Shown here one piece after another: positions 1 through 64,000 of a stretch of DNA of 64,000 nucleotides. The position numbers were made by a program, and so were the translations under genes. Origin of the DNA: a phage; the sequence record PZ019086.1; one strand, written 5' to 3'. Positions within the stretch are counted from its first letter, which is position 1, and each line of letters opens with the position of its first letter. Below the pieces are notes generated by a model. That model made no database searches and was not told where the DNA came from. It saw nothing but the letters and a program-made list of their open reading frames with translations.

Positions 1-2314
<2,314 letters not shown>

Positions 2315-2342
2315 TATTAAAGCATATTAAAGAGGATTAAAA

Positions 2343-4322
2343 ATGACTTTATTATCTCCGGGCATTGAGCTCAAAGAAACTACGGTTCAAAGCACCGTGG
2401 TTAATAACTCTACTGGTACAGCAGCTTTGGCCGGTAAATTCCAGTGGGGTCCTGCTTTTCAAATCAAACAGGTTACAAATGAAGTAGATTTAGTTAATAC
2501 TTTTGGTCAACCTACAGCTGAAACTGCTGATTATTTTATGTCTGCAATGAATTTCTTACAATATGGAAATGATTTGCGAGTTGTGCGTGCTGTCGATAGA
2601 GATACCGCTAAAAACTCATCTCCGATTGCTGGTAATATTGAATACACTATTTCTACCCCAGGTAGTAACTACGCGGTTGGAGATAAGATCACAGTTAAGT
2701 ATGTTTCAGAAGACATTGAAACGGAAGGTAAAATTACCGAAGTAGATGCTGATGGAAAAATTAAGAAAATTAATATTCCTACTGCAAAAATTATCGCTAA
2801 AGCGAAAGAAGTCGGTGAATACCCAGAACTAGGTTCTAACTGGACCGCGGAAATTTCTTCGTCTTCATCTGGTTTAGCTGCAGTAATAACTCTTGGAAAA
2901 ATTATTACTGATTCTGGTATTTTATTAGCTGAAATTGAAAATGCCGAAGCTGCTATGACAGCGGTTGAATTTCAAACAAATCTCGAAAAATATGGAATTC
3001 CAGGAGTAGTAGCTCTTTATCCAGGCGAGTTGGGCGATAAAATCGAAATTGAAATCGTATCTAAAGCTGACTACGCAAAAGGTGCTTCTGCATTACTTCC
3101 AATTTATCCAGGCGGCGGCACACGCGCATCTACTGCCAAAGCAGTGTTTGGATATGGACCACAAACTGATTCGCAATACGCTATTATAGTTCGTCGTAAT
3201 GATGCTATTATTCAAAGCGTTGTTCTTTCAACAAAGCGTGGTGAAAAAGATATTTACGATAGTAACATCTACATTGATGACTTTTTCGCAAAAGGTGGTT
3301 CAGAATATATTTTTGCAACTGCACAAAACTGGCCAGAAGGCTTCTCTGGAATTTTAACTCTGTCTGGTGGATTATCATCAAATGCTGAAGTAACAGCAGG
3401 AGATTTGATGGAAGCTTGGGACTTCTTTGCTGACCGTGAATCTGTTGACGTTCAGTTGTTTATTGCGGGTTCTTGCGCCGGCGAATCTTTAGAAACAGCA
3501 TCTACTGTCCAAAAACACGTCGTTTCAATTGGTGATGCTCGCCAAGATTGCTTAGTACTGTGCTCACCACCGCGTGAAACTGTAGTTGGAATTCCTGTAA
3601 CTCGTGCTGTTGATAACTTAGTCAATTGGAGAACTGCAGCAGGTTCATACACTGATAATAACTTTAATATCAGTTCAACCTACGCAGCAATTGATGGTAA
3701 CTACAAGTATCAGTACGACAAATATAATGATGTGAATCGTTGGGTTCCATTAGCAGCTGATATTGCTGGTTTGTGTGCAAGAACTGATAACGTTTCTCAG
3801 ACTTGGATGTCTCCAGCCGGTTATAATCGTGGCCAAATTTTGAACGTTATTAAACTTGCTATTGAAACTCGCCAGGCGCAGCGCGACCGTTTATATCAAG
3901 AAGCTATCAACCCAGTAACTGGTACAGGTGGTGATGGTTACGTATTGTATGGTGATAAAACAGCTACTTCTGTTCCTTCTCCATTTGATCGTATTAACGT
4001 TCGTCGTCTGTTTAATATGTTGAAAACGAATATCGGACGTAGTTCAAAATATCGTTTGTTCGAATTAAACAACGCGTTTACTCGTTCATCATTCCGCACA
4101 GAAACTTCCCAGTACTTGCAGGGAATTAAAGCTCTCGGTGGAATTTATGAATATCGTGTAGTTTGCGATACAACAAATAACACTCCGTCAGTAATTGATA
4201 GAAATGAGTTTGTTGCAACATTCTACATCCAACCGGCGCGCAGTATAAATTATATTACTTTGAATTTCGTCGCAACTGCTACTGGTGCAGATTTCGATGA
4301 GTTAACTGGTCTTGCAGGTTAA
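2343..4322 (+). CDS. 18: Tail sheath protein (gp18), 659 aa
   Basis: 659 aa ORF, same length as T4 gp18; position after terminase. Confidence 0.96.
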   Translation: MTLLSPGIELKETTVQSTVVNNSTGTAALAGKFQWGPAFQIKQVTNEVDLVNTFGQPTAETADYFMSAMNFLQYGNDLRVVRAVDRDTAKNSSPIAGNIEYTISTPGSNYAVGDKITVKYVSEDIETEGKITEVDADGKIKKINIPTAKIIAKAKEVGEYPELGSNWTAEISSSSSGLAAVITLGKIITDSGILLAEIENAEAAMTAVEFQTNLEKYGIPGVVALYPGELGDKIEIEIVSKADYAKGASALLPIYPGGGTRASTAKAVFGYGPQTDSQYAIIVRRNDAIIQSVVLSTKRGEKDIYDSNIYIDDFFAKGGSEYIFATAQNWPEGFSGILTLSGGLSSNAEVTAGDLMEAWDFFADRESVDVQLFIAGSCAGESLETASTVQKHVVSIGDARQDCLVLCSPPRETVVGIPVTRAVDNLVNWRTAAGSYTDNNFNISSTYAAIDGNYKYQYDKYNDVNRWVPLAADIAGLCARTDNVSQTWMSPAGYNRGQILNVIKLAIETRQAQRDRLYQEAINPVTGTGGDGYVLYGDKTATSVPSPFDRINVRRLFNMLKTNIGRSSKYRLFELNNAFTRSSFRTETSQYLQGIKALGGIYEYRVVCDTTNNTPSVIDRNEFVATFYIQPARSINYITLNFVATATGADFDELTGLAG

Positions 4323-4979
4323 TTGATTATGGGGCTTCGGCCCCTATTCTCGAGGAAACAAGTGATTATTTCTAAGTTTGTTAAAGTGAAAATTGTACCA
4401 TCAAATTTTAAACATTATCAATCAAAGGGTTATAAATTAACACCTCTTGGAGCGGTTAAACATGGATTTAGGTATTATGAAATTGATGTTAAAGTTGAAG
4501 ACATTAAAGGTAATACCGCGTATGTAAAATGCCGTTGCGATAAATGTGGAATTGAATATAACCAACGCATTGGAAGAAACACTGATATTTGTCGTGATTG
4601 CCGTCATAAAGATAAAATGCGCAATAATTCATATGGTTCCGCGAATAAAGGAAAAACAGTAGAATGTATGCATGGCGTAAATCATCCAAGATGGAACCCA
4701 AATAAATCTGAAATGCGTGAATATATTTCATTGGTATATAAAGAAACTCGTAAGCATAAGAAAATTTGGTCAAAATGGCCAAATGCTGATAAAATAGGAG
4801 TGTGCGGTACAAAAGGTGCTTACCAACTTGATCATAAAGTATCTATCAAATACGGTTTTGATAATTTAATTCCTGCTGAAATAATTGGCGGTATTAATAA
4901 TTTAGAAATAATCACTTGGGAATCTAACCGAGAAAAATCAAAAAGAAATAGTGTAGATCTTTGGGATTTACTAGAATGA
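4323..4979 (+). CDS. Free-standing HNH-family homing endonuclease-like protein (start uncertain; in-frame GTG at 4362 preceded by AGGAAA)
   Basis: C-terminal HNH-like motif (YQLDHK ... NNLEIITWESNREK) and Cys-rich CRCDKCG ... CRDCRHK segment; sits between sheath and tube genes; ORF-track start is TTG and overlaps a GGGGC-TTCG-GCCCC hairpin. Confidence 0.7.
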   Translation: MIMGLRPLFSRKQVIISKFVKVKIVPSNFKHYQSKGYKLTPLGAVKHGFRYYEIDVKVEDIKGNTAYVKCRCDKCGIEYNQRIGRNTDICRDCRHKDKMRNNSYGSANKGKTVECMHGVNHPRWNPNKSEMREYISLVYKETRKHKKIWSKWPNADKIGVCGTKGAYQLDHKVSIKYGFDNLIPAEIIGGINNLEIITWESNREKSKRNSVDLWDLLE

Positions 4980-5005
4980 TTCTAAAGGCCTGTTTCGGCA
5001 GGCCA

Positions 5006-5013
5006 TATAAATA
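5006..5013 (+). promoter_or_regulatory. Late promoter-like TATAAATA (distal) upstream of gene 19
   Basis: Exact TATAAATA in the 18/19 intergenic region. Confidence 0.5.
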
Positions 5014-5064
5014 CACTATATCCTTAATTCTTTAATTCTATATGCCCTAGGTTAAACATAGGGA

Positions 5065-5072
5065 TATAAATA
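5065..5072 (+). promoter_or_regulatory. Late promoter TATAAATA (proximal) upstream of gene 19
   Basis: Exact TATAAATA about 15 nt upstream of gene 19 start, followed by AGAGG RBS. Confidence 0.65.
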
Positions 5073-5086
5073 CTACAGAGGCTAAT

Positions 5087-5578
5087 ATGTTTGTAGATGA
5101 TGTAACACGAGCGTTTGAATCTGGTGATTTTGCTCGACCTAACTTATTCCAAGTAGAAATTTCTTATCTTGGACAAAATTTTACGTTTCAATGCAAAGCC
5201 ACTGCTTTACCAGCTGGTATTGTAGAAAAAATTCCAGTCGGATTTATGAACCGTAAAATTAACGTAGCAGGCGATCGTACATTTGATGACTGGACTGTTA
5301 CAGTAATGAACGATGAGGCACATGATGCTCGCCAGAAGTTTGTTGATTGGCAAAGCATTGCTGCTGGGCAAGGGAACGAAATTACTGGTGGAAAACCAGC
5401 AGAGTATAAAAAGAGCGCTATTGTTCGCCAATATGCTCGTGACGCTAAAACTGTAACAAAAGAAGTCGAAATTAAAGGCCTGTGGCCTACTAACGTGGGT
5501 GAACTTCAATTAGATTGGGATTCAAACAATGAAATCCAAACATTTGAAGTAACTCTTGCTCTCGATTATTGGGAATAA
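5087..5578 (+). CDS. 19: Tail tube protein (gp19), 163 aa
   Basis: 163 aa ORF matching T4 gp19 length and N-terminus MFVDDVTRAFESGDF. Confidence 0.95.
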   Translation: MFVDDVTRAFESGDFARPNLFQVEISYLGQNFTFQCKATALPAGIVEKIPVGFMNRKINVAGDRTFDDWTVTVMNDEAHDARQKFVDWQSIAAGQGNEITGGKPAEYKKSAIVRQYARDAKTVTKEVEIKGLWPTNVGELQLDWDSNNEIQTFEVTLALDYWE

Positions 5579-5610
5579 AATGAATGGGGAGAAATCCCCA
5601 TCCTGCTTAA

Positions 5611-7235
<1,625 letters not shown>

Positions 7236-7236
<1 letters not shown>

Positions 7237-7472
7237 TGGAAGGTTTAATTGAAGCTATTAAATCAAACGACCTCGTAGCCGCTCGTAAATTATTTGCTGA
7301 AGCCATGGCTGCAAGAACGATTGATTTAATTAAAGAAGAAAAAATCGCTATCGCTCGTAATTTCTTAATCGAAGGTGAAGAACCTGATGATGAGGATGAC
7401 GAAGACGAAGATGGTGATGATAAAAAAGACAAAGACTCTGACGAAGATGACGAAGACGAGGATGATGAATAA
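7236..7472 (+). CDS. 67: Prohead core protein gp67 with acidic D/E-rich C-terminus
   Basis: 78 aa ORF with start overlapping gene 20 stop; D/E-rich tail as I recall for T4 gp67. Confidence 0.88.
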
Positions 7473-7897
7473 TGCTTCTGATCCCTGAAACTCATGAATT
7501 AGTTCTCGAGAATGTCGAAGCACTTATTCCTGAAGCACAGGGTCGCTTTGACGAATTGTCTTCTGCTTTAAATAAAGACGATATAAATACAATTGTCGAG
7601 AATATGCTTGATGATGAAACTGATTTAGCAATTGCATTAGCTTCTATTAATGAAGATATGCCGCTAAATGAATTCATCGTTAAACATGTTTCTGCTCGTG
7701 GTGAAATTACACGTACTAAAGACCGCAAGACGCGTGAACGTAATGCATTTCAAACCACCGGGCTGTCTAAAGCAAAACGTAGACAAATTGCTCGTAAAGC
7801 TACCAAAACGAAGATTGCCAATCCAGCAGGTCAATCTCGTGCTCAGCGTAAGCGTAAAAAAGCTCTTAAACGCCGTAAAGCATTAGGATTAAGCTAA
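7472..7897 (+). CDS. 68: Prohead core protein gp68, 141 aa
   Basis: 141 aa ORF, coupled start/stop overlaps with 67 and 21; synteny. Confidence 0.88.
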
Positions 7898-8535
7898 TGA
7901 ATGAACCCCAATTACTAATTGAAACTTGGGGTCAACCTGGCGAAATTATTGATGGCGTGCCAATGCTTGAATCTCATGATGGAAAAGACCTCGGTTTAAA
8001 ACCTGGTTTATACATCGAAGGAATATTCATGCAAGCGGAAGTCGTCAATAGAAATAAACGTCTTTATCCAAAACGCATATTAGAAAAAGCGGTAAAAGAC
8101 TATATCAATGAGCAAGTTTTAACTAAACAAGCTCTCGGAGAATTAAATCATCCTCCACGCGCTAATGTTGACCCGATGCAAGCCGCTATCATTATAGAAG
8201 ATATGTGGTGGAAAGGAAATGACGTATACGGACGAGCTCGTGTTATTGAAGGTGACCATGGTCCTGGAGATAAATTAGCAGCTAATATTCGTGCCGGATG
8301 GATTCCAGGAGTTTCTTCTCGTGGATTAGGTTCATTGACTGACACAAATAAAGGTTATCGTATCGTAAACGAAGGATTCAAATTAACTGTAGGTGTTGAT
8401 GCAGTATGGGGTCCAAGTGCTCCAGATGCATGGGTAACTCCTAAGGAAATTACCGAATCACAGACGGCGGAAGCCGATACAAGTGCCGATGACGCCTATA
8501 TGGCTCTCGCAGAGGCCATGAAAAAAGCGTTATAA
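7897..8535 (+). CDS. 21: Prohead core scaffold protein and protease (gp21), 212 aa
   Basis: 212 aa as T4 gp21; position between 68 and 22. Confidence 0.94.
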   Translation: MNEPQLLIETWGQPGEIIDGVPMLESHDGKDLGLKPGLYIEGIFMQAEVVNRNKRLYPKRILEKAVKDYINEQVLTKQALGELNHPPRANVDPMQAAIIIEDMWWKGNDVYGRARVIEGDHGPGDKLAANIRAGWIPGVSSRGLGSLTDTNKGYRIVNEGFKLTVGVDAVWGPSAPDAWVTPKEITESQTAEADTSADDAYMALAEAMKKAL

Positions 8536-8538
8536 ATA
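8531..8538 (+). promoter_or_regulatory. Late promoter TATAAATA upstream of gene 22
   Basis: Exact TATAAATA about 28 nt upstream of gene 22 ATG. Confidence 0.65.
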
Positions 8539-8565
8539 TTATTATCTAAACAACAGGACTACAAA

Positions 8566-9375
8566 ATGCTTAAAGAACAACTGATTGCTGAAGCGCAAAA
8601 AATTGATGCTTCCGTTGCTCTTGATAGTATTTTCGAATCAGTTAATATTTCTCCGGAAGCAAAAGAAACTTTCGGCACTGTATTCGAAGCTACCGTCAAG
8701 CAGCACGCCGTTAAATTAGCTGAATCTCATATCGCTAAAATTGCTGAAAAAGCAGAAGAAGAAGTAGAAAAAAATAAAGAAGAAGCCGAAGAAAAAGCTG
8801 AGAAGAAAATCGCTGAGCAAGCTTCTAAATTCATCGACCATCTTGCGAAAGAATGGCTCGCTGAAAATAAATTAGCAGTTGATAAAGGCATCAAAGCCGA
8901 ACTGTTTGAATCCATGCTCGGTGGATTAAAAGAGCTCTTTGTTGAACACAACGTTGTTGTTCCAGAAGAATCAGTTGATGTTGTAGCTGAAATGGAAGAA
9001 GAGCTGCAAGAACATAAAGAAGAATCAGCTCGTCTGTTCGAAGAACTCAATAAGCGTGACGCATATATCAATTATGTGCAGCGTGAAGTGGCATTGAGCG
9101 AAAGTACTAAAGATCTGACTGAGTCTCAAAAAGAAAAAGTCTCTGCTCTGGTCGAAGGTATGGATTATTCAGATGAATTCTCAAGTAAATTGAGTGCCAT
9201 CGTAGAAATGGTGAAGAAGTCTAATAAAGATGAAAGCACTATTACTGAGGGTATAAATACTCCTGATACTGAAGCAGCCGGACTGAATTTCGTCACTGAA
9301 GCTGTAGAAGATAAAACTGCACCTGGTGCAGAAGATATTGTAAGTGTATATGCGAAAGTCGCATCTCGTTTCTAA
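8566..9375 (+). CDS. 22: Prohead core scaffold protein (gp22), 269 aa
   Basis: 269 aa acidic ORF; T4 gp22 length and position. Confidence 0.93.
   Translation: MLKEQLIAEAQKIDASVALDSIFESVNISPEAKETFGTVFEATVKQHAVKLAESHIAKIAEKAEEEVEKNKEEAEEKAEKKIAEQASKFIDHLAKEWLAENKLAVDKGIKAELFESMLGGLKELFVEHNVVVPEESVDVVAEMEEELQEHKEESARLFEELNKRDAYINYVQREVALSESTKDLTESQKEKVSALVEGMDYSDEFSSKLSAIVEMVKKSNKDESTITEGINTPDTEAAGLNFVTEAVEDKTAPGAEDIVSVYAKVASRF
9252..9259 (+). promoter_or_regulatory. Candidate late promoter TATAAATA for gene 23, inside gene 22
   Basis: Exact TATAAATA about 135 nt upstream of gene 23 start. Confidence 0.45.
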
Positions 9376-9393
9376 TTTTAAAGGTTAACACAA

Positions 9394-10959
9394 ATGACTA
9401 TCAAAACTAAAGCTGAACTTTTGAACAAATGGAAGCCATTACTGGAAGGTGAAGGTTTACCGGAAATTGCTAATAGCAAACAAGCGATTATCGCTAAAAT
9501 CTTTGAAAACCAGGAAAAAGATTTCCAGACAGCTCCAGAGTACAAAGACGAAAAAATCGCTCAGGCGTTCGGTTCTTTCTTAACAGAAGCTGAAATCGGT
9601 GGTGACCACGGTTACAACGCTACTAACATCGCTGCTGGTCAGACTTCTGGCGCAGTAACTCAGATTGGCCCAGCTGTTATGGGTATGGTACGTCGTGCTA
9701 TTCCTAACCTGATTGCTTTCGATATTTGCGGTGTTCAGCCGATGAACAGCCCGACCGGTCAGGTATTCGCACTGCGCGCAGTATATGGTAAAGACCCAAT
9801 CGCTGCCGGTGCTAAAGAAGCATTCCACCCAATGTATGGTCCAGATGCAATGTTCTCTGGTCAGGGTGCTGCTAAGAAATTCCCAGCTCTGGCTGCTAGC
9901 ACACAAACTACAGCAGGTGATATCTATACTCACTTCTTCCAGGACACTGGTACTGTGTATCTGCAGGCTTCTGCTCAAGTAACAATTAGTGCAAGCGCAA
10001 CCGATGCAGCTAAATTAGATGCTGAAATTAAAAAACAAATGGAAGCTGGTGTACTGGTAGAAATCGCTGAAGGTATGGCTACTTCTATCGCTGAACTTCA
10101 GGAAGGTTTCAACGGTTCTACCGATAACCCATGGAATGAAATGGGCTTCCGTATCGATAAACAAGTTATCGAAGCTAAATCTCGCCAGCTGAAAGCTGCT
10201 TACTCTATCGAATTAGCACAAGACCTCCGCGCTGTTCACGGTATGGATGCTGATGCTGAACTGTCTGGTATTCTGGCTACCGAAATCATGCTGGAAATCA
10301 ACCGTGAAGTTGTTGATTGGATTAACTACTCAGCTCAGGTTGGTAAATCTGGTATGACCCTGACTCCGGGTTCTAAAGCTGGTGTATTTGACTTCCAGGA
10401 TCCGATTGATATTCGTGGTGCTCGCTGGGCGGGTGAATCCTTTAAAGCTCTGTTGTTCCAGATTGACAAAGAAGCAGTTGAAATTGCTCGTCAGACCGGT
10501 CGTGGTGAAGGTAACTTCATTATCGCTTCCCGTAACGTAGTTAACGTTCTGGCTTCAGTTGATACTGGCATTTCTTATGCTGCACAGGGTCTGGCTACCG
10601 GCTTTAACACTGATACTACCAAGTCAGTATTTGCTGGTGTTCTGGGTGGTAAATACCGTGTATATATCGACCAGTATGCTAAACAGGATTATTTCACTGT
10701 AGGTTATAAAGGTCCGAACGAAATGGATGCTGGTATTTACTACGCTCCATATGTAGCTCTGACTCCGCTGCGTGGTTCCGATCCGAAGAACTTCCAACCA
10801 GTAATGGGATTCAAAACTCGTTACGGTATCGGTATCAACCCATTTGCAGAATCCGCTGCTCAGGCTCCGGCTTCTCGCATCCAGAGCGGTATGCCTTCTA
10901 TTCTGAATAGCCTTGGTAAAAACGCTTACTTCCGCCGCGTATATGTTAAAGGTATCTAA
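9394..10959 (+). CDS. 23: Major capsid protein (gp23), 521 aa
   Basis: Near-identical to remembered T4 gp23 (MTIKTKAELLNKWKPLLEGEGLPEIANSKQAIIAKIFENQEKDF...); strongest codon bias in the window. Confidence 0.98.
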   Translation: MTIKTKAELLNKWKPLLEGEGLPEIANSKQAIIAKIFENQEKDFQTAPEYKDEKIAQAFGSFLTEAEIGGDHGYNATNIAAGQTSGAVTQIGPAVMGMVRRAIPNLIAFDICGVQPMNSPTGQVFALRAVYGKDPIAAGAKEAFHPMYGPDAMFSGQGAAKKFPALAASTQTTAGDIYTHFFQDTGTVYLQASAQVTISASATDAAKLDAEIKKQMEAGVLVEIAEGMATSIAELQEGFNGSTDNPWNEMGFRIDKQVIEAKSRQLKAAYSIELAQDLRAVHGMDADAELSGILATEIMLEINREVVDWINYSAQVGKSGMTLTPGSKAGVFDFQDPIDIRGARWAGESFKALLFQIDKEAVEIARQTGRGEGNFIIASRNVVNVLASVDTGISYAAQGLATGFNTDTTKSVFAGVLGGKYRVYIDQYAKQDYFTVGYKGPNEMDAGIYYAPYVALTPLRGSDPKNFQPVMGFKTRYGIGINPFAESAAQAPASRIQSGMPSILNSLGKNAYFRRVYVKGI

Positions 10960-10974
10960 TCTTTGACGATTTAA

Positions 10975-11004
10975 GGGACCTTCGGGTCCCTTTAGTTGTT
11001 TTTA
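10975..11004 (+). terminator. Rho-independent terminator after gene 23
   Basis: GGGACC-TTCG-GGTCCC hairpin followed by TTTAGTTGTTTTTA. Confidence 0.75.
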
Positions 11005-11007
11005 TGG

Positions 11008-11015
11008 TATAAATA
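11008..11015 (+). promoter_or_regulatory. Late promoter TATAAATA upstream of gene 24
   Basis: Exact TATAAATA about 28 nt upstream of gene 24 ATG, just after the gene 23 terminator. Confidence 0.65.
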
Positions 11016-11042
11016 AATCATATAAACCAAAAGGAAAGCGCA

Positions 11043-12326
11043 ATGGCTAAAATCAACGAACTTCTGCGCGAATCAACCACAACGAATAGCAACTCAATCG
11101 GTCGCCCAAATCTCGTTGCTTTGACTCGCGCTACCACTAAATTAATATATTCTGACATTGTAGCAACGCAAAGAACTAATCAACCTGTTGCTGCTTTTTA
11201 TGGTATCAAATACCTTAACCCAGATAACGAATTTACATTTAAAACTGGTGCTACTTACGCTGGCGAAGCTGGGTATGTAGACCGAGAACAAATCACAGAA
11301 TTAACAGAAGAGTCTAAATTAACTCTCAATAAAGGCGATTTATTCAAATATAATAATATCGTTTATAAAGTATTAGAAGATACACCATTTGTTGATATTG
11401 AAGAAAGCGATTTAGAATTAGCTCTTCAGATTGCAATTGTTCTTTTAAAGGTTCGTCTATTTTCTGATGCTGCAGTAACAAGCAAATTTGAAAGCTCTGA
11501 TAGTGAAATTGCGGATGCTAGATTCCAGATTAATAAATGGCAAACCGCGGTTAAATCTCGTAAACTTAAAACTGGCATCACAGTTGAATTAGCACAAGAT
11601 TTAGAAGCAAACGGATTCGATGCTCCTAATTTCTTGGAAGATTTGCTTGCAACTGAAATGGCGGATGAAATCAATAAAGATATTCTGCAGTCTTTGATTA
11701 CAGTATCAAAACGCTATAAAGTTACAGGAATTACTGATACTGGATTCATTGATTTGAGTTATGCATCTGCACCTGAAGCTGGTCGTTCATTATACCGAAT
11801 GGTATGTGAAATGGTTTCGCATATCCAAAAAGAATCAACTTATACTGCAACGTTCTGTGTTGCTTCAGCTCGTGCCGCTGCGATTCTTGCTGCATCAGGT
11901 TGGTTAAAACATAAACCAGAAGATGATAAATATCTTTCACAAAATGCCTATGGGTTCTTAGCTAATGGTTTACCGCTTTATTGCGATACTAACAGCCCAT
12001 TAGATTATGTAATCGTTGGTGTAGTAGAAAATATTGGTGAAAAAGAAATTGTTGGATCAATTTTCTATGCTCCGTATACAGAAGGTCTTGACTTAGATGA
12101 CCCTGAACATGTAGGTGCATTTAAAGTTGTAGTTGATCCAGAAAGTTTGCAGCCATCTATCGGTTTATTGGTTAGATATGCTTTATCTGCAAATCCTTAT
12201 ACTGTAGCAAAAGATGAAAAAGAAGCAAGAATAATTGATGGTGGAGACATGGATAAAATGGCGGGTCGTTCAGATTTGTCTGTTTTATTAGGTGTTAAGC
12301 TACCAAAAATTATCGTCGATGAATAA
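11043..12326 (+). CDS. 24: Capsid vertex protein (gp24), 427 aa
   Basis: 427 aa, paralogous to gp23, as in T4. Confidence 0.95.
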   Translation: MAKINELLRESTTTNSNSIGRPNLVALTRATTKLIYSDIVATQRTNQPVAAFYGIKYLNPDNEFTFKTGATYAGEAGYVDREQITELTEESKLTLNKGDLFKYNNIVYKVLEDTPFVDIEESDLELALQIAIVLLKVRLFSDAAVTSKFESSDSEIADARFQINKWQTAVKSRKLKTGITVELAQDLEANGFDAPNFLEDLLATEMADEINKDILQSLITVSKRYKVTGITDTGFIDLSYASAPEAGRSLYRMVCEMVSHIQKESTYTATFCVASARAAAILAASGWLKHKPEDDKYLSQNAYGFLANGLPLYCDTNSPLDYVIVGVVENIGEKEIVGSIFYAPYTEGLDLDDPEHVGAFKVVVDPESLQPSIGLLVRYALSANPYTVAKDEKEARIIDGGDMDKMAGRSDLSVLLGVKLPKIIVDE

Positions 12327-12332
12327 AACAAA

Positions 12333-12357
12333 GGGACCGAAAGGTCCCTTTTTATTT
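12333..12357. terminator. Bidirectional hairpin terminator between convergent genes 24 and rnlB
   Basis: GGGACC-GAAA-GGTCCC stem-loop flanked by T-runs on both strands. Confidence 0.7.
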
Positions 12358-13360
12358 AACTTACCAATTCAATCCAAGCCGGGCGAAGTACATCTTGTAC
12401 CATTTTAACTAATTCCTTTTTAATCAAAGAAGGATTATCCGCTTGAGTTAGAGTAATACCTTCACGAGAAGTTTCTTCCAAAATATCTTGAACAGTTAGT
12501 CCCATCACCTTTCCAAAATCCTTCGGACCAATTTCGCCAATTTTAGAAATAACGTTATTTACTCGGTTCAGTGTAACGTAACAAGCTAAAATTCCCAGCA
12601 ATTTATTATCAGCTTCTGACAGCTCAACTTTAGCTTTAATAGGCTTATCAGACTTTTTCTTTTCACTAAATTTAGAGTTCTTGCATTTAATAGCTACACG
12701 ATTGCCATTAGGCATCCAAGAAGGATAACAAGGTTTCAATACATATCCTTCAGCAGTAAATACTTCGCCTTTTGCTTCGGCATTCCAAACGCATTTATTT
12801 GCATCAACTAATCCAGCATGGTCTACTGTAAAATTATAATCCTGGACGACAGAATCTAAATCATTTGGCAATTTAATAAGTTCTTCAAATTTACCACGAC
12901 CCAAAAGTGGAGCCATTTTAAATTTAAATGTATTACAGAATGATTCCATCATATAATCATCGACATAAGTCACATCACCACTTTCGGTAGTAACAATAAT
13001 GTCAAATACATAAAAATCTTTATCACCATAATCGACATTCTTCTGAATGCCAGGTCCAGCGAATTCGCCAAAGACTTGATAAGATACAACTGCCGAAGTT
13101 TCCATAATATCTTGTACTGCTTTAATGGAATCAGCGTAATTCTTTAGAATAATTTCATACCCAAAGAAATCTTCAGCAGGAAGAATCGGTCCAGTACGTT
13201 TAGCACAAGTTGCTTTATCGCGTTCAATAATCAGTGAGAAATTTGTGCCATGAATCTTTTCACGAGCTACCCATTCGCCGCCAGTCAATCCTAAACTGTA
13301 GAGTTTTTCAATGAATTTAGAATTGTAATGATTTTCAAGACTGCTATACTTTTTAAACAT
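12356..13360 (-). CDS. rnlB: RNA ligase 2 (Rnl2), 334 aa
   Basis: 334 aa; ligase motif I KIHGTN (KxxG); matches remembered T4 Rnl2. Confidence 0.93.
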
Positions 13361-13369
13361 AATTAATCC

Positions 13370-13648
13370 TCAAAATGTAATTTCTAACCAATCACCATCA
13401 CGCCGATCACTATTGACTTTAAAGCTAAATTCTTCTTTTCTCAGCCAATCACCAATTTCTTCAGTAATCAATTTATCGCGAGCAGTACAATAATAACTAA
13501 AATATGTTTTACCTTGCTCAGCTGCTTTATTAGCAAGTTCCGAAAAATCTTTAATAAAACACTCTAGTTTAAACTGTTTACTTTTAAGTGCTTTTTCGCG
13601 TAATTGATTAGCAAAAGATTCATTTTCATAAAGATCATACTGTTCCAT
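13370..13648 (-). CDS. Hypothetical protein (T4 24.2 position)
   Basis: 92 aa ORF, tight spacing with neighbours on the same strand. Confidence 0.6.
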   Translation of the reverse strand: MEQYDLYENESFANQLREKALKSKQFKLECFIKDFSELANKAAEQGKTYFSYYCTARDKLITEEIGDWLRKEEFSFKVNSDRRDGDWLEITF

Positions 13649-13850
13649 TTTTCACCTTTTTATTAATATGTCTTTTTCTATAGACAACTTTTTCTCGAGT
13701 CTCAAATTTATTTTTAGCAGTCATAGCTCGAGCCCATAATACAGCCACTTCTTTCGCCTGTAAGTTCAATTCACGAGCAATTTCAATGAATGACTTTCCA
13801 GACTCATGGAGTGTAAACACCACAACCTCAGTTCTCATAATCAATCTCAT
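13635..13850 (-). CDS. Hypothetical small protein (T4 24.3 position)
   Basis: 71 aa ORF overlapping the next gene start; no recognised domain. Confidence 0.5.
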   Translation of the reverse strand: MRLIMRTEVVVFTLHESGKSFIEIARELNLQAKEVAVLWARAMTAKNKFETREKVVYRKRHINKKVKNGTV

Positions 13851-13904
13851 GTTATCGAGTTGGTGCCATTATATACATCATTTTCTGAGTGTGTTTTGTG
13901 TGCT

Positions 13905-13933
13905 TTCAAAATGAAGAAAGGGGCCGAAGCCCC
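13905..13933 (-). terminator. Candidate terminator after hoc (minus strand)
   Basis: GGGGC-TTCG-GCCCC hairpin followed on the minus strand by a T-rich run. Confidence 0.55.
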
Positions 13934-13943
13934 TTATGATTGA

Positions 13944-15074
13944 TTATGGATAGGTATAGATGATACCAGTTTCTAAAGCAGTTTTATGAATGATGTATCC
14001 ATTGCGCGATTCTTGAACATCAACTTCTGGATAGTCTTTCATCATCTTCTGAAGAGTGTAACGATGCAAGTAGTACTTACTATCTGGGTCGTCAGTTTTC
14101 CAATCTTTACCTTCTTCAGTCATTTTTTGGATTTCATCCATAACCCACCAACCGCACCAGATGTAAGCTGAAGTGCGATGTGGAAGAGGATGAACATAAG
14201 GTAATTCACCTTCTGGTTCAGGAGCAACTTTATCAGTTACCTGAACTTGACCTTCTGCTGTGATAGTTTTGCTATCATAATCAGTAGCGGTAACAGTTGC
14301 AGTAACTTCAATAGTTTGACTTCCAACAGATGAGGTATCAACGGTGTATACGTTAGTTGACCCTTCTACAGGAGAAGAATCTTTCTTCCATGAATATTCG
14401 ATTTGCGCTTCTTCAGGAGCATCAGTGACATTAGCAGTAAATGTAGCCGAAGCATCTTGCTGAACGTTAATAGAAGGAGGAGTCAATGTAACCTGTGGAT
14501 TCATTGTCTTCTTATTAACAGTCAGTGATACTTCATTAGAAGTAACTTCTTTTGTATCGTAATCTGTCGCTGTTACTTGAGCTACGCATTTAATTCTTTT
14601 TACTCCACTTGTAGTTGGAGTATAGCTAAATGTAGCGGAAGTTGCTTCACTAACAGGAGAATCATCTACATGCCACTGATACGTAGCAGATGCGCCTGAT
14701 GGTTGAGAAGCTAAAGCAGCAGTAAATTCAACAGGAGTTCCAATCACTCCAGCAGCAGGACTATCAGGAGTTACAGCTAAGGTAGTTGTCTGTGTCTTAT
14801 TTTGAACTGTGATAGTTGTAGTAGCTTCTGCTGTTTCAGCATCAGTATCTGGAACTGTGTTTGTTGCAACTACTTTAATAGTTTTTTGACCGGCAGGTCC
14901 TTTTAGTACATAACTAAAAGTTGCTTCAGTTCCATCTTGTGGAACATCGTCTACAGTCCAAGCATATGTAATAGGTCCATCTCCAGTTTGACCACTGGGT
15001 GTAGCAGTAAACTGCTGAGTCTGATCTATAACTCCAGTAGGTGTTTTAGGAGTTATATCAACTGTAAAAGCCAT
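13944..15074 (-). CDS. hoc: Highly immunogenic outer capsid protein Hoc, Ig-like repeats, 376 aa
   Basis: 376 aa; repeated Ig-like segments and C-terminal capsid-binding region matching remembered T4 Hoc. Confidence 0.93.
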   Translation of the reverse strand: MAFTVDITPKTPTGVIDQTQQFTATPSGQTGDGPITYAWTVDDVPQDGTEATFSYVLKGPAGQKTIKVVATNTVPDTDAETAEATTTITVQNKTQTTTLAVTPDSPAAGVIGTPVEFTAALASQPSGASATYQWHVDDSPVSEATSATFSYTPTTSGVKRIKCVAQVTATDYDTKEVTSNEVSLTVNKKTMNPQVTLTPPSINVQQDASATFTANVTDAPEEAQIEYSWKKDSSPVEGSTNVYTVDTSSVGSQTIEVTATVTATDYDSKTITAEGQVQVTDKVAPEPEGELPYVHPLPHRTSAYIWCGWWVMDEIQKMTEEGKDWKTDDPDSKYYLHRYTLQKMMKDYPEVDVQESRNGYIIHKTALETGIIYTYP

Positions 15075-15083
15075 AAGTTATCC

Positions 15084-15764
15084 TTATTTTAATGTTACGA
15101 AAGAAGAATTACGTGTTTCACGAATTAGAACTGATCCGTCACGATTAATGTAGTAAATTAAGCTAAATAAAGTTTGGTGTGCCGACGCATGTTCAAAACT
15201 AGTTGGGTGAGATTTCCAATCCGGAGTTTCAGCAATCCATTGATAAATCCACCAAGGAACAGTGCAGAATCCTGGATTTTTTCCAATCAGCTGAAGATTC
15301 GGGCTAAAGTTTTCCGGAAGAGTAAATACAGACGGCTTTTCAGATTCAATAATCTTAGCTACAGCCTGCTCGAATTTTTCTTCAACAAAAGGAGTATCTT
15401 CAATCAAAACATCGGTATTTTCAGGAATTTTATCCATTTCTACTACTTCAATTTTAATGTCAGATTTAACCGGAGAATCAATCAGAAGTGCTGCCTCTGG
15501 ATTGACTTCTTCATCGTCATATTTTAATCCGTCTGCAGCATCAGCAGCATTAATTAAGTCTTTAATAGATAACCCATCAGTCTCTGGCATAGGTTCACTA
15601 GCGAGCTTCTGGAGGGCTTCTTCAATATCAATAACGATATTATCAAAAGATTTATTCTTTTTGACCTTTATACCAAACTGTTCAGCATATTCAGCTAATT
15701 TAGCCTTAGCTTCTTTATTATCATCAAGAGCCTTCAGCTCTGCAATATAATCTTTATCTATCAT
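15084..15764 (-). CDS. inh: Inhibitor of prohead protease (Inh), 226 aa
   Basis: 226 aa ORF next to hoc, as in T4. Confidence 0.85.
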   Translation of the reverse strand: MIDKDYIAELKALDDNKEAKAKLAEYAEQFGIKVKKNKSFDNIVIDIEEALQKLASEPMPETDGLSIKDLINAADAADGLKYDDEEVNPEAALLIDSPVKSDIKIEVVEMDKIPENTDVLIEDTPFVEEKFEQAVAKIIESEKPSVFTLPENFSPNLQLIGKNPGFCTVPWWIYQWIAETPDWKSHPTSFEHASAHQTLFSLIYYINRDGSVLIRETRNSSFVTLK

Positions 15765-15777
15765 AATATTTCCTCAG

Positions 15778-15785
15778 TATAAATA
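15778..15785 (+). promoter_or_regulatory. Late promoter-like TATAAATA upstream of uvsW
   Basis: Exact TATAAATA about 30 nt upstream of uvsW ATG in the divergent inh/uvsW gap. Confidence 0.55.
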
Positions 15786-15814
15786 TAGATATATTTATTA
15801 CATGGTATTTAGAC

Positions 15815-17326
15815 ATGACTGACATTAAAGTACATTTTTATGATTTTAGTCACGTGAGAATTGATTGTGAAGAAAGTACATTTCATGAACTCCGTGATTT
15901 CTTTAGCTTTGAAGCTGATGGGTATCGGTTTAATCCTCGCTTCAGATATGGCAACTGGGATGGACGAATCCGTCTTTTAGATTATAATCGTCTTCTTCCG
16001 TTTGGTTTAGTCGGGCAAATTAAAAAGTTCTGTGATAACTTTGGCTATAAAGCTTGGATTGACCCACAGATTAACGAAAAAGAAGAATTATCAAGAAAAG
16101 ATTTTGATGAATGGCTTTCTAAGTTAGAAATCTATTCAGGAAATAAAAGAATTGAACCACACTGGTATCAAAAAGATGCAGTGTTCGAAGGATTAGTTAA
16201 TCGTCGTAGAATTCTTAATCTTCCAACATCCGCAGGTAAATCTTTAATTCAAGCTTTGCTTGCACGTTATTATTTGGAAAATTATGAAGGTAAAATTCTT
16301 ATCATTGTTCCAACAACTGCTCTGACAACTCAGATGGCTGATGACTTTGTTGACTATCGTTTATTCAGTCATGCAATGATAAAGAAAATTGGTGGTGGAG
16401 CATCAAAAGATGATAAATATAAAAATGATGCACCGGTAATTGTTGGTACATGGCAAACTGTAGTAAAACAACCGAAAGAATGGTTCTCACAGTTTGGAAT
16501 GATGATGAATGATGAATGTCATCTTGCTACAGGAAAAAGTATTTCATCTATCATATCAGGTTTAAATAACTGTATGTTCAAATTCGGTTTGTCCGGTTCA
16601 TTACGTGATGGCAAAGCTAATATCATGCAGTATGTTGGAATGTTTGGTGAAATATTTAAGCCAGTAACGACCTCTAAATTAATGGAAGATGGACAAGTAA
16701 CTGAGTTAAAAATTAATAGCATTTTTCTTCGCTATCCCGATGAGTTCACTACTAAATTAAAGGGAAAAACTTACCAAGAAGAAATAAAAATTATTACTGG
16801 GCTCAGTAAAAGAAATAAATGGATCGCTAAATTAGCTATTAAGCTTGCGCAAAAAGATGAAAACGCTTTTGTCATGTTTAAACATGTATCACATGGTAAA
16901 GCTATTTTCGATTTAATTAAAAATGAATACGATAAAGTTTATTACGTATCAGGGGAAGTTGATACCGAAACCCGCAACGTAATGAAAACCTTAGCTGAAA
17001 ACGGTAAAGGAATAATTATAGTAGCTAGTTATGGTGTGTTTTCTACTGGTATTTCAGTTAAAAATCTGCATCACGTTGTTTTAGCACACGGCGTTAAATC
17101 TAAAATTATCGTATTGCAAACAATAGGTCGCGTATTACGTAAGCATGGTTCCAAAACAATCGCAACGGTCTGGGACCTCATAGATGATTGCGGTGTTAAG
17201 CCAAAATCTGCTAATACGAAAAAGAAATACGTTCATTTGAACTATCTTTTAAAACACGGCATTGATCGTATTCAGCGCTACGCAGATGAAAAATTTAATT
17301 ACGTAATGAAAACAGTTAATTTATAA
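15815..17326 (+). CDS. uvsW: UvsW DNA/RNA helicase (SF2), 503 aa
   Basis: Helicase motifs (PTSAGKS Walker A, DECH box); length and position as T4 uvsW. Confidence 0.93.
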   Translation: MTDIKVHFYDFSHVRIDCEESTFHELRDFFSFEADGYRFNPRFRYGNWDGRIRLLDYNRLLPFGLVGQIKKFCDNFGYKAWIDPQINEKEELSRKDFDEWLSKLEIYSGNKRIEPHWYQKDAVFEGLVNRRRILNLPTSAGKSLIQALLARYYLENYEGKILIIVPTTALTTQMADDFVDYRLFSHAMIKKIGGGASKDDKYKNDAPVIVGTWQTVVKQPKEWFSQFGMMMNDECHLATGKSISSIISGLNNCMFKFGLSGSLRDGKANIMQYVGMFGEIFKPVTTSKLMEDGQVTELKINSIFLRYPDEFTTKLKGKTYQEEIKIITGLSKRNKWIAKLAIKLAQKDENAFVMFKHVSHGKAIFDLIKNEYDKVYYVSGEVDTETRNVMKTLAENGKGIIIVASYGVFSTGISVKNLHHVVLAHGVKSKIIVLQTIGRVLRKHGSKTIATVWDLIDDCGVKPKSANTKKKYVHLNYLLKHGIDRIQRYADEKFNYVMKTVNL

Positions 17327-17351
17327 GGGCTTCGGCCCTTTGGAGAAAAAG

Positions 17352-17582
17352 ATGTTACTAGAATTTAAACAATTTCTTTATGAAGCTTCTATTGATGAAT
17401 TTATGGGTAAAATTGCCTCTTGTCAAACATTAGAAGGTCTAGAAGAACTTGAAGCTTATTACAAGAAAAGAGTTAAAGAAACTGAATTAAAAGATACTGA
17501 TGACATCTCTGTGAGAGATGCTTTGGCGGGAAAAAGAGCTGAATTAGAAGATTCAGACGATGAAGTAGAAGAAAGCTTTTAA
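17352..17582 (+). CDS. uvsW.1: UvsW.1 small acidic protein, 76 aa
   Basis: ATG at 17352 preceded by GGAG; ORF-track start is an upstream TTG; separated from uvsW by a short hairpin. Confidence 0.7.
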   Translation: MLLEFKQFLYEASIDEFMGKIASCQTLEGLEELEAYYKKRVKETELKDTDDISVRDALAGKRAELEDSDDEVEESF

Positions 17583-17637
17583 ATTAAAAAAGGCCCAACC
17601 AAAAAGGAAGGGCCAAAACTATAGACTAAAGGTCACA

Positions 17638-17805
17638 CTATAGCAAAAGTTGTGTTTCATTTAATTGTTCTTCCGAACTTTCTGAAACTGGTAGTTCTTT
17701 AATGTAATTATAACAAGGCCCAGGATGTACAGGACCTTTGTCTGTTTCAACAACCAATGCAGAATCGATTGGAGTTTTACAGACAACGCAAATCTTATCT
17801 GACAT
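17638..17805 (-). CDS. Small Cys-containing protein, 55 aa, absent from the ORF track (<60 aa)
   Basis: Minus-strand ATG preceded by GAGGAGA; translation MSDKICVVCKTPIDSALVVETDKGPVHPGPCYNY...; T4 has small uvsY.-1/-2 ORFs here. Confidence 0.45.
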   Translation of the reverse strand: MSDKICVVCKTPIDSALVVETDKGPVHPGPCYNYIKELPVSESSEEQLNETQLLL

Positions 17806-17833
17806 GATTGTCTCCTCTAAATTATATATCTAT

Positions 17834-18058
17834 TTATATAACTCTCATATGCATATCAATGCCCATATCTTTAGAATAAAAATATTCATCAAGATATCCG
17901 GCAAATTTTCCTTTAATATAAAGGACATCTTCACCACATGGGTGATCGGCCAGGATACGAATATCCTGACGCTTAAGATTATGCTTTTTCATTAAGAATT
18001 GAATTTCCGTTTCAAATTCTTCTTCATAATTAAAAGCATCATCAATGCTATATCTCAT
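17834..18058 (-). CDS. Hypothetical protein (T4 uvsY.-2 position), 74 aa
   Basis: ORF whose start overlaps uvsY stop. Confidence 0.55.
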   Translation of the reverse strand: MRYSIDDAFNYEEEFETEIQFLMKKHNLKRQDIRILADHPCGEDVLYIKGKFAGYLDEYFYSKDMGIDMHMRVI

Positions 18059-18471
18059 TATTTTCCAGCCTCAAATGCTCGCATGTCTTGAATATGCTTA
18101 ATAGCAAATCCGCGTGATTTAATAGCATCAAGAGCTCCGCTACAGAAATCCAATAAAATTCCCCAATATTGTAATGAAGTATCAACTTTTAAAACATCCT
18201 TATCAGCTGATAGAACTGTCTTCATTTCTGATTTCTCATAACGGTCCATACTAAATTCATCACCATCTCCTCGTCCCGAGTAGTAGTCTAATTTAGCTTT
18301 AAGAGCAACTTTTTTCTGTGCTTCAATTCTAAGCATTTCCTTTTTAATACTTGAATGCTTATTAAGCCATTTACTATATAACATCACATTATTAGCTGCT
18401 TCATACTGTAATTTAGTCGAATCTATAAACACATCTTTCTTCAATTCTTCTTGAAGATCTTCTAATCTCAT
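18058..18471 (-). CDS. uvsY: UvsY recombination mediator, 137 aa
   Basis: 137 aa, matches remembered T4 UvsY. Confidence 0.93.
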   Translation of the reverse strand: MRLEDLQEELKKDVFIDSTKLQYEAANNVMLYSKWLNKHSSIKKEMLRIEAQKKVALKAKLDYYSGRGDGDEFSMDRYEKSEMKTVLSADKDVLKVDTSLQYWGILLDFCSGALDAIKSRGFAIKHIQDMRAFEAGK

Positions 18472-18510
18472 ATTGTTCTCTATTCAATTGTTATTGGATG
18501 GACTTAGATT

Positions 18511-18540
18511 CATTATACCACGTTTATACGTGAAGCATTA
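18511..18540 (-). promoter_or_regulatory. Candidate MotA-dependent middle promoter for uvsY
   Basis: Minus strand reads TAATGCTTCA (MotA box-like) then 13 nt then TATAAT, about 40 nt upstream of uvsY. Confidence 0.45.
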
Positions 18541-18936
18541 TACTCTATTACTGGAAGCCAGTTGCAGTTTTATCTGCTCAATATCATCAGGGTTATCGAT
18601 GACCGAAAAGCGTATTTCTACTATCAGAGTATAATCATCATAAACTGGTATTACATTAACTGCTAATTTATCAATACGCGGCTCGTAGTTTCTTACTGCG
18701 CTTTCGATGTTACGCTCAACTGTATCAGCAGTAAGAGGAGTCATATTCTCAAAAAGTTGATCAGATAAATCGCATCCAAATTCTGGGTCAAAAGGCCTCG
18801 ACCCTTTTCTGGTTGTAATAATTCCTAAAAGACTATTTTTAATTGACCTTAATCCAAGAGACCTGGAAACGTCTTTGTCCCAATCCATTTTCATTTCTGG
18901 GTCAATGTCAGAATAAAGCTTATTAATATTTGCCAT
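18538..18936 (-). CDS. 25: Baseplate wedge protein gp25, 132 aa
   Basis: 132 aa; position before uvsY as in T4. Confidence 0.93.
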   Translation of the reverse strand: MANINKLYSDIDPEMKMDWDKDVSRSLGLRSIKNSLLGIITTRKGSRPFDPEFGCDLSDQLFENMTPLTADTVERNIESAVRNYEPRIDKLAVNVIPVYDDYTLIVEIRFSVIDNPDDIEQIKLQLASSNRV

Positions 18937-19562
18937 TACAATAGCTCAAAGAATTCTTTGAGTCCTCTTATTACATGAGCGTGAGTTTTTCCACACTCTG
19001 GACACTTAATTGGAACAGCCAAATAAACAGTAGGCTTTAAAAGCATATCTTTTATAGCTACAATATCTGACTCTGTGATGATAGAATATAAATCTTCCAA
19101 CTCTTTTTCATTCAAGTCTTCAATTGGAATGCTTTCACCGTTAGCATGAATTGTTTCTATACATGATACTATCATGTGGGCTATGTTTTTATCATCAAAA
19201 ATTTTAGGGTAATGGAACTTAATTTTAATGTCACCCAGTGTATACCAGAGGTCTTCTGGTGCATCTATTTGTGTATGTAATAGATTTATATGGGTTGGTA
19301 TTTCAGTTCCACAGGTGCACTTCCAGGAGTTTTCGTGATTAACTTCTCCAAGAGAATGCGCCCATAAATGAATCAACAACAGTTCTGATTCTTGGCGGTT
19401 TAAATCTTTTGCATTTGTACAGTCTTTAATTAGCTTTTTAACGATCTCTTCTACTGAACCGTTCTTTTTAGCAGTAATAAGTTCTAGATATTCTTTAAGA
19501 GTAAATGCGCGACAGTTGATTATTTTAGAACCAACTCTCACGTCAAATTTGTATTCATACAT
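18936..19562 (-). CDS. 26: Baseplate hub protein gp26, 208 aa
   Basis: 208 aa; divergent from gene 51 as in T4. Confidence 0.9.
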
Positions 19563-19584
19563 ATTTAGCTCCTTTATTTATCAT

Positions 19585-19595
19585 ATTTATAAATA
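19585..19595. promoter_or_regulatory. Bidirectional late promoter: overlapping TATAAATA on both strands between genes 26 and 51
   Basis: Plus-strand TATTTATAAATA: TATAAATA at 19588-19595 for gene 51; its reverse complement at 19585-19592 gives TATAAATA for gene 26. Confidence 0.65.
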
Positions 19596-19612
19596 GAATA
19601 AAAGGAGCATCT

Positions 19613-20362
19613 ATGGCAAACATTATTCGTTGTAAATTACCAGATGGTGTTCATCGTTTTAAACCATTTACGGTAGAAGATTATCGAGATTTTTTGTTAG
19701 TTCGAAACGATATAGAACATCGGTCACCACAAGAACAAAAAGAAATAATTGCTGATTTAATTGCCGATTATTTTGGAGACTATCCGAAGACTTGGCAACC
19801 ATTTATATTTTTGCAGGTATTTGTAGGGTCAATAGGTAAAACTAAAGTACCGGTCACATTTGTATGTCCAAAATGTAAAAAAGAAAAGACAGTTCCATTT
19901 GAAATATATCAAAAAGAATTAAAGGAACCTGTTTTTGATGTAGCTAATGTTAAAATTAAATTAAAGTTTCCTTCTGAGTTTTATGAAAATAAAGCAAAGA
20001 TGATTACTGAAAATATTCATTCTGTTCAAGTAGATGAAACATGGTATGATTGGAAGGAAATTAGCGAATCGAGTCAAATAGAACTTGTTGATGCCATCGA
20101 GATAGAAACATTAGAAAAAATTCTCGATGCAATGAATCCTATTAATTTAACATTGCATATGTCATGTTGTAATAAGTATGTAAAAAAATACACTGATATA
20201 GTAGATGTGTTTAAGCTATTAGTTAACCCAGATGAAATATTTACTTTTTATCAAATTAATCACACACTCGTAAAAAGTAATTATAGTTTAAATTCAATAA
20301 TGAAAATGATTCCTGCCGAGCGCGGATTCGTATTAAAACTGATTGAGAAGGATAAACAATAA
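19613..20362 (+). CDS. 51: Baseplate hub assembly catalyst gp51, 249 aa
   Basis: 249 aa; position and length as T4 gp51. Confidence 0.9.
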
Positions 20363-21537
20363 TGAGTATGTTGCAACGCCCAGGATATCCAAATCTCAGC
20401 GTTAAATTGTTTGATAGTTACGACGCTTGGAGTAATAATAGATTTGTTGAATTAGCTGCTACTATTACCACATTAACTATGCGGGATTCTCTTTATGGCC
20501 GAAATGAAGGAATGCTGCAGTTTTATGATTCTAAAAACATTCATACAAAAATGGATGGAAATGAAATAATTCAGATTTCTGTAGCTAATGCAAACGATAT
20601 TAATAATGTTAAAACAAGAATTTATGGATGTAAGCATTTTTCCGTGTCAGTAGATTCAAAGGGTGATAACATCATTGCTATTGAATTGGGAACTATTCAT
20701 TCCATAGAAAATCTTAAATTTGGCAGACCGTTTTTCCCTGATGCAGGTGAATCTATAAAGGAAATGCTTGGCGTCATTTATCAAGATCGCACATTATTAA
20801 CTCCAGCAATAAATGCTATAAATGCTTATGTTCCTGATATTCCGTGGACTAGTACATTTGAAAACTATTTATCGTATGTTAGAGAAGTTGCTCTAGCTGT
20901 AGGAAGTGACAAATTTGTGTTTGTGTGGCAAGACATCATGGGAGTTAACATGATGGACTATGATATGATGATAAATCAAGAACCATATCCAATGATTGTC
21001 GGTGAGCCATCTTTAATAGGTCAATTCATCCAAGAATTAAAATATCCATTAGCATATGATTTCGTTTGGTTGACTAAATCGAATCCTCACAAACGTGACC
21101 CAATGAAAAACGCTACTATCTATGCGCATTCATTTTTAGATTCTTCATTGCCAATGATTACTACAGGAAAGGGAGAAAACTCTATTGTAGTGTCAAGGTC
21201 AGGTGCTTATTCTGAAATGACTTATAGGAATGGATATGAAGAAGCTATTCGTCTTCAAACTATGGCACAATACGATGGTTATGCTAAATGTTCTACTGTC
21301 GGTAATTTTAACTTGACACCTGGCGTTAAAATTATTTTTAACGATAGTAAAAACCAATTTAAAACAGAATTTTACGTTGATGAAGTTATCCACGAATTAT
21401 CCAATAATAATTCAGTAACTCATCTATATATGTTCACTAATGCAACGAAACTGGAAACAATAGACCCAGTTAAGGTTAAAAATGAATTTAAATCTGATAC
21501 TACCACTGAAGAAAGTAGTTCTTCCAATAAGCAATAA
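20362..21537 (+). CDS. 27: Baseplate hub protein gp27, 391 aa
   Basis: 391 aa; synteny 51-27-28-29. Confidence 0.93.
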
Positions 21538-22015
21538 AGAAGTTTCTATTCCTAAAATGGGTCTTAAACATTATAACATTTTAAAAGATGTTAAAGGTCC
21601 TGATGAAAATTTAAAACTTCTTATTGATTCTATTTGTCCGAATTTATCACCGGCAGAAGTTGATTTCGTTTCCATTCATTTATTGGAATTTAATGGAAAG
21701 ATTAAATCTCGTAAAGAAATAGATGGTTATACTTATGACATTAATGATGTTTATGTATGCCAAAGATTAGAATTTCAATACCAAGGAAATACATTTTATT
21801 TTAGACCTCCTGGAAAATTTGAACAATTTTTAACAGTGAGCGATATGTTATCCAAATGCTTGCTTAAGGTCAATGATGAAGTTAAAGAAATTAATTTTCT
21901 TGAGATGCCAGCATTCGTTTTAAAATGGGCAAATGATATTTTTACAACTTTAGCAATTCCTGGCCCTAATGGTCCAATAACTGGAATTGGCAATATTATT
22001 GGATTATTTGAATGA
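21482..22015 (+). CDS. 28: Baseplate hub distal protein gp28, 177 aa
   Basis: 177 aa; overlaps gene 27 end in another frame. Confidence 0.9.
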
Positions 22016-23784
22016 AAAAGCCACAAGAAATGCAAACGATGCGTAGAAAAGTTATTTCAGATAATAAACCAACACAGGAAGCGGCTAAATCCGCTTCTAA
22101 CACTTTATCTGGACTTAACGATATATCTACGAAATTGGATGATGCTCAAGCTGCTTCTGAATTAATTGCTCAAACTGTTGAAGAAAAATCGAATGAAATA
22201 ATTGGAGCAATTGACAATGTAGAAAGCGCAGTGAGTGATACTACTGCTGGTTCTGAGTTAATTGCTGAAACTGTCGAAATTGGTAATAATATTAATAAAG
22301 AAATCGGTGAATCGCTCGGGAGCAAATTAGATAAATTAACAAGTTTACTAGAGCAAAAAATTCAGACAGCTGGAATTCAACAAACAGGAACTAGTTTAGC
22401 TACGGTTGAAAGCGCTATTCCTGTTAAAGTTGTTGAGGACGATACAGCTGAATCTGTGGGTCCTTTATTACCGGCTCCTGAAGCAGTTAATAATGATCCT
22501 GATGCTGATTTTTTCCCTATCCCTCAGCCAGTTGAACCCAAACAAGAATCACCAGAAGAAAAACAGAAAAAAGACGCATTTAACTTAAAATTATCTCAAG
22601 CTTTAGATAAATTAACAAAGACTGTTGATTTCGGATTTAAAAAATCTATTTCAATTACTGATAAAATATCAAGCATGCTATTTAAGTATACCGTCAGTGC
22701 TGCTATTGAAGCTGCTAAAATGACAGCAATGATATTGGCTGTTGTTGTCGGAATAGACCTGTTGATGGTTCATTTCAAATATTGGTCAGATAAATTTTCA
22801 CAGGCTTGGGATTTGTTTAGTTCAAACTTTACTAAATTCTCTAGCGAAACCGGAACATGGAGTCCTTTATTACAGAGCATCTTTAGTTCTATTGATGAAA
22901 TTAAAAAATTCTGGGAAGAGGGAGATTGGGGCGGTTTGACGGTAGCTATTGTAGAAGGGCTTGGAAAGGTTCTTTATAATTTAGGAGAACTTATTCAGCT
23001 TGGAATGGCTAAATTATCTGCTGCAATTCTTCGAGTCATTCCTGGCATGAAGGATACTGCTGATGAAGTAGAAGGAAGAGCGCTAGAAAATTTCCAAAAT
23101 TCTACTGGTGCATCTCTCAATAAAGAAGACCAGGAAAAAGTTGCAAATTATCAAGATAAACGAATGAACGGAGACCTTGGTCCGATAGCAAAAGGATTAG
23201 ATAAAATTGCTAATTGGAAAACTCGTGCATCTAACTGGATTCGTGGGGTTGATAATAAAGAAGCACTAACTACCGACGAAGAACGTGCAGCAGAAGAAGA
23301 AAAATTAAAGCAACTTTCACCAGAAGAAAGAAAAAATGCTTTAATGAAGGCTAATGAAGCCCGTGCCGCGATGATTCGTTTTGAAAAATATGCTGATTCT
23401 GCTGATATGAGTAAAGACTCAACGGTTAAATCAGTTGAAGCTGCCTATGAAGACCTTAAAAAACGGATGGATGACCCGGATTTAAATAATTCACCGGCAG
23501 TTAAAAAAGAGCTTGCTGCTAGATTTTCTAAAATTGATGCTACTTATCAAGAGCTCAAGAAAAATCAGCCTAATGCCAAACCTCAAACTTCTGCTAAATC
23601 GCCAGAAGCAAAACAAGTCCAGGTAATAGAAAAGAACAAAGCACAGCAAGCTCCTGTTCAACAAGCATCTCCTTCGATCAATAATACTAATAATGTTGTT
23701 AAGAAAAATACTGTCGTTCATAATATGACACCCGTAACGAGCACGACTGCTCCTGGTGTATTTGATGCGACTGGAGTTAATTAA
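22012..23784 (+). CDS. 29: Tail tape measure / tube-associated baseplate protein gp29, 590 aa
   Basis: 590 aa, as T4 gp29. Confidence 0.93.
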   Translation: MKKPQEMQTMRRKVISDNKPTQEAAKSASNTLSGLNDISTKLDDAQAASELIAQTVEEKSNEIIGAIDNVESAVSDTTAGSELIAETVEIGNNINKEIGESLGSKLDKLTSLLEQKIQTAGIQQTGTSLATVESAIPVKVVEDDTAESVGPLLPAPEAVNNDPDADFFPIPQPVEPKQESPEEKQKKDAFNLKLSQALDKLTKTVDFGFKKSISITDKISSMLFKYTVSAAIEAAKMTAMILAVVVGIDLLMVHFKYWSDKFSQAWDLFSSNFTKFSSETGTWSPLLQSIFSSIDEIKKFWEEGDWGGLTVAIVEGLGKVLYNLGELIQLGMAKLSAAILRVIPGMKDTADEVEGRALENFQNSTGASLNKEDQEKVANYQDKRMNGDLGPIAKGLDKIANWKTRASNWIRGVDNKEALTTDEERAAEEEKLKQLSPEERKNALMKANEARAAMIRFEKYADSADMSKDSTVKSVEAAYEDLKKRMDDPDLNNSPAVKKELAARFSKIDATYQELKKNQPNAKPQTSAKSPEAKQVQVIEKNKAQQAPVQQASPSINNTNNVVKKNTVVHNMTPVTSTTAPGVFDATGVN

Positions 23785-23792
23785 GGAATAAT

Positions 23793-24887
23793 ATGGCAAT
23801 TGTTAAAGAAATAACTGCTGATTTAATTAAAAAGTCCGGTGAGAAAATTTCAGCCGGACAGAGTACTAAATCAGAAGTAGCAACTAAAACATACACTGCC
23901 CAGTTTCCAACTGGGCGTGCTAGTGGTAATGACACTACAGGGGACTTCCAGGTAACAGATCTATATAAGAATGGATTATTATTTACTGCATACAATATGT
24001 CATCTAGGGATTCTGGAAGTCTTAGATCGATGAGATCTAACTACTCTTCTTCATCTTCGAGTATTTTAAGTACAGCTAGAAACACTATTAGTAGTACAGT
24101 ATCAAAACTGTCAAATGGATTAATATCAAACAATAATTCAGGAACAATAAGTAAAGCTCCTGTCGCAAATATTCTTTTACCGAGATCTAAATCTGATGTT
24201 GATACATCATCACATAGATTTAATGATGTTCAAGAAAGTCTTATCAGTAGAGGCGGAGGTACTGCTACTGGTGTGTTAAGTAATATTGCTTCAACTGCAG
24301 TATTTGGGGCACTGGAAAGTATAACACAGGGTATAATGGCTGATAATAATGAACAGATTTATACGACAGCCAGAAGTATGTATGGCGGTGCTGAGAATAG
24401 AACTAAAGTGTTTACATGGGATTTGACTCCACGTTCAACAGAAGATTTGATGGCTATTATCAATATCTATCAATATTTTAACTATTTTTCTTATGGTGAA
24501 ACGGGCAAATCTCAATATGCTGCTGAAATAAAGGGGTATTTAGATGATTGGTATCGTTCTACATTAATTGAACCTTTATCTCCGGAAGACGCGGCTAAAA
24601 ATAAAACACTATTTGAGAAAATGACATCGAGTTTAACTAACGTTCTAGTAGTTTCAAACCCGACAATTTGGATGGTGAAAAACTTTGGTGCAACATCTAA
24701 GTTTGATGGAAAAACGGAAATATTTGGTCCATGCCAAATACAGAGCATCAGATTTGATAAAACACCTAATGGTAACTTTAACGGATTAGCTATTGCTCCA
24801 AACCTCCCTAGTACATTTACTCTTGAGATTACTATGAGAGAAATTATCACGTTAAACCGTGCTTCTTTATATGCGGGGACTTTTTAA
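23793..24887 (+). CDS. 48: Baseplate tail tube cap gp48, 364 aa
   Basis: 364 aa; synteny. Confidence 0.93.
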   Translation: MAIVKEITADLIKKSGEKISAGQSTKSEVATKTYTAQFPTGRASGNDTTGDFQVTDLYKNGLLFTAYNMSSRDSGSLRSMRSNYSSSSSSILSTARNTISSTVSKLSNGLISNNNSGTISKAPVANILLPRSKSDVDTSSHRFNDVQESLISRGGGTATGVLSNIASTAVFGALESITQGIMADNNEQIYTTARSMYGGAENRTKVFTWDLTPRSTEDLMAIINIYQYFNYFSYGETGKSQYAAEIKGYLDDWYRSTLIEPLSPEDAAKNKTLFEKMTSSLTNVLVVSNPTIWMVKNFGATSKFDGKTEIFGPCQIQSIRFDKTPNGNFNGLAIAPNLPSTFTLEITMREIITLNRASLYAGTF

Positions 24888-25807
24888 TGTATTCTTTAGA
24901 GGAATTTAATAATCAAGCAATAAACGCAGATTTCCAACGTAATAATATGTTTAGCTGCGTTTTTGCGACAACTCCATCAACTAAAAGCTCTTCGTTGATA
25001 AGTTCAATTAGCAACTTTTCTTATAATAACTTGGGTCTAAATTCAGATTGGTTAGGATTGACTCAAGGCGATATTAATCAGGGAATTACCACGCTAATTA
25101 CTGCTGGCACACAAAAACTGATAAGAAAATCAGGGGTTAGTAAATATCTTATTGGTGCCATGAGTCAACGTACAGTTCAAAGTTTATTGGGCTCATTTAC
25201 AGTTGGTACATATTTAATTGACTTCTTTAACATGGCATATAACTCATCTGGATTGATGATATATTCTGTAAAAATGCCAGAGAATAGATTATCCTATGAA
25301 ACTGACTGGAACTATAATTCTCCTAATATTCGTATAACTGGGAGAGAATTAGACCCTTTGGTTATTTCATTTAGGATGGATTCAGAAGCATGTAATTATC
25401 GTGCGATGCAAGACTGGGTTAACGCTGTTCAAGACCCAGTAACTGGATTGCGTGCTTTGCCACAAGATGTCGAGGCAGATATTCAGGTTAATCTTCATGC
25501 TCGTAATGGATTACCTCATACTGCGGTGATGTTCACCGGATGCATTCCAGTGTCAGTGAGCGCTCCTGAGTTATCATATGATGGAGATAACCAAATAACT
25601 ACATTTGATGTTACTTTTGCGTATAGAGTCATGCAGGCTGGGTCGGTTGATAGACAAGCTGCGCTTGAGTGGCTTGAATCTGCTGCTATAAACGGTATTC
25701 AAAGCGTTCTCGGAAATAGTGGAGGTGTTACTGGATTATCTAATTCGCTTTCACGACTTAGTAGATTAGGGGGAACTGCTGGAAGCATTTCCAACATTAT
25801 ACTATGA
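24887..25807 (+). CDS. 54: Baseplate tail tube initiator gp54, 306 aa
   Basis: Follows 48 with ATGA overlap; paralog-like to gp19/gp48. Confidence 0.92.
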   Translation: MYSLEEFNNQAINADFQRNNMFSCVFATTPSTKSSSLISSISNFSYNNLGLNSDWLGLTQGDINQGITTLITAGTQKLIRKSGVSKYLIGAMSQRTVQSLLGSFTVGTYLIDFFNMAYNSSGLMIYSVKMPENRLSYETDWNYNSPNIRITGRELDPLVISFRMDSEACNYRAMQDWVNAVQDPVTGLRALPQDVEADIQVNLHARNGLPHTAVMFTGCIPVSVSAPELSYDGDNQITTFDVTFAYRVMQAGSVDRQAALEWLESAAINGIQSVLGNSGGVTGLSNSLSRLSRLGGTAGSISNIIL

Positions 25808-25855
25808 CGGGAATTGTCAATTCGCAAAGTAAAATATTAGGAGCAATATAACAAT

Positions 25856-25885
25856 GGGGACCTTTCGGTCCCCATGTTTTTATTT
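25856..25885 (+). terminator. Rho-independent terminator after gene 54
   Basis: GGGGACC-TTTC-GGTCCCC hairpin followed by ATGTTTTTATTT. Confidence 0.7.
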
Positions 25886-26170
25886 ACGGAATGAAATAAA
25901 AGCAGCAACTGAAGCAACTAAACTGTCTTCAATATAAACTTCAATTTTTACCGGAGCTTCTGACTCAAATTTGCCTGTTACTACACCTTGGAAAATGCTT
26001 TCAGTCTGTTCTGGCTTTGAAAAATTTTCAGAAGGAAAAATTCCGAACTTTTTATCTGTTCCAAAAATTTTGATAAATTCATCATAAACTGCTTCATTAA
26101 AAGCATTATCAGCAGGAATAACGCCTTCAACTACAAGTTCTTGACCTAAAAAGCGCAAAGAAGATTTCAT
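25880..26170 (-). CDS. Hypothetical protein, 96 aa (54/alt intergenic position)
   Basis: ORF with GAGGA RBS; preceded by an early promoter. Confidence 0.6.
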   Translation of the reverse strand: MKSSLRFLGQELVVEGVIPADNAFNEAVYDEFIKIFGTDKKFGIFPSENFSKPEQTESIFQGVVTGKFESEAPVKIEVYIEDSLVASVAAFISFRK

Positions 26171-26195
26171 TTTGTGTTCCTCATGTTATGTCAGT

Positions 26196-26231
26196 AAGAT
26201 TATTATAACACAACACGAGGGACTTGTAAAC
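26196..26231 (-). promoter_or_regulatory. T4-type early promoter: GTTTACA-N17-TATAAT
   Basis: Minus strand reads GTTTACAAGTCCCTCGTGTTGTGTTATAAT; 53-nt region near-identical to 42093-42145. Confidence 0.7.
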
Positions 26232-28288
26232 TACATCTTGAACTTTTTAGACATTCCGTCGATGTTAACCAAAGAAGCTAAGATTTGAGAAACTTCGTTT
26301 TCCTCTTCTTTTGATTCTTCTACAAGGAATTGATTAAATCCAGCCATTGGACGAACTTCACCAGTTTCCATTAGATGGTCGCCATCATATACCGATTCTT
26401 CTAATTGTTCAGAAGGAGGAACGATTGTGCCTTCGATTAGATACTTGTTATAAGCAGTTTCTTTCATCATGTACGTGCTTACTTTATTAATCTTCAACAA
26501 AATTCCACGCGGTAAAATAACTTCAGCTTCTGATGGAAATCCTGATAAATGACCTGGAACGATAACTTTAATTCGCTCAGCCCCTTTAATTACCATACCT
26601 ACGCTAGTTTCAGCATCTTCATTCGCATAAGCAGAGTGACTACCCATATGCATTAAATCTTCAGCATCAACAGAACCTTCTCCTTCACCAGAAAATACTG
26701 CGCCGGAATCATCTAGAGCCATATAGTTTTTACCATGCTCACCGAAGATATTTGGTTTAAGCGATGTTGATACGAAGTTCTTGAAATAGAACATTTTATT
26801 TTCAATATTATGGCGTAAAGTTTTAAAGGTAACTTCTTGTCCACGATAAAGCGTAGTTCCTGGAGGAAGAACTGAACCTTTAGCGAATGCAGAATCCATT
26901 GTCTCGATGTGTTTAATAGCTCGTTCCATGTATTCTTCACGGGTAGAATCTGGTTTACCCAAGAGGAACGAGTTCATTTCAACATATGAATCTGCACAAT
27001 AATCTTCAATTACATCAGACTCAGCCTGAGTCAGTCCTTTTGGAGTTACTTCGGTGCTTGCATATTCATATGCCTGAGCAGCAGATTCATTAATCAATTT
27101 ATAAATGCCATTCATGACAAATTGAATAATAGCTACTTTTTCGTCTGGTGTGGCTTTAGAACCTTTAACTAAATCATTGATAATTTTCTTAATAACATCA
27201 AAGCTATTAGAAATATTAATGTCAGCGAGATCGCTCAAAATTTTATCGGTTTTATAATCAAAAAATTCTTTATTCTTTAAATATTCTTGAGAACCTTGAT
27301 ATGTTATATCGCTCTGCAGCTTGATAGACGGATCACGTAAACGCGCATGGGCCAATGCAATATGATTTCGGAAGCTTTCTAGTTCATAATCGTTAGATTT
27401 AAAACGAGAAGCACTTCTCATACCACCGATAGCTCCTTTGCCGAAGTTTGAACCAATCTGAATAACACCAGAGTTCATTGGTCCTTCTGCTTTATATACC
27501 GGAACTTTAGATTCAAACTCTTGATATTTCTTAGCGGCGAAGCTATCACCCTGAAGTGAAGCATCGACAGTAGAATATTGAGCTTGTGCTGCTAATCGAC
27601 GACTAATTTTAGTTTTCTGAATAACAGCTTGATCCGTACGCTTATCATTTTCTAAAGCAATAGAAGCGGCAACAGCAACAGCTTTAGGAACAGCATTACC
27701 TGTTTTAACGTCTACATAAACATCACCAACCTTTGATTCAACTTTTGTGAATAACTCAGTTGAAATAGGAGGTACACCTGGAATGTCTTCTAAATTGGCA
27801 TTTTTACGGTAAACCATAATATATGCATACTTTTTATCATAATCCCAGATTTCCTTTAAAAGAACATATCGACCTGCTCCTTTAGTACGTACTAAACGGT
27901 CAGCGATAACTTGCATTTGACGAGCTGCACCGTTTGTTTTACTCTTTAGTACGCGGAATAAGCATGCATCAATTTTATACTGTTTCATTGTCTGAAGAGC
28001 GGTATCAAAAACCGCATTAATGACACCAATTGGATTTCCACCTAAATTTTTAAGTTTAACTAATGATAGCTTTTCATTGACACCTATCATTACGATATGC
28101 ATCATTTTATCGCCTGGCTTAACGTTTTTATTTGTATCACCGCCAGAGGTGTATGTACAAAATCTAAATCCAGGAAGCACACTTTCTTCGCCGGCTTGAA
28201 TAGCAAAAATTTGAGGTATTTTATGCTTAGGATTTAAGTTAACAACCGGCGCCGAAGCGCCGTCAAATAATTCTGTAATAAGTTCCAT
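26231..28288 (-). CDS. Alt-like ADP-ribosyltransferase paralog, 685 aa
   Basis: N-terminus MELITELFD shared with Alt; C-terminal R (TLYRGQ), S-T-S (VSTSL) and E-x-E (EAEV) motifs. Confidence 0.85.
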   Translation of the reverse strand: MELITELFDGASAPVVNLNPKHKIPQIFAIQAGEESVLPGFRFCTYTSGGDTNKNVKPGDKMMHIVMIGVNEKLSLVKLKNLGGNPIGVINAVFDTALQTMKQYKIDACLFRVLKSKTNGAARQMQVIADRLVRTKGAGRYVLLKEIWDYDKKYAYIMVYRKNANLEDIPGVPPISTELFTKVESKVGDVYVDVKTGNAVPKAVAVAASIALENDKRTDQAVIQKTKISRRLAAQAQYSTVDASLQGDSFAAKKYQEFESKVPVYKAEGPMNSGVIQIGSNFGKGAIGGMRSASRFKSNDYELESFRNHIALAHARLRDPSIKLQSDITYQGSQEYLKNKEFFDYKTDKILSDLADINISNSFDVIKKIINDLVKGSKATPDEKVAIIQFVMNGIYKLINESAAQAYEYASTEVTPKGLTQAESDVIEDYCADSYVEMNSFLLGKPDSTREEYMERAIKHIETMDSAFAKGSVLPPGTTLYRGQEVTFKTLRHNIENKMFYFKNFVSTSLKPNIFGEHGKNYMALDDSGAVFSGEGEGSVDAEDLMHMGSHSAYANEDAETSVGMVIKGAERIKVIVPGHLSGFPSEAEVILPRGILLKINKVSTYMMKETAYNKYLIEGTIVPPSEQLEESVYDGDHLMETGEVRPMAGFNQFLVEESKEEENEVSQILASLVNIDGMSKKFKM

Positions 28289-28291
28289 GAT

Positions 28292-30340
28292 TTATCCTTG
28301 AACGAACTTGTAAGGCATGTTTGCGATATCTATGCAAGACGCAATAATTCCAAGAGATGATTCTGCTTTTTGTTTAACATTTGATGAAACAAATGATGCA
28401 AAGTCAACTCTATCTTCTATATCACCTGTCATTGTAACCAATTCACCAGTTTCCATTAAACGGTCACCGTCATAAATTACCGATTCGGTGAGTTCTTCTG
28501 TGGTCATAACTTCAGCTTGAATAAGCTTGTTGTTAGTTCTAACTGTTCCATCGTTGTAAGATGCATCAGTTATTTTATTGACTTTGACCATTAATCCACG
28601 TGGCAAAATGACTTCCATTTCATTTGAAGGTGCTAAACTTCCACCGGGTAAAACAACATTGACTTTATCAGCTCCAGTAATAACCCATCCAATTCCAACT
28701 AAATTATCGCTAGAATTAACAAGCCCTTCATCATTTTTATCGACAGAAATGCTTAGACGCTTTTCATCTGGTAAAACACCCACAGCTGAATCAGTCATCC
28801 AAGTACCAAAAATGTTTGGATATAATGATGTTGATACAAAATTTCTAAAATAAAAAACTCGATTTTTTACCAGTGCTTCATATATTGAAGGTAACATTCG
28901 TTGTGAACGATACAAAGTAATACCTTTTGGTAATCGTTCACCATTTTTAAAGGCTGAATCTAAATTATCAATGGCTTGTTCTATTTCAGGTGCTGTTAAA
29001 ATACTTGTACGCTCATCTGGATTATATAATCCCAAAAGAGCATTATTCATGTCTACATATCCTGAACCTACATATTCACGAATTCCGCGTTTTTGCGCTG
29101 GTGTGTATTTAGATGAATCTTTATTTTCGACTATAGGATGTAATGACCATCCAGCGGTAAGAGCATATCCACGTAATTCTCTTCGAATAATCTTTGTTTT
29201 TATTGCATTCCAAGAATTTTGTACTAACTCATTTGCAGCATCTTGGTTTAAATGCGAATGTCTGTTAATATTTCTTTCAAACCAAGCACCTTTATATTTT
29301 TCTAAAGTATCATCGACGATAGAAGCAATAGTTTCTAAAGTTTTTATTGAAGTAATAGATTCTTTTCGTAATTTTTCTAAAGCTTTATTTTTTATTTCTG
29401 CATTAACGTCAGATTCTTTATCTTCAGGAATTATAGAAGCTTCTCTGAATGCCATTCCAGCTGTAACACTATTAAGAGCATTCTCTAATGCAAATCCTGA
29501 AGTAGAAATAACAGTTAATTCGTTAGCATCAGAAATTAAAGGCGCGTCGGCGGGTTTATTTAATTCTGCTGCTGAAGCCTCAAATTTTTGAAACATTGGT
29601 GTTTCAAATCTAGAAGATTCTAATGATTGACTTTGTGCAATTGCTCTACGGGAAATTTTAACTTTAACGATTACAGCTTGGTCAGAACGCTTATCATTTT
29701 CTTGTGCAATAGATGCTGCAATTGCCTCATTTTTAGTTACTTGAGCTCCAGTATCTTTATTGATATAAACATCACCGACCTTCGATTCAACTTTAGTAAA
29801 GAGCTCGGTACTAATTTCCGGAACTCCTGGAATGTCTTCTAGTGATACATTTTTGCGATGTATAAGAATATATGCATACTTTTTATCATAATCCCAGAGT
29901 TCCTTAAGAAGGACGTATCTGCCACCTGAACGACTACGGATAAGTCTATCAGCAATAACTTGAATTTGTCGAGCTTGACCAGCAGTTTTAGACTTAAGAA
30001 TACGAAGCATGCAGGCATCAATTTTATACTGGCGCATCGTCTGCATTGCAACAGTAAAAACTGAATTGATGTAATTAATTGGGCTTGGACCGAGACCTTT
30101 TAATTTAGCAATTGAACCTTTAGCAGTTAATGTAAAAGGAACAATATGCATCATTTTATCACCCATTTTTAAATCGCGATTAGTATCACCTCCAGATGTA
30201 TAGGTACATAAACGAAAGCCTGGTTGTTCAATTGCATCATCAACGTGAACTGAAAAAATTTGTGGTATTTTCTTCTTTGGATTTAAGTTTGTAATCGGAA
30301 GAGTAGTATCTTCGTCAAATAATTCTGTAATAAGTTCCAT
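28292..30340 (-). CDS. alt: Alt ADP-ribosyltransferase, about 682 aa
   Basis: Matches remembered T4 Alt N-terminus MELITELFDEDTTLPITNL; R/STS/ExE motifs (TLYRSQ, VSTSL, EMEV); minus-strand late promoter just upstream. Confidence 0.93.
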   Translation of the reverse strand: MELITELFDEDTTLPITNLNPKKKIPQIFSVHVDDAIEQPGFRLCTYTSGGDTNRDLKMGDKMMHIVPFTLTAKGSIAKLKGLGPSPINYINSVFTVAMQTMRQYKIDACMLRILKSKTAGQARQIQVIADRLIRSRSGGRYVLLKELWDYDKKYAYILIHRKNVSLEDIPGVPEISTELFTKVESKVGDVYINKDTGAQVTKNEAIAASIAQENDKRSDQAVIVKVKISRRAIAQSQSLESSRFETPMFQKFEASAAELNKPADAPLISDANELTVISTSGFALENALNSVTAGMAFREASIIPEDKESDVNAEIKNKALEKLRKESITSIKTLETIASIVDDTLEKYKGAWFERNINRHSHLNQDAANELVQNSWNAIKTKIIRRELRGYALTAGWSLHPIVENKDSSKYTPAQKRGIREYVGSGYVDMNNALLGLYNPDERTSILTAPEIEQAIDNLDSAFKNGERLPKGITLYRSQRMLPSIYEALVKNRVFYFRNFVSTSLYPNIFGTWMTDSAVGVLPDEKRLSISVDKNDEGLVNSSDNLVGIGWVITGADKVNVVLPGGSLAPSNEMEVILPRGLMVKVNKITDASYNDGTVRTNNKLIQAEVMTTEELTESVIYDGDRLMETGELVTMTGDIEDRVDFASFVSSNVKQKAESSLGIIASCIDIANMPYKFVQG

Positions 30341-30363
30341 CATAGCCTCTCTAGTGTTTATTC

Positions 30364-30371
30364 TATTTATA
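30364..30371 (-). promoter_or_regulatory. Late promoter TATAAATA (minus strand) upstream of alt
   Basis: Plus-strand TATTTATA, i.e. TATAAATA on the minus strand, about 20 nt upstream of alt start. Confidence 0.6.
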
Positions 30372-30392
30372 AAATTAAAGGCCCGAAGGCCT

Positions 30393-30581
30393 TTAATAAT
30401 CTATTGGTAAGAGAGTACGGTATATTTCAAACTTTGGGCCTTTTTCGTAGGCATCAAATGTTTCTGTAAATTTATTATAAGCATATGCATCTACAAATTC
30501 GAGAACGATTTGTGATACAGAAGTAGAAACATCTCCACCTTCTTTTTGAGCAACGACAATTGTTTCTAAGTAAGCTTTCAT
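30393..30581 (-). CDS. Hypothetical small protein, 62 aa, coupled to gene 30 stop
   Basis: ATG overlaps gene 30 TGA (ATGA); no domain recognised. Confidence 0.45.
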   Translation of the reverse strand: MKAYLETIVVAQKEGGDVSTSVSQIVLEFVDAYAYNKFTETFDAYEKGPKFEIYRTLLPIDY

Positions 30582-32041
30582 AGACCAGTTACCTCATGAA
30601 AATCACCAAATACATCCTCGAATGTATTAGCTTTAGTTTTATCTTCACGTAAACGAATCGCAATTGGAAGAAATAATTTTACGTAATCAGTGCGGCCATC
30701 AGATTTTAACCAACCATTGCATTCGCACTCTAGAATTTTTCCAATATAATAATTTTGGTTTTCCATAATGCGAGTACGGTCAAGTTCATGCGATTTTACA
30801 CCGGCTTTATCTTTTAAGCCTGAACCAGCATTTACTTTAATTTTTCCACACTCTGATTCAAGAATAAATCCACCTGCTTTAGTAGGGTCTTTACGATGAG
30901 GATAAATTCCTACAATTTTTAAATCAACATCAATTACTTCTTTAAATTTATAGAGATTTTTTGAACGAGAATTTTCCCATAATCCATCGGTATTTTTGAG
31001 AATAATACCTTCAAGACCTTGGTCAATATACTTTTTATAAATTACCTTAGCTTCATCTAGGTTATTTACTACCTGGTTTTCAATTAAAATTACTTTATCA
31101 TATCCTGATGTCATTTGTTCTAGTTTAGAAAAACGTACATCATATTTTAAACGAAACGCCGGAAGACCATATATTTCTACCAACGGGACATAATCCCAGA
31201 CCTGAAACTTCATGCATTGAGCTTCTTTTTCAGAAATGGTTCCTTTTAAGGATTTATTGGCGATTCCATTAGAAGTAGTACGAGATTCTGCTACTTCGGC
31301 GAATTCTTTAGCTTTACTAATTTCAGGATAAGCATCAAAAAGAAAATCTAGGCCTTCTGGTTCCTTTTCAACTTGCTCATGGTATACCAATTCGCCATCA
31401 ATTAACACACCTTCTGGATGAATCTGGCGGGCTTCAGCAGTCATTTTGATTAACTCTTCCTTGAGAAGATCTAATCCTAGATATTCATTACCGGCTCGTG
31501 ATAAAAGACGAACATCATCTAATTCATCACCTCGGACTTCAGCAAAACACCGAGCTCCATCTGCTTTTAACTGCGCGAAGGCTGGAAATTTGATATTCTT
31601 ACTAATGCCTTTTTCATCATAAGAACTTGCCAGCATTTGAGGTTGTTCAGGAATTAAACCTGGCCAAACTTTGTTTGCAATAGATACTGAAGCACCGCAT
31701 TCAAGGTCTCGCATCATAACTCGACGCAAAACTTCAACATCATCCTTTTTACCATCAGTGATATATCCAGTTAATTCCTCAATTGCAGCATTTCCAGTCA
31801 ATTTCCGAGTAGCTAACGTGAATTCAATGAAGTCAAGCATATCGGTAATAGTCAGCATTCCAAAACTCTGGGTAGCAATACCAGGCTTAGGCCATTTCTT
31901 AATATAATACTGTAACCCACGAGAATAAGTCAGACGATATACCCGTTTAAGCAATTCATTATCTTTATTCTTTTCAAGAATTGCTTGCTTCTGCTTAGTT
32001 GATCCAATAGATGCTATTTCATTCAGAATTTTAAGAATCAT
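30578..32041 (-). CDS. 30: ATP-dependent DNA ligase (gp30), 487 aa
   Basis: 487 aa; adenylation motif KADGAR; matches T4 ligase length. Confidence 0.95.
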   Translation of the reverse strand: MILKILNEIASIGSTKQKQAILEKNKDNELLKRVYRLTYSRGLQYYIKKWPKPGIATQSFGMLTITDMLDFIEFTLATRKLTGNAAIEELTGYITDGKKDDVEVLRRVMMRDLECGASVSIANKVWPGLIPEQPQMLASSYDEKGISKNIKFPAFAQLKADGARCFAEVRGDELDDVRLLSRAGNEYLGLDLLKEELIKMTAEARQIHPEGVLIDGELVYHEQVEKEPEGLDFLFDAYPEISKAKEFAEVAESRTTSNGIANKSLKGTISEKEAQCMKFQVWDYVPLVEIYGLPAFRLKYDVRFSKLEQMTSGYDKVILIENQVVNNLDEAKVIYKKYIDQGLEGIILKNTDGLWENSRSKNLYKFKEVIDVDLKIVGIYPHRKDPTKAGGFILESECGKIKVNAGSGLKDKAGVKSHELDRTRIMENQNYYIGKILECECNGWLKSDGRTDYVKLFLPIAIRLREDKTKANTFEDVFGDFHEVTGL

Positions 32042-32307
32042 TGTTCATCCTTCAGAGTTTGATTTACAGCTCTATTATAAATCAATTCATCATTAAGCTC
32101 AGTTAAAGACCTATGATATGTAGTTCTAACTTTATTTCCTTGCATCCAGTGCTTGATATAAATGAAACCTTGCTCTACACATTTTTTAAAAATTCGTTCG
32201 TCTTTTTGAGCTCGGAATTCTGGATTACATCTAAAGAATTGATTTACGTGACCGTAATCACGTGTAGTATTACCTTCATTTTCATAAATAGTGTGAACGA
32301 CAAACAT
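32038..32307 (-). CDS. Hypothetical protein (T4 30.1 position), 89 aa
   Basis: ORF coupled to neighbours on the same strand. Confidence 0.6.
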   Translation of the reverse strand: MFVVHTIYENEGNTTRDYGHVNQFFRCNPEFRAQKDERIFKKCVEQGFIYIKHWMQGNKVRTTYHRSLTELNDELIYNRAVNQTLKDEQ

Positions 32308-33146
32308 TAGAATGCTCCTTGGAAAATATTATCACCGCTAGTAGGTCTATTATACAAATACTCTATGCCACCAGGTTTAATATAGTTCCATGTCTGAAAC
32401 GGATGTGTCTGATATGGATGATATAGATGATTATAAGGATTAAATCCAGGCGTTCTCCAGGTAGTGTTCCAAGGAAAAGAATCGTTTTTAACCATCTTCT
32501 CAATTAAATCTTTTATAGCTTTTTCACTATCAAAACTTTCTTTATTTTCCTTTGGTGAAAAAAGCTTATTTTCTACATCATTCCATGTATAAACTCGCTG
32601 CGCAGTTTTTGGAATATTGTCACGCTCTCCTCGAGCCATCCAATAAACCGGAACATTTAATATTTCACTCGCATGATCGCAGTGGTGAGCAAGATCGTCA
32701 ATATAACAAATTACGTTATATTTCTCTTTTGCCTTTTTAAACAACTCTTCTTTTGAAGAATCATGACCACACATCATTACTTCTGAGAAGGCACCAGGAA
32801 AAAGAGCATTCAAATTAAATTGACGATTCAACAGAGCGTCAATAGAATCACCCAATGCTGTAACAGCTACAAAATTATAATCTTCTTTTAATTTGTTAAT
32901 TACACACAGGGCATCTTTATATGGAGACAAGTAACGAATAAAATCTGATCGATTGTATTTTTCAATTAGCTTGACACCGAGTTCTTCATCGCAATTAAAG
33001 AGTTTACCTGGAGAAATAAATTTCTCATCTTGGATCATTTTTAAAATATGTTCTAACGGAAGATTATATTTCTGAGCAAAATAAGGAAGGCCTGATTGCC
33101 AGCTTAAACATACTCCATCAATATCAGTTAAAATAGTAGGCTTCAT
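32307..33146 (-). CDS. HAD-superfamily phosphatase-like protein (T4 30.2 position), 279 aa
   Basis: N-terminal DxDGV motif (LTDIDGV) typical of HAD hydrolases and 5-prime nucleotidases. Confidence 0.7.
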   Translation of the reverse strand: MKPTILTDIDGVCLSWQSGLPYFAQKYNLPLEHILKMIQDEKFISPGKLFNCDEELGVKLIEKYNRSDFIRYLSPYKDALCVINKLKEDYNFVAVTALGDSIDALLNRQFNLNALFPGAFSEVMMCGHDSSKEELFKKAKEKYNVICYIDDLAHHCDHASEILNVPVYWMARGERDNIPKTAQRVYTWNDVENKLFSPKENKESFDSEKAIKDLIEKMVKNDSFPWNTTWRTPGFNPYNHLYHPYQTHPFQTWNYIKPGGIEYLYNRPTSGDNIFQGAF

Positions 33147-33607
33147 AGAGAGTCTCTTAATAGATTTAACACATCAATAAATTCAGCTTCGGTTAGTATT
33201 GTATCATCTTTTGTTAGACCACTAGCCATGCTGTGCTTCAAAACTTTTCCTTTTGAGGCTTGTAATGCATCACGAAAGCCCCTGTTTTGGATCGCTGCTT
33301 CAAAATATGCATTTGTGTATAATTCTTTCCATGCTTCGGAATATCTTGAAAACGGAGTTCCAAGCCAGAACAACGTGCCACGGTCCTGAGCTCTAGCATA
33401 AGACCTTCCAGCTTGTTGGGCGGCAATCCCGGATAACCTAAATATACGTCTTTGCTGTTCAACATTTTTCACCTTACATCCTTGTAGGAATCCTTCGAGA
33501 CCTCCAAATTGAATGCCATCCATGACGAAAGGCCATTGGGCGAAATTACTTAATGCGCATGATGGCCATCTAAAATTGCTTCTTATCTCTAACTCAGACA
33601 TTTTCAA
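33143..33607 (-). CDS. NADAR (YbiA-like, DUF1768) domain protein (T4 30.3 position), 154 aa
   Basis: LSNFAQWPFVMDG ... GFLQGCK resembles the YbiA FSNFAAWP ... EHYFQAQKF core. Confidence 0.72.
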   Translation of the reverse strand: MKMSELEIRSNFRWPSCALSNFAQWPFVMDGIQFGGLEGFLQGCKVKNVEQQRRIFRLSGIAAQQAGRSYARAQDRGTLFWLGTPFSRYSEAWKELYTNAYFEAAIQNRGFRDALQASKGKVLKHSMASGLTKDDTILTEAEFIDVLNLLRDSL

Positions 33608-33800
33608 TACTTATAATTTCAACATCAGCCCAATGACCATAGCAAGGAAGACGAAATTCAACTGGCCAGTTAGGGTCCTTTTCTAATATAATAGACTGAA
33701 CTTGTGGCTCTTCATATTCATCGGTATACGGACCTTTATACGTTACTTTATATGTGACCTTAATATACTGAATTCCAAAAATCTTATTAATTATATTCAT
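33594..33800 (-). CDS. Hypothetical protein, 68 aa
   Basis: ORF in tightly coupled series. Confidence 0.5.
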   Translation of the reverse strand: MNIINKIFGIQYIKVTYKVTYKGPYTDEYEEPQVQSIILEKDPNWPVEFRLPCYGHWADVEIISIENV

Positions 33801-33994
33801 ACTAATTCCTTTAATCCATAGATAGGAGATAATTCATCGCCCATGCGAAGGTCTTCATTTCCATCTACCCAGGAAACAATATAAGCTTCTTTTATTTGAA
33901 CGTCTCTCCATTTAAATGGAGGTAGAACCTTAGAAATTAATCCAGGTATACCGACTCCCTTTAATTCAACAGTTTGACCTAAAAAGAATTTCAT
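33797..33994 (-). CDS. Hypothetical protein, 65 aa
   Basis: ORF in tightly coupled series. Confidence 0.5.
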   Translation of the reverse strand: MKFFLGQTVELKGVGIPGLISKVLPPFKWRDVQIKEAYIVSWVDGNEDLRMGDELSPIYGLKELV

Positions 33995-34281
33995 TAGAAC
34001 CTCATCTGAAAACCGTGCGATTTAACATTACCGCCGCCAATGTCAGAAATGTTAATTTCACGCGCAATTGAAGGGTCAATGTCAATTTCACGATTGAGTT
34101 TAGTGATAGCTAAAGTATCGCGCCCATTTACAGTACGGAACTCTAAAGGACATACTACATTAACGTAGTTTTTAATCGATTCGCTGGTAGGTTGCAAATG
34201 AGCAGGAAGGTCTTTAGGTGCCTTAGAGAAAACCACTTCACAGAAATTTTTGCGGGTATCAAAATAAGTAGTCATAAACAT
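33994..34281 (-). CDS. Hypothetical protein, 95 aa
   Basis: ORF in tightly coupled series. Confidence 0.55.
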   Translation of the reverse strand: MFMTTYFDTRKNFCEVVFSKAPKDLPAHLQPTSESIKNYVNVVCPLEFRTVNGRDTLAITKLNREIDIDPSIAREINISDIGGGNVKSHGFQMRF

Positions 34282-34322
34282 AGTATTTTCCTCAGTAAGG
34301 GGCCGAAGCCCCTCATTTTATT

Positions 34323-34688
34323 TTAAATATCAAATTCGTTAAGAACTACATCAAAGATTGCTTCAAGATGCTCAGGTTTAGCTCTGTTACTCAGAATATG
34401 ACGAATCCAAGTTTTAACCAGAAGCTTGCGATTAACGCCATTCCAACAAGGATGAGTCCCTAAATCGCGTTGACGAAAATCATCATCCAATGCGATTTTA
34501 AAAGAAGAACCTTCTTTCGTGATTGAAACCGTGATGCCATTTTCAAATCGCATATAAACGTAGTTAGGAGTCATATACTGTTCAATTTCGCATACTGATC
34601 CGTTTTGATGTTTCCAAAGGCAAATAGTATCAATAGAACCTGCAATACCATTAGAAACATATTTACGTTCAAAGTTGATGTAGTTCAT
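34323..34688 (-). CDS. Hypothetical protein, 121 aa
   Basis: ORF with upstream early promoter-like element. Confidence 0.6.
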   Translation of the reverse strand: MNYINFERKYVSNGIAGSIDTICLWKHQNGSVCEIEQYMTPNYVYMRFENGITVSITKEGSSFKIALDDDFRQRDLGTHPCWNGVNRKLLVKTWIRHILSNRAKPEHLEAIFDVVLNEFDI

Positions 34689-34725
34689 TTTTATTCTCCG
34701 AGATGTTTAATTGCGGTACAGGTAT

Positions 34726-34753
34726 ATAATATCATATCCTGTACCAAAGTAAA
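34726..34753 (-). promoter_or_regulatory. Candidate early promoter GTTTACT-N16-TATTAT
   Basis: Minus-strand GTTTAC motif with -10-like TATTAT, about 40 nt upstream of ORF start 34688. Confidence 0.5.
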
Positions 34754-34756
34754 CAA

Positions 34757-35089
34757 TTATTTTACTACTTTCCAGTGCTGCATGTCAAGTTTACCAACTT
34801 TTTTCATCTTCTCAATTAAGCGTTCGGCACGTTGGCGAGCTGTAACATAATACCATTCACCTAATTCATTTTGTTCAATTTTTCCAACGATTACTGTATT
34901 CAATTCATAAATCCAACCAGTAAAGAAATTATGAACTTGAATTGTAAAGGTGAAATCTGTTCCCATACCTTCTGTTGTTTCTACTTCAATAACATCACCT
35001 TCAACTGCCATTAAGAACCACATAGTTTCATCATATTTACCATTGAAGCATTTAGTTTTAACTGTGGCGTTCAGATTAATCGTTTTCAT
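34757..35089 (-). CDS. Hypothetical protein, 110 aa
   Basis: ORF with GGAGAA RBS and upstream early promoter. Confidence 0.6.
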   Translation of the reverse strand: MKTINLNATVKTKCFNGKYDETMWFLMAVEGDVIEVETTEGMGTDFTFTIQVHNFFTGWIYELNTVIVGKIEQNELGEWYYVTARQRAERLIEKMKKVGKLDMQHWKVVK

Positions 35090-35116
35090 TTTATTCTCCT
35101 TTGTTTGTGTAAGATA

Positions 35117-35145
35117 ATACTATCACAAAGGAACTATACTGTAAA
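35117..35145 (-). promoter_or_regulatory. T4-type early promoter GTTTACA-N17-TAGTAT
   Basis: Minus strand GTTTACAGTATAGTTCCTTTGTGATAGTAT, about 30 nt upstream of ORF start 35089. Confidence 0.6.
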
Positions 35146-35165
35146 CAACTTTATGCAATCTTTGG

Positions 35166-35194
35166 AAAATAAAAAAGGACTCCCGAAGGAGTCC
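35166..35194 (-). terminator. Rho-independent terminator (minus strand) after the small basic ORF
   Basis: GGACTCC-TTCG-GGAGTCC hairpin followed by TTTTTTATTTT on the minus strand. Confidence 0.7.
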
Positions 35195-35199
35195 TTAAC

Positions 35200-35376
35200 T
35201 TATGCTTTCTGCTTACCAAAACGAGAAGCATCATCTCGAAGAACCGCACGTGCTCGGCGCATGATCTTCTCAACAGTTTGATTGATACGAGAGTTCGACC
35301 CACGCTTGTAACCAGCGCGTTTAGAATCACCAACTTTCTTTTCAACTGCTTTCTTTGCTTTAGCTTGTTTTGCCAT
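35200..35376 (-). CDS. Small highly basic protein, about 57 aa
   Basis: ATG at 35376 (MAKQAKAKKAVEKK...); Lys/Arg-rich; ORF-track N-terminal extension not preferred. Confidence 0.55.
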   Translation of the reverse strand: MAKQAKAKKAVEKKVGDSKRAGYKRGSNSRINQTVEKIMRRARAVLRDDASRFGKQKA

Positions 35377-35774
35377 TATAAATTCTCTTTTAAATGAAAA
35401 TGCAGGACTTATTGGCATTGCCTGCGCAAGCCCTCAAGGGGAACATAGGTTTTTGAATATTTAACGACCAGGATAACCATAAACCCGTCATCATACCTTA
35501 TAGCTCTTATCTGTTGCACACCGTTAGCTTAAAGGTTCCGGGTCCGATTTCTCGAGGATAAGATATATACTGATGGATATATAGGCCTTGAGGCGTACTC
35601 CCGATTAGCCATCACCTCGGGGTAGCATGCACTTGCCGCTATAAGAATAACATTCAAGAGGTACACCGTAAAACTGCCGGGGTCTTAAAACTATAATGAT
35701 TCGCAAATCATTAATCAGACAGTTCGACGGCTCCTCGATTTTAGCTCACACTAAGGCAGTGAATCTCCAATAAA

Positions 35775-36023
35775 TTACTTCAGTGTTACCACAAAGTGAC
35801 GAACTGCTTTTCGTGCAGCAGAAGCCAGAGGCTTAGCATATTTAAGTTCATCTTTTTCCTGAAGCTCAGCAGCTAATGCAGTTTGAGCAGGATTCAGATG
35901 TTTGAAATAACGCAGGATTTCAAGAGCTTCGGCTTCAACATCAATAGATGCGCCATAGTTTTCGTGACCATTATTCCATGCGTTTCGTTGCAGTTCAAGA
36001 GCGTGTTGTAATTGTTTAATCAT
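35775..36023 (-). CDS. rIII: rIII lysis-inhibition accessory protein, 82 aa
   Basis: 82 aa; matches remembered T4 rIII (MIKQLQHALELQRNAWNNGHENYG...). Confidence 0.9.
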   Translation of the reverse strand: MIKQLQHALELQRNAWNNGHENYGASIDVEAEALEILRYFKHLNPAQTALAAELQEKDELKYAKPLASAARKAVRHFVVTLK

Positions 36024-36162
36024 TTAAAAATTCTCGTTAGAGATTAAAACTCGGTAGTCACGTTCTTCTGAATTTCATCTTCTTTCGACAGATCTCTCAG
36101 TTGTAGACTACCACATAGAATTGTTCGGTTAACTTATTATTCCGACACCCAATTCATATTAT

Positions 36163-36170
36163 TATTTATA
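36163..36170 (-). promoter_or_regulatory. Candidate late promoter TATAAATA (minus strand) between 31 and rIII
   Basis: Plus-strand TATTTATA gives minus-strand TATAAATA about 140 nt upstream of rIII. Confidence 0.4.
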
Positions 36171-36506
36171 TCACTTATAAAGACACGGAATAGCTTTATA
36201 GTGACAGGTAACGAATTTTTGTTTAATTTCTTTTGGCTGCTTAAGACCCAGAGCTACAAAAGGATGCGGAACGTTTCGAATTTGACCAACTGGAAGAGAA
36301 GTCAAATCACCAACTTCGCAGAAACCTTCAGGAACATCAGGACCAACAGAGTGAACTACACACAGTTCAGGAACTTCACCTTGAACACGTTTACCGATAA
36401 TAAGTCCTGATTCTGTAACTTCTTCATCACCGGCTTGTGCAGGTTCAGAAACTAAAATAACATATTCACCGACAGCACGAATTGGTAGCTGTTGTACTTC
36501 AGACAT
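36171..36506 (-). CDS. 31: Co-chaperonin gp31 (GroES analogue), 111 aa
   Basis: 111 aa; matches remembered T4 gp31. Confidence 0.93.
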
Positions 36507-36562
36507 CGTTTTTCCTTTTTGTTAACAGATGAATTAATAATAACAAATAATTCTTAAAGCAT

Positions 36563-36871
36563 TTATTTACCAATAAATTGAAGCAAATGCTCAACTTTCA
36601 TACCATTAACGGAAATCAATTTGTCAATAGAAAAACCTCGCCATGCACCAAGCTCAACATCAAATACTGGAATCATATCAGTAGATTCTTTCCGAGTAGA
36701 TTCAGTCAATTTACCGGTTTGCATAGTTGGCATAAAGTCAGCATCACGAGTGCCTTTCATAGTACGAATAGTACCATCAGACTTTTCAAAAACCACGTTT
36801 GAAATACCCATGGACAATTTAGTTTTCAAAATTTCACGAATTGCTACTTTCTGTTCAGTTGTCAGTTTCAT
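36563..36871 (-). CDS. Hypothetical protein (T4 31.1 position), 102 aa
   Basis: ORF between 31 and cd. Confidence 0.6.
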   Translation of the reverse strand: MKLTTEQKVAIREILKTKLSMGISNVVFEKSDGTIRTMKGTRDADFMPTMQTGKLTESTRKESTDMIPVFDVELGAWRGFSIDKLISVNGMKVEHLLQFIGK

Positions 36872-37108
36872 TTATTTACCTATTACAGTTTTAATATGAG
36901 TTGTTCCACGTTCTTTAAGAGTGGAAAGCAACTTTTGGCATTTTTCTAAATCAGATTTCCAACTATACGTTCTATCAATACAAACCCATTCTGACTTATA
37001 ATACTGCTTCCATTTAGAGAAAAAATACTTCTTATACTCTACAGCAAATGAAATGTTCTCGTTAGAATAAGAACTAATTGCTGTAAGCTGTACCAAACGA
37101 AATTTCAT
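36872..37108 (-). CDS. Hypothetical protein (T4 31.2 position), 78 aa
   Basis: ORF coupled to cd start. Confidence 0.55.
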   Translation of the reverse strand: MKFRLVQLTAISSYSNENISFAVEYKKYFFSKWKQYYKSEWVCIDRTYSWKSDLEKCQKLLSTLKERGTTHIKTVIGK

Positions 37109-37689
37109 TATTCACCACAGAATTCGTTGATATTTTCCCAGTTTAACTTATTCAAGTTTTTCTTAGGAACATTAAACACTTCAATACCCGCATTTCGCAG
37201 AATATCATCCCAGCCAGGTTTATTTTTATCGTATGTTTCGCAATAAACCAGCTTTTTAATACCAGATTGAGCTATCGCTTTTGCACAATCTGGGCAAGGA
37301 GAAAGTGTTACATACATAGTAGCACCTTCAATTGAAGAACCGTTTCGTGCAGCAAACAAAATCGCATTTAGTTCAGCATGAATTTCATTTTTAGACGACC
37401 ATTCAGAGTGAGCACTGCGGTGTTCTTTCGCCAAGACAAAACGATCAGTTGAACCAAACGATACACATTCGGGCTTATGACCTTGAATGATAGTATGTTT
37501 AGGTTTATTCAGCAACCAACCTTGCTCAGCAGCATAATCACAACAGTTCACACCCCCGGCAGGTGAACCATTATATCCGGTAGAAATAATACGTCCATTC
37601 TTTTCAATTACTGCTCCTACCTTCCAGGAGCAGCATTTTGATTCTTGTGATACTAAATATGCAATTTGAAGTACTGTACTCGCTTTCAT
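37108..37689 (-). CDS. cd: dCMP deaminase, 193 aa
   Basis: Zinc-binding deaminase motifs HAELNA and SPCPDCAK; 193 aa as T4 Cd. Confidence 0.95.
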   Translation of the reverse strand: MKASTVLQIAYLVSQESKCCSWKVGAVIEKNGRIISTGYNGSPAGGVNCCDYAAEQGWLLNKPKHTIIQGHKPECVSFGSTDRFVLAKEHRSAHSEWSSKNEIHAELNAILFAARNGSSIEGATMYVTLSPCPDCAKAIAQSGIKKLVYCETYDKNKPGWDDILRNAGIEVFNVPKKNLNKLNWENINEFCGE

Positions 37690-38024
37690 TTCATAATCAC
37701 CAGATAAGCAGATTTAGCAGTTTCAACACGATAAATTTCGTGACGAAGTTTAGTTATACTTTTAATAACAGAACTAATTATATTCTGCCCATCTTTAAAG
37801 CGGTTTTTCTTATCAATAAAAATTGCACCAACCATCTTTTTGTGAAGCTCAACTGGATACTTCGTCACAATAATAGCATCATACACAGAAGGATGAATAC
37901 TATTCACTAGAGTATCATTCATTAAAGTTATTCTAATGAACTGTGCTGTTTCAGAATCAAGCGCTCTATGATCGCCAGTATCATTTTCAAGACAATTATC
38001 AATTATATCAGTTAAATTCATCAT
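37686..38024 (-). CDS. Hypothetical protein, 112 aa
   Basis: ORF coupled to neighbours. Confidence 0.6.
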   Translation of the reverse strand: MMNLTDIIDNCLENDTGDHRALDSETAQFIRITLMNDTLVNSIHPSVYDAIIVTKYPVELHKKMVGAIFIDKKNRFKDGQNIISSVIKSITKLRHEIYRVETAKSAYLVIMK

Positions 38025-38257
38025 AGTACGCCATACACCCTTTGTGCTTCAACTAATCCATCAAAATCCAGTTTAAGATGTGTTATTTGATCACCATCAC
38101 CTGGATTCACAATTACTAATACTGAACGAGGAGTTTCGGTAATAACACGAACCGATGTTTCTGGAAATCGTTCAGAAACCTTATTTACCAATTCCTGAGC
38201 AAATAGTTTAACTTTTTCTTGGAATTCTTTAACAGTAATTGGTTTTTCGCTTAGCAT
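38021..38257 (-). CDS. Hypothetical protein, 78 aa
   Basis: ORF coupled to neighbours. Confidence 0.55.
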   Translation of the reverse strand: MLSEKPITVKEFQEKVKLFAQELVNKVSERFPETSVRVITETPRSVLVIVNPGDGDQITHLKLDFDGLVEAQRVYGVL

Positions 38258-38793
38258 GTTGATCCCAGCTCCTTACTTTCAACGTTTTTAACTAATTTGA
38301 CAGAAACTAATTCGGCATCTTGGGTAATCATTACCGGGCCTTCTTCATACTCTTCAAGATATTCTAGAGCTTTCTTTTTAGCTTCTTCCTTCGTATCAGT
38401 TTGAGCATAGATATAAAACATACAACCAGTAATACCTACTACTTTCCACTTAATTTCTTTATCAGTTTTAATTTCAAATTTACTGATAGAGTCATCTTTT
38501 TGAACTTCTTCGAAAAAATAATATTCTGACATATAAGTAATTGAAAATAGCGGGCTATCTTTATAGCATTCACCCATTACATCAACAGCTTTATACCAGC
38601 AGTCATCAATTTCGCGTTTAATGCTAATAACATTTTTCGCAGGATCTATTTTTACTTTAAATGAATTTTCCCCAATAAACTGAGCAATTCGTTTATTAGC
38701 CCCGCAAGTTTCATTAAAAATATCTTTATATCCAGCTTTAAAGCGATAAACCTTATCTTCTTCAAACCATTCGCTCATTTTCAATTTCCTCAT
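38251..38793 (-). CDS. Hypothetical protein, 180 aa (start may be the internal ATG at MSEWF)
   Basis: ORF with upstream early promoter and GAGGAAA RBS. Confidence 0.65.
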   Translation of the reverse strand: MRKLKMSEWFEEDKVYRFKAGYKDIFNETCGANKRIAQFIGENSFKVKIDPAKNVISIKREIDDCWYKAVDVMGECYKDSPLFSITYMSEYYFFEEVQKDDSISKFEIKTDKEIKWKVVGITGCMFYIYAQTDTKEEAKKKALEYLEEYEEGPVMITQDAELVSVKLVKNVESKELGSTC

Positions 38794-38809
38794 TTGTTTT
38801 GGTAGAGCT

Positions 38810-38838
38810 ATAATATCACAACTCTACCGTAAAGTAAA
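38810..38838 (-). promoter_or_regulatory. Candidate early promoter GTTTACT-N17-TATTAT
   Basis: Minus strand GTTTACTTTACGGTAGAGTTGTGATATTAT upstream of ORF start 38793. Confidence 0.55.
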
Positions 38839-38841
38839 CTA

Positions 38842-39117
38842 TTAAATTGCTTTGAATTCTGATGTCTGTGATTCAAAGCGAATATCGCCTTTGATGACTA
38901 GCTCAGCATCAAGACCGAATACGACAATGATATGTGCGGAACCTGGATACAGCGTAATGGCAATAGAATCAACCTGGTCTGGAAGCAAAGTGTTCAATAC
39001 ATGAGTCACTTGAGCATGAATTCGAAGCTCGGCTGCGTTATCAAGCTTTTCAAACATATTATTAGCGATAATTTGGCTAAACACTACTTCTACGATTTTA
39101 GAATAAGTCGGAAACAT
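38842..39117 (-). CDS. Hypothetical protein, 91 aa
   Basis: ORF in cd-pseT interval. Confidence 0.55.
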   Translation of the reverse strand: MFPTYSKIVEVVFSQIIANNMFEKLDNAAELRIHAQVTHVLNTLLPDQVDSIAITLYPGSAHIIVVFGLDAELVIKGDIRFESQTSEFKAI

Positions 39118-39119
39118 AT

Positions 39120-39312
39120 TTACCTCACATAATTTTCTTCAAGCCAATCAATAACATCCAACGCATTATCAAAAGTTGAACCATCTACTCTGTCTTCTGT
39201 TTCATAATCAAGAACATCTAAGCCTACTCTTCCATCAACAATAGGCCATAAACAAAATAGATATTTCTTTTCTTTTTCAATTTTATCACAAAGTTGATAA
39301 ATCTTTTCTATG

Positions 39313-39320
<8 letters not shown>
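39120..39320 (-). CDS. Hypothetical protein, 66 aa
   Basis: ORF in cd-pseT interval. Confidence 0.5.
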
Positions 39321-40713
<1,393 letters not shown>

Positions 40714-40717
<4 letters not shown>

Positions 40718-40944
40718 TTATTTTTCTCAACCAATGATTGAATATAATCATGCAGGTCTTTAGATGCTTTACCCCACTTATTTTGGTATTCATTTTTAAG
40801 ATTAGCACGTGATTGAGCTAATAAAACATCATTAGTTGGAGGTAAAGATTCTAACCGCTGAATCTGGCGTCCGTAAATCATTGCAGCCATCTCGGATTCA
40901 TAAATCAATCCTTTGAGATGTTCAAATTGATGCCATGAAATCAT
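40714..40944 (-). CDS. Hypothetical protein, 76 aa
   Basis: ORF coupled to neighbours. Confidence 0.5.
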
Positions 40945-41240
40945 TTACATTTATCCTCTTTTAACTCTTGACGATAATAACATATCATAGTTTTCTGGTC
41001 ATGTACATATCGTTTTACATCATTAAGCCAAATACGAAATTCCTGGGAATCTTCAAATGGCATACCGACCCAAGCTTTACCATCAATAACTTTAACTTGC
41101 CAAGATAGTTTAGCTTCATCATATGACTTTATTTGCACAGGCCAATTAGGATGAACTGTTTCTTTCTTTACTTCTAGAGGCTTTGTCGAACAACCAACTA
41201 GAAGACCAATAGATAATATTACTGCTGATAGTTTAATCAT
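40941..41240 (-). CDS. Outer-membrane lipoprotein, probable o-spanin, 99 aa
   Basis: Signal peptide with lipobox LLVGC; start overlaps the upstream TM/coiled-coil ORF by 4 nt; T4 spanins map to the pseT.2/pseT.3 locus as I recall. Confidence 0.65.
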   Translation of the reverse strand: MIKLSAVILSIGLLVGCSTKPLEVKKETVHPNWPVQIKSYDEAKLSWQVKVIDGKAWVGMPFEDSQEFRIWLNDVKRYVHDQKTMICYYRQELKEDKCK

Positions 41241-41590
41241 TTAGAAAGGTCCTGGATGTCTTCTGCGAACTTGTTGAAGGAGTTGTTGATTTGTTTTTCA
41301 ACCAATCCTGGCTTATGAGCCACCACATCCGCCTTCTTTGCGTCTTTGCGCAGTTTTTCATTTTCACGCTCAATAGCAGCAATTGCCTCACGATTTTTAT
41401 TATTCATCGCATCAATATAATTATACTGAATTCGCAAATTATTTAATGCTAAAGCGTTTTCATTGGCTGTTTTTGTAATTTCAGTAACCGATGTTTCTAA
41501 TCTTTCTACCTTATTTTTTAAAATAATAGATGTTCCGCCAAATGCTATTACAAGTAATAGCAATCCAGCTGTAAAATTACTTACATGCAT
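41237..41590 (-). CDS. N-terminal TM plus coiled-coil protein, probable i-spanin, 117 aa
   Basis: Hydrophobic helix LLLLVIAFGGTSIIL followed by a charged coiled-coil-like region; paired with the downstream lipoprotein. Confidence 0.65.
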   Translation of the reverse strand: MHVSNFTAGLLLLVIAFGGTSIILKNKVERLETSVTEITKTANENALALNNLRIQYNYIDAMNNKNREAIAAIERENEKLRKDAKKADVVAHKPGLVEKQINNSFNKFAEDIQDLSK

Positions 41591-42084
41591 AAAGTTTTAA
41601 TAACCTCTACAATATCGTCTTGAGAAAGACCGTTAATTAAAATATGATGTTCAGCCGGAGATTTAGAAATTTTAAAGCATGCCTCAACATCTTCTGCCAT
41701 ATCCGATGCGCTACGATTTGGATTACTAATTCCAAGACGATGTTTTCCCGTTAAAGGATTAACGATGATATAGCATTTACAGTTGTTAATATGAACATTA
41801 GGTTGAGTCTGATTAATGAACACATCGCAATCATATTTCGCAAGCTGATTTTCTAAAAAGACTTTCATCTCCTCAACCGCATCAGGAAGCATATCGCGGG
41901 CTTGCTCAAGACGACGATTTCGATATTCTTTAATGGTCGTTTTCCGCTTGACTTGCTTAGCTAAATCTTTCTTAAGATCGGTGATATATCCAACTCGACG
42001 ATTTCCTTTAAATACAGAAATCCCATCTGTAGTATCACCGTATGCTTCAACGACCATCTCAGTAGTAATAAGCTGTAAATCCAT
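41581..42084 (-). CDS. alc: Alc (transcription termination on cytosine-containing DNA), about 167 aa
   Basis: Length and position between the pseT.x ORFs and rnlA as in T4; preceded by an early promoter. Confidence 0.8.
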   Translation of the reverse strand: MDLQLITTEMVVEAYGDTTDGISVFKGNRRVGYITDLKKDLAKQVKRKTTIKEYRNRRLEQARDMLPDAVEEMKVFLENQLAKYDCDVFINQTQPNVHINNCKCYIIVNPLTGKHRLGISNPNRSASDMAEDVEACFKISKSPAEHHILINGLSQDDIVEVIKTLCM

Positions 42085-42109
42085 CATAAAGTCCTCATGT
42101 TATGTCAGT

Positions 42110-42145
42110 AAGACTACTATAACACAACACGAGGGACTTGTAAAC
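42110..42145 (-). promoter_or_regulatory. T4-type early promoter GTTTACA-N17-TATAGT upstream of alc
   Basis: Second copy of the 53-nt promoter/leader element (51/53 identical to 26179-26231). Confidence 0.65.
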
Positions 42146-42148
42146 AGC

Positions 42149-43736
<1,588 letters not shown>

Positions 43737-43742
43737 AATAAA

Positions 43743-43763
43743 ATGGGCCCTTGCGGCCCACTC
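43743..43763 (-). terminator. Candidate hairpin terminator after nrdB (minus strand)
   Basis: GGGCC-GCAA-GGGCCC type hairpin followed by a T-run on the minus strand. Confidence 0.5.
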
Positions 43764-43764
43764 C

Positions 43765-44934
43765 TTAAAAATATTTTTTAAAACTCATCATAACTTTATC
43801 ATCAACATCATTATCAATCTGTGCTACAAGGTAAGATGACAGTTCTACTTCTTGTGGCGCGGATTGAACATTATCAGAATTAAGATATTCACGAATCCAA
43901 GGATACGGATGTTTAACCGGAGCATCAGTAATTGGGCATGGAAGACCGCACTGTTTCATACGAGATACAGTTAAGTAATCAATAAAGCTCCACATGCTAT
44001 TTGTATTTAATCCAGGAACATCGCCATCTTTAAATAAATGAACTGCCCAGTCTTTTTCTTGACGGTTAACTTCCATGAAAATATCAACTGCTTCTTGTTC
44101 ACACTCTTGGGCGATTTTAACCCATTCATCACCATCAGTGCCAAGTTGAAGTTGACGAATAATATATTGGGTGCCTTTAAGGTGAAGCTGCTCATCACGT
44201 GCAATAAACTTCATAATCTTGGCATTACCTTCCATGATTTCCATGTTCTTATGGAAGTTAAAGGTACATGCGAAAGATACATAAAAACGAATAGCTTCCA
44301 ATGCGTTGATTACATGCAAGCAGAGGTAAAGAGATTTCATTAGCGCTCGTTTAGTACATTCAACAACTTTGCCTAGCTCTTCTTTACGAAATCCTTCTGA
44401 TAAAATTCCTTCATAATCTTCAACCGCATTCTGGTATTCACGAGTCTTAACTAGAACATCATCGTAATAGCGACCAATGGACTCGGCACGTTTCATAATA
44501 GCTTTATCTAATACAATCTCATCAAACACCTTTGACGGATCAGTATAAAGATTTCGCATGATATGAGTATATGAACGACTGTGAATAGTTTCACTAAAAG
44601 TCCATGTAGCAACCCATGTATCAAGGCTTGGGTCTGAAATTAATGACATAAGTACAGCAGACGGTGCACGACCCTGAATGCTATCCAAAAGTGATTGATA
44701 CTTCAGGTTATTAGTAAAAATATCTTGCTGATATTGAGGAAGCTTGTTAAATTGTGCAGCATCCATCATTAAGTTTACTTCTTCAGGACGCCAGAAAAAT
44801 GACAACTGCTTTTCGGTTAAATCTTCAAAAACTTTATGACGTTGAATATCATAACGCGCAATACCAAGACCTGAACCGAAGAACATAGGTTCTTTTAAAA
44901 CATCAACTGGATTTGTATTAAAAACTGTAGACAT
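43765..44934 (-). CDS. nrdB: Ribonucleotide reductase small subunit NrdB, uninterrupted
   Basis: Continuous about 389 aa ORF from MSTVFNTNPV; ATG overlaps the stop of the upstream HNH gene (TGATG); no intron detected. Confidence 0.95.
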   Translation of the reverse strand: MSTVFNTNPVDVLKEPMFFGSGLGIARYDIQRHKVFEDLTEKQLSFFWRPEEVNLMMDAAQFNKLPQYQQDIFTNNLKYQSLLDSIQGRAPSAVLMSLISDPSLDTWVATWTFSETIHSRSYTHIMRNLYTDPSKVFDEIVLDKAIMKRAESIGRYYDDVLVKTREYQNAVEDYEGILSEGFRKEELGKVVECTKRALMKSLYLCLHVINALEAIRFYVSFACTFNFHKNMEIMEGNAKIMKFIARDEQLHLKGTQYIIRQLQLGTDGDEWVKIAQECEQEAVDIFMEVNRQEKDWAVHLFKDGDVPGLNTNSMWSFIDYLTVSRMKQCGLPCPITDAPVKHPYPWIREYLNSDNVQSAPQEVELSSYLVAQIDNDVDDKVMMSFKKYF

Positions 44935-45665
44935 CAATTTTTCCTCTTTAAAATTCTGCCGTGTTTCCAACCTGGCGGTATAATATCATCTTTACCTATA
45001 AGCGTGCATTCACTTCCATTATTAATCCATTTCTTACCGCGGATTCCTTTATAATCTCTTGGTTTTATTTTGTCAAACTTTGCATCAAGTTGATATGACC
45101 ATCTAAATCCATAAGCATATTGAAATTTACCCTCGGCACAATATTTGATATTTGACCCGTTTCCATTAACTGACCGGGACGCTGCTGCAATAGAGTGAAA
45201 AGTTTCTATGAAATCCCCATCTAATGAGAATTTATGTATTTCTACAGATGGGCACGCATATCTATTCACGTTAGATACATGTTGTTTAGTTTCGTTTTTA
45301 TGATGCTTACCTAGCATTCCTTTAGGATGAGGATTATTTTTCCAATATTTCTTAAAGAACTCAGAATTAGCTTTAGCAAATAATTTTCTGTGTAAGCTGT
45401 ACAATCTATTATTAATTCTATTGCCAGCTTTATCTGTTGCCATTAGCGTTAATGCAGAGGCAAGTCCAAAATGGCCTTCATTTATCTTACACAGTAATAG
45501 ATGTGCTATAAAATGTTCTCTAGCTGTTAATTCAACTAAATTTTCTTTATCATCAGAACCTCCCATGCATCTAGGGATTATATGATGTGTCTCTTTATAT
45601 TCTGATAAAGATTCCCGAGCCTGAGCTCGGGAAATTAGGTCGTTATAGATTTTTTGATAATTCAT
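44934..45665 (-). CDS. mobE: HNH homing endonuclease, MobE-like, 243 aa, between nrdA and nrdB
   Basis: HNH motif HHIIPRCMGGSDDKENLVELTAREH; same intergenic position as T4 mobE. Confidence 0.8.
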   Translation of the reverse strand: MNYQKIYNDLISRAQARESLSEYKETHHIIPRCMGGSDDKENLVELTAREHFIAHLLLCKINEGHFGLASALTLMATDKAGNRINNRLYSLHRKLFAKANSEFFKKYWKNNPHPKGMLGKHHKNETKQHVSNVNRYACPSVEIHKFSLDGDFIETFHSIAAASRSVNGNGSNIKYCAEGKFQYAYGFRWSYQLDAKFDKIKPRDYKGIRGKKWINNGSECTLIGKDDIIPPGWKHGRILKRKN

Positions 45666-47929
45666 TATAATTTACACGCTGCGCAATCATCGGCTTTTGG
45701 AGCTTCTATTTCATAATCATCAGTACCAGAACCATCGCGGGTATTATGATAATAGAAATTTTTAATGCCATAATACCATCCGTATAGCATGTCATCAATC
45801 ATTATTGACATTGGAACCTTTCCTTTTGGAAAAATCTGTGGGTCATAATATGTATTCGCTGAAGCTGATTGACATACCCATTTCAGCATAATAGCTACTT
45901 GCGTAAGATAAGGTTTATTACCTTTCTTAGCTAATTTCCATGTATAATCATAGAGGTCTATGTTATGTTCAATATTGGGCACGACTTGATTAAAGGAACC
46001 CTCTTTTGATTCTTTAACAGAGACTGGTCCACGTGGAGGCTCGATACCGTTTGTACTGTTAGAAACTTGGGAAGATGACTCACATGGCATAAGTGCTGAT
46101 AATGTGCTATTACGGATGCCAAAGAGCTTAAGGTCTTCCCGCAGCGACGACCAGTCACAAACGTATTTTGGAGCTGCGATTTGGTCAATCTTTTTATTGT
46201 ACCAGTCGATAGGTAATTCGCCTCGAGACCAACGAGTGTCTGAATAATATTCGCAAGGTCCTTTTTCTTTGGCGAGCTTAATTGATGCTTTAATGAGTCC
46301 ATACTGCAATCTCTCAAATAGTTCATGTGTTAAATCGTTAGCATCTTCGTAAGAAGCAAAATTACTTGCTAGCCAAGCTGCATAGTTAGTAACACCTACG
46401 CCAAGGTTTCGACGTTTTTTAGCTTTTTCTGCTTCAGGAACTGGATATCCTTGGTAATCCAAAAGATTATCAAGAGCACGAACTTGGACTTCTGCCAATT
46501 CATTAATTTTATCTTGGTCTTGCCAATCAAAGTTATCTAACACAAATGCAGATAACGTACACAATCCAATTTCAGCATCAGGACTATTCACATCATTTGT
46601 TGGAATAGCAATTTCACAACACAAGTTACTCTGACGAATAGGTGCCTTTTCACGAATAAATGGCGTATAGTTATTCGTATTATCAATGAACTGTACATAA
46701 ATCCTTGCTGTTCCTGAGCGTTCAGTCATGAGCAATTCAAACAGTTCACGGGCTTTAATGCGCTTTTTACGAATATTAGGGTCTTTTTCTGCGGCTTCGT
46801 ATAATTCACGGAAACGGTCTTGGTCTTTAAAATAAGAATAATAAAGTTCGCCACCCATTTCATGTGGACTGAACAAAGTGATGTAATCATTCTTTCCGAA
46901 TCGTTCCATCATTAGGTCATTCAGTTGAACGCCATAATCCATATGACGGATACGGTTTTCTTCTACACCTTTGTTATTTTTCAAAACGAGAAGATTTTCA
47001 ACTTCCAAATGCCAAATAGGATAATAAGCAGTAGCAGCGCCGCCACGAATTCCACCCTGTGAACATGATTTAACAGCAGTTTGAAAATGTTTCCAAAAAG
47101 GAATAACACCAGTATGACGTACTTCACCTGTGCCAATCTTAGAACCTTCGGCACGAATCATACCAACGTTAATACCAATTCCAGCACGTTTGGAGATATA
47201 TTCAACAATTGAAGCGGAAGCCTTATTGATAGACTTTAATGAATCACCCGCCTCAATAACAACGCATGAACTAAACTGTCGAGTTGGAGTACGGCAACCA
47301 GCCATAATAGGAGTTGGCAATGAAATCTGTCGAGTAGATACTGCTTCATAAAAACGAATAACGTGTTTTAATCTATCAACAGGTTCATCTTGATGTAATG
47401 CCATTCCAATAGTCATAAATGCAAACTGCGGAGTTTCATAAATTTGACCAGTGGTTTTATCTTTAACTAGATATTTTTCTTTTAATTGCATCGCCCCGGA
47501 ATAAGTAAATTCCATATCCCGCTCATGCTTAATTTTTGATTCTAAAAATGTAATTTCTTCAGCAGAATATTTTGACAACAATTCAGGGTCATATTTACCT
47601 TCATTTACACAGTAAGAAATATGGTCAATAAATGAACGTGGTTCATATTGCCCGTAAACATGCTTACGAAGAGCAAACATTAAACACCGTGCAGCTACAT
47701 ATTGATAATCAGGCTCTTCAACTGAAATAGAATTCGCAGCAGCCTTAATGACAATAGTCTGAATGTCATCAGTTGTCATTCCATCACGGAGATATGATTT
47801 AATATTTTCATATAATTCATAAGGATCTACAGATGTTCCTTCAGCTGCCCAGGATAAAACTTTAATAATTTTTTGCGGGTCAAAGCTCTGAGAAACACCA
47901 CTACTTTTGATAACATTAATTAATTGCAT
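45665..47929 (-). CDS. nrdA: Ribonucleotide reductase large subunit NrdA, 754 aa
   Basis: 754 aa with ATP-cone N-terminus and class I RNR active-site region; length as T4 NrdA. Confidence 0.97.
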   Translation of the reverse strand: MQLINVIKSSGVSQSFDPQKIIKVLSWAAEGTSVDPYELYENIKSYLRDGMTTDDIQTIVIKAAANSISVEEPDYQYVAARCLMFALRKHVYGQYEPRSFIDHISYCVNEGKYDPELLSKYSAEEITFLESKIKHERDMEFTYSGAMQLKEKYLVKDKTTGQIYETPQFAFMTIGMALHQDEPVDRLKHVIRFYEAVSTRQISLPTPIMAGCRTPTRQFSSCVVIEAGDSLKSINKASASIVEYISKRAGIGINVGMIRAEGSKIGTGEVRHTGVIPFWKHFQTAVKSCSQGGIRGGAATAYYPIWHLEVENLLVLKNNKGVEENRIRHMDYGVQLNDLMMERFGKNDYITLFSPHEMGGELYYSYFKDQDRFRELYEAAEKDPNIRKKRIKARELFELLMTERSGTARIYVQFIDNTNNYTPFIREKAPIRQSNLCCEIAIPTNDVNSPDAEIGLCTLSAFVLDNFDWQDQDKINELAEVQVRALDNLLDYQGYPVPEAEKAKKRRNLGVGVTNYAAWLASNFASYEDANDLTHELFERLQYGLIKASIKLAKEKGPCEYYSDTRWSRGELPIDWYNKKIDQIAAPKYVCDWSSLREDLKLFGIRNSTLSALMPCESSSQVSNSTNGIEPPRGPVSVKESKEGSFNQVVPNIEHNIDLYDYTWKLAKKGNKPYLTQVAIMLKWVCQSASANTYYDPQIFPKGKVPMSIMIDDMLYGWYYGIKNFYYHNTRDGSGTDDYEIEAPKADDCAACKL

Positions 47930-48246
47930 AAGTCCTCAACTTGAAAATCGTCTTTAAACAATCGGTTAACTATATGAGCTATTATATCACCATGACACGG
48001 CTTTGGTTTACATGTGCATCCTAGCCTCATTCCACGTAAAGGCTCTAAATGTGCTTTAGTTATTTCTCCGGATTTAATTCGACGTATAAAATCTTTTTTG
48101 AATAATTCAATGGCAGCCTCCCGGCTGCCAGCATCTTTACCGACGTAATTTCCCCAAAATGTACCACGGTGAATATTAACATCAAAGTCGGATTTATATT
48201 TATTCACTACCTGGCATAGACGGCCCGCGCGGTAATAATTCGTCAT
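47920..48246 (-). CDS. DUF4326-like small protein, 108 aa
   Basis: Motifs TFWGN and [13 protein letters not shown] resemble what I recall of the DUF4326 family. Confidence 0.6.
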
Positions 48247-48475
48247 ATTGTTGTTCCGTTAAAACAGTAATATCATAATAACAATCAGAAGAAGTTTTAA
48301 CTGTGGAAATTTTATTATCAAAATACTCACGAGTCATTTTATGAGTATAATACTTTTTACCATAAATGATAATAGGTTGTTCTGGTCCTGGAACTTCTAA
48401 CTCGCTTGGATTAGGAAGTGTAAAAAGAACGACACCAGAAGTATCCTTAAATCGTAAAATCATATATCCTCTCAA
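48200..48475 (-). CDS. Hypothetical protein, 91 aa
   Basis: ORF between td and nrdA; overlaps the next ORF by 47 nt in another frame. Confidence 0.55.
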
Positions 48476-48486
48476 TTAAATTAAAA

Positions 48487-49347
48487 TTACACCGCCATCT
48501 TTCCTTTAATTGGCGGGTGAGATACATAGTTGTTAAGAACAAAATTATGCGGCTTTGCGAATTGACTCAACCAAAATACCTGCGATTCTGTGTCCCATTC
48601 ATCAAATTCATCTGGAAATTTTAATTGTAATTCGCATAAATCCATAGGTTCACGACGCAAAATTTCTTTACATTGTTCTACGTGATTCATATAGATATGA
48701 GTATTACCACCAGAAAATATCAAATCTCCAGGAATAAGATTACACATCTTAGCTACAATATGAACTAACGCAGCATATGATGCAATGTTGAATGGCAAGC
48801 CCAAGAACACGTCAACACTTCTTTGATACCACTGCAAATCCAAATAGCCATTACGCACATTAAACTGATAGAACATATGACAAGGCGGTAATGCCATATA
48901 TTTAAGTTCAGCTGGATTCCATGCAGAAACAATTTGTCGCCTATCATTTGGTAGTTTTTTAATACGATCAATAACTTCTACAATTTGGTCTACACCACCA
49001 AAATCACGCCACTGTTTTCCATAAATTGGACCAAGTTCACCACTATGATATCCTAAATCTTTTGCTTGATTTTCGTAATTTTCATCCCAGACTGTTTTGC
49101 CTTGAATTAATGAATCATGTTGAATTAATCGTAAATCATTTACATTTGTGCTTCCCGATAAAAACCATATTAGCTCAGCAATGCAAGCTTTCCAGGCGAG
49201 CTTCTTAGTCGTTACTGCAGGAAAACCTTTAGTTAAATCCCAGCGTAATTTAGTACCGAACAAAGCAATTGTTCCTATGCCTGTTCGGTCATCGGTTTCA
49301 TAGCCATTTTCAAAAATGTCTTTAATTAAATCTTGGTATTGTTTCAT
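48487..49347 (-). CDS. td: Thymidylate synthase, 286 aa, uninterrupted
   Basis: Full-length continuous TS with active-site region ALPPCHMFYQF; no intron or I-TevI ORF. Confidence 0.97.
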   Translation of the reverse strand: MKQYQDLIKDIFENGYETDDRTGIGTIALFGTKLRWDLTKGFPAVTTKKLAWKACIAELIWFLSGSTNVNDLRLIQHDSLIQGKTVWDENYENQAKDLGYHSGELGPIYGKQWRDFGGVDQIVEVIDRIKKLPNDRRQIVSAWNPAELKYMALPPCHMFYQFNVRNGYLDLQWYQRSVDVFLGLPFNIASYAALVHIVAKMCNLIPGDLIFSGGNTHIYMNHVEQCKEILRREPMDLCELQLKFPDEFDEWDTESQVFWLSQFAKPHNFVLNNYVSHPPIKGKMAV

Positions 49348-49392
49348 TTAGTACCTTATATAAATTATAATACATTTTATGAAGCTAAATAA

Positions 49393-49752
49393 TCAATACG
49401 GTTTAGCATCAAATTTTCTTTCAATTTCAGGCGTGAAATATAATTCTTTACCACGTTTGGAAAAGCGACCAATAATATGATAATTATTCTCATCAAACGT
49501 GATATTGCCAATATCCATAGCTTTCAACCAAATATCAATATTTCTGTCAAGCTTTATATCAAAATTCCAATACGGAGAACTATTACCGAAAATACTGCAA
49601 GCGGATTCAGTGAAACAACTGCTATAAATCTTGTCTTTAGGAACTACTAATTGATAGACGCCTTTAATAAACTGAGGACCCTGCCATTTTGGCTGTTTCG
49701 CGTCTTTTTCTAATAGAATAGGATAATAATTAAAGTTCATATTTTCCGCCAT
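49393..49752 (-). CDS. Hypothetical protein, 119 aa, between frd and td
   Basis: ORF with no recognised domain; not expected at this junction in T4 as I recall. Confidence 0.6.
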   Translation of the reverse strand: MAENMNFNYYPILLEKDAKQPKWQGPQFIKGVYQLVVPKDKIYSSCFTESACSIFGNSSPYWNFDIKLDRNIDIWLKAMDIGNITFDENNYHIIGRFSKRGKELYFTPEIERKFDAKPY

Positions 49753-49760
49753 GCGTTATT

Positions 49761-50587
<827 letters not shown>

Positions 50588-50597
50588 ATTATTTTCC

Positions 50598-50840
50598 TTA
50601 AACAGACTTTTTCACAATTTTCCAATCAGCTTTAAACTGTTCAACATCAGAATGGTAAATCCAAAACCCTGCGCTTTCTCCATCCTCATAAAGAGGACAT
50701 CTATCGCATTCATCTTCCCATCCCATATCACGCAAAAGACGTTCAGCTTTTTCAACAAGTTCAGAATCTTTACCGATGATATTAAAATACCATTTACCTC
50801 TAACTTCTGAATCTTTAATGCTCTGGCGTTGTAATCTCAT
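50598..50840 (-). CDS. Hypothetical protein, 80 aa
   Basis: ORF with GGAGAA RBS and upstream early promoter. Confidence 0.6.
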   Translation of the reverse strand: MRLQRQSIKDSEVRGKWYFNIIGKDSELVEKAERLLRDMGWEDECDRCPLYEDGESAGFWIYHSDVEQFKADWKIVKKSV

Positions 50841-50865
50841 TTTATTCTCCTTAGTTGATAGGGTA

Positions 50866-50894
50866 ATAGTATCACACTACTACCCTTCTGTAAA
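50866..50894 (-). promoter_or_regulatory. T4-type early promoter GTTTACA-N17-TACTAT
   Basis: Minus strand GTTTACAGAAGGGTAGTAGTGTGATACTAT upstream of ORF start 50840. Confidence 0.6.
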
Positions 50895-51275
50895 CTACTT
50901 TTTGAAAGTTTTTCGCAAAAGTTCAATGATTTCATCTACATTGTTTTCGTCTACAATGCAGTGAATTTTTGTTACGCCAGAAACCTTGTCTTTAGCTTCA
51001 TCTTCTTCAGAAGTCGGTTCTTTATACTCACGAAAACAATGAAATTCGTCTTCACAAATTTCTAAAAGTCTATCTTTGAGGTAAAAATGCTTTCCATTAG
51101 CGCATTCAATGTGTTTTACCGCTTTAAATCCATTAGCAAAGAAAGCTTCTTTAACTTCAAACCATCCGCCATTTTCTTGAATAATTTTAACTATTGACGC
51201 GTTAGATCGTGGGCTATAATTAATAAATGTATCAATAAGTCTTGGAACAAGCTCATACTTTTTGCCAATATACAT
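50895..51275 (-). CDS. Hypothetical protein, 126 aa
   Basis: ORF between gene 32 and frd. Confidence 0.6.
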   Translation of the reverse strand: MYIGKKYELVPRLIDTFINYSPRSNASIVKIIQENGGWFEVKEAFFANGFKAVKHIECANGKHFYLKDRLLEICEDEFHCFREYKEPTSEEDEAKDKVSGVTKIHCIVDENNVDEIIELLRKTFKK

Positions 51276-51319
51276 TACGTTTTCCTCATTTTGATAGGGG
51301 CTTGATAGCCCCTTGATAA

Positions 51320-51547
51320 TTACTGCTCAATAAATCCTGTGTAAAATTCTACATCTTCATCATCCATACCGTCACAGTATTCATTAACCATAAACTGTTT
51401 AAGACGATTTAAAGGACCTTCAATAACAACTGAAACATTGCAATTAGGATCATTTAGTGCGCTTATGATATTAAGTTCAGGATAACGATTACGAATAATT
51501 TCTTCAAAATATTCAAAATCAATAACATCAATATCAACTTTAGCCAT
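51320..51547 (-). CDS. Hypothetical protein, about 75 aa
   Basis: ATG at 51547 (MAKVDIDV...) with AAGAGGA RBS; ORF-track N-terminal extension would run through the gene 32 terminator and an early promoter. Confidence 0.55.
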
Positions 51548-51590
51548 ATTGTTTTCCTCTTTAATCATCAGCAGTATTGCCGATAGTTGT

Positions 51591-51619
51591 ATAGTACCAT
51601 AGTCCTTGTGGCATGTAAA
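51591..51619 (-). promoter_or_regulatory. T4-type early promoter GTTTACA-N17-TACTAT
   Basis: Minus strand GTTTACATGCCACAAGGACTATGGTACTAT about 45 nt upstream of ATG 51547. Confidence 0.6.
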
Positions 51620-51630
51620 CCGTTTTGTGA

Positions 51631-51671
51631 AAAAATTTTTGAAATAAAAAAAGGGGACCTCTAGGGTCCCC
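51631..51671 (-). terminator. Rho-independent terminator after gene 32 (minus strand)
   Basis: GGGGACC-loop-GGTCCCC hairpin followed on the minus strand by a long T-rich run. Confidence 0.7.
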
Positions 51672-51693
51672 AATTAATTAGTAATATAATCTA

Positions 51694-52602
51694 TTAAAGG
51701 TCATTCAAAAGGTCATCCAGGTCCGTGTCATCAGCACTAGATGAACTGCCAGAGCTTGAGCTCATAAAATCATCTTCAGTTTTTGTTTTGAAGTCATCAA
51801 CATTAAATGCATCCAAATCATCAGCAACTTTATCAGCTTTCTTAGCGGCAGTTGCTGCGGCACCACCCATAGCAGCAGTTCCCATAACTTGACTGAACTT
51901 AGTGCTCAGTTCTTCAAACGATTTGAATTTATCTTTAGAAGTCATTTCAGAAAGGTCAACCATTTGTTCGAACAATTCTTTCTGGAAAGATTCATCATCA
52001 ATGTTTGGAATCGCAGATTGATTCAGGAATTTAGATTCGTCGTAGTTACTAAAACCAGAAACTTGTTTAACTTTCAGTACAAAGTTAGCACCTTCCCACG
52101 GACAAGTTACATCAACCGGAGTTTCACCCATTTCAACATCAACTGCAATCATTGCATTGATTTTATCCCAGATTTTCTTACCGAAACGATATTTAAATAC
52201 TTTACCTTCATTTTCTGGAGCAGCTGGGTCTTTTACAACAAGAATGTTAGCCCAGTAAGAAGTTTTACGTTTAACAAGACCGTACTCTTTATTGTCAGTG
52301 TTGTACAAATCATTTTTACTGATGTACTGACATACTGGACAAGAATCGTAATCACCGTAGGTAGATGAGCATGTTTCGATATACCATTTACCATTTTTCT
52401 TGAAACCGTGATTTACAAGAAGTGCAAATGGTGCTTGTTCATCATTTTTAGACGGAAGAAAACGAATTACTGCTTGACCGTTACCCGCATTGTCGAGTTT
52501 CAGTTTCCACTCGCCTTTATCTTCAGAAGAAAAACCACCTTTATTTCCAGCCAGTTTAGCCATTTGTGCAGCGAGTTCAGCAGTAGATTTACGTTTAAAC
52601 AT
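51694..52602 (-). CDS. 32: Single-stranded DNA-binding protein gp32, 302 aa
   Basis: Zinc-binding Cys/His region, acidic C-terminal tail; length as T4 gp32. Confidence 0.97.
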
Positions 52603-52680
52603 TTTATTTCCTTTTTGATTTAATTAATTAACAGTTGGTGCTATGACACTTTACCTCATAGCTGGCATAATTCGCAATAC
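52603..52680 (-). promoter_or_regulatory. Gene 32 5' leader / autoregulatory translational operator
   Basis: Minus-strand leader ends TTAATTAATTAAATCAAAAAGGAAATAAAATG, an unstructured A/U-rich tract preceded by a possible pseudoknot-forming segment, as described for T4 gene 32. Confidence 0.55.
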
Positions 52681-53288
52681 TCTGGGTCTTCGAGAGGTAT
52701 CCAACCTGAGTTGAAATACTTTACCATCGATTTAGCAGTTGTATCAGTTATATTTATATTACCTTTAACTCTTCGCCATCCAGGAGTTTTACCGTACAGA
52801 TTAGAGGATAATAATAACACATAATTCTCGTAAGCAATATGAGATAATTTCCAAGACTCTATATTAGCTCGTGATGTTTTCCAAGGTCTGAAATCGTCAC
52901 GGTTCATATAATTAGCCAATCTCATATGCTCTCTAACTTCCGGGTCTTTGGCTGGATGAGTTTCACCACTCACACCAAATCCACCACCAGCATATACCAG
53001 ATTGAAATAATCTGGATTATCTCTGGCATTTACTTCAAGTTGGTATTTTCGTTCTGCTTCAATAACATCCAAGTCATCATCAATTTGAATTATTTTAACG
53101 CTCGGTTTTTGAAGCATTACCGCATTCAAAAATCTTTTTTGTTTACATGAACTCCAATATTCCTTTCCGGAAGAGTCATATATTATTCCGTTCTCAAATG
53201 AGCAATTTAATTTACTACCGATATAGTAGTATGGCGGAGTTTTATTTTTGACACGGTCTTCAAATGTAAACCAATATACTATATTCAT
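52656..53288 (-). CDS. segG: GIY-YIG homing endonuclease-like protein (SegG-like), 210 aa
   Basis: N-terminal GIY-YIG-like motif IVYWFTF ... PYYYIGSK; between genes 32 and 59 like T4 segG. Confidence 0.78.
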   Translation of the reverse strand: MNIVYWFTFEDRVKNKTPPYYYIGSKLNCSFENGIIYDSSGKEYWSSCKQKRFLNAVMLQKPSVKIIQIDDDLDVIEAERKYQLEVNARDNPDYFNLVYAGGGFGVSGETHPAKDPEVREHMRLANYMNRDDFRPWKTSRANIESWKLSHIAYENYVLLLSSNLYGKTPGWRRVKGNINITDTTAKSMVKYFNSGWIPLEDPEYCELCQL

Positions 53289-53289
53289 A

Positions 53290-53943
53290 TTAATACTTGC
53301 AAGATTTCACAGTTTCAATGAAAACACTTTTAGCTTTCTGTGAATCAATATTTAAAATTTTTCTATAAGCCTTTAACTTTATAGAATAATTATTCCAGAC
53401 TAAATTATCAGTCTGTTCATCATGTTTATCAATTATATTTAAAAACGAATCAAGCAAGATAAACGTCTCAAACGAAATTATATTCGATTGAAGTAGTTTA
53501 AAAATATAACTTGATTGAACTTTTGGATTATATTCAAAAATTTCTTTAAAAGCAGAAACTTCAACTTTTTTACTAAAATAATAAATGTTGCGAATATCTT
53601 CTTCAAACTTAAATTTAATTTGCTTTAAGCGTCCGATATATTCACGATAAAACACAAGTGCATCAGCGTCAGAGATGTCACCAATCCAAGCATCCTGGTT
53701 AGCAACCAGATTGCTTATAAAGATTAAAGCAAGTTCCTTTAATTTATATTTTTCTGATAACTTCTGGAAAAAATACTTATCCCTTCGCTTTTGATAAGCG
53801 GCATCAGACACCCGCATGCACCAATTATACTTAATTACATCATACTTTCCATTCATATGTTGTTTTATCATTAAGTATAATTTATAAACTGATTTACCAT
53901 CAATGTATCTTTCACCACCAGCAGGCATGCGGAGTTTAATCAT
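53290..53943 (-). CDS. 59: Helicase loader gp59, 217 aa
   Basis: 217 aa; matches T4 gp59 length and position. Confidence 0.95.
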   Translation of the reverse strand: MIKLRMPAGGERYIDGKSVYKLYLMIKQHMNGKYDVIKYNWCMRVSDAAYQKRRDKYFFQKLSEKYKLKELALIFISNLVANQDAWIGDISDADALVFYREYIGRLKQIKFKFEEDIRNIYYFSKKVEVSAFKEIFEYNPKVQSSYIFKLLQSNIISFETFILLDSFLNIIDKHDEQTDNLVWNNYSIKLKAYRKILNIDSQKAKSVFIETVKSCKY

Positions 53944-54278
53944 AGTAGAAAATCTAATGTATTAGTTTTTTCACAACGAACAACAGAAGGACGTAAAAGA
54001 TTTTCGTCAATAGCTTCTGACTGAATTTTTTCAATTATACCCGAAGGAATAAATTTAGCAAATTGAGTTTCAGGAATAGAATTTTCTTCCAAGAATGCTG
54101 TTGTAGCTTCAAGATAACTCATTCCAAACTCTTCTACCATTTTTTCAATAATAAATCCATTTTCTTGGCGGTCAAGAAGCTTTGCAATTTCATCCTTTTC
54201 TTTCTTAATTGAAAGTTCTTTTTCTGAAAGACCGGTCTCATCGACCGGACGAATATCATTTAGAGAAAACTGTGTCAT
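53940..54278 (-). CDS. 33: Late transcription co-activator gp33, 112 aa
   Basis: ATG at 54278 (MTQFSLNDIRP); ORF-track start is an upstream TTG. Confidence 0.9.
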   Translation of the reverse strand: MTQFSLNDIRPVDETGLSEKELSIKKEKDEIAKLLDRQENGFIIEKMVEEFGMSYLEATTAFLEENSIPETQFAKFIPSGIIEKIQSEAIDENLLRPSVVRCEKTNTLDFLL

Positions 54279-54525
54279 AAAGTTCAACTACCTCTTCAGT
54301 TTCAGCTTCAAACACATCACGATTATCTTTATGATACAAAGCTAACAGACGATTAAACATCTTGCCATCAACGCCAAGTTCATCTTTGGCACGAATTCGA
54401 ATATCTTTAATCAATTCATTATAACCAGAAATTTTCAGTTTATGATCAGATGCTTCTTTAATAAATTTAGCCAAGTCTTCGCCATGGATAGCTTCATCAA
54501 ATTCAACCATTTCTTTTTTAGCCAT
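54256..54525 (-). CDS. dsbA: Double-stranded DNA-binding protein DsbA, 89 aa
   Basis: 89 aa ORF overlapping gene 33 start, as in T4. Confidence 0.9.
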   Translation of the reverse strand: MAKKEMVEFDEAIHGEDLAKFIKEASDHKLKISGYNELIKDIRIRAKDELGVDGKMFNRLLALYHKDNRDVFEAETEEVVELYDTVFSK

Positions 54526-54533
54526 TATTCACC

Positions 54534-55451
54534 TCAAAATTCATTAATGCTATTAGTTAATTTAGAAAGACCCGCTTTTACAAAATATGAATAAATTTTG
54601 CCACGCGGTGGTAATTTATATGAATTATAGTAATTCACGATGTTTGAAGCAATATTATCAGGAATATAATCAAAATCAATTAGAACTAAATTTTCTTTAT
54701 AACGATTATATTCAGATTCTGTGAGAAGCACCTTAGCTTGCTCGCGGTCATTAGCAATAGCTTCAACAATAGAGGTTTTCATTGAAGGAGTTCGTTCACC
54801 TTCAACTCTGGTAAACCAAAAGTCAGACCGTACTTTAACTGAAGCAACGTTATCCTTTTTGTCACCTTTAAGGATTTTAGTCATACAGTCAATTTCAGCA
54901 GAACCGCTTTTAATTTTAACCCATTTCTTGTGCATCGGTGACCATTGCTTAACATTTGGGTATTTGTGAAGTTGAGTAAAGTCACCATCCGATGAAATGA
55001 TTAAAATCTTATGTCCTTCTAAAGAGAACTTTTTAACAAGAACAGCAATATGGTCATCTGCTTCATACTTATCAATATCCATAACAATGTATGGCATATA
55101 AGCTTTCAATTCATCTATAACTTTATGACTGGATTCAAAATAACCTTCCCAGTCCCAAGTAGATTCTTCTCGTGCTTTTCCACGGTTTTTCTTATAATAA
55201 TAAGCGAAATCACGACGCCAATATCCTGATTTTGCGTTATCAATACACAATACAATTTTAGTGTATCCAAGAGTTTTTGCTTTTTTGACATTAAACTTAA
55301 TTGAGTTCAATATCAAATGACGAACCATTGATAAATTAATTTTTTCTTTATCTGGGAAGTTTACCAGAGCAGTTGAAAGCGCAATTTGACTAAAGTCAAT
55401 TAAGCAGATTCCTTCTTTGTAATCTTCATCCAGCATCATTTCTAAATCCAT
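54534..55451 (-). CDS. rnh: RNase H (5'-3' exonuclease / flap endonuclease), 305 aa
   Basis: From ATG at 55451 (MDLEMMLDEDYKEGICLIDF...) matches remembered T4 RNase H. Confidence 0.95.
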   Translation of the reverse strand: MDLEMMLDEDYKEGICLIDFSQIALSTALVNFPDKEKINLSMVRHLILNSIKFNVKKAKTLGYTKIVLCIDNAKSGYWRRDFAYYYKKNRGKAREESTWDWEGYFESSHKVIDELKAYMPYIVMDIDKYEADDHIAVLVKKFSLEGHKILIISSDGDFTQLHKYPNVKQWSPMHKKWVKIKSGSAEIDCMTKILKGDKKDNVASVKVRSDFWFTRVEGERTPSMKTSIVEAIANDREQAKVLLTESEYNRYKENLVLIDFDYIPDNIASNIVNYYNSYKLPPRGKIYSYFVKAGLSKLTNSINEF

Positions 55452-55513
55452 ATGAACCTCGTTCAATTAGTGAGATTTCTATTATATACCATCCGAATCT
55501 TAAAGTAAACAAG

Positions 55514-55521
55514 TATAAATA
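55514..55521 (+). promoter_or_regulatory. Late promoter TATAAATA upstream of gene 34
   Basis: Exact TATAAATA about 35 nt upstream of gene 34 ATG, with GGAG RBS between. Confidence 0.65.
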
Positions 55522-55555
55522 CTTATTATTGAAAACACAATAGGAGCCCGGGAGA

Positions 55556-58500
55556 ATGGCCGAGATTAAAAGAAAGTTCAGAGCAGAAGATGGTCTGGAC
55601 GCAGGTGGCGATAAAATAATCAACGTAGCTTTAGCTGATCGTGCCGTAGGAACTGACGGTGTTAACGTTGATTACCTAATTCAAGAAAACACAGTTCAAC
55701 AATACGATCCAACTCGTGGATATTTAAAAGATTTTGTAATCATTTATGATAACCGCTTTTGGGCTGCTATAAATGATATTCCAAAACCGGCAGGAGCTTT
55801 TAATAGCGGACGCTGGAGAGCATTACGTACCGATGCTAACTGGATTACAGTCTCATCTGGTTCATATCAATTAAAATCTGGTGAAGCTATTTCGGTTAAC
55901 ACTGCAGCTGGTAATGATATTACATTTACTTTACCATCTACTCCAATTGACGGTGATACTATCGTTCTCCAAGATATTGGAGGAAAACCTGGAGTTAACC
56001 AAGTTTTAATTGTAGCTCCAGTGCAAAGTATTGTAAACTTCAGAGGCGAGCAAGTACGTTCAGTACTAATGACTCATCCAAAGTCACAGTTAGTTTTAAT
56101 TTTTAGTAATCGTCTGTGGCAAATGTATGTAGCTGATTATAGTAGAGAAGCTGTAGTTGTAACACCAGCGAATACTTATCAAGCGCAATCTAACGATTTT
56201 ATCGTACGTAGATTTACTTCTGCTGCACCGATAAATATTAAACTTCCGAGATTTGCTAATCACGGCGATATTATTAATTTCGTCGATTTGGATAAATTAA
56301 ATCCTCTTTATCATACAATTGTTACTACATACGATGAAACTACTTCAGTACAAGAAGATGGAACTCATTCTATTGAAGGCCGTACATCTATTGATGGCTT
56401 TTTAATGTATGATGATAATGAAAAATTGTGGAGATTGTTTGACGGGGATAATAAAGCACGTTTACGTATTATAACAACTAATTCAAATATTCGTCCAAAT
56501 GAAGAAGTTATGGTATTTGGTGCGAATAACGGAACAGCTCAGACAATTGAGCTTAAGCTTCCAACTAATATTTCTGTTGGTGATACTGTTAAAATTTCCA
56601 TGAATTACATGAGAAAAGGACAAACAGTTAAAATCAAAGCTGCCGGTGAAGATAAAATTGCTTCTTCAGTTCAATTGCTGCAATTCCCAAAACGTTCAGA
56701 GTATCCACCTGAAGCTGAATGGGTGACTGTCCAAGAATTAGTTTTTAACGGTGAAACTAATTATGTTCCAGTTTTACAACTTGCTTATATAGAAGATTCT
56801 GATGGAAAATACTGGGTTGTACAACAAAACGTTCCAACCGTAGAAAGAGTTGATTCTTTAAACGATTCTACTAGAGCAAGATTAGGCGTGATTGCTTTAG
56901 CTACACAAGCGCAAGCTAATGTCGATTTAGAAAATTCTCCACAAAAAGAATTAGCAATTACTCCAGAAACATTAGCTAACCGTACTGCTACAGAAACTCG
57001 TAGAGGTATCGCGAGAATAGCAACCACTGCTCAAGTAAATCAGAACACCACATTCTCTTTTGCTGATGATATTATCATTACACCTAAAAAGCTGAATGAA
57101 AGAACTGCTACAGAAACTCGTAGAGGTGTTGCTGAAATTGCTACGCAACAGGAAACTAATGCAGGTACTGATGATACTACAATCATCACTCCTAAAAAGC
57201 TTCAAGCTCGTCAGGGTTCTGAATCATTATCTGGTATTGTAACCTTTGTATCTACTGCAGGAGCTACTCCAGCCTCTAGTCGTGAATTAAATGGTACAAA
57301 CGTTTATAATAAAAACACTAATAATTTAGTCGTTTCGCCTAAAGCTTTGGATCAGTATAAAGCTACTCCAACACAACAGGGTGCAGTAATTTTAGCAGTT
57401 GAAAGTGAAGTAATTGCTGGACAGAGTCAAGAAGGATGGGCAAATGCGGTTGTAACGCCAGAAACGTTACATAAAAAGACATCAACTGATGGAAGAATTG
57501 GTTTAATTGAAATTGCTACACAAAGTGAAGTTAATACAGGAACTGATTATACTCGTGCAGTCACTCCTAAAACTTTAAATGACCGTAAAGCAACTGAAAG
57601 TTTAAGTGGTATAGCTGAAATTGCTACACAAGTTGAATTCGACGCAGGCGTCGACGATACTCGTATCTCTACACCATTAAAAATTAAAACTAGATTTAAT
57701 AGTACTGATCGTACTTCTGTTGTTGCTCTATCTGGATTAGTTGAATCAGGAACTCTCTGGGACCATTATACCCTTAATATTCTTGAAGCAAATGAGACAC
57801 AGCGTGGTACACTTCGTGTAGCTACACAAGTTGAAGCTGCTGCAGGAACATTGGATAATGTTTTAATAACTCCTAAAAAGCTTTTAGGTACTAAATCTAC
57901 TGAAGCACAGGAAGGTGTTATTAAAGTTGCAACTCAGTCTGAAACTGTGACTGGAACGTCAGCAAATACTGCTGTATCTCCAAAAAATTTAAAATGGATT
58001 GTGCAGAGTGAACCTACTTGGGCAGCTACTACTGCGATAAGAGGCTTTGTTAAAACTTCATCCGGTTCAATTACATTCGTTGGTAATGATACAGTTGGTT
58101 CAACACAGAACTTAGAGCTATACGAGAAAAATAGCTATGCAGTATCACCGTATGAATTAAACCGTGTATTAGCAAATTACTTGCCATTAAAAGCAAAAGC
58201 TGCTGACACGAATTTATTGGATGGCCTAGATTCATCTCAGTTCATTCGTAGGGACATTGCACAGACGGTTAATGGTTCACTAACCTTAACCAAACAAACG
58301 AATCTGAGTGCCCCTCTTGTATCATCTAGTACTGCTACGTTTGGTGGTTCAGTTTCGGCAAATAGTACATTAACTATTTCTAACTCTGGAACAGCAACTC
58401 GTCTGATTTTTGAGAAAGGACCTCAAACTGGAACTAACCCAGCGCAGACGATGACTATCAGAGTTTGGGGAAATCAGTTCGGTGGCGGTTCAGATACAAC

Positions 58501-59425
58501 ACGTTCTACTGTATTTGAGGTTGGCGATGAAACGTCTAATCACTTTTATTCTCAACGCAATAAAGCTGGGAATATAACGTTTAGTATCAATGGTACTGTA
58601 ATGCCAATAAATGTCAATGCTTCGGGTTCTTTGAATGCGAATGGCGTTGCAACATTCGGTAGTTCAGTTACAGCCAATGGTGAATTCATCAGCAAGTCTG
58701 CAAATGCTTTCAGAACAATAAATGGCGACTATGGATTCTTTATTCGTAATGATGCTGCTAACACCTATTTTATGCTTACTGCATCGGGTGATCAGACTGG
58801 CGGATTTAATGGATTACGTCCTTTAGCTATTAACAATGCATCTGGTCAAGTAACGATGGGTGAAGGCTTAATCGTTGCCAAAGGTGTTACTATAAACTCA
58901 GGTGGCTTAACTGTTAACTCGAGAATTCGTTCTCAGGGCATTAAAACATCTGACTTATATACCCGTGCGCCAACATCTGATACCGTAGGATTCTGGTCAA
59001 TTGACATTAATGATTCAGCTACTTATAACCAATTCCCGGGTTATTTTAAAATGGTTGAAAAAACTAATGAAGTGACTGGACTTCCATACTTAGAACGTGG
59101 AGAAGAGGTTAAATCTCCTGGTACATTAACTCAGTTTGGTAACACACTTGATTCGCTTTACCAAGATTGGATTACTTATCCAACGACTCCAGAAGCGCGC
59201 ACCACGCGCTGGACGCGTACATGGCAGAAAACCAAAAACTCTTGGTCAAGTTTTGTTCAGGTATTTGATGGGGGTAACCCTCCTCAGCCATCTGATATCG
59301 GTGCTTTACCATCTGATAATGCTATAATGGGGAATCTTACTATTCGTGATTTCTTACGAATTGGTAATGTTCGCATTATTCCTGACCCAGTGAATAAATC
59401 TGTTAAATTTGAATGGATTGAATAA
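55556..59425 (+). CDS. 34: Long tail fibre proximal subunit gp34, 1289 aa
   Basis: 1289 aa, same length as T4 gp34; internal repeated motifs. Confidence 0.96.
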   Translation: MAEIKRKFRAEDGLDAGGDKIINVALADRAVGTDGVNVDYLIQENTVQQYDPTRGYLKDFVIIYDNRFWAAINDIPKPAGAFNSGRWRALRTDANWITVSSGSYQLKSGEAISVNTAAGNDITFTLPSTPIDGDTIVLQDIGGKPGVNQVLIVAPVQSIVNFRGEQVRSVLMTHPKSQLVLIFSNRLWQMYVADYSREAVVVTPANTYQAQSNDFIVRRFTSAAPINIKLPRFANHGDIINFVDLDKLNPLYHTIVTTYDETTSVQEDGTHSIEGRTSIDGFLMYDDNEKLWRLFDGDNKARLRIITTNSNIRPNEEVMVFGANNGTAQTIELKLPTNISVGDTVKISMNYMRKGQTVKIKAAGEDKIASSVQLLQFPKRSEYPPEAEWVTVQELVFNGETNYVPVLQLAYIEDSDGKYWVVQQNVPTVERVDSLNDSTRARLGVIALATQAQANVDLENSPQKELAITPETLANRTATETRRGIARIATTAQVNQNTTFSFADDIIITPKKLNERTATETRRGVAEIATQQETNAGTDDTTIITPKKLQARQGSESLSGIVTFVSTAGATPASSRELNGTNVYNKNTNNLVVSPKALDQYKATPTQQGAVILAVESEVIAGQSQEGWANAVVTPETLHKKTSTDGRIGLIEIATQSEVNTGTDYTRAVTPKTLNDRKATESLSGIAEIATQVEFDAGVDDTRISTPLKIKTRFNSTDRTSVVALSGLVESGTLWDHYTLNILEANETQRGTLRVATQVEAAAGTLDNVLITPKKLLGTKSTEAQEGVIKVATQSETVTGTSANTAVSPKNLKWIVQSEPTWAATTAIRGFVKTSSGSITFVGNDTVGSTQNLELYEKNSYAVSPYELNRVLANYLPLKAKAADTNLLDGLDSSQFIRRDIAQTVNGSLTLTKQTNLSAPLVSSSTATFGGSVSANSTLTISNSGTATRLIFEKGPQTGTNPAQTMTIRVWGNQFGGGSDTTRSTVFEVGDETSNHFYSQRNKAGNITFSINGTVMPINVNASGSLNANGVATFGSSVTANGEFISKSANAFRTINGDYGFFIRNDAANTYFMLTASGDQTGGFNGLRPLAINNASGQVTMGEGLIVAKGVTINSGGLTVNSRIRSQGIKTSDLYTRAPTSDTVGFWSIDINDSATYNQFPGYFKMVEKTNEVTGLPYLERGEEVKSPGTLTQFGNTLDSLYQDWITYPTTPEARTTRWTRTWQKTKNSWSSFVQVFDGGNPPQPSDIGALPSDNAIMGNLTIRDFLRIGNVRIIPDPVNKSVKFEWIE
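56984..57007 (+). repeat. 24-bp exact direct repeat, copy 1, inside gene 34 (encodes TATETRRG)
   Basis: ACTGCTACAGAAACTCGTAGAGGT recurs exactly at 57104-57127. Confidence 0.9.
57104..57127 (+). repeat. 24-bp exact direct repeat, copy 2, inside gene 34
   Basis: Identical to 56984-57007, 120 bp (40 codons) downstream, same reading frame. Confidence 0.9.
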
Positions 59426-59433
59426 GAGGTATT

Positions 59434-60549
59434 ATGGAAAAATTTATGGCAGAGTTTGGACAAGGATATGTCCAAACGCCATTTTTATCGGAAAGTAATT
59501 CAGTAAGATATAAAATAAGTATAGCGGGTTCTTGCCCGCTTTCTACGGCAGGACCATACGTTAAATTTCAGGATAATCCTGTTGGAAGTCAAACATTTAG
59601 CGCAGGTCTTCATCTAAGAGTTTTTGACCCTTCCACCGGAGCATTAGTTGATAGTAAGTCATATGCTTTTTCGACTTCAAATGATACTACATCAGCTGCT
59701 TTTGTTAGTTTCATGAATTCTTTGGCGAATAACAGACTTGTTGCTATATTAACTAGTGGAAAGGTTAATTTTCCTCCTGAAGTAGTATCTTGGCTAAGAG
59801 CCGCAGGAACGTCTGCTTTTCCATCTGATTCTATATTGTCAAGATTCGACGTATCATATGCTGCTTTTTACACTTCTTCTAAAAGAGCTATTGCATTAGA
59901 GCATGTTAAACTGAGCAACAGAAAAAGCACAGATGACTATCAAACTATTTTAGATGTGGTGTTTGACAGTTTAGAAGACGTCGGAGCTACGGGATTTCCT
60001 AAAAGAACATACGAAAGTGTTGATCAATTTATGTCGGCAGTTGGCGGAACTAATAACGAAATTGCGCGTCTACCAACTTCAGCTGCTATAAGTAAATTAT
60101 CTGACTATAATTTAATCCCTGGCGATGTTCTTTATCTTAAAGCACAGTTATATGCCGATGCCGATTTACTTGCGCTTGGAACTACAAATATATCTATCCG
60201 TTTTTATAATGCATCGAATGGATATATTTCCTCGACACAAGCTGAGTTTACCGGGCAAGCTGGGTCTTGGGAATTAAAAGAAGATTATGCGGTTGTTCCA
60301 GAAAACGCTGTCGGATTTACGATATATGCACAAAGAACAGCACAAGCTGGTCAAGGTGGCATGAGAAGTTTAAGCTTTTCTGAAGTGTCAAGAAATGGAG
60401 GTATTTCGAAACCCGCTGAATTTGGCGTCAATGGCATTCGTGTTAATTATATCTGTGAATCTGCTTCACCTCCGGATATAATGGTACTTCCTACGCAAGC
60501 ATCGTCTAAAACTGGTAAAGTGTTTGGGCAAGAATTTAGAGAAGTTTAA
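59434..60549 (+). CDS. 35: Long tail fibre hinge connector gp35, 371 aa
   Basis: Length and position between 34 and 36. Confidence 0.93.
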   Translation: MEKFMAEFGQGYVQTPFLSESNSVRYKISIAGSCPLSTAGPYVKFQDNPVGSQTFSAGLHLRVFDPSTGALVDSKSYAFSTSNDTTSAAFVSFMNSLANNRLVAILTSGKVNFPPEVVSWLRAAGTSAFPSDSILSRFDVSYAAFYTSSKRAIALEHVKLSNRKSTDDYQTILDVVFDSLEDVGATGFPKRTYESVDQFMSAVGGTNNEIARLPTSAAISKLSDYNLIPGDVLYLKAQLYADADLLALGTTNISIRFYNASNGYISSTQAEFTGQAGSWELKEDYAVVPENAVGFTIYAQRTAQAGQGGMRSLSFSEVSRNGGISKPAEFGVNGIRVNYICESASPPDIMVLPTQASSKTGKVFGQEFREV

Positions 60550-60554
60550 ATTGA

Positions 60555-60581
60555 GGGAGCCTTCGGGTTCCCTTTTTCTTT
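60555..60581 (+). terminator. Hairpin terminator after gene 35
   Basis: GGGAGCC-TTCG-GGTTCCC hairpin followed by TTTTTCTTT. Confidence 0.7.
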
Positions 60582-60588
60582 ATAAATA
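60581..60588 (+). promoter_or_regulatory. Late promoter TATAAATA upstream of gene 36
   Basis: Exact TATAAATA directly after the terminator T-run, about 25 nt upstream of gene 36 ATG. Confidence 0.65.
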
Positions 60589-60611
60589 CTATTAAAATAA
60601 AGGGGCATACA

Positions 60612-61274
60612 ATGGCTGATTTAAAAGTAGGTTCAACAACCGGAGGCTCTGTCATTTGGCATCAAGGAAATTTTCCATTGAATCCAGCCGGTGACGATGT
60701 ACTCTATAAATCATTTAAAATATATTCGGAATACAATAAACCACAAGCTGCTGATAACGATTTCGTTTCTAAAGCTAATGGTGGTACTTACGCCGCGACT
60801 GTTCGATTTAATGGAGGCGTACATGTTCCTACTATAGGTAGTAGTCAACAGTGTGGCGTTTATCCAGGCAACGGTGATGCAGCTACTTTTGCTATGGCAA
60901 ATATTGACATCGTTTCGTGGAATGGTATCGGTTTTAAATCATCGCAGGGTTCAGCAGACCGAACTGTTGTAATTAATGCACGTAATGGTGATATTAGTAC
61001 AAAAGGCGTCGTGACAGCAGTAGGTCAAATAAGAAGTAATGCAGTTTCTCCTGTAGCAGCTAATGACCTTACTAGAAAAGACTATGTTGATGGAGCAATA
61101 AATACTGTTACGGCAAATGCGAACTCTAGAGTGTTACGATCTGGTGACACTATGACGGGTAATTTAACCGCACCAAACTTTTTCTCGCAGAATCCTGCAT
61201 CTCAACCTTCACACGTTCCACGATTTGACCAAATCGTAATTAAGGATTCTGTTCAAGATTTCGGCTATTATTAA
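60612..61274 (+). CDS. 36: Long tail fibre distal connector gp36, 220 aa
   Basis: Length and position as T4 gp36. Confidence 0.93.
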
Positions 61275-61282
61275 GAGGACTT

Positions 61283-64000
61283 ATGGCTACTTTAAAACAA
61301 ATACAATTTAAAAGAAGCAAAACCGCAGGTGCACGTCCTGCTGCTTCAGTATTAGCCGAAGGTGAATTGGCTATAAACTTAAAAGATAGAACAATTTTTA
61401 CTAAAGACGATTCAGGAAATATCATTGATCTGGGTTTTGCTAAAGGCGGGCAAGTTGATGGAAATGTAACTATTAATGGTCTTTTGAGGTTAAACGGTGA
61501 TTATGTACAAACTGGTGGAATGACTGTAAATGGACCTATTGGTTCTACTGATGGCATAGCTGCAAAAGTTTTCAGATCTACACAAGGTTCATTTTATACA
61601 AGAGCCTCAAATGATACTTCCAATGCCCATCTTTGGTTTGAAAATGCCGATGGCACTGAACGAGGCGTTATATATGCTCGTACTCAAACTACAACTAACG
61701 GTGAAATACGCCTTAGGGTTAGACAAGGAACAGGAAGCACTACTAATAGTGAATTCTATTTCCGTTCTATAAACGGCGGCGAATTTCAAGCTAACCGTAT
61801 TTTGGCATCAGATTCGTTAGTAACTAAACGCATTGCGGTTGATACTGTTATTCATGATGCCAAAGCCTTTGGACAATATGATTCTCAATCTTTGGTCAAC
61901 TATGTTTATCCTGGAACCGGTGAAACAAACGGTATAAACTATCTTCGTAAAGTTCGAGCTAAATCAGGTGGTACAATTTATCATGAAATTTGTACTGCCC
62001 AATTAGGGCTGGCTGATGAAGTTTCTTGGTGGACTGGTAATACACCATTATTTAGATTATATGGTATTCGTAATGACGGCCGAATGATCGTCCGCAATAG
62101 CGTAGCCATCGGGACTGTGACTGCAGGATACCCGGCAAGCGATTATGGAAGTACCGGGGTAATGGGAGATAAGTATCTTGTTCTCGGTGACATTGTAACT
62201 GGTCTGAAATATATTAAACAAGGTGTTTATGATTTAGTTGGTGGGGGTTATTCAGTTGCTTCTATTACTCCAGATAGTTTCCGTAGCACCCGTAAAGGTA
62301 TATTTGGACGTTCAGAAGACCAAGGCGCTACATGGATTATGCCTGGAACCAACGCCGCTCTTTTATCAGTTCAAACACAAGCTGATAATAACAATGCTGG
62401 AGACGGACAAACCCATATTGGGTACAATGCTGGCGGTAAAATGAACCACTATTTCCGTGGTACAGGACAGATGAATATCAATACCCAACGAGGTATGAAA
62501 GTTAACCCTGGTATTTTGAAATTGGTAACTGGCTCTAATAACGTACAGTTTTATGCTAATGGAACAGTATCTTCAATACAAAGAATTAAATTTGATAACG
62601 GATTAGTTCTTACTGGTGCTAGACCTGACGGTATTCAACTTGACGCTCCTACATCAGCAGATGGCACTAAAACTATACTGTGGGCTGGTGGTACTCGCGC
62701 AGGTCAGAATAAAAGTTATGTATCTATTAAAGCGTGGGGTAATTCATTTAACGCATCTGGTGACCGTAATCGTGAAACAGTTTTTGAAGTAGCTGACGGG
62801 CAGGGATATTATTTTTATGCACAACGCACTACTCCTGCATCAGGTCAAACAGTAGGTCCGGTTAACTTTAAATTTAACGGAACTGTCGAAACAGGCCATA
62901 TCATAGGCCTTGGAAATATAAGTGCCTCTGGTACAGGTTCTTTTGGTGGCAATGTTACCATGTCTAATGGTTTGTTTGTCCAAGGTGGTTCTTCTATTAC
63001 TGGCCAAGTTAAAATCGGCGAAACTGGCGACGCATTAAGAATTTGGAATGCCGAATATGGTGCTATTTTCCGCCGTTCAGAAAGTAGCCTTTATATTATC
63101 CCGACTCCTAAAGATGCCGGAGAATCGGGTGGTATAAGTAATCTTAGACCATTTAGAATAGAACTGGACACCGGCACAGTTAAAATGTCGCATGATGTTC
63201 ATTTAGGAGATTCTGGATCCGGTACAGGATTATTACAAGTAAGTAATAGTCTTAAAACTATTAAAATGATATGTCCAGTAACTATTAATGAACGTAATGC
63301 AGCGCTTACTCTAGATTCTCCTTCATCTTCTTCTGCTAATTATTTACAAGGTTCTAAAGCTGGAATTAGATCGTGGTATGTTGGTCTTGGTGGCGCTGGA
63401 AGTGATTTATCGCTTTATAGTCAATCTTATGGACACGGTCTTGTTATAAGCGATAATTTCGTGTCAATCAGTAAACCTCTTAAAGTCGGAAATGCCCAAC
63501 TAGGAACTGACGGTAATATTACTAGCGGTTCAGGAAACTTTGCTAACTTAAACACCACGCTAAATCGTAAAGTTAATTCTGGATTTATTACTTATGGAGC
63601 AACTGCTGGATGGTATAAGTTTGCAACAGTAACAATGCCACAATCCACTTCTACGGTCTTCTTTAAAATAGCCGGTGGTTCTGGATTTAATAGTGGATTA
63701 TTCACACAATGCAATATTGCTGAAATTGTTTTACGTACTAGTAATGAAAGACCTGCTGACTTAAATGCTGTATTATACACAAGAACAATTGCAGCTGCAT
63801 TTAAAAATATTGCAGTTAATAACGTCTCTGGAGATACATATGACATTTATGTTTATGCCGGAACATATTGCAATCAATTAACTTGTGAATGGTCATGTAC
63901 CGAAAATGCTACTGTTAGCGTTATTGGTATTAACTCATCGACCCAATCACCTGTGGATGCTCTTCCAGATACAGCAGTTGATGGGCAAGTTGCTAATGTT
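61283..64000 (+). CDS. 37: Long tail fibre distal subunit gp37, N-terminal 906 codons; 3' end beyond window
   Basis: ATG at 61283 ([22 protein letters not shown]...) open in frame to the window end; absent from the ORF track because no stop is reached. Confidence 0.93.

Follow-up and report, generated by a model that had tools for sequence, protein, structure and literature searches.

Gene Order and Signals at the Locus

The window analyzed here, 64,000 nt of sequence record PZ019086.1, is a segment of a Tequatrovirus (T4-like) genome with the gene order 16, 17, 18, ORF, 19, 20, 67, 68, 21, 22, 23. Its positions 3800-5600 are 98-99% identical to the phages ADUt, pSs-1, HY03, RB3, and HP3. Gene 18 (tail sheath; 2343-4322, plus strand; 659 aa) ends with a TAA stop codon at 4320-4322, directly upstream of the open reading frame (ORF) considered here, and gene 19 (tail tube; 5087-5578, plus strand; 163 aa) lies downstream of it. 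The window holds no paralogue of this ORF.

Alignments with T4, T2, T6, and PP01 delimit a segment at 4323..4978 on the plus strand which is absent from T4 and T2 and in which there is nothing besides the ORF, its ribosome-binding site, and a hairpin. At this place T4 and T2 have 8 nt (TACGGTGC); the T4 spacer between genes 18 and 19 reads TAA-TACGGTGC-ATTCTAAAGGCCTGTTTCGGCAGGCC, and its left and right sequences are the same in the window. The left boundary of the extra segment lies immediately after the gene 18 stop codon. The right boundary is ATTCTAAAGG, the first A of which is the final base of the ORF's TGA. Genes 18 and 19 are direct neighbors in T4, as the initial annotation stated, with a spacer of 116 nt without any ORF between them.

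Within the segment, just after gene 18, lies a UUCG hairpin of five base pairs (4331..4344, plus strand), in which GGGGC (4331-4335) and GCCCC (4340-4344) enclose TTCG; it is present in both the MFE and the centroid folds. The same GGGGC-UUCG-GCCCC hairpin is common to both Tequatrovirus versions of the ORF (types A and B, see below) and to Shewanella phage Thanatos-2, while the other lineages examined have a different stable hairpin at the same place after gene 18. It has no T run and was not accepted by the intrinsic-terminator scan. It probably serves as a 3′ end or stabilizer of gene 18 mRNA and in part blocks read-through into the ORF. The second hairpin, GGCCUG-UUUCGG-CAGGCC (4987..5004, plus strand), follows the ORF here and stands directly after gene 18 in T4; it is identical in the window, T4, T6, PP01, ADUt, and G2540-3.

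Two plus-strand copies of the late-promoter consensus TATAAATA precede gene 19, the first at 5006..5013, outside the inserted segment, and the second, adjoining the gene, at 5065..5072. Both are also found in T4. Upstream of the ORF, the nearest late-promoter consensus on the plus strand is the TATAAATA at 2307, before gene 18. The scan for sigma-70 promoters upstream of the ORF found nothing that reaches the 9/12 threshold in the window; one site judged by eye, TTGATT-16-TATTCT, matches at 8/12 positions.

Start Codon and Maintenance of the Gene

The list of open reading frames gives 4323..4979 on the plus strand, that is, 218 aa from a TTG codon. The initial annotation described an ORF of 205-218 aa between genes 18 and 19 and gave an in-frame GTG at 4362 as its probable true start. 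The coordinates, the hairpin, the Cys-rich segment, and the HNH-like motif are all present, and the comparison of homologues agrees with the proposed start. More than 30 family members begin with MII(S/T)K at the position of GTG 4362, the GenBank record of T6 states "likely begin by GTG", and a Shine-Dalgarno sequence GAGG (4352..4355, plus strand), which is also present in the T6/PP01 allele, lies 6 nt 5′ of the GTG. We rejected TTG 4323 and ATG 4329 as starts. Both are situated before or within the hairpin, neither is conserved, and neither could serve in the T6/PP01 (type B) allele, where a one-nucleotide difference places an in-frame TAA ahead of the GTG. On these comparisons GTG 4362 is the real start, which makes the product 205 aa long, and we describe the coding sequence (4362..4979, plus strand, GTG to TGA) as a putative free-standing HNH homing endonuclease gene of type A (RB3-like).

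The dN/dS ratio is 0.13-0.15 between ORF copies differing by 4% in nucleotides and 0.13 for the C-terminal part that is common to alleles A and B, so the protein is maintained. The reading frame is intact in all four type A copies translated (the window, LYE-01, ADUt, and G2540-3). Judged by the dN/dS values together with the matches of the family profile, this is a real, maintained gene and not a chance ORF.

Domain Structure of the Protein

The N-terminal half carries a Cys4 zinc ribbon, C59-x2-C62...C77-x2-C80 (4536..4601, plus strand), a putative DNA-binding module of which C59, C62, and C77 are invariant among 36 close family members. The C-terminal domain, G105-E205 (4674..4976, plus strand), is nuclease-like and bears a catalytic-type motif, D157-H158...N180-L...N189-R-x-K192 (4830..4937, plus strand), an HNN variant of HNH. 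An HNH assignment can be held only if these residues are conserved in alignment, as the initial annotation pointed out. D157, H158, N180, N189, and K192 are invariant in the same 36 sequences of the close family; in an alignment of 36 much more diverse C-terminal domains, no columns other than D, H, N, N, and K are invariant.

The AF2 models have a mean pLDDT of 85.8 at full length and 83.7 for the C-terminal domain, with values above 90 over the motif. They place the motif residues on a strand-strand-helix unit at 154-158, 181-185, and 186-191, which is the predicted beta-hairpin and alpha-helix metal finger of the HNH superfamily. The catalytic His preceded by Asp (D157-H158), the Asn of the second strand (N180), and the Asn ligand of the helix (N189) all have their counterparts. 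The top structural matches of the full-length and domain models are HNH endonucleases, and about a dozen other nucleases of HNH or beta-beta-alpha-metal type appear among the matches; a Foldseek search of the PDB with the full-length model gave no match. The small nicking endonucleases Gme HNH (4h9d) and phage GVE2 HNH (5h0o) have only 10-16% sequence identity to the ORF protein. Both are single-domain proteins, whereas the ORF protein has an extra N-terminal zinc-ribbon part, and the biological roles may differ.

The protein search against HNH families proposed in the initial annotation produced no significant match: there was no HNH match at E<=1 in Pfam, where zinc-ribbon matches were sub-threshold, and none at E<=0.1 in NCBIfam. 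PADLOC also returned no match. PHROG 5104, whose profile the protein matches significantly over its full length (E 3.5e-90; profile positions 1-209 of 228 aligned with residues 14-217 of the 218-aa form), is annotated as "unknown function". Among solved structures, a sequence search with the single protein found nothing and the full-family profile found weak zinc-ribbon matches only. With the profile of the C-terminal domain, the sole nuclease match among PDB sequences was the HNH domain of Cas9 at a non-significant E of 0.92. The leucine-rich-repeat matches of that same profile were discarded as spurious, being due to the pattern I-G-x-I-x-N-L-x-x-I-x-W-x-x-N.

Classical HNH domains hold their structural zinc with four cysteines, three of which the ORF protein lacks. 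The spacing D-H-(21)-N-L-x3-T-x2-S-N-R-x-K is that of the classical HNH motif (PF01844) with two structural-zinc Cys replaced by T and S, and it also corresponds to D839-H840/N854/N863 of the Cas9 HNH domain. PF01844 aligns in the right register on two relatives, P0258 (E 0.057) and P0249 (E 0.26), both below threshold, and three relatives are named McrA in the JGI annotation.

The family profile collects 6120 cluster representatives at E<=0.001. Among these relatives the same C-terminal domain is joined to DUF7487 repeats or, in P0200 and P0208, to a zinc ribbon and NUMOD3 repeats. NUMOD3 is a known DNA-binding module of homing endonucleases, and the "beads on a string" arrangement is a homing-endonuclease design. 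From its various partners the C-terminal domain appears as a shuffled module in an architecture of this kind. The ORF protein likely belongs to the HNH superfamily although no curated profile recognizes it, and an intact HNH-type nuclease gene with a patchy distribution is well supported. Most likely the ORF is a selfish homing endonuclease gene from a subfamily that the standard domain libraries have overlooked.

Distribution among Tequatrovirus Genomes

We classified the 18/19 junction in about 500 Tequatrovirus records, counted as database entries and not as independent isolates, with some duplicates (RefSeq plus GenBank): 382 have the empty, T4-type junction, 48 carry type A, and 70 carry type B. 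Thus approximately 76% of the records are without the ORF and about a quarter have one or the other version. The possibility raised in the initial annotation that all close T-even relatives carry the gene is answered by these 382 empty records. At the junction itself the ORF is absent from T4 and T2, type A is present in RB3 and RB5-RB10, and T6 carries type B. Presence and absence vary among genomes that are approximately 97-99% identical in their flanks, and the boundaries are exact to the base.

Carriers of type A include RB3, RB5-RB10, HP3, pSs-1, HY03, and ADUt. Their copies are 95-100% identical in nucleotides to that of the window and represent the same allele without substantive difference. 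Almost all records name the product "hypothetical protein"; ADUt has "homing endonuclease", and in the records of RB5-RB10 the ORF is present and unannotated. Type B was first deposited in 1994 as "ORF19.1" of T6. In the same year Repoila et al. reportedly described genomic polymorphism among T-even phages. In the literature searched here, which covered homing endonucleases at genes 18/19 of T-even phages as well as ORF19.1 and DUF7487, no study of the ORF was found. A 2010 survey counted zero "other HNH" genes for RB3, and the table of endonucleases in the 2010 T4 review lists none at the 18/19 position (PMC2988022).

Free-standing endonuclease genes of T4 lie between conserved genes (PMC2988022). 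The present gene is likewise an ORF of its own in the intergenic space of 18 and 19, with sporadic presence among close relatives and exact boundaries; as elements of T4-like phages go, it is rather ordinary.

Two Alleles and an Allele-Specific Cassette

The type B gene of T6 shares with the window the slot, the hairpin, the Shine-Dalgarno sequence, the GTG start, and near-identical first 12 codons, and its last ~73 residues include the whole HNH-type motif. The part between them differs. Sliding-window identity against T6/PP01 defines an allele-specific cassette at 4385..4760 on the plus strand (approximately residues 9-133, measured as 13-132), over which nucleotide identity is only ~40-53%, in contrast to 80-100% in the first ~25 nt of the ORF, in its last ~220 nt, and in the flanks. 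At the protein level the two types are 22% identical over residues 13-132 and 89-92% over residues 133-205, and the T6 protein is without the PLGAVKHGF insert.

The same pattern with the same border places separates L012 (type A) from L013 (type B), whose flanks are 90-100% identical. These are metagenomic contigs of an unrelated, uncultured lineage, and the search for its isolates found none closer than ~85% nucleotide identity. In total the cassette pattern was seen in five A/B pairs or lineages, three of these at the protein level. Across lineages the middle part is 43-64% identical in A-A and B-B comparisons, far above the A-B values within a lineage (22-30%), whereas the C-terminal domain groups by lineage and not by allele type. 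The middle part thus tracks the allele and the C-terminus the lineage, so that several lineages hold both of two ancient forms of the presumed recognition part, each of them joined to the nuclease domain of its own lineage.

We suggest only tentatively, and regard as doubtful, that this is a long-lived dimorphism across lineages in which A and B differ in target and are kept together with the empty state by frequency-dependent or mutual competition. If it were so, the locus would be a natural case in which specificity modules are swapped while the nuclease domain stays fixed. The allelic cassette structure is in any case modestly unusual. Loci such as SegH/Hef and MobC/MobE also have different endonuclease genes in one intergenic slot (mobE and hef both target nrdB; PMC2988022). 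There, however, the alternatives are unrelated genes, whereas the 18/19 slot holds alleles with a common nuclease domain and a differing presumed recognition part.

A Polymorphic Patch in Gene 18

Near its 3′ end, gene 18 of the window differs from T4 by 11 synonymous changes concentrated in 34 nt (4238..4271, plus strand), compared with six in the remaining 296 of the 330 nt compared. This patch lies 51-84 nt from the junction and is in linkage disequilibrium with the ORF. By record, the type A version of the patch was counted ~109 times, the T4 version 248 times, and the type B version 90 times, and most ORF carriers have the patch of their own allele type. On the other side, the states show no difference from one another in the 209 nt that follow the ORF.

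The patch is a candidate for a co-conversion tract or for part of a target/immunity polymorphism; the empty junction, disrupted by the ORF, is an equally good candidate target. As a strict determinant of target or self-immunity the patch was rejected: all four combinations of patch and ORF exist, including YwIITB1, with the ORF and a T4-type patch, and T2, with an empty junction and a type A patch. It is not the sole determinant of self-protection, because some ORF carriers have the T4-type patch.

Age of the Slot in Other Lineages

The slot between gp18 and gp19 also holds homologues in several other Straboviridae lineages: in Roth21 of Klebsiella, Thanatos-2 of Shewanella, the Dhakavirus phages PSD9 and Bp7, and the Winklervirus CHI14. 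For Salmonella STP4-a and Citrobacter CkP1, the match coordinates are consistent with this arrangement. Compared with the window, the type A orthologues have 59-65% identity in the ORF protein, 64-72% in gp18, and 67-72% in gp19. By these values the ORF has diverged roughly in step with its neighbors, and such flank-like divergence looks more like long vertical residence than like recent invasion.

The signals before the gene differ among lineages. The window, T6, and Thanatos-2 have the hairpin only. A near-consensus sigma-70 promoter that leads into a stem-loop is found in Roth21, PSD9, and L012/L013, and in CHI14 and Bp7 the ORF is immediately preceded by a late promoter. The second type resembles PeSL elements, which combine an early promoter of sigma-70 type with a stem-loop and are reported as mediators of modular shuffling among T4-type phages (PMC2839356, PMC4122927).

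The initial annotation saw here an insertion of a free-standing homing endonuclease. An intact gene of zinc-ribbon/HNH type which is absent from T4 and T2 is what we find; a recent arrival is less credible, as positional orthologues with flank-like divergence occupy the same slot in other genera. Together with the second allele in T6, these orthologues indicate that the 18/19 slot is an old three-state polymorphism (empty, type A, or type B). Absence of the ORF in T4 may equally well be a loss.

Proposed Homing and Its Alternatives

Our preferred reading, to which we give a probability of roughly 0.55, is that the ORF encodes a functional free-standing HNH homing endonuclease directed at the ORF-less 18/19 region of co-infecting relatives. 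The N-terminal beta/zinc-ribbon part (residues ~1-100) would recognize DNA, and a linker with the conserved motif G-x-N-H-P-R-W-N-P-N-K would connect it to the C-terminal HNH (beta-beta-alpha-metal) domain, in which H158 would act as the general base, D157 and N189 as metal ligands, and N180 as the structural Asn. The gene would probably be transcribed late, by read-through past the UUCG hairpin from the gene 18 late promoter at 2307, because there is no promoter inside the inserted segment and no sigma-70-like site before the ORF, and it would be translated from GTG 4362 by means of the GAGG site. In mixed infection, the genome of an ORF-less partner such as T4 or T2 would be nicked or cut by the enzyme at the empty 18/19 junction or close to it, and recombinational repair from the ORF-carrying genome would copy in the ORF and also neighboring markers, the gene 18 patch among them.

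By analogy, the ORF would work like the Mob/Seg class of T4, and the enzyme is probably a nickase, like MobA, MobE, and the top structural matches. MobA-MobE are also encoded by free-standing intergenic genes among conserved T-even genes and also combine an HNH nuclease with a separate DNA-binding part. Mob proteins, however, begin with the HNH domain and end with the DNA-binding region (PMC2988022), while the ORF protein has its zinc ribbon in the N-terminal part and its HNH-type domain in the C-terminal part. Because of this reversal and the lack of a Pfam HNH match, the ORF is not a member of the Mob family.

We infer homing, its target, nuclease activity, the timing of expression, and the marker exclusion in mixed infections that the initial annotation had suggested. 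The precise empty/A/B presence at an intergenic site between essential conserved genes favors a homing endonuclease, and the strong association of the gene 18 patch with ORF carriage counts in the same direction. The absence of a curated model match, the missing structural-zinc cysteines, and a divergence like that of gp18 and gp19 count against it.

The main rival is an explanation in which an old, beneficial accessory nuclease with sequence-specific DNA binding has been inherited vertically in the 18/19 slot and repeatedly deleted, as in T4 and T2. Its possible role would be to attack the DNA of competing or superinfecting phages or of the host, with no copying of itself. Occupation of the same slot in Tequatrovirus, Dhakavirus, Winklervirus, and phages of Klebsiella, Salmonella, Citrobacter, and Shewanella agrees with this, as do divergence similar to that of gp18 and gp19 and purifying selection on the protein. 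The lineage-specific promoter (sigma-70-like with stem-loop, late, or none) suggests integration into the regulation of the host phage, and the type A patch beside the empty junction of T2 is consistent with deletion. However, 76% of the Tequatrovirus records are without the gene, which marks it as dispensable. The coexistence of an empty state with two deeply diverged alleles in near-identical genomes is typical of selfish endonuclease genes and not easily accounted for by a simple benefit, and the relatives show modular architectures of homing-endonuclease type. We regard this explanation as somewhat unlikely.

Quite unlikely, in our estimation, is that the segment is a passive cargo, gained, lost, and swapped by recombination at hairpin or PeSL motifs and at the conserved ends of the ORF, with no cutting of its own. 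Two UUCG-type hairpins flank the segment, a PeSL-like promoter with stem-loop precedes the ORF in Roth21, PSD9, and L012/L013, and the borders of the A/B cassette are sharp and lie within conserved sequence. But the two hairpins of the window have only TTCGGC in common and thus little homology, and upstream of its ORF there is no threshold-level sigma-70 promoter. Passive exchange also leaves a conserved nuclease with an invariant active-site motif unexplained, and it is compatible with homing too; shuffling at these motifs may contribute alongside homing or vertical inheritance.

A decaying or catalytically dead remnant without function, to which the missing HNH model match and the mostly lost structural-zinc cysteines might point, is very improbable because of the selection signal (a frame intact in all copies examined and dN/dS of 0.13-0.15), and D-H/N/N/K columns invariant over very diverse relatives and a confident structure model, with pLDDT above 90 over the motif, speak against it as well.

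Significance for T-Even Phages

Homing by a free-standing endonuclease, our preferred reading, would place a known kind of T4-like element at this junction. Free-standing endonuclease genes shape the survival of markers in T-even co-infection and are a source of programmable nickases. The family has stayed unannotated since 1994 because domain libraries miss its nuclease domain; with 6120 cluster representatives matched by its profile, many phage genomes would be better annotated if the family were recognized as HNH-type. In the A/B cassette, nature provides a clean experiment on the exchange of recognition modules over a constant catalytic domain, for which the standard laboratory phages T4 and T2 (empty), RB3 (type A), and T6 (type B) are easy test material. 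For the design of phage cocktails, a biased inheritance of the tail-gene alleles next to the 18/19 slot would be predicted.

Signals upstream of the ORF and the gene 18 patch

The promoter upstream of the ORF located between genes 18 and 19 varies among lineages. A sigma-70 promoter close to consensus, joined to a stem-loop as in PeSL (promoter-early stem-loop) cassettes, precedes it in Roth21 (locus L005, 2426-2510), in PSD9 (L009, 2757-2835) and in a metagenomic contig of an uncultured lineage (L012, 202-285), and likewise in the second such contig, L013. CHI14 (L010, 2404-2515) and Bp7 (L011, 2371-2565) carry a late promoter, TATAAATA, and the Tequatrovirus members and Thanatos-2 have the hairpin alone.

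Within gene 18 itself, 51-84 nt upstream of its stop codon, lies a patch of 34 nt (window 4238-4271) with 11 synonymous differences from T4, while the 300 nt around it are ~98% identical to T4. Across ~450 records this patch occurs as three discrete haplotypes: T4-type, A-type and B-type, the latter two named after the RB3-like and T6-like alleles of the ORF.

Neighbouring intergenic slots

A second additional ORF, of 190-193 aa, is present between genes 19 and 20 in Bp7 (L011, 3823-4404) and in the lineage of the two metagenomic contigs (L012, 1619-2191; L013, 1908-2480); the same slot of the window has no ORF. In the Bp7 record this ORF is labelled "HNH endonuclease", and the annotation of gene 20 is split in two pieces. 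Comparison with NCBIfam gave only a weak match, to TIGR01453 (group I intron endonuclease; E 0.0013-0.028), a GIY-YIG model.

In T4, the segD endonuclease gene lies between genes 23 and 24 (T4 table, PMC2988022). The window phage lacks segD, since just 83 nt (10960-11042) separate gene 23 (9394-10959) from gene 24 (11043-12326).

Doubtful database records

The 32-kb record MG010123.1 (search hit H3), "Staphylococcus phage SAJK-IND" with S. aureus as its stated host, is 99.1% identical to the T4-like coliphage region of the window and looks mislabelled or contaminated. Shigella phage sb2 (L015, PQ666540.1, 273-494) has one additional C in the hairpin, GGGGCTTCGGCCCCC. Its gene 18 and the following ORF are only partially annotated, a hint that this part of the record contains frameshifts or sequencing errors.

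Repeats in longer relatives

Longer relatives of the ORF protein, encoded outside the window (P0169, P0125, P0119, P0143 and P0179), have tandem repeats of ~30 residues with the approximate consensus RYGVEYPMQS, matching DUF7487 in Pfam. These repeats lie N-terminal to the same C-terminal nuclease-type domain as in the ORF protein and may represent a type of DNA-binding repeat in phage endonucleases that has yet to be described.

Follow-up and report, generated by a model that had tools for sequence, protein, structure and literature searches.

The DNA immediately upstream of alc and alt.-3 in this phage consists of two copies of one 54-nt cassette, and we are highly confident that it is a duplicated early promoter embedded in a predicted hairpin that masks the Shine-Dalgarno (SD) sequence. 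Our overall explanation, to which we give a probability of about 60%, is that the 54-mer is a self-contained early-expression cassette, one sequence with two jobs. At the DNA level it would be a strong T4 early promoter of the sigma70 type (TTTACA, 17 bp, TGnTATA(A/G)T), and in the sense RNA its segment CCCTCGTGTTGTGTT would pair with GACATAACATGAGG, the -10 and start-site region forming the loop. A transcript from the cassette's own promoter would begin in this loop and lack the 5' arm, leaving the ribosome site open and allowing alc and alt.-3 to be translated right after infection, whereas RNA derived from further upstream would carry both arms and have its ribosome site locked. With own transcripts open and read-through transcripts locked, translation would therefore be tied to the gene's own early promoter. 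That the hairpin gates translation in this way is a prediction from folding, which we judge only slightly better than an even bet.

The window, by which we mean the whole 64,000-nt stretch of DNA that was analysed (PZ019086.1), is from a Tequatrovirus and is 98.6% identical to phage EPIMRB01. Both copies lie on its minus strand (26231-26178 and 42145-42092) and read GTTTACAAGTCCCTCGTGTTGTGTTATA(A/G)TA(A/G)TCTTACTGACATAACATGAGGA. They share 52 of 54 nucleotides, differing only by A/G at cassette positions 29 and 32, and in 100 dinucleotide-preserving shuffles the expected number of matches was 0. The original prediction had described a 53-nt minus-strand duplicate (26179-26231 and 42093-42145, 51 of 53 identical); this is confirmed, the identity running one base further. 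The repeats and the genes that they precede are as follows.

26178..26231, minus strand: cassette copy 1, the full 54-nt repeat before alt.-3 (sequence comparison)
25880..26170, minus strand: alt.-3 homologue, 96 aa, function unknown (homology; T4 Alt.-3 in PMC11618068)
42092..42145, minus strand: cassette copy 2, the full 54-nt repeat before alc (sequence comparison)
41581..42087, minus strand: alc, inhibitor of host transcription, 168 aa (homology)

Copy 1 starts on the final stop-codon base of an Alt-like ADP-ribosyltransferase gene (26231-28288) and stops 8 nt short of the ATG of the 96-aa ORF; copy 2 begins 4 nt past the rnlA stop and ends 5 nt from the alc ATG. T4 holds the same pair, 53 of 54 positions identical, with TATAGT in both. 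When T-even genomes were searched with the bare 54-mer, as had been proposed for the 53-mer, the GenBank phage collection gave 999 places in 500 records, all T4-like and two per genome. The pair is fixed in about 500 Tequatrovirus genomes, T4 included, with exactly two copies in each, and is absent from the Dhakavirus, Mosigvirus, Jiaodavirus and Gaprivervirus-like relatives that were compared. The GenBank collection was taken as the measure of spread instead of IMG/VR, where an exact 22-mer scan returned only 6 loci. An apparent third copy in phage G28, from a 111-nt query with 3 places, was ruled out with the bare 54-mer. The earlier suggestion of a recent duplication is borne out as far as a copying event is concerned, but not as to recency in absolute terms, since the pair is fixed in so many genomes. 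The window also holds a repeat of another kind, a 68-nt unit that occurs three times at 56957-57627 on the plus strand. The copies have diverged to 66-71% identity and lie at spacings of 120 and 483 nt, and they look like a peptide motif repeated within a structural gene.

Each cassette has the elements of a sigma70-type T4 early promoter, namely TTTACA, a 17-bp spacer and TGn followed by TATAAT or TATAGT, together with an SD, GAGG, that lies 8 nt from the ATG at alt.-3 and 5 nt from it at alc. These elements support the earlier assignment of both copies as T4 early promoter, leader and SD feeding alc and the 96-aa ORF.

26225..26230, minus strand: -35 hexamer TTTACA, copy 1 (sigma70 scan)
26202..26210, minus strand: extended -10 TGTTATAAT, copy 1 (sigma70 scan)
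26195, minus strand: predicted transcription start, an A, copy 1 (from spacing, 7 nt past the -10)
42139..42144, minus strand: -35 hexamer TTTACA, copy 2 (sequence)
42116..42124, minus strand: extended -10 TGTTATAGT, copy 2 (sequence)
42109, minus strand: predicted transcription start, copy 2 (from spacing)

The copy 1 promoter is the top sigma70 match in the 5.5 kb from 25500 to 31000 (11/12, plus the TG). A literature search found no paper mapping T4 start sites, and from the promoter geometry we infer a start at cassette position 37, about 7 nt after the -10. With the T4 early 'uber' UP/-35/TGn/-10 promoters (Hinton 2010, PMC2988021) the cassettes have in common the GTTTAC -35, the 17-bp spacer, the TGn and a -10 of the form TAnnnT. 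They differ in having no clear A/T-rich UP element, because the coding sequence of the upstream gene reaches the -35; the -40 to -60 region offers AAAAAG near -45 at alt.-3 and AAAAAATTT near -60 at alc, far weaker than at, for instance, the promoters at 51619 or 35145.

Two further observations concern the same short region. An ATG within the shared 3' arm (26182-26184 and 42096-42098) opens a mini-ORF of 5 codons at alt.-3 and 4 codons at alc, whose UGA overlaps the main AUG (AUGA); as a functional feature it was rejected, not being conserved in JS98 alc, and it is probably a coincidence. As to annotation, the record of the Yersinia phage fPS-2 lists predicted early promoters nearby but none at alc or alt.-3, though both its cassettes match the T4 alc cassette at 54/54, while in SA21RB (OL960580.1) the alc copy is annotated 'promoter'. 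Annotation pipelines overlook both cassette promoters in some genomes.

Could the repeat simply be the generic consensus of a T4 early promoter and leader? T4 early promoters do have more in common than their -35 and -10 elements (Hinton 2010, PMC2988021), and CTTAC..CAAAC..GAGGA is frequent in leaders. The alignment of early promoters nevertheless refutes this reading, whose residual probability we regard as negligible. The window has eight clear GTTTAC-N17-TAnnnT early promoters; the alc/alt.-3 pair scores 52/54, against a mean of 24.7 and a maximum of 35 for the other 27 pairs. In the complete Tequatrovirus genome CJY920, 38 sites give 703 promoter pairs with a mean of 26.5/54 (sd 4.7), and the alc/alt.-3 pair, at 50/54, is the second highest of them. 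Across genomes the pair scores 50-54 of 54, so that its spacer and leader identity stands far above the generic consensus, in the window as in CJY920. Extreme though it is among early promoters, the pair is not unique, and the earlier statement that ordinary early promoters share only the -35 and -10 holds within the window (at most 35/54) but fails genome-wide. CJY920 sites 28429 and 160401, which are 53/54 identical and have a common UP element, are closer to each other than are alc and alt.-3. They belong to a second early-promoter family of 4-6 members, with a near-identical UP element aaaaattttttcacaaaac and leader GGTACTATACAACTATCAACTACTGATACAGA, whose sites are 51619 (minus strand) in the window and 4827, 28429, 63398 (before motA), 160401, 59768 and 79768 in CJY920.

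The original prediction had taken spacer and leader as separate items. Folding shows instead that they are the two arms of one hairpin, in which the SD is paired with the promoter spacer: the spacer and extended -10 (positions 11-25, CCCTCGTGTTGTGTT) are complementary to the leader and SD (positions 40-53, GACATAACATGAGG).

26207..26221, minus strand: hairpin 5' arm (anti-SD) CCCTCGTGTTGTGTT, copy 1, upstream of the start site (RNA folding)
26179..26192, minus strand: hairpin 3' arm GACATAACATGAGG, copy 1, with SD GAGG at 26179-26182 (RNA folding)
42121..42135, minus strand: hairpin 5' arm, copy 2 (RNA folding)
42093..42106, minus strand: hairpin 3' arm, copy 2, with SD GAGG at 42093-42096 (RNA folding)

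The predicted read-through hairpin has 15-17 bp, and at alc the helix is lengthened by pairing of AAGT (42136-42139) with ACTT (42089-42092). Since the 5' arm ends within the -10, any sigma70 start falls downstream of it, and the predicted GAGG-CCTC pairing places the SD in a helix only in transcripts derived from upstream. The earlier proposal to fold the shared leader was answered in two ways: the leader made from the cassette's own promoter is by itself nearly unstructured, but the sense RNA over the whole cassette folds strongly, as the minimum free energies (MFE) show.

Sense RNA across the cassette: alt.-3, -24.9 kcal/mol (z -4.3); alc, -31.9 kcal/mol (z -6.4)
Own-promoter RNA from position 37: alt.-3, -2.2 kcal/mol (z +0.65); alc, -3.2 kcal/mol (z -1.0)
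Antisense RNA: alt.-3, -17.8 kcal/mol (z -1.7); alc, -22.8 kcal/mol (z -4.3)

Not one of 200 shuffles, at either gene, folds as stably as the sense cassette RNA. The predicted cost of opening the region from SD-3 to AUG+5 is 16.5-20 kcal/mol in read-through RNA and about 2.3-4.5 kcal/mol in own-promoter RNA, irrespective of flank length; the own-promoter leader at alt.-3 is not wholly open, at a predicted cost of about 3-4 kcal/mol. The weaker fold of the antisense RNA is explained by the G.U pairs of the sense stem; there are three of these and, in the reference sequence, no A.C pair, a pattern that fits a structure formed in the sense RNA.

Other early cassettes in CJY920 also show spacer-SD complementarity. 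Those at 167185 (before regB, -22.4 kcal/mol), 48141 and 60274 (both near -23) form predicted SD-masking hairpins of -22 to -24 kcal/mol, and weaker pairing is seen at 37968 and at 97259 (window equivalent 35145). On these predicted folds, masking of the SD by the promoter spacer looks like a recurring design, not one peculiar to the alc/alt.-3 pair.

Comparison of alc upstream regions, from 21 IMG/VR T4-like contigs together with JS98, AV112 and Mineola, shows that the arms vary in sequence from lineage to lineage while their complementarity is kept. Pairing between spacer and SD is found in Tequatrovirus, an EcS1-like contig (L031), two further contigs (L032 and L037), three Jiaodavirus-like contigs and the Dhakavirus group, the alc cassettes of these lineages folding with MFE values of -17.6 to -25.7 (z -2.9 to -5.3).

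L031: 5' arm ATCCTCATTTTGTTG, 3' arm CAACAAAATGAGGAT, 15 bp
L037: 5' arm AACCTCTCATTTT, 3' arm AAAATGAGAGGTT, 13 bp
Jiaodavirus-like: 5' arm ATCCTCATCAG, 3' arm CTGATGAGGAT, 11 bp
L032: 5' arm TCTCCTCAG, 3' arm CTGAGGAGA, 9 bp

A MAFFT alignment across genera left the arms out of register and was replaced by per-sequence folds and by a test of own-arm against cross-lineage duplexes. In this test the duplexes of a cassette's own arms average -19.6 kcal/mol, compared with -11.8 for arms combined across lineages, and 8 of 20000 permutations reach the own-arm value. The per-sequence folds show no SD masking at alc in Mosigvirus (L039), L038 or L036/L047, in the last two of which the hairpin covers the -10 and leaves the SD free; masking is therefore not indispensable for alc. 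Among 20 distinct Tequatrovirus 54-mers, 97.5% of cells are paired. C15-G50 to U-A is the single fully compensatory change seen there, and four variant types break a pair; covariation within Tequatrovirus is not significant, 88 of 500 shuffles reaching the observed score at this low level of variation.

This lineage distribution also bears on whether the identity is maintained because a trans-acting factor, either protein or small RNA, binds the shared spacer or leader in co-regulating alc and alt.-3. In T4 both genes give early RNA and early protein (PMC9697503 supplement), and the 3' arm is almost invariant, both points in favour of such a factor. Outside Tequatrovirus, however, it is the pairing at alc that is conserved and not the sequence at either gene; Rfam gave no match at gathering score anywhere in the window; and the repeat holds no known T4 regulator site and no GGAG RegB motif, the region around the AUG lying outside it. 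We regard a trans-acting factor as highly improbable.

A neutral origin of the near-identity would have the pair as a leftover of copying that has had too little time to diverge, the alt.-3 hairpin having no selected function. The cassette does diverge between genomes about as fast as the coding DNA beside it, by 3.5% at alc and 6.3% at alt.-3, compared with 3-5% for coding flanks; the alt-like gene before alt.-3, whose truncation varies, is left out of that figure. The two copies in one genome are barely closer to each other than to copies from other genomes, with 2.29 as compared with 2.61 differences (p about 0.045, 17 genomes, a weak test of concerted evolution). The divergence is, however, unevenly spread over the cassette.

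-35: between-genome divergence 0%
3' arm: about 1-3%
5' arm: 5-10%
Loop: 7-11%

Against neutrality, then, stands the contrast between the -35 and 3' arm (0-2.6%) and the 5' arm and loop (5-11%), along with the covariation across lineages at alc and the fact that every change in the T2/T6-type alt.-3 cassette improves pairing with the local flank. That variant (11T, 15T, 16A) pairs with GAGGAAC, the flank specific to alt.-3, in a 17-bp helix free of bulges, at -25.7 compared with -23.0 kcal/mol. We consider a purely neutral leftover unlikely, and attribute the near-identity mainly to genus-level copying and shallow divergence of the genus, together with constraint on the -35 and 3' arm. Gene conversion between the copies may be continuing; a hand tally finds 4 derived variants common to both copies where about 1.5 are expected.

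How did alt.-3 come to have this cassette? In the outgroups (Dhakavirus, Gaprivervirus-like, Mosigvirus and Jiaodavirus), alt.-3 has an early promoter at the same place but with a different spacer, of the CACAAGGATGTG or CACAAGGA(T/C)GTG type, which forms a small spacer hairpin; in these outgroup cassettes the SD is not masked (z about -1 to +0.4). Only in Tequatrovirus, among the lineages compared, does alt.-3 have an alc-type cassette. The two cassettes probably arose by a copying event, and we infer, with somewhat less assurance, that the direction was from alc to alt.-3 in the Tequatrovirus ancestor. Pairing of the shared positions 7-10 (AAGT) with the alc-specific flank ACTT favours alc as donor, as do the three T2/T6-type alt.-3 changes that improve the fit to the alt.-3 flank, while the resemblance of the cassette 3' end, ACATGAGGA, to outgroup alt.-3 leaders speaks against it; plain identity leaves the direction unsettled (29/43 to JS98 alc, 28/44 to JS98 alt.-3). 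We envisage that the interior of the ancestral alt.-3 early cassette was replaced by that of alc through short ectopic recombination or gene conversion between the common cassette ends (GTTTACA ... ATGAGGA). The shared block runs from the universal GTTTACA to the near-universal ATGAGGA, and such block ends are what exchange between cassettes via conserved ends would give. A parallel is seen in another genus: in the Dhakavirus-like IMG/VR contig 2706795356, the alc cassette shares its last 32 nt, at the 3' end (ACCTTACACAAACATGAGGAGAACATTATGAA), with the alt.-3 cassette of that phage and differs there from JS98 alc. The same two loci have thus undergone a partial exchange of their own in this genus, in the opposite direction. 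A deletion or duplication hotspot between the direct repeats was also considered and set aside as unlikely to be viable, since genes 30 and 31 lie in the interval and a duplication of 14-16 kb would be too long for the headful.

The cassette can be filed as a variant of known T4 devices, combining the PeSL cassettes with the hairpin logic of e, soc, 49 and I-TevI. The PeSL cassettes of T4-type phages (Arbiol et al. 2010, PMC2839356; Comeau et al. 2014, PMC4122927) unite a stop codon, a sigma70-like early promoter (PST/T4 consensus TTTACW-N17-TAYWAT), a stem-loop, an SD and a start codon in a compact intergenic unit, and the alc and alt.-3 cassettes likewise pack the last four of these elements into a short intergenic space. 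PeSL units are repeated within a genome and are implicated in inter-cassette recombination, with crossovers mapped between the SD and -10 boxes (PMC2839356, PMC4122927); alc and alt.-3 also act as exchange points, given the alc-type cassette at Tequatrovirus alt.-3 and the reverse partial exchange in the Dhakavirus-like contig. There are differences. PeSL stems lie just upstream of the promoter in PST/T4, and in RB49/phi1 within the spacer, across a box or ahead of the start site (PMC2839356, PMC4122927), whereas here a single long stem runs from spacer to SD. The alc and alt.-3 copies are 14-16 kb apart around essential genes, so mini-circle excision would not be viable, and the PeSL papers treat termination and shuffling, not SD masking (PMC2839356, PMC4122927). 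Elsewhere in the window, minus-strand early promoters at 50894, 38838 and 34753 have an inverted repeat around the -10 (GGTACAGG...CCTGTACC, GGTAGAG...CTCTACC), forming PeSL-like stems with the SD outside.

The likeness to PeSL raises the possibility that the hairpin acts mainly on transcription or RNA stability, as an attenuator or terminator or as a 3'-end stabiliser of the rnlA and alt messages, and that the SD pairing is incidental. RB49/phi1 PeSL stem-loops cut downstream lacZ expression like a strong terminator (PMC2839356), and both hairpins here directly follow the stop codon of the upstream gene. The sequences, however, do not provide a terminator or attenuator stem-loop of the usual intrinsic form, a G+C-rich stem followed by a U-run: the alt.-3 stem has no U-run, the alc stem is followed only by CUUUAU, and a terminator scan of 25500-31000, which covered the alt.-3 region, did not call the alt.-3 hairpin. 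Moreover, the SD is a constant part of the 3' arm across lineages, as CCTC is of the 5' arm, and a mere terminator would have no need of this. We therefore think it rather unlikely that transcription or stability is the main target, and prefer predicted masking of the SD.

For such masking the T4 hairpins at e, soc, 49 and I-TevI provide the closest model (Uzan & Miller 2010, PMC3014915). There, long transcripts hide the SD and/or AUG in a helix, and a promoter in the 5' part of the structure yields transcripts that lack the 5' arm and are translated; the same layout is predicted at alc and alt.-3, neither of which is in that list. Those four genes have a late internal promoter (TATAAATA) and follow an early-off, late-on logic. 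At alc and alt.-3, in contrast, the internal promoter is a sigma70 early promoter, a motif scan finds no TATAAATA in either cassette, and the predicted logic is own-early-on, read-through-off.

For alc, read-through RNA would come from rnlA and genes further upstream. For alt.-3, the likely source is the late alt promoter.

30364..30371, minus strand: late promoter TATAAATA, 21 nt before the alt start (motif scan)
25854..25875, no strand assigned: bidirectional terminator hairpin lying between alt.-3 and gene 54 (terminator scan)

In the scan of 25500-31000, the minus strand has no terminator-like site between the late alt promoter and 25854-25875, so late alt RNA is expected to run on across the alt.-3 cassette. 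The T4 alt gene is late, with RNA at t7 and protein at t8 (PMC9697503), and the early RNA and protein of alc and alt.-3 noted above fit an active early cassette promoter and are compatible with masked translation later. In the same region, a terminator-like hairpin with a T-run (aaaggccttcgggccttt, 30372-30400) lies directly upstream of the late alt promoter, and 26231-28288 and 28292-30343 (minus strand) are tandem full-length alt paralogues of 685 and 683 aa, with about 72% nucleotide identity over long stretches. T4 has its second alt copy only as the degenerate remnants alt.-1 and alt.-2, and the stop codon of alt.-2 is the TAG within the cassette -10 (TATAGT).

If gating is real, it would explain why alt.-3 protein is only early despite the position of the gene behind the late alt gene or genes, and synthesis of Alc could be confined to the first minutes of infection although longer transcripts cross alc. 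T4 omics data include mRNA and protein timing mismatches that are unexplained (PMC9697503), to which translation that depends on the promoter of origin would be a testable contributor. For constructs that use T4 early promoters, the prediction is that the spacer can mask the SD.

More broadly, and with less than even confidence, we propose that T4-type phages have a portable early cassette of a 'self-unmasking' kind. In it the sigma70 spacer would also serve as an anti-Shine-Dalgarno sequence, translation may depend on the promoter of origin, and short-patch copying would move the unit between genes. On this tentative proposal, alc and alt.-3 would have exchanged cassettes independently in two genera and in opposite directions, and further examples would include regB and other early genes. 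Such a cassette would be the early-promoter counterpart of the late-promoter hairpins of e, soc, 49 and I-TevI, and PeSL-type cassettes would gain a translational role besides termination and shuffling.

Follow-up and report, generated by a model that had tools for sequence, protein, structure and literature searches.

The Alt protein of bacteriophage T4 (NP_049811) is the textbook phage enzyme injected with the DNA for host reprogramming, and its biochemistry all comes from T4. It is a head-packaged NAD+:arginine mono-ADP-ribosyltransferase (ART), non-essential and present in about 40 copies per virion, and it modifies up to 27 proteins in vitro. In T4, alt is a late gene (PMC9697503), and its product is cut at ITE-6 and LTE-619, giving a protein of 68.2 kDa (PMC5694885). 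Delivery of the bacterial R-S-E toxins C3, VIP2, iota and Vis (PF03496) is by secretion, binary-toxin or T3SS routes, whereas Alt proteins are delivered by the phage head and have an N-terminal domain specific to their family and propeptides that a protease removes. T4 ModA and ModB, like the Alts, belong to the phage R-S-E ARTs and modify host proteins involved in transcription and translation; unlike them, they are about 200 aa, early, made after infection, not packaged, and without the N-domain and propeptides. The internal proteins IPI-IPIII of T-even phages resemble the Alts in that gp21 cuts their conserved N-terminal targeting peptide at L/I-x-E, in that the injected cargo varies, and in their non-essential roles against the host, but they are small and non-enzymatic with a 10-residue leader of other sequence, whereas the Alts have in addition a conserved domain of 235 aa and a further propeptide at the C-terminus. 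The IP locus is polymorphic among T-even phages, combining a conserved capsid-targeting leader with variable cargo. Alt paralogues have also been described, such as ORF187c at the same locus of Aeromonas phage 44RR (Nolan et al. 2006).

Layout and expression signals of the tandem alt locus

The window (the whole analysed stretch of 64,000 nucleotides, record PZ019086.1) comes from a T2-like Tequatrovirus, which carries a classic T4-type Alt gene (copy A) and a full-length diverged sister (copy B, "Alt2") back to back. The gene order around the pair is the same as in T4, the locus lying between gene 30/alt.1 and alt.-3/gene 54:

30377..30394, minus strand: terminator-like hairpin AAAGGCC-TTCG-GGCCTTT after alt.1, seen by eye
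30371..30364, minus strand: T4-type late promoter TATAAATA, 20-23 nt upstream of the copy A start
28292..30343, minus strand: copy A as longest open reading frame, 683 aa, beginning one codon before the likely start
28292..30340, minus strand: copy A, 682 aa, T4 Alt orthologue
28295..28299, minus strand: Shine-Dalgarno AAGGA for copy B, within the last copy A codons, 7-11 nt before ATG 28288
26231..28288, minus strand: copy B, 685 aa, full-length form of the T4 alt.-1/alt.-2 gene
26202..26230, minus strand: sigma-70/T4-early-type promoter TTTACA-17-TATAAT (11/12, TG), directly after the copy B stop
25880..26170, minus strand: neighbour gene alt.-3, DUF5498, 96 aa
25854..25875, strand not assigned: bidirectional intrinsic terminator between alt.-3 and gene 54

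A sequence-only reading of this DNA had described two tandem frames 3 nt apart, and the coordinates bear this out: the copy A stop TAA (28294-28292) is followed by ATC and then by the copy B ATG at 28288. The 683-aa frame that it gave for copy A is present, but the start is most likely the second ATG (30340), yielding 682 aa beginning with MELITE, because of the T4 annotation, the published ITE-6 numbering and the better spacing of the GAGG Shine-Dalgarno. The same reading had called the copy at 28292-30343 the downstream one, which is correct only in plus-strand coordinates, as it is the transcriptionally upstream gene. Its claim that just this copy has its own late promoter held apart from that naming, since TATAAATA, the sole perfect late-promoter match on both strands between 24000 and 33000, adjoins copy A.

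In BLASTP, the two proteins were 41% identical with an E value of 2e-157, far beyond chance, and both matched phrog_802 end to end (copy A over 1-681, 8.8e-263; copy B over 1-685, 1.4e-255), so their description as diverged Alt paralogues is confirmed. The shared N-terminus MELITELFD opens both proteins. By region, residues 1-240 show 57-77% identity, residues 241-420 show 8-20%, in agreement with the strong divergence claimed for the central regions, and the ART part shows 21-38%.

The scan of 24000-33000 found no perfect late promoter between the starts of copy A and copy B, nor was a terminator found between the two copies, and the late promoter at 30371..30364 is predicted to be common to both genes. 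Two one-mismatch late-promoter-like octamers lie inside copy A at 29113 and 29765, so an internal start of copy B mRNA is possible. The hairpin at 30377..30394, absent from the calls of the consensus terminator scan, would shield the alt operon from early/middle transcription coming from upstream; a conserved terminator upstream of alt was reported by Nolan et al. 2006. At the other end, the promoter at 26202..26230, which belongs to a 54-bp cassette with a second occurrence at 42092-42145, is predicted to drive alt.-3. Late read-through out of the alt operon would also reach alt.-3, and the late alt transcript probably ends at the terminator at 25854..25875. alt.-3 itself is a DUF5498 protein and not an Alt paralogue. 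The paralogy of the two copies and the operon layout are direct observations of this analysis, and we hold it quite probable that the region as a whole is a late operon for two paralogous ADP-ribosyltransferases, with copy A as Alt and copy B as Alt2.

Domain plan, catalytic motifs and head-processing sites

Both proteins have in common a three-domain plan of N-terminal, middle and ART domains, with the following parts, all on the minus strand:

30323..30340, minus strand: copy A N-terminal propeptide MELITE, gp21 site ITE-6 mapped experimentally in T4
29621..30322, minus strand: copy A basic alpha/beta N-terminal domain, residues 7-240, pI 9.5
29111..29620, minus strand: copy A all-helical middle domain, residues 241-410, 8-20% identity to copy B
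28484..29110, minus strand: copy A ART domain, residues 411-619
28907-28909, 28826-28834 and 28613-28621, minus strand: copy A catalytic codons R478, STS and EME
28484-28492, minus strand: copy A LTE-619, ART domain end and C-terminal gp21 site (mapped in T4)
28292..28483, minus strand: copy A acidic C-terminal propeptide and stop, residues 620-682, pI 4.2, low pLDDT
28271..28288, minus strand: copy B N-terminal propeptide MELITE, predicted gp21 site ITE-6
27569..28270, minus strand: copy B basic N-terminal domain, residues 7-240, pI 9.7, 57-77% identity to copy A
27044..27568, minus strand: copy B all-helical middle domain, residues 241-415, sequence unrelated to that of copy A
26396..27043, minus strand: copy B ART domain, residues 416-631
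26843-26845, 26762-26770 and 26522-26530, minus strand: copy B catalytic codons R482, STS and EAE
26396-26404, minus strand: copy B LEE-631, ART domain end and predicted C-terminal gp21 site
26231..26395, minus strand: copy B acidic C-terminal propeptide and stop, residues 632-685, pI 4.4, pLDDT <50

Copy A is identical to T4 Alt at 662 of 682 residues (97%), shares with it the gene neighbourhood (30 - alt.1 - alt ... alt.-3 - 54) and the placement of the late promoter, and matches T2 Alt at 100% over residues 1-180 and 98% over 181-240. Copy B resembles T4 Alt in the full five-part architecture, R-S-ExE and both gp21 sites, but differs from it in having 41% identity overall, a sequence-unrelated middle domain, and different ART loops and ARTT turn. 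The nearest relative of the copy B middle domain is the third Alt of Dhakavirus E33.

The R / S-T-S / E-x-E motifs ascribed to both proteins survived careful alignment and are also kept in 55-57 distant family representatives. They occur in the correct order as R478 / S503-T504-S505 / E574-M-E576 in copy A and R482 / S507-T508-S509 / E587-A-E589 in copy B, and alignments of 27, 40 and 57 sequences show these residues to be either invariant or conserved to at least 90%. With a curated cut-off of 23.4 bits, PF03496 matched copy A at 116.4 bits (1.3e-33) and copy B at 72.9 bits (2.9e-20), assigning both to the R-S-E clade of ADP-ribosyltransferases (PF03496, C3/VIP2-like), and the ART fold was likewise found; homologues bear PF26846 and PF03496. 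From its E-x-E motif, we infer that copy B is arginine-specific. The ARTT turn before ExE reads SGFPS-EAE in copy B versus SLAPSN-EME in copy A, and the ARTT and PN loops differ between the two.

The I-x-E near the N-terminus, read from the letters as a prohead-protease site, coincides with ITE-6, the mapped gp21 site of T4 Alt (PMC5694885), and the computed mass of copy A residues 7-619 is 68.2 kDa. gp21 sites are kept at both ends of both copies, ITE-6 and LTE-619 in copy A and, as predicted sites, ITE-6 and LEE-631 in copy B, which align with those of T4 Alt, LEE-631 lying opposite LTE-619. E6 and E631 are at least 90% conserved among 57 representatives, with E6 invariant in the family alignments, and copy B keeps the conserved propeptide behind the C-terminal site. 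In both models, the C-terminal tail, beginning at about the C-terminal cut, has pLDDT <50, and the first 4-10 residues also score low.

Prevalence, loss in T4 and exchange of effector modules

Within Tequatrovirus, the tandem pair is the usual arrangement. It is present whole in 369 of 504 matching records, and copy B occurs at full length and at least 95% identity in about 400 phage records, T2 among them. Annotations of the pair already exist in hundreds of related phage genomes, so that it is known at this level: the copy B gene appears in BASEL phage Bas35 WilhelmHis (bas35_0031, "Alt2"), in a note on Shigella phage Sf21 gp189 and as T2 CDS0266, and RefSeq carries the same tandem pair as two entries of "Alt-like RNA polymerase ADP-ribosyltransferase". 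The annotated Alt2 genes, tandem with a 3-nt spacer and 97-99.7% identical to copy B in protein sequence, show no difference of substance from it, the window being one more member.

Compared with the T4 alt locus, copy A is the orthologue of T4 Alt and copy B is reduced to remnants in T4. These are T4 alt.-1 (NP_049810) and alt.-2 (NP_049809), which carry the annotation "an old duplication of the first part of alt" and occupy the same place in the locus. Of the two, alt.-1 is identical to copy B at 53 of 54 positions (residues 1-54) and alt.-2 at 54 of 56 (residues 62-117). T4 is without window positions ~26251-27940 (a ~1.69-kb deletion) and has a frameshift in the copy B counterpart; of the copy B 3' end just the last 6-7 codons (to 26250) remain at the low-coordinate deletion edge. 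These data show alt.-1/alt.-2 to be the stump of a full-length paralogue, namely copy B. The T4-type deletion was found in 91 records (T4 and 90 others), and with Alt being non-essential as well, any role of copy B must be conditional. The sequence-only reading did not bring up the alt.-1/alt.-2 link, the commonness of the pair or its existing annotation.

Where present, copy B is under strong purifying selection, with dN/dS of 0.02-0.04 among orthologues at dS 0.10-0.24, below the value for Alt, and <0.08 in every domain (0.018 in the C-terminal propeptide). Judged from their sequences, both genes look functional.

The Alt arrays of other Tevenvirinae differ in copy number (1-3), in the combination of effector types and in their lineage-specific N-domains. 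The N-terminal 240 aa go with the lineage of the phage, the middle and ART modules with "types" swapped between genera. Dhakavirus vB_EcoM-E33 has three tandem full-length Alts at the same locus, E33_3 with a copy-B-type effector module and E33_2 with a T2-Alt-type one. The effector modules of T2 Alt and E33_2 share 80% DNA identity and 92-97% amino acid identity in the ART domain, whereas the flanking proteins are just 57-67% identical and the N-domains just 37-44%. Both the module exchange and the T4 loss of copy B are observed here directly. A search with the copy B N-domain (1-240) among 1.84 billion representatives returned 69 clusters; PF03496 was present in 55 of the 57 long ones, in which no other Pfam domain was found. 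A polymorphic-toxin-like effector, with one delivery domain and unrelated warheads, was also considered, but variation was confined to ART variants and middle domains.

Proposed action of Alt2 and alternative explanations

Each protein comprises five parts: a 6-residue propeptide ending in I-T-E, a basic alpha/beta domain of ~235 aa, a helical middle domain, a C3/VIP2/Vis-like R-S-ExE ART domain, and an acidic, disordered C-terminal propeptide after the L-x-E site. In the mechanism we propose, the single TATAAATA at 30371..30364 would give late transcription of both genes, copy B being translated from its own Shine-Dalgarno 3 nt past the copy A stop. Both proteins would enter the prohead core via the shared N-terminal module and propeptides, the copy A N-terminal domain being proposed as a head/core-association module, and be trimmed by gp21 at both ends to expected mature sizes of 68.2 kDa (A) and 69.1 kDa (B). 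Injected with the DNA, both would then mono-ADP-ribosylate arginines of host proteins, E-x-E being the mark of arginine-specific enzymes. Copy A, from its 97% identity to T4 Alt, presumably acts likewise on RNA polymerase alpha Arg265 ("alteration"), among others. Packaging and injection of both proteins, raised as a possibility by the sequence-only reading, are favoured in the case of copy B by its C-terminal gp21 site, propeptide and lineage-specific N-domain, and by its strong purifying selection and late-promoter co-transcription. As the middle domains and ART loops are almost unrelated, the two most likely hit different host proteins, and we infer a distinct target for copy B, although substrate ranges could overlap widely given the number of proteins modified by T4 Alt.

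On a wider and more tentative reading, to which we give somewhat less than an even chance, the T-even alt locus is an exchangeable array of injected effectors in which Alt2 has its own host target. A lineage-specific chassis of propeptides and basic N-domain may serve head packaging and may have recombined at the domain boundary, near aa 230-270, with "middle domain + ART" modules of at least four kinds that pass from genus to genus. Instead of RNA polymerase, Alt2 would possibly target a factor of defence or translation, and it would never have been characterised because the laboratory model T4 deleted it.

Alternatively, copy B could be a redundant or dosage copy, packaged like Alt and with essentially the same targets (RNA polymerase alpha Arg265 and others), which provides only a larger injected dose of enzyme or robustness. 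The architecture, catalytic motif, propeptides and operon common to A and B agree with this, as do the promiscuity of T4 Alt in vitro and the alteration reaction that T4 still performs without copy B. Yet a pure dosage duplicate is expected to stay similar or vanish, whereas here the middle and ART parts have diverged to 8-20% and 21-38% identity with differing ARTT and PN loops, both copies are under strong purifying selection in about 400 genomes, and effector types were swapped independently between genera, up to three per genome; we consider this explanation unlikely. Less probable still is that copy B is made late but left unpackaged, acting in the producing cell on host or phage proteins like ModA/ModB. 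Late expression by itself is no proof of packaging, and our literature search found no proteomic or biochemical paper on copy B/Alt2, virion proteomics included; but copy B keeps the N-terminal propeptide with its invariant E6, the lineage-tracking N-domain, which is confined to the Alt family and always N-terminal, and the C-terminal L-x-E site and propeptide, whose only known role is prohead processing. A view of copy B as a duplicate in decay or without catalytic activity (a pseudo-enzyme), to which the T4 annotation of alt.-1/alt.-2 might point, is already disfavoured and highly improbable: the T4 counterpart is cut to two short ORFs and split ORFs occur in a few records (those of phage sb4 look like sequencing errors, since its ligase and gp48 genes are split too), but the ORF in the window is intact with all catalytic residues and evolves at a dN/dS lower than that of Alt.

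The pair is not new as an annotation, and its nature follows directly from homology. Most T2/T4-like phages in the databases keep an intact, strongly conserved Alt2 and some relatives have three Alt genes. T4 as a model therefore understates the range of enzymes injected by this phage group, which is in wide use and counts many candidates for therapy among its members. Should Alt2 indeed have its own target, it would represent a new host-takeover or counter-defence activity.

Organisation of the alt locus and its two paralogues

The window is a segment of a Tequatrovirus (T-even) genome, and its 4.8-kb alt stretch shares 96–97% identity with many T-even phages, Shigella phage pSs-1 being the top match. 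Minus-strand transcription runs in the order gp30, alt.1, copy A (the T4 Alt orthologue), copy B (Alt2) and alt.-3.

Genes and elements of the alt locus
24887–25807, plus strand, gene 54, convergent with the minus-strand alt block
25854–25875, bidirectional terminator, the first good one downstream of the pair
25880–26170, minus strand, alt.-3 (DUF5498), 96 aa
26231–28288, minus strand, copy B, 685-aa ORF
28292–30343, minus strand, copy A, 683-aa ORF
30393–30581, minus strand, alt.1, 62 aa
30578–32041, minus strand, DNA ligase gp30

The copy A stop codon TAA (28294–28292) is followed by ATC and then by the copy B ATG, so the 3-nt spacer described in the sequence-only reading was recovered exactly, as was the MELITELFD N-terminus common to both proteins. 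The copy A ORF carries one additional Met ahead of MELITELFD; that the second ATG (30340, 682 aa) is the true start is indicated by how T4 is annotated, by the Shine-Dalgarno spacing and by the ‘ITE-6’ numbering in the literature. BLASTP aligned the two proteins with 41% identity (E = 2e-157), and pairwise alignment bore out the proposal of tandem, diverged paralogues.

Identity between copies A and B, in copy B residue numbering
1–240: 57–77%
241–420: 8–20%
421–631: 21–38%
632–685, C-terminal tail: 36%

Pfam PF03496 scored above threshold in both copies, and PHROG 802 (‘Alt-like RNA polymerase ADP-ribosyltransferase’) spans both end to end. With 662 of its 682 residues the same as in T4 Alt, copy A is the orthologue of that protein. 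Copy B is the gene labelled ‘ADP-ribosyltransferase Alt2’ in BASEL phage Bas35 and gp189 of Shigella phage Sf21, the record of which notes ‘distinct from T4 Alt ... N-terminus is similar to phage T4 Alt.-1’; RefSeq has two genes named ‘Alt-like RNA polymerase ADP-ribosyltransferase’, of which it is the second, and the phage T2 version is 98.2% identical. Recent gene conversion between the two copies was ruled out by an N-terminal DNA identity of only ~73%.

In the surroundings of the pair, alt.1 belongs by its match (1.1e-29) to a recently added Pfam family, PF24647 ‘Phage blade protein’, and alt.-3 is no Alt paralogue despite its name. The gene 54 product has 306 aa in the window versus 320 aa in T4, and a 1-nt deletion relative to T4 at ~25790–25807 on the plus strand changes ACATTAATAC to ACATT-ATAC, so that the frame shifts and the C-terminal 14 residues are lost; a sequencing error or a real variant would account for it.

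T4 remnants and transcription of the pair

At the T4 locus, alt has two short ORFs downstream, alt.-1 and alt.-2, which the annotation attributes to an old duplication that took in the first part of alt. In a comparison with this locus, alt.-1 matches copy B residues 1–54 at 53 of 54 positions and alt.-2 matches residues 62–117 at 54 of 56, and window ~26251–27940 (~1.69 kb) is absent from T4 DNA, the two BLAST alignments flanking the deletion overlapping by 9 bp at the junction. Thus T4 keeps a stump of a full-length Alt2 rather than a partial alt duplication. Copy B was found at ≥95% identity in ~400 records and the whole A+B pair in 369, and a contiguous T4-type deletion in 91 of about 503 matching phage records. 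The intact pair is therefore the common state and the T4-type deletion the minority, with T4 the exception; an assembly artefact was ruled out by this prevalence and by dN/dS. Copy A is split in Pu-Krd-SF5. In Shigella phage sb4 the alt ORFs are split, and because the ligase and gp48 genes are split likewise, sequencing errors rather than decay are the probable cause.

T4 alt is a late gene. The sole perfect T4-type late promoter sequence TATAAATA in 24000–33000 lies at 30371..30364 on the minus strand, 20–23 nt ahead of the copy A start and just past the hairpin that follows alt.1. The sequence-only reading had assigned this promoter to the downstream copy alone; one copy indeed lies next to it, but ‘downstream’ holds only in plus-strand coordinates, copy A being the promoter-proximal, transcriptionally upstream gene. 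No perfect TATAAATA was found between the two starts that could serve copy B as a separate late promoter, and the only candidates for this role are octamers with one mismatch, lying >800 nt upstream, deep in copy A. No terminator was found between copy A and copy B, and the copy B Shine-Dalgarno sequence AAGGA is placed 7–11 nt before its ATG, within the final codons of copy A. The GC-rich hairpin itself (30377–30394, minus strand; AAAGGCC TTCG GGCCTTT, then AATTTT) overlaps the alt.1 stop directly upstream of the late promoter and was not flagged by a consensus terminator scan.

Directly past the copy B stop, alt.-3 has a strong early-type promoter (26230..26202, minus strand; sigma-70-type, 11/12 match), and therefore is not simply a third cistron. 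The 54-bp early promoter and 5′UTR before alt.-3, GTTTACAAGTCCCTCGTGTTGTGTTATAATAATCTTACTGACATAACATGAGGA (26178–26231, minus strand), recurs with 96% identity at 42092–42145 (minus strand), ahead of an ORF at 41581–42087; we take this cassette to resemble the regulatory ‘promoter-early stem-loop’ element found in T4-type phages. About 20 nt separate it from the low-coordinate edge (~26250) of the copy B deletion in T4. C-terminal extension mutants of T4 Alt.-3 evade CmdTAC defence by blocking CmdA degradation (PMC11618068).

Catalytic domain, propeptides and probable packaging of copy B

The ADP-ribosyltransferase (ART) motifs claimed for copy B were found intact (R482, S507-T508-S509 and E587-A-E589), and family alignments with 27, 40 and 57 sequences showed these columns to be invariant or ≥90% conserved. 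Its AlphaFold2 model (pLDDT 77, pTM 0.70) matched solved ARTs by Foldseek, with 7e-7 to the Vis toxin; a PDB sequence search with copy B alone gave no match, and C3-like and binary-toxin ARTs in the PDB were reached by profile search only. Across five orthologues, copy B showed a Nei-Gojobori dN/dS of 0.018–0.041 at dS 0.10–0.24, with values <0.08 in every domain, the C-terminal tail included, and T4-type copy A a higher 0.05–0.10. Because of the catalytic residues, the ART-like model and this selection, copy B as a pseudogene or dead enzyme was rejected.

T4 Alt is a prohead-core protein of ~40 copies that enters the host with the DNA, and mass spectrometry found that the prohead protease gp21 trims 6 N-terminal (ITE-6) and 63 C-terminal residues (LTE-619), leaving a mature 68.2-kDa protein (PMC5694885). 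The N-terminal I-x-E proposed as a prohead protease site is this ITE-6, cut by gp21 in T4 Alt (PMC5694885), and the 68.2 kDa computed for copy A residues 7–619 checks the numbering. Copy B has ITE-6 as well, and LEE-631 aligned with the C-terminal site, both predicted gp21 sites, with a conserved SVYDGDxLMETGE tail after LEE-631; among 57 distant representatives, the P1 glutamates E6 and E631 were ≥90% conserved. The C-terminal tail falls below pLDDT 50 from residue 616 in A and 630 in B, approximately at the C-terminal cut, and pLDDT is low at the N-terminal end as well, over 4 residues in A and 10 in B. In both copies the N-domain is basic (pI 9.5–9.7) and the C-terminal propeptide acidic (pI 4.2–4.4). 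Searched against a library of 1.84 billion proteins, the N-domain turned up in no more than 69 clusters, in every case N-terminally in proteins 600–710 aa long. Together, the cleavage sites, tail, pLDDT drop, pI and N-domain distribution make it likely that copy B is packaged and processed. Literature searches, which covered virion proteomics of two-Alt phages, gave no proteomic proof for Alt2, and we infer packaging, injection and specificity for copy B.

Module exchange among Alt proteins and significance of Alt2

Dhakavirus vB_EcoM-E33 encodes three tandem full-length Alt copies, the first of which is without the conserved YDGDxLMETGE C-terminal propeptide.

Alt copies of E33 (L004)
512–2407, first copy (E33_1), 631 aa
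2416–4497, second copy (E33_2), 693 aa
4501–6624, third copy (E33_3), 707 aa

Comparison of the Alt proteins shows that the N-terminal ~240 aa track the phage lineage and the rest tracks ‘types’. Copy A of the window and of T2 are 100% identical over residues 1–180 and 98% over 181–240, and the E33 copies are 52–82% identical among themselves in the N-terminal ~240 aa, versus only 27–49% to Tequatrovirus copies over residues 1–180. The first T2 Alt (697 aa; L002, 1404–3497; dN versus T4-type 0.21) is only 19–67% identical to T4-type Alt over 241–600, versus 92–97% to E33_2 in the ART domain; the closest match of copy B is E33_3 (35–75%). In DNA comparisons, the modules of T2 Alt and E33_2 share 80% identity across nt 681–1937; their N-domains give no match, and flanking proteins reach just 57–67% identity between the two phages. 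Across nt 1–815, T2 Alt and copy A of the window have 94.8% DNA identity, after which similarity breaks. These patterns point to an exchange, across phages as well as genera, of no fewer than four ‘middle domain + ART’ modules, each joined to a lineage-specific N-terminal chassis at the domain boundary. An N-domain with unrelated warheads, polymorphic-toxin style, was rejected: besides PF03496, carried by 55 of the 57 long representatives, no Pfam domain was seen.

The first T2 Alt is an allele other than T4 Alt, with the effector module of E33 copy 2, and for this reason T2 ‘Alt’ and T4 ‘Alt’ may be functionally non-equivalent. The ARTT turn before E-x-E, a substrate-recognition element in C3-like ARTs, is aromatic in B (SGFPS-EAE), whereas A has an aliphatic one (SLAPSN-EME). 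With the module pattern, this argues for probably distinct substrate ranges of A and B, although T4 Alt by itself labelled up to 27 proteins in vitro.

Tandem alt paralogues were noted earlier by Nolan et al., and the second gene is explicitly annotated in GenBank records, so the tandem pair is an already annotated feature, read correctly: the observation was confirmed and its interpretation supported. Reviews assign Alt to the Alt/VIP2 R-S-E clade and emphasize its delivery via the head, and no functional study was found in the literature on Alt2 and alt.-1/alt.-2. Added here are the predicted C-terminal cleavage site and propeptide of copy B, how strongly purifying selection acts on it, the recognition of T4 alt.-1/alt.-2 as an Alt2 stump and of the deletion as a minority state, and the module-exchange pattern. 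Unsurprising to T4 specialists, Alt2 is an enzyme of T2-like phages that is probably injected and worth experiment.

Follow-up and report, generated by a model that had tools for sequence, protein, structure and literature searches.

Two independent early genes beside DNA ligase in a T4-like phage: an adfN orthologue and a putative HAD-superfamily phosphatase

Introduction

Close to the DNA ligase gene of a T4-like phage, a gene with a NADAR signature abuts a gene with a HAD phosphatase motif, and two genes for Alt-type ADP-ribosyltransferases lie nearby. The question raised by this locus is whether these neighbours form one unit of ADP-ribose metabolism or are separate genes that share a place. 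A sequence-only reading of the window, by which we mean the whole stretch of 64,000 nucleotides analysed here (sequence record PZ019086.1), had proposed that the NADAR and HAD proteins might jointly serve ADP-ribose turnover or counter-defence, for example against DarT-type DNA ADP-ribosylation, and had taken the closeness of the Alt genes as a sign of this. Here, we compare these proposals with protein families, predicted structures, gene neighbourhoods and published genetic data. The NADAR protein, gp30.3, is AdfN, an anti-DarTG1 factor whose role is already known, and the locus is in this respect an ordinary one that has already been explained; 30.2 and 30.3 are two independent early genes and not a functional pair.

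Results

Gene organization of the region

The window is genome sequence of a T4-like phage (Tequatrovirus). A nucleotide search with the 2-kb stretch around the two ORFs gave 97.7% identity to Shigella phage KRT47 and matched 673 phage records, nearly all of them from Tequatrovirus relatives. The gene order agrees with the annotated T4 order alt / alt.1 / 30 / 30.1 / 30.2 / 30.3 / 30.4 (Table 1), and gp30.2 and gp30.3 share 97% (271/279) and 96% (146/152, equal length) identity with their T4 counterparts. Both ORFs were found as first described, downstream of the ligase gene and near the two Alt genes, the 279-aa ORF carrying D8-I-D10-G-V as its DxDGV motif and the 154-aa ORF carrying SNFAQWP and GFLQGCK. 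The latter (33143-33607, minus strand) begins at a mechanically assigned TTG; the ATG annotated in T4, at 33601, gives 152 aa and is the favoured start, since the published residue numbers E36 and K43 fit no other. This ATG overlaps the stop codon of 30.4 (ATGTCTGA), and 30.3 and 30.2 overlap as well, stop codon on start codon, in an ATGA. Stop/start overlaps occur at 30.1/30 and alt.1/30 as well as at 30.4/30.3, so that the one at 30.3/30.2 does not set these two genes apart. A promoter and terminator scan of 30300-35500 returned 22 promoter-like sites against 19.1 ± 4.2 in shuffles, which is no excess, and we therefore make no regulatory claim.

Table 1. Genes and protein features of the region, in coordinates of the window
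Feature	Position	Strand	Remarks
Alt-type ADP-ribosyltransferase	26231-28288	-	PF03496, E 3e-20; about 4.9 kb from 30.3
Alt-type ADP-ribosyltransferase	28292-30343	-	PF03496, E 1e-33; about 2.8 kb from 30.3
alt.1	between Alt genes and gene 30	-	T4 order
DNA ligase, gene 30	30578-32041	-	PF01068, E 2.6e-32
Gene 30.1 (DUF3045)	32038-32307	-	separates ligase from 30.2
Gene 30.2, 279 aa, probable C1-capped HAD-superfamily phosphatase	32307-33146	-	
gp30.2 motif IV, D150-D151	32694-32699	-	at least 90% conserved (n=72)
gp30.2 motif III, K132	32751-32753	-	invariant (n=72)
gp30.2 motif II, T96	32859-32861	-	at least 90% conserved (n=72)
gp30.2 motif I, D8-I-D10-G-V; D8-x-D10	33117-33125	-	D8, D10 invariant (n=72)
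Gene 30.3 = adfN, 152 aa	33143-33601	-	ATG at 33601; predicted DNA ADP-ribosyl-guanine glycohydrolase
gp30.3 C-terminal helix, about residues 138-151	33146-33190	-	predicted; intact
gp30.3 H123, last beta-strand	33233-33235	-	invariant (n=71); in predicted strand 120-123
gp30.3 NADAR active-site segment	33473-33550	-	
gp30.3 K43	33473-33475	-	at least 90% conserved (n=71)
gp30.3 E36	33494-33496	-	invariant (n=71)
gp30.3 S18-N19-F20	33542-33550	-	invariant (n=71)
Gene 30.4, 68 aa, immediately upstream of adfN	33594-33800	-	stop overlaps adfN start codon
PseT (Pnkp)	39510-40418		encoded in same window

gp30.3 belongs to the NADAR superfamily

Profile searches assigned gp30.3 to Pfam Phage_30_3 (PF08010) along the entire model (positions 1-138 of 138; E 9.1e-69, 230 bits, cut-off 36). 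Searched as a single sequence, it did not match PF08719, the NADAR model of Pfam, at E<=1; TIGR02464 in the NCBIfam search (E 0.11) and YbiA among the PDB sequences (E 0.38) were weak hits, and PADLOC, including its DarG models, returned no match for gp30.3 or gp30.2. An alignment of 71 homologues (34-86% identical) was then the source of the wider relationship: 27 of the 71 family members matched PF08719 (best E 1.5e-7), and the family profile reached YbiA 2b3w (E 0.005) along the SNFA-WP...E-x6-K segment, the active-site segment being aligned with YbiA residues 29-82. The NADAR profile hit foreseen by the sequence-only reading was thus obtained through PF08010 and through relatives in PF08719, but not for the window protein itself in PF08719, and gp30.3 is accordingly placed among the NADARs through its family and by its fold.

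The conserved motifs of gp30.3 are S18-N-F-A-Q-W-P and G37-F-L-Q-G-C-K43. Residues L17, S18, N19, F20, E36, G37, F38, Q40 and H123 are invariant in the family (n=71), and K43 is conserved in at least 90% of its members; the catalytic residues to which the earlier reading had tied its proposal are therefore in place, with the Glu-Lys pair (E36/K43) 7 residues apart. Structure prediction recovered a NADAR fold for gp30.3 and a HAD fold for gp30.2, and the fold and catalytic residues of gp30.3 were in this way re-derived independently of the published work. Its C-terminus is the same as that of T4 gp30.3, and the allele is full length. The six substitutions that separate it from T4 AdfN (R55G, I59L, T82V, E89P, R107K and M125I) are conservative or of surface type, and none falls at a catalytic position. 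Taken together, the 96% identity and orthology to T4 AdfN, the fold and the intact catalytic residues suggest that the window allele would be active as AdfN. In a separate comparison, the AdfN alleles of RB3-like phages appeared to be C-terminally truncated (tblastn coverage 1-144); translation of two of these loci gave full-length proteins, and the apparent truncation was dismissed as an alignment artefact.

Published function of AdfN

The DarTG1 resistance of T-even phages was mapped to gene 30.3, which was renamed adfN for anti-DarT factor NADAR (Johannesman et al., Nat Commun 2025, PMC11825919). In that study, deletion of adfN from T4 or T2 abolished plaquing on DarTG1 hosts, complementation was demonstrated, E36A, K43A and C-terminal truncation impaired the function of T4 AdfN, and the DarTG1-sensitive phage RB69, whose AdfN allele lacks the last 15 residues and has reduced activity, was rescued by ectopic expression of adfN. 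Purified AdfN stripped ADP-ribose from DarT1-modified DNA in a dot-blot assay, did not bind DarT1 and did not counter the thymine-specific DarTG2 (PMC11825919). In agreement with this, T4 gp30.3 hydrolysed guanine-linked but not thymine-linked ADP-ribose in vitro (Cihlova et al., Toxins 2024, PMC11125620; PMC11825919). Cihlova et al. (PMC11125620) count gp30.3, from T4 and from further E. coli phages, among the NADARs, and T4 gp30.3 was published as an orphan NADAR with no adjacent DarT (PMC11825919). Earlier superfamily bioinformatics, as cited by Schuller et al. 2023 (PMC11543638), had placed the phage NADARs in a distinct histidine-bearing group; the last-strand His is the hallmark of the phage gp30.3 clade, with Glu in YbiA and Asp in BC4488 and the DarT-linked NADARs (PMC11543638, PMC11125620), and the pair E88/K95 is essential in the E. 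coli C7 NADAR (PMC11543638). Early co-expression of NADARs with ADP-ribosyltransferases had also been noted in comparative work. DarTG1 counter-defence and activity on guanine-linked ADP-ribose have been published for the T4 and T2 alleles only (PMC11825919, PMC11125620), and the proposal that the NADAR protein counters DarT-type DNA ADP-ribosylation is thus borne out for the 96%-identical T4 AdfN.

Transposon data separate 30.3 from its neighbours

Fitness data on these genes come from HIDEN-SEQ, a genome-wide transposon screen of T4 (preprint, 10.1101/2025.11.20.689424). According to its DarTG1 data, insertions in 30.3 were lost on DarTG1 (log2FC -7.25, adjusted p 0), whereas those in 30.2 were neutral (71 TA sites, log2FC -0.12, p 0.61), as were those in alt (log2FC -0.01) and in the upstream genes 30.6 and 30.7. 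Besides 30.3, the one significant gene in these data was 30.4, insertions in which were partly depleted (log2FC -1.79, adjusted p 0.014). The K-12 essentiality data list both genes as non-essential, 30.3 with insertions at 27 of 28 sites and 30.2 fully so (72/72 sites); 30.2 was also neutral in minimal (M9) versus rich (LB) medium. Across the sheets on K-12 essentiality, the first resampling, DarTG1 and LB versus M9, the phenotype of 30.3 appears on DarTG1 alone, and the main text of the preprint gives tk.4 as the single DarTG2 hit (10.1101/2025.11.20.689424). As far as these T4 data reach, 30.2 is dispensable for DarTG1 counter-defence.

DNA ligase is the conserved partner of 30.2

The neighbourhoods of gp30.2 were analysed at 79 homologue loci in IMG/VR. 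At 72 of them DNA ligase is encoded no more than 1.5 kb from 30.2. A NADAR gene is found at a distance of up to 10 kb at 36 loci and of up to 300 bp at 21; these 21 loci, with NADAR directly upstream of 30.2, include Acinetobacter- and Aeromonas-type phages (34-48% identity). A second set, centred on the NADAR gene, comprised 80 homologues, 14 of them close relatives and 66 distant. The results showed that 30.2 adjoins NADAR in 13/14 close relatives and is near it at just 6/66 distant loci, where 30.2 always abuts ligase. Enterobacter phage fGh-Ecl04 (Karamvirus) illustrates the separation: 30.2 is still next to ligase and alt, and the NADAR gene is found inside a tRNA cluster, 58 kb from 30.2 and alt. 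The conserved genomic partner of 30.2 is DNA ligase, not NADAR. Since 30.2 insertions are neutral on DarTG1 in the transposon data and many T4-like phages carry the two genes apart from each other, 30.2 and 30.3 are to be regarded as independent, and the participation of the HAD protein in an ADP-ribose function, as first suggested, is not supported. The closeness of the Alt genes fares no better as functional evidence, alt being neutral on DarTG1 as well: it reflects the conserved T4 gene order 30.3-30.2-30-alt and does not indicate that the genes work together. What matters here is ADP-ribosylation by DarT1, the toxin of the host, rather than by the phage's Alt.

gp30.2 is probably a HAD-superfamily phosphatase

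gp30.2 falls into PHROG 420 (E 7e-93), annotated as function unknown, a match that, like that of gp30.3 to PF08010, lies well outside chance expectation. It is widespread, occurring in about 1,450 phage records; a literature search for 'gp30.2' found no paper. The window protein matched no Pfam or NCBIfam model at E<=1, so that the expected HAD profile search yielded no curated family above threshold. Four HAD motifs (I, DxD; II, T96; III, K132; IV, DD) are nevertheless conserved across 72 homologues (Table 1). The predicted structure shows a Rossmannoid HAD fold with a core of about residues 1-195, modelled at pLDDT above 90 for residues 1-190, and a helical cap, some 60 residues long (helices 16-72), inserted after motif I. 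The C-terminal tail (about 200-279) is disordered and variable and carries a short conserved motif, which has no other copy in the window. The motifs and the fold suggest that gp30.2 is probably a real, catalytically active HAD phosphatase.

Several weak affinities point in one direction as regards the substrate. Single-sequence and family-profile searches of the PDB sequences yielded just one weak match, that of the profile to the 5'(3')-deoxyribonucleotidase 2jao (E 0.13); weak matches to PF06941 (NT5C) were obtained for 16 of the 72 relatives and to PF00702 for 17 of them (best E 1.2e-4), and the named structure neighbours in BFVD beyond orthologues are mostly annotated as 5'-nucleotidases. 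HAD caps generally limit enzymes to small substrates, and the capped architecture of gp30.2 suggests a small phosphoester; from these weak affinities, gp30.2 would most likely be a phosphatase for nucleotides or sugar phosphates, of the 5'(3')-deoxyribonucleotidase type, with a nucleotide as the preferred guess. As a paralogue of the PseT phosphatase of the window, gp30.2 was rejected, the hhalign comparison giving a probability of 8.7% with motif I alone aligned.

Discussion

The best explanation of the locus, to which we give a probability of about 0.9, is that a T4-like phage carries an anti-DarTG1 NADAR gene, adfN, and, independently of it, the 30.2 HAD phosphatase gene. On this account, DarT1 of a DarTG1 host would modify guanines of the phage DNA with ADP-ribose and thereby block replication, and AdfN would hydrolyse the N-glycosidic bond between ADP-ribose and guanine and so restore the phage DNA. 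In catalysis, Glu36 is expected to contact the distal ribose and Lys43 the phosphate, together with the clade-specific His123; AdfN would neither bind the toxin nor act on the thymine-linked ADP-ribose made by DarTG2. gp30.2 would act apart from AdfN, presumably as a small-molecule HAD phosphatase with a C1 cap.

The evidence bears unevenly on other ways of reading the locus. That 30.2 and 30.3 form a two-enzyme module of ADP-ribose turnover, in which the HAD enzyme would process the released product or a phosphorylated derivative of it, might be suggested by the ATGA overlap, by the 21 of 79 loci with NADAR at most 300 bp upstream and by the apparent need of T4 AdfN for a T-even-specific factor. 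Such overlaps, however, occur at several other junctions of the block, linkage of the genes is absent from most distant lineages, 30.2 tracks ligase instead (72/79 loci), and the T4 screen reports neutrality of 30.2 on DarTG1 and, in its main text, only tk.4 on DarTG2. For DarTG1 the module is largely refuted, and altogether we hold it highly improbable. Even less credit is due to the idea that NADAR reverses or tunes ADP-ribosylation by the phage enzymes Alt, ModA and ModB, although the gene lies near two Alt paralogues and runs in their direction. The targets of Alt are arginine residues of proteins. Every NADAR assayed so far, T4 gp30.3 among them, has guanine-ADP-ribose in DNA as its substrate (PMC11825919, PMC11125620), activity on protein-linked ADP-ribose is unreported in the NADAR papers cited here, the Karamvirus NADAR gene is far from alt, and in the sheets of the transposon screen 30.3 is non-essential without DarTG1 and alt is neutral with it.

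It has also been considered that the phage NADAR degrades soluble immune signals derived from ADP-ribose, or intermediates of the riboflavin pathway, in addition to its action on DNA. Prior to the DarT work, a role of this kind was suggested for phage NADARs, and it has been shown for YbiA-type enzymes. The restriction of the 30.3 phenotype to DarTG1 among the four sheets named above, and the His of the phage clade, which takes the place of the Glu by which YbiA is classified, make this addition improbable. As for gp30.2, its place near ligase could suggest a DNA-end 3'-phosphatase that prepares nicks for sealing. Adjacency to ligase is weak evidence of this, because T4-like phages broadly keep their gene order; PseT, with which gp30.2 aligns poorly, is already present in the phage, and gp30.2 carries a helical cap, whereas the PNKP phosphatase is a capless HAD. 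We regard a 3'-phosphatase as unlikely.

One feature of AdfN calls for qualification of the preferred account. In uninfected cells T4 AdfN fails to neutralise DarT1 (PMC11825919, PMC11125620); it barely rescues T5 or Bas25 and does not fully rescue non-T-even phages; its authors suspect a T-even-specific helper (PMC11825919). The picture of a free enzyme repairing DNA is therefore incomplete, and AdfN may need an additional T-even factor or context. gp30.2 was considered for the part of this helper and is rejected in view of its neutrality in the T4 transposon data and the lack of conserved linkage. The partial depletion of 30.4 on DarTG1 is probably due to translational coupling to adfN, which is the simplest account since the stop of 30.4 overlaps the adfN start. 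It is a rather unlikely, speculative extension that a small protein encoded nearby, for instance gp30.4, is the T-even-specific accessory factor of AdfN and that gp30.2 is a ligase-linked phosphatase which swappable C-terminal docking peptides recruit to a partner, with a role in counter-defence or DNA metabolism.

With an intact adfN allele in the window, this phage is predicted to resist DarTG1. The NADAR function having been published already, the discovery value of the locus is small; the useful outcome is the negative one, that an ADP-ribose module comprising 30.2 or Alt should not be annotated. gp30.2 stands as a widespread, ligase-linked putative phosphatase.

Comparison with known systems

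Among phosphatases, the 3'-phosphatase domain of T4 PseT differs from gp30.2 in being capless and fused to a kinase. The NT5C 5'(3')-deoxyribonucleotidases (PF06941; mouse/human cdN 2jao and 6g2n; 3bwv) share with gp30.2 the C1-capped HAD fold and a motif I of the D-x-D-G-V-L type, and, weak as it is, the resemblance in sequence and structure is the best obtained for gp30.2; identity does not exceed 20%, no match passes the curated threshold, and NT5C enzymes lack the long disordered C-terminal tail of gp30.2.

On the NADAR side, the DarG1 antitoxins (E. coli C7 and Geobacter lovleyi 8bat) share 13% identity with gp30.3 and have Asp at the third catalytic position, where gp30.3 has His. Phage adfN is, moreover, an orphan: no DarT-like ORF lies next to gp30.3 in the window, its neighbours being 30.4 and 30.2, so that the locus is not a DarTG pair, and T4 AdfN, as noted, does not rescue uninfected cells from DarT1 toxicity. 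YbiA (2b3w) and the Phytophthora NADAR (8bau) differ from the phage clade in that the YbiA subfamily has a last-strand Glu instead of His, and the context of YbiA is that of riboflavin intermediates and a LexA-controlled operon (PMC11125620). Closer in function are AdfN(Bas32) and AdfN(Bas60) of T5-like and Vequintavirinae phages, which have the same anti-DarTG1 role and guanine specificity, but which were separately acquired from other NADAR branches and, unlike the T4 type, work without phage infection (PMC11825919). The nearest known system is T4 AdfN/gp30.3 itself: the window allele, which departs from it at positions 55, 59, 82, 89, 107 and 125, is its orthologue, lying at the same place between 30.4 and 30.2 and having the same E36, K43, H123 and C-terminal helix.

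Gene 30.4 and putative expression features around adfN

In the transposon screen of T4, depletion on hosts carrying the DarTG1 defence was significant, besides adfN (the NADAR gene 30.3), for gene 30.4 only (log2FC -1.79, adjusted p 0.014), and 30.6 and 30.7, which lie farther upstream, were neutral (10.1101/2025.11.20.689424). In the window, the ATG of adfN shares bases with the stop codon of 30.4 (ATGTCTGA). The effect of 30.4 on DarTG1 could arise through translational coupling, or 30.4 could supply an accessory factor. The near-consensus promoter-like site lies upstream of 30.7, at the 5′ terminus of 30.8 (34757-35089); the overall number of promoter-like sites in 30300-35500 was not above the shuffled expectation.

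The alternative frame 30.3′ inside adfN shares 81% identity with T4, versus 96% for the overlapping 30.3 frame, and this lower value is expected if 30.3′ is without selection at the protein level. In Enterobacter phage fGh-Ecl04 (locus L003, a Karamvirus), the NADAR homologue (ON212267.1, 73597-74046) lies among small ORFs within a tRNA gene cluster, and a region with a Seg-like homing endonuclease adjoins. This placement suggests that the NADAR gene has been relocated within T4-like genomes.

Features of the window discussed in this part
Feature	Position	Strand	Description
Second Alt-type ADP-ribosyltransferase	26231-28288	-	full-length, 685 aa; PF03496, E 3e-20
gp30.2 C-terminal tail	32307-32550	-	motif GGIEYLYNRPT at 32340-32369
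ORF 30.3′	33238-33465	-	internal alternative-frame ORF, annotated in T4; open in the window, 75 aa
Gene 30.4	33594-33800	-	overlaps adfN start
Promoter-like site	34759-34788	-	near-consensus sigma-70 type; TTGACA, 18 nt, TAAAAT; 11/12
Terminator-like site	35175-35196	-	strong hairpin and T-run, upstream of 30.8
PseT polynucleotide kinase/3′-phosphatase	39510-40418	-	PF25109, E 3e-59

Linkage and C-terminal tail of gp30.2

Across 79 diverse T4-like homologue loci (L084-L162), the gene of the HAD phosphatase gp30.2 was linked far more steadily to DNA ligase than to NADAR, with a ligase gene at most 1.5 kb downstream in 72 of them. In the window, gp30.2 is encoded at 32307-33146 and DNA ligase at 30578-32041. 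This proximity could mean that the two proteins share a role in the metabolism of DNA or nucleotides, or simply that gene order is conserved. PseT is the second HAD phosphatase of the window; it was rejected as a close relative of gp30.2, the alignment being limited to motif I.

Members of the gp30.2 family (n = 72) have a conserved HAD core followed by a disordered, hypervariable tail, which is absent from 28 of them. Near the C-terminus, 13 members carry [GST][ILVT]EY[LWYF]..(Q/R)PT, 8 carry L(R/K)AYY and 7 carry Y.LLN..AND; these recurrent alternative short motifs look like putative swappable docking peptides. The tail motif of gp30.2 had no second copy within the 64-kb window.

Alt-type ADP-ribosyltransferases

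The true Alt orthologue is encoded by the gene at 28292-30343 (97% identity), and the product of its full-length neighbor is only 42% identical to T4 Alt. At the site held by this neighbor, T4 instead carries the degenerate duplicates alt.-1 and alt.-2.

Follow-up and report, generated by a model that had tools for sequence, protein, structure and literature searches.

The question raised by this locus is what occupies the gap between two genes of a T4-like coliphage. We have analyzed a stretch of 64,000 nucleotides (the window; record PZ019086.1) in which rIII (35775-36023, minus strand), the gene of a lysis-inhibition accessory protein, is followed by gene 30.9 (35200-35376, minus), identified by T4 annotation. 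The product of the latter, a basic protein of 58 aa, matches PHROG 1427 (function unknown) and gave zero matches in Pfam, NCBIfam and the PDB. The first-pass annotation had described the interval 35420-35775 as a G+C rich island without ORFs of 60 aa or more, located between rIII and a small basic ORF, which is 30.9. Actually, the longest ORF inside it has only 45 aa (35529-35666, minus). The enrichment was confirmed as well, with 43.8% G+C against 36.3% in the whole window, which places the interval at the 97th percentile among all 356-nt windows, although the upper figure proposed (58%) was slightly high, since 50-nt windows within the interval go from 34% to 54%. Neighbouring coding stretches also attain 42–43% G+C. 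Among the GC-rich segments quoted, CCTCAAGGGG, CCTTGAGGCG, CCTCGGGG and CTGCCGGGG were found at 35432, 35586, 35615 and 35674, respectively, while 'CCTCGAGG' was misquoted, the actual letters being TCTCGAGG (CTCGAGG at 35551). Several of these segments are strands of conserved RNA helices.

We have found that the center of the gap is a conserved structured RNA module, R, located at 35495-35647 on the minus strand (a full covariance-model match of 153 nt), that is, in the same sense as rIII and 30.9. The covariance model R1 scored 174 bits (E = 2e-37) at R, its sole match in the window. The structure was tested over an alignment of 33 distinct homologous sequences. RNAalifold detected compensatory change in 23 of 41 pairs, and in our curated structure 24 of 44 pairs had changed on both sides, with 96.4% of the alignment cells able to pair, compared to 27–42% when the partners were slid. 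None of 500 shuffled controls attained any of five structure measures. The folding energy of the single sequence was no better than that of shuffled ones (z = -0.6 to -1.2); the significance of R derives from the comparison between phages and not from composition or folding energy. The G.U pairs (64 cells in the alignment) largely outnumbered A.C (9 cells), indicating that the minus is the sense strand. Indels of 1, 2, 4 and 7 nt separate the homologues, no reading frame survives, and the substitutions are paired across helices. The homologues keep 44 base pairs and a pseudoknot, about 55 nucleotides are invariant, and the conservation across genera begins and ends at the stem P1. Therefore, among the explanations offered originally for the island, a structured non-coding RNA is strongly favored for the central 153 nt, to which this support is confined, and not for the rest of the gap.

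The fold predicted from the alignment is a closing stem, P1, with a perfect four-way junction of arms P1 to P4 (all coordinates that follow are on the minus strand). P1 is formed by UAUAGC (35638-35643) and GCUAUA (35499-35504), and all 5 modelled pairs vary on both sides across genera, the variants being AUAAAC/GUUUAA, UAUAGC/GCUAUA, CAUAC/GUAUG and UAGUAG/CUACUA. P2 (35584-35637) has an invariant 3-bp base, GGC/GCC, followed by a near-invariant asymmetric internal loop (AAGUGCAU at 35627-35634 and CUCAAG at 35587-35592), in which the pair U17/A65 becomes G/U in four lineages, and a distal helix of 10 bp with bulges that ends in the apical loop L2 (UGAUGG, 35609-35614). RNAalifold gave a 5' GGCA/UGCU hairpin that we dropped in favor of the long-range GGC/GCC pairing and the distal helix, because the latter is fully re-paired in mtp5, L024 and EnC07. 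The internal loop was also compared by eye with the K-turn and loop-E consensus and neither fits. P3 (35564-35583) is a hairpin with a 6-bp stem whose loop bears L3 (CCAUCA, 35571-35576); two further pairs first assigned to its top were replaced by a kissing loop after a mutual-information scan. The hexamers of L2 and L3 are perfectly complementary in 33 out of 33 distinct sequences and also in GAP161 and JC221, by means of six different pairs (UGAUGG/CCAUCA, CGAUGG/CCAUCG, CUAUGG/CCAUAG, CAAUGA/UCAUUG, UGCAUU/AAUGCA and UGUAUU/AAUACA). Shuffled loops reach a perfect match in 4–19% of the cases, depending on the lineage. The predicted contact is a 6-bp kissing-loop interaction, L2-L3, that joins the tips of the adjacent arms P2 and P3.

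The P4 domain (35505-35563) contains the P4 stem (UCUUAUC/GAUAAGA), the variable hairpin P4a, with a GAAA loop in this phage, the hairpin P4b with a near-invariant loop of 15 nt (GAACCUUUAAGCUAA, 35524-35538), and a near-invariant joiner, GCAACA (35512-35517). Compensatory changes affect 5 of 7 pairs of P4 and 4 of 4 of P4a, and in P4b a C-G pair is replaced by U-A in the Slopekvirus/Pseudotevenvirus type. The string GCUAAC.GUGUGCAAC is invariant across the alignment. The strongest sequence constraint falls on the P2 internal loop, the P4-domain hairpin loop and the P4 joiner, all near-invariant. Two resemblances of this domain were discarded. The likeness of P4 (CUUAUC...GAUAAG) to P1 of SAM-I is coincidental, the model giving no match, and a mimicry of the tRNA-Lys anticodon loop or of the anti-Shine-Dalgarno by the P4b loop was dropped, the relevant bases being variable in the Serratia phages.

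About 460 sequenced genomes, from nine phage genera or more, carry R, all of them T4-like phages of Enterobacterales. Over R, this coliphage is 92–96% identical to the Klebsiella, Enterobacter and Citrobacter phages compared and 84–86% identical to Serratia phages, conservation at tRNA-like levels. In the gp31 protein the identity to these phages is only 62–70%, and their flanks do not align. Besides, P1 and the loop of P4a have diverged freely among homologues, which together with the high identity of the core points to long purifying selection rather than to recent transfer. Searching the gp31 loci of Proteus (Bragavirus), Acinetobacter, Aeromonas and Vibrio phages with the model R1 gave nothing, and neither did those of Dhakavirus MX01, Mosigvirus JK42 and Slopekvirus phiKp_12. 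DNA patterns (three on IMG/VR and one on metagenomes) retrieved only T4-like contigs of already known R types.

R is absent from T4 itself, which has a clean deletion of about 155 nt corresponding exactly to the R module and keeps some 240 nt of flanks with about 98% identity to the window. Thus, the idea that T4 might carry the same sequence as a plain spacer holds for the flanks and fails for the core, absent from T4. T2 and T6 also lack R. The gene 30.9 is present without R in T4, RB32 and Aes508; this and the zero matches of gp30.9 in Pfam, NCBIfam and PDB led us to discard this protein as a recognisable RNA-binding partner of R. At the rIII locus R is always upstream of 30.9 and in the same sense. 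A second locus was found in Pseudotevenvirus and Slopekvirus, where R closes the uvsY transcription unit, with uvsY.-2 on one side and the convergent uvsW.1 on the other; in JC221 R is likewise located after uvsY.-2. At the uvsY/uvsW locus, neither 30.9 nor any conserved ORF separates R from a bidirectional terminator. One Slopekvirus has a tRNA-Met gene in the position after rIII, suggesting that the gap accepts small RNA genes. The conservation bounded by P1, the precise absence from T4, the second locus and a position that shifts with respect to the neighbouring hairpins show that R is an autonomous module.

The whole gap is actually a mosaic rather than a single element: R is accompanied by three or four small hairpin modules that look regulatory, and the order of these modules around R is shuffled between genera. 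Closest to rIII is module U (35695-35712, minus), a hairpin AAUGAUU-UGCG-AAUCAUU followed by AUAGUUUUAAG, seen in the sequence and shared with T4. It looks like a weak terminator, and its AT-rich stem explains that the terminator scan missed it. The stretch to which it belongs (about 125 nt downstream of rIII) was found only in this phage and T4 among the loci compared, and RB32 lacks it entirely. Comparing intergenic regions by eye, we identified module A (35458-35492, minus), a hairpin with a conserved loop of the GGUUAUCC type, then CGUUAAAUA, and a stem that covaries as judged by eye only. It is located downstream of R in this phage, EnC07 and Merlin, a placement kept in T4, and upstream in Roth04, CIP9 and the Serratia phages 4S and PS2. 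Module B1 (35427-35442, minus) is a small G+C-rich hairpin, CCCCUUGAGGG, followed by CUUG and present in a single copy in the window. It lies directly or shortly 3' of R in most genera, the uvsY locus included, and 5' of R in EnC07, and its stem also covaries by eye (CCUC-UUA-GAGG, CCC-GAAA-GGGG). Finally, the hairpin B2 (GCAGG...CCUGC, 35402-35425, minus) belongs to the 5' leader of 30.9, just before the ribosome-binding site, and other genera have at this place a longer hairpin with a different stem (GGGAGC...GCUCCC; GGAAC...GUUCC).

Terminator and promoter scans complemented by inspection by eye gave no convincing promoter or terminator of R's own at the window locus. A promoter-like TTTACG-N17-TATTCT at 35672-35644, seen by eye and below the scan threshold, was rejected as the promoter of R since the start would fall 3' of the 5' strand of P1, in contradiction with a well-supported stem. 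In mtp5 and GAP161, the region upstream of R has imperfect variants of the late-promoter-like TATAAATA. The first clear end for any transcript bearing R in the terminator scan is the strong intrinsic terminator located 3' of 30.9 (35175-35196, minus).

No known RNA accounts for R in the databases searched. Rfam 15 gave no match to R at E values up to 10 in a scan of 2.3 kb, a best score of 11.8 bits against a threshold of 55 in a scan of 186 nt, no match in R when the divergent members L008, L020 and L016 were used, and nothing at gathering score over the whole window. The weak Rfam matches to Atu_C8 and Phe_leader (35161-35244) are due to the terminator of 30.9, which lies there. The first-pass annotation could not see a tRNA cloverleaf, and in agreement ARAGORN detected no tRNA or tmRNA in the whole window nor in L008, L020, L024 and L025; besides, the 3' side of P1 has no CCA. 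There was no match among 5,426 E. coli genomes, and plasmids gave only chance matches of 26–30 nt. A 15-base pattern searched in bacterial genomes also gave chance matches, none of the at least 120 listed fitting the model of R. Searches of the open-access literature, one of them with the literal sequence, gave no description of it. R may already figure in a large catalogue of candidate viral RNAs (PMC10690425).

We propose, with a probability of roughly 0.6, that R is a stand-alone accessory non-coding RNA gene, highly structured, of about 145–150 nt and probably acting in trans. It would be transcribed in the sense of its neighbours, within the rIII/30.9 transcripts, and possibly trimmed to the core closed by P1. 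The compact tertiary fold would then expose the invariant unpaired nucleotides as a binding surface or pocket for a partner that all Enterobacterales hosts share, or that these phages have in common. Conceivable candidates are a small molecule, the ribosome, the RNA polymerase or some protein of host or phage. The benefit may be accessory and not essential, for example in host takeover or counter-defence. Counted against this proposal are that T4, T2 and T6 do well without R, the lack of a convincing promoter or terminator of its own, a single-sequence folding energy like that of shuffles, and the constant position of R upstream of 30.9 at the rIII locus, where it may act in cis. More tentatively, R could represent an undescribed class, a trans-acting RNA with a tertiary structure of the grade of riboswitches or ribozymes, which T4-like phages of Enterobacterales would carry as an accessory gene and whose invariant pocket would bind a small molecule or host factor, or catalyse, for takeover or counter-defence, e.g., as an RNA decoy or sponge. 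Multimers formed via the L2 and L3 loops are a further possibility within such a class.

The architecture also recalls RNAs that act on the transcript in which they reside. Lysine (L-box) and purine riboswitch aptamers are multi-helix junctions closed by P1, in which P2 and P3 are tied by loop-loop kissing and there are invariant unpaired nucleotides; in the lysine riboswitch, a turn at the internal loop of P2 lets the loops meet. R has the same P1-closed multi-way junction, kissing P2 and P3 loops and invariant unpaired nucleotides, and conserved, covarying helices with such nucleotides are the generic signature of an aptamer. At the rIII locus R always precedes 30.9 in the same sense, the leader of this gene is itself rich in conserved hairpins, and the gene is followed by a strong terminator, so that R could act in cis as a leader, either sensing like a riboswitch or serving as a protein-binding operator, and control, for 30.9 and the 30.x genes further downstream, translation, stability or read-through. 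However, the constant 5'-leader placement of riboswitches is found only at the rIII/30.9 locus, and in Pseudotevenvirus, Slopekvirus and JC221 R is followed by the bidirectional terminator without any conserved gene in between. T4 and RB32 retain 30.9 without R, and the distance from R to 30.9 varies as do the intervening modules, module A being before or after R. No riboswitch family matches, R lacks sequence or covariance-model similarity to the lysine and purine aptamers, and has no unpaired nucleotides at the junction. Inspection by eye of eight genera revealed neither an expression platform nor a conserved alternative partner for the 3' strand of P1, and the modules 3' of R differ in order. 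We consider control in cis unlikely. Similarly doubtful is a self-cleaving ribozyme or RNA-processing module that would cut polycistrons, so as to part rIII from 30.9 or to shorten the transcript of uvsY. Phage DNA often encodes small ribozymes, and R is independent of gene context, located between genes of one transcription unit, with a perfect four-way junction and conserved internal loops that recall the natural hairpin and the four-way twister-sister ribozymes. Against this, R exceeds most small self-cleavers in size and in the number of invariant positions, no Rfam ribozyme family matches it and no characteristic core sequence was recognised by eye.

Covariation proves that L2 and L3 are complementary, and is silent about whether they pair within one molecule or between two. 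P2 is far longer than P3 (about 22 vs. 6 stacked layers), so an intramolecular contact would require P2 to bend sharply at its internal loop, but this conserved asymmetric loop would supply exactly that, as in the lysine riboswitch. If the pairing took place between molecules, R might form dimers or rings, in an RNA-only or RNA-protein assembly like the pRNA of phi29. This RNA, which is essential and encoded near the genome end of Bacillus podoviruses, has a three-way junction and forms a ring on the portal by intermolecular loop pairing. R resembles it in being a phage-encoded RNA of comparable size (about 120–170 nt for pRNA) with a multi-way junction and two covarying complementary loops of drifting sequence. 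It differs in being accessory, in its four-way junction and its T4-like myovirus carriers, in having no Rfam match at E up to 10 and in lacking any link to packaging genes, and we regard such an assembly as improbable. GOLLD and ROOL, often found near tRNA genes, are also orphan structured phage RNAs with kissing loops, although several-fold larger, from other bacterial groups and without model match in the window. Both are highly structured and assemble through the kissing loops (bioRxiv 10.1101/2024.12.08.627333). The stable RNAs rnaC and rnaD (species 1 and 2) are also small non-coding RNAs of T4-type phages, dispensable for laboratory growth. Unlike R, they belong to the tRNA cluster, have tRNA-like features and are present in T4, and the best match of the model R1 to that region (filters off) was 6.9 bits and not at rnaC/rnaD. 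Their function is still unknown (PMC9697503).

The least credible reading is that R matters as DNA (a recombination cassette, an origin or a selfish insert), or that it is a decayed gene or small protein, the fold being incidental. The precise presence or absence and the changing locus would fit, the zone is plastic and of the kind tied to PeSL cassettes (PMC4122927), and several GenBank records place short CDSs over R. PeSL (promoter-early stem-loops) are stem-loops directly 5' of an early promoter of sigma-70 type, TTTACW-N17-TAYWAT, followed by SD and start codon (PMC4122927), and their indels fall exactly at module borders (PMC4122927, PMC2839356). The flanks of R are similar in their short, shuffled hairpin and promoter-like modules, in their plasticity and in having indels at module borders. 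The hairpin at 35695-35712 and the sub-threshold TTTACG-N17-TATTCT are PeSL-like signals seen by eye, but what comes after them is R and not SD plus ATG, and a fold of 150 nt with several helices and a pseudoknot differs from a single stem-loop. The excess of G.U over A.C is strand-specific, as expected for RNA, compensatory change maintains the 44 pairs and the pseudoknot, and indels of 1–2 nt destroy every frame between homologues. The pseudogene suggested by the first-pass annotation finds no support: the indels are not multiples of three, the changes in the helices are compensatory, and the DNA searches of E. coli genomes and plasmids gave no match. Foreign or mobile DNA is acceptable in a weak sense only, that of a discrete accessory module precisely present or absent at two loci. 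The annotated neighbours of R at the loci examined include no homing endonuclease or transposase, and no target-site duplication was obvious by eye at the T4/window junctions. In GAP161 a Seg-like endonuclease is located about 2.4 kb from R.

Few viruses have been studied as intensively as T4 and its relatives, and yet R was overlooked because T4, T2 and T6 lack it and annotators leave the gap empty or place spurious CDSs in it. At minimum, the model of R could fix the annotation in hundreds of genomes. The phages bearing R include many therapeutic Klebsiella and E. coli phages. A module so constrained (44 pairs, the pseudoknot and some 55 invariant positions retained) must serve something specific, and its role is directly testable thanks to the natural pairs of near-identical phages with and without R; in the case of this phage and T4, the difference at this place is a single clean indel of 155 nt. 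Should R turn out to be catalytic, or to bind a metabolite or host factor, the conflict between Enterobacterales and their phages would gain an RNA player.

The genome is T4-like (Tequatrovirus), as indicated by its ORF list, the T4 annotation and phages 99% identical to it (e.g., vB_Eco_F25 and SHFML-11), with the genes in the order cd, 31.2, 31.1, 31, rIII, a 398-nt gap, 30.9, and 30.8 onward, all on the minus strand. From the ORF list and the T4 annotation, rIII occupies 35775-36023 (-) and 30.9, the "small basic ORF" of the first-pass annotation, 35200-35376 (-). The GC-rich, ORF-free interval that had been flagged between them was correctly observed and the anomaly is real: the longest ORF in the gap has 45 aa, and its G+C content is 43.8% versus 36.3% for the window (97th percentile), with 50-nt values from 34% to 54%. 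The five quoted GC-rich words are all exact except for one, which differs by a single base. The composition of the gap is mixed, not uniform, comprising a structured RNA module (R, 35495-35647, -) and flanking hairpin modules. Among the explanations that had been offered, a structured RNA is the one borne out, with shuffled regulatory hairpins alongside.

The T4 gap measures 244 nt, and its alignment to the window showed flanks ~98% identical and ~155 nt cleanly absent. The absent segment, at about 35504-35638, shows 92–96% identity to its counterparts in the T4-like phages listed from Klebsiella, Enterobacter and Citrobacter, and 84–86% to those from Serratia (Jiaodavirus-like phages, Kanagawavirus CIP9, Moonvirus Merlin and Muldoonvirus PS2 are among the phages compared). 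There R is located in the same gap, from rIII to the 30.9 homologue, the sequences flanking it cannot be aligned between those genera, and gp31 is only 62–70% identical to that of the window phage. We found this R type in ~440 phage records, versus ~1,400 with a gp31 homologue. The covariance model built for R (R1) had a single match in the window (174 bits) and none in the T4 rIII region or the tRNA, rnaC and rnaD regions. T2 and T6, like T4, are devoid of R. R1 likewise gave no match at the gp31 locus of phages infecting Proteus, Acinetobacter, Aeromonas and Vibrio, or in Dhakavirus MX01 and Mosigvirus JK42. No similar sequence was found in E. coli genomes and plasmids, no R appeared in bacterial genomes among the first 120 matches listed for a 15-base pattern, and metagenomes yielded T4-like copies only. 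Within the genus the gap has at least three length classes; RB32 (L204, 1520-1598) lacks more of it than T4, both R and a 125-nt stretch after rIII being missing, and RB32-type Tequatroviruses keep only about 80–120 nt from 30.9 to rIII.

Compensatory changes were numerous in the divergent copies of R (Karamvirus EnC07, Slopekvirus mtp5 and the IMG/VR contigs L020, L024 and L025). RNAalifold applied to 21 distinct sequences gave a multi-branched fold with both-side changes in 23 of 41 pairs; in the final, hand-curated structure they affect 24 of 44. This consists of a closing stem (P1), an arm (P2) that rises from a GGC/GCC base through an asymmetric internal loop (AAGUGCAU / CUCAAG) into a 10-bp distal helix with bulges, a hairpin (P3), and a stem (P4) around hairpins P4a and P4b plus the joiner GCAACA, and its four-arm junction has zero unpaired nucleotides. 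Standard pairs fill 96.4% of the alignment cells, compared with 27–42% when the 3' partners were slid by 1–3 columns, and none of 500 shuffles matched the observed value on any of five measures. R is almost certainly a genuine, selected RNA structure. G.U was found in 64 cells and A.C in 9, an excess that identifies the minus strand as the functional one, in the same sense as the neighbouring genes.

The fold includes a pseudoknot. A scan of covarying unpaired columns flagged two loops, the apical one of P2 and that of P3, whose hexamers (L2 and L3) are perfectly complementary in all 33 distinct sequences, using six different pairs: UGAUGG/CCAUCA in the window phage, CGAUGG/CCAUCG in the Klebsiella, Enterobacter and Citrobacter types, CUAUGG/CCAUAG in Serratia, CAAUGA/UCAUUG in L024, UGCAUU/AAUGCA in Slopekvirus and Pseudotevenvirus, and UGUAUU/AAUACA in Yersinia phage JC221. 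Shuffled loops yield such a match in 4–19% of cases per lineage, and six independent solutions at one position could not plausibly be due to chance.

Around 55 positions of R are invariant. They cluster at the base pairs next to the junction (GGCC|UAUA), in the internal loop of P2 and, within the P4 domain, in the joiner (UGUGCAAC) and the loop of P4b (GGA.CC....GCUAAC.G). Sequence drift is free in P1, in the loop of P4a and in the distal parts of P2 and P3. That neutral positions diverged and the core did not speaks for purifying selection over a long time, not for a recent horizontal transfer.

R is independent of its gene context. Cross-genus conservation ends at P1 on both sides, and the modules around it are reshuffled. 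Module A (35458-35492, -), a hairpin whose conserved loop is of the GGUUGUAGGUCAUCC type and which precedes CGUUAAAUA, was compared in the intergenic regions L002-L007. It lies 3' of R in the window phage, EnC07 and Merlin, with which T4 groups; Roth04, CIP9 and the Serratia phages have it 5' of R. It is kept across genera, its stem seems to covary, and it could serve as a promoter, as an RNA signal or as both. Module B1 (35427-35442, -), a small G+C-rich hairpin (CCCCUUGAGGG + CUUG) in the 30.9 5' leader, usually comes after R but precedes it in EnC07; in Slopekvirus and Pseudotevenvirus, which carry R at the uvsY locus, it is again 3' of R. It could be a translational operator or processing site. 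A second leader hairpin (35402-35425, -) has a stem that varies between genera, and both are also present in T4. An upstream extension would lengthen the 30.9 ORF to 72 aa (35200-35418, -; L204, 1301-1519), the form annotated in RB32, against 58 aa in T4; since the extension would cross the conserved leader hairpins, the short form seems correct.

A second locus, away from rIII, harbours R in Pseudotevenvirus (GAP161), Slopekvirus (mtp5, phiEap-3) and Yersinia phage JC221. There it lies after uvsY.-2 and opposite the convergent uvsW.1/uvsW genes, and no conserved ORF separates it from a bidirectional terminator. Slopekvirus R adjoins uvsY instead of rIII, and in Slopekvirus phiKp_12 (L197, 4612-4688) a tRNA-Met gene directly follows the rIII homologue, the place taken by R in other genera.

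We consider a stand-alone, trans-acting RNA the best reading, with a probability of roughly 60%. A cis-acting leader or riboswitch for 30.9 would agree with the location upstream of that gene at the rIII locus, but the P1-bounded conservation, the exact absence in T4, the module reshuffling, the second locus and the tRNA-Met gene at rIII fit better with a self-contained RNA gene, and we find the leader unlikely. Similarly unlikely is a self-cleaving or processing module; neither the window phage nor the divergent members matched any known RNA family. Covariation of L2 and L3 would be compatible with intramolecular and intermolecular contact alike, and multimers assembled by intermolecular L2-L3 pairing are an improbable alternative. 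An explanation at the DNA level or as coding sequence is very improbable. R is non-coding: 1–2-nt indels between homologues break its reading frames. Several GenBank records have short CDSs annotated over R, and many phage records carry one to four labeled "hypothetical protein" (e.g., L002 2546-2737 in Roth04, XNO91942.1); these are probably false gene calls. No tRNA or tmRNA was found for R, and the weak Rfam matches to Atu_C8 (32.5 bits) and Phe_leader at 35161-35244 (-) are explained by a terminator and are not real members.

That strong intrinsic terminator (35175-35196, -), after 30.9, is the first clear one downstream of R; neither a promoter nor a terminator could be convincingly assigned to R itself. 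A candidate promoter, TTTACG-N17-TATTCT (35644-35672, -), matches, at 5/6 positions per hexamer, the early-promoter consensus that the PeSL papers give for T4/PST; its -10 part is lost with R in the T4 deletion, and its predicted start falls 3' of the 5' strand of P1. The trans-acting RNA would be co-transcribed with its neighbours, possibly trimmed to the P1-closed core, and would act via the invariant internal-loop and P4b surfaces, which the kissing loop and four-way junction would hold in place. Its partner would be something common to all hosts (Enterobacterales only) or to these phages.

We found no description of R in the open-access literature, even searching the literal sequence. It may already be among the candidates of a catalogue of >10,000 viral structured RNAs, the main text of which does not feature T4-like phages (PMC10690425). 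PeSLs, cassettes of a stem-loop plus an early promoter that bring about indels where T4-like genomes are plastic (PMC2839356, PMC4122927), agree with the flanks of R but not with R itself. The T4 small RNAs rnaC and rnaD are still of unknown function (PMC9697503). R is a well-supported and apparently undescribed structured-RNA family, a new one among the orphan structured RNAs of phages; only an unprecedented function would make it categorically new. Its benefit would be accessory, since T4, T2 and T6 do without it.
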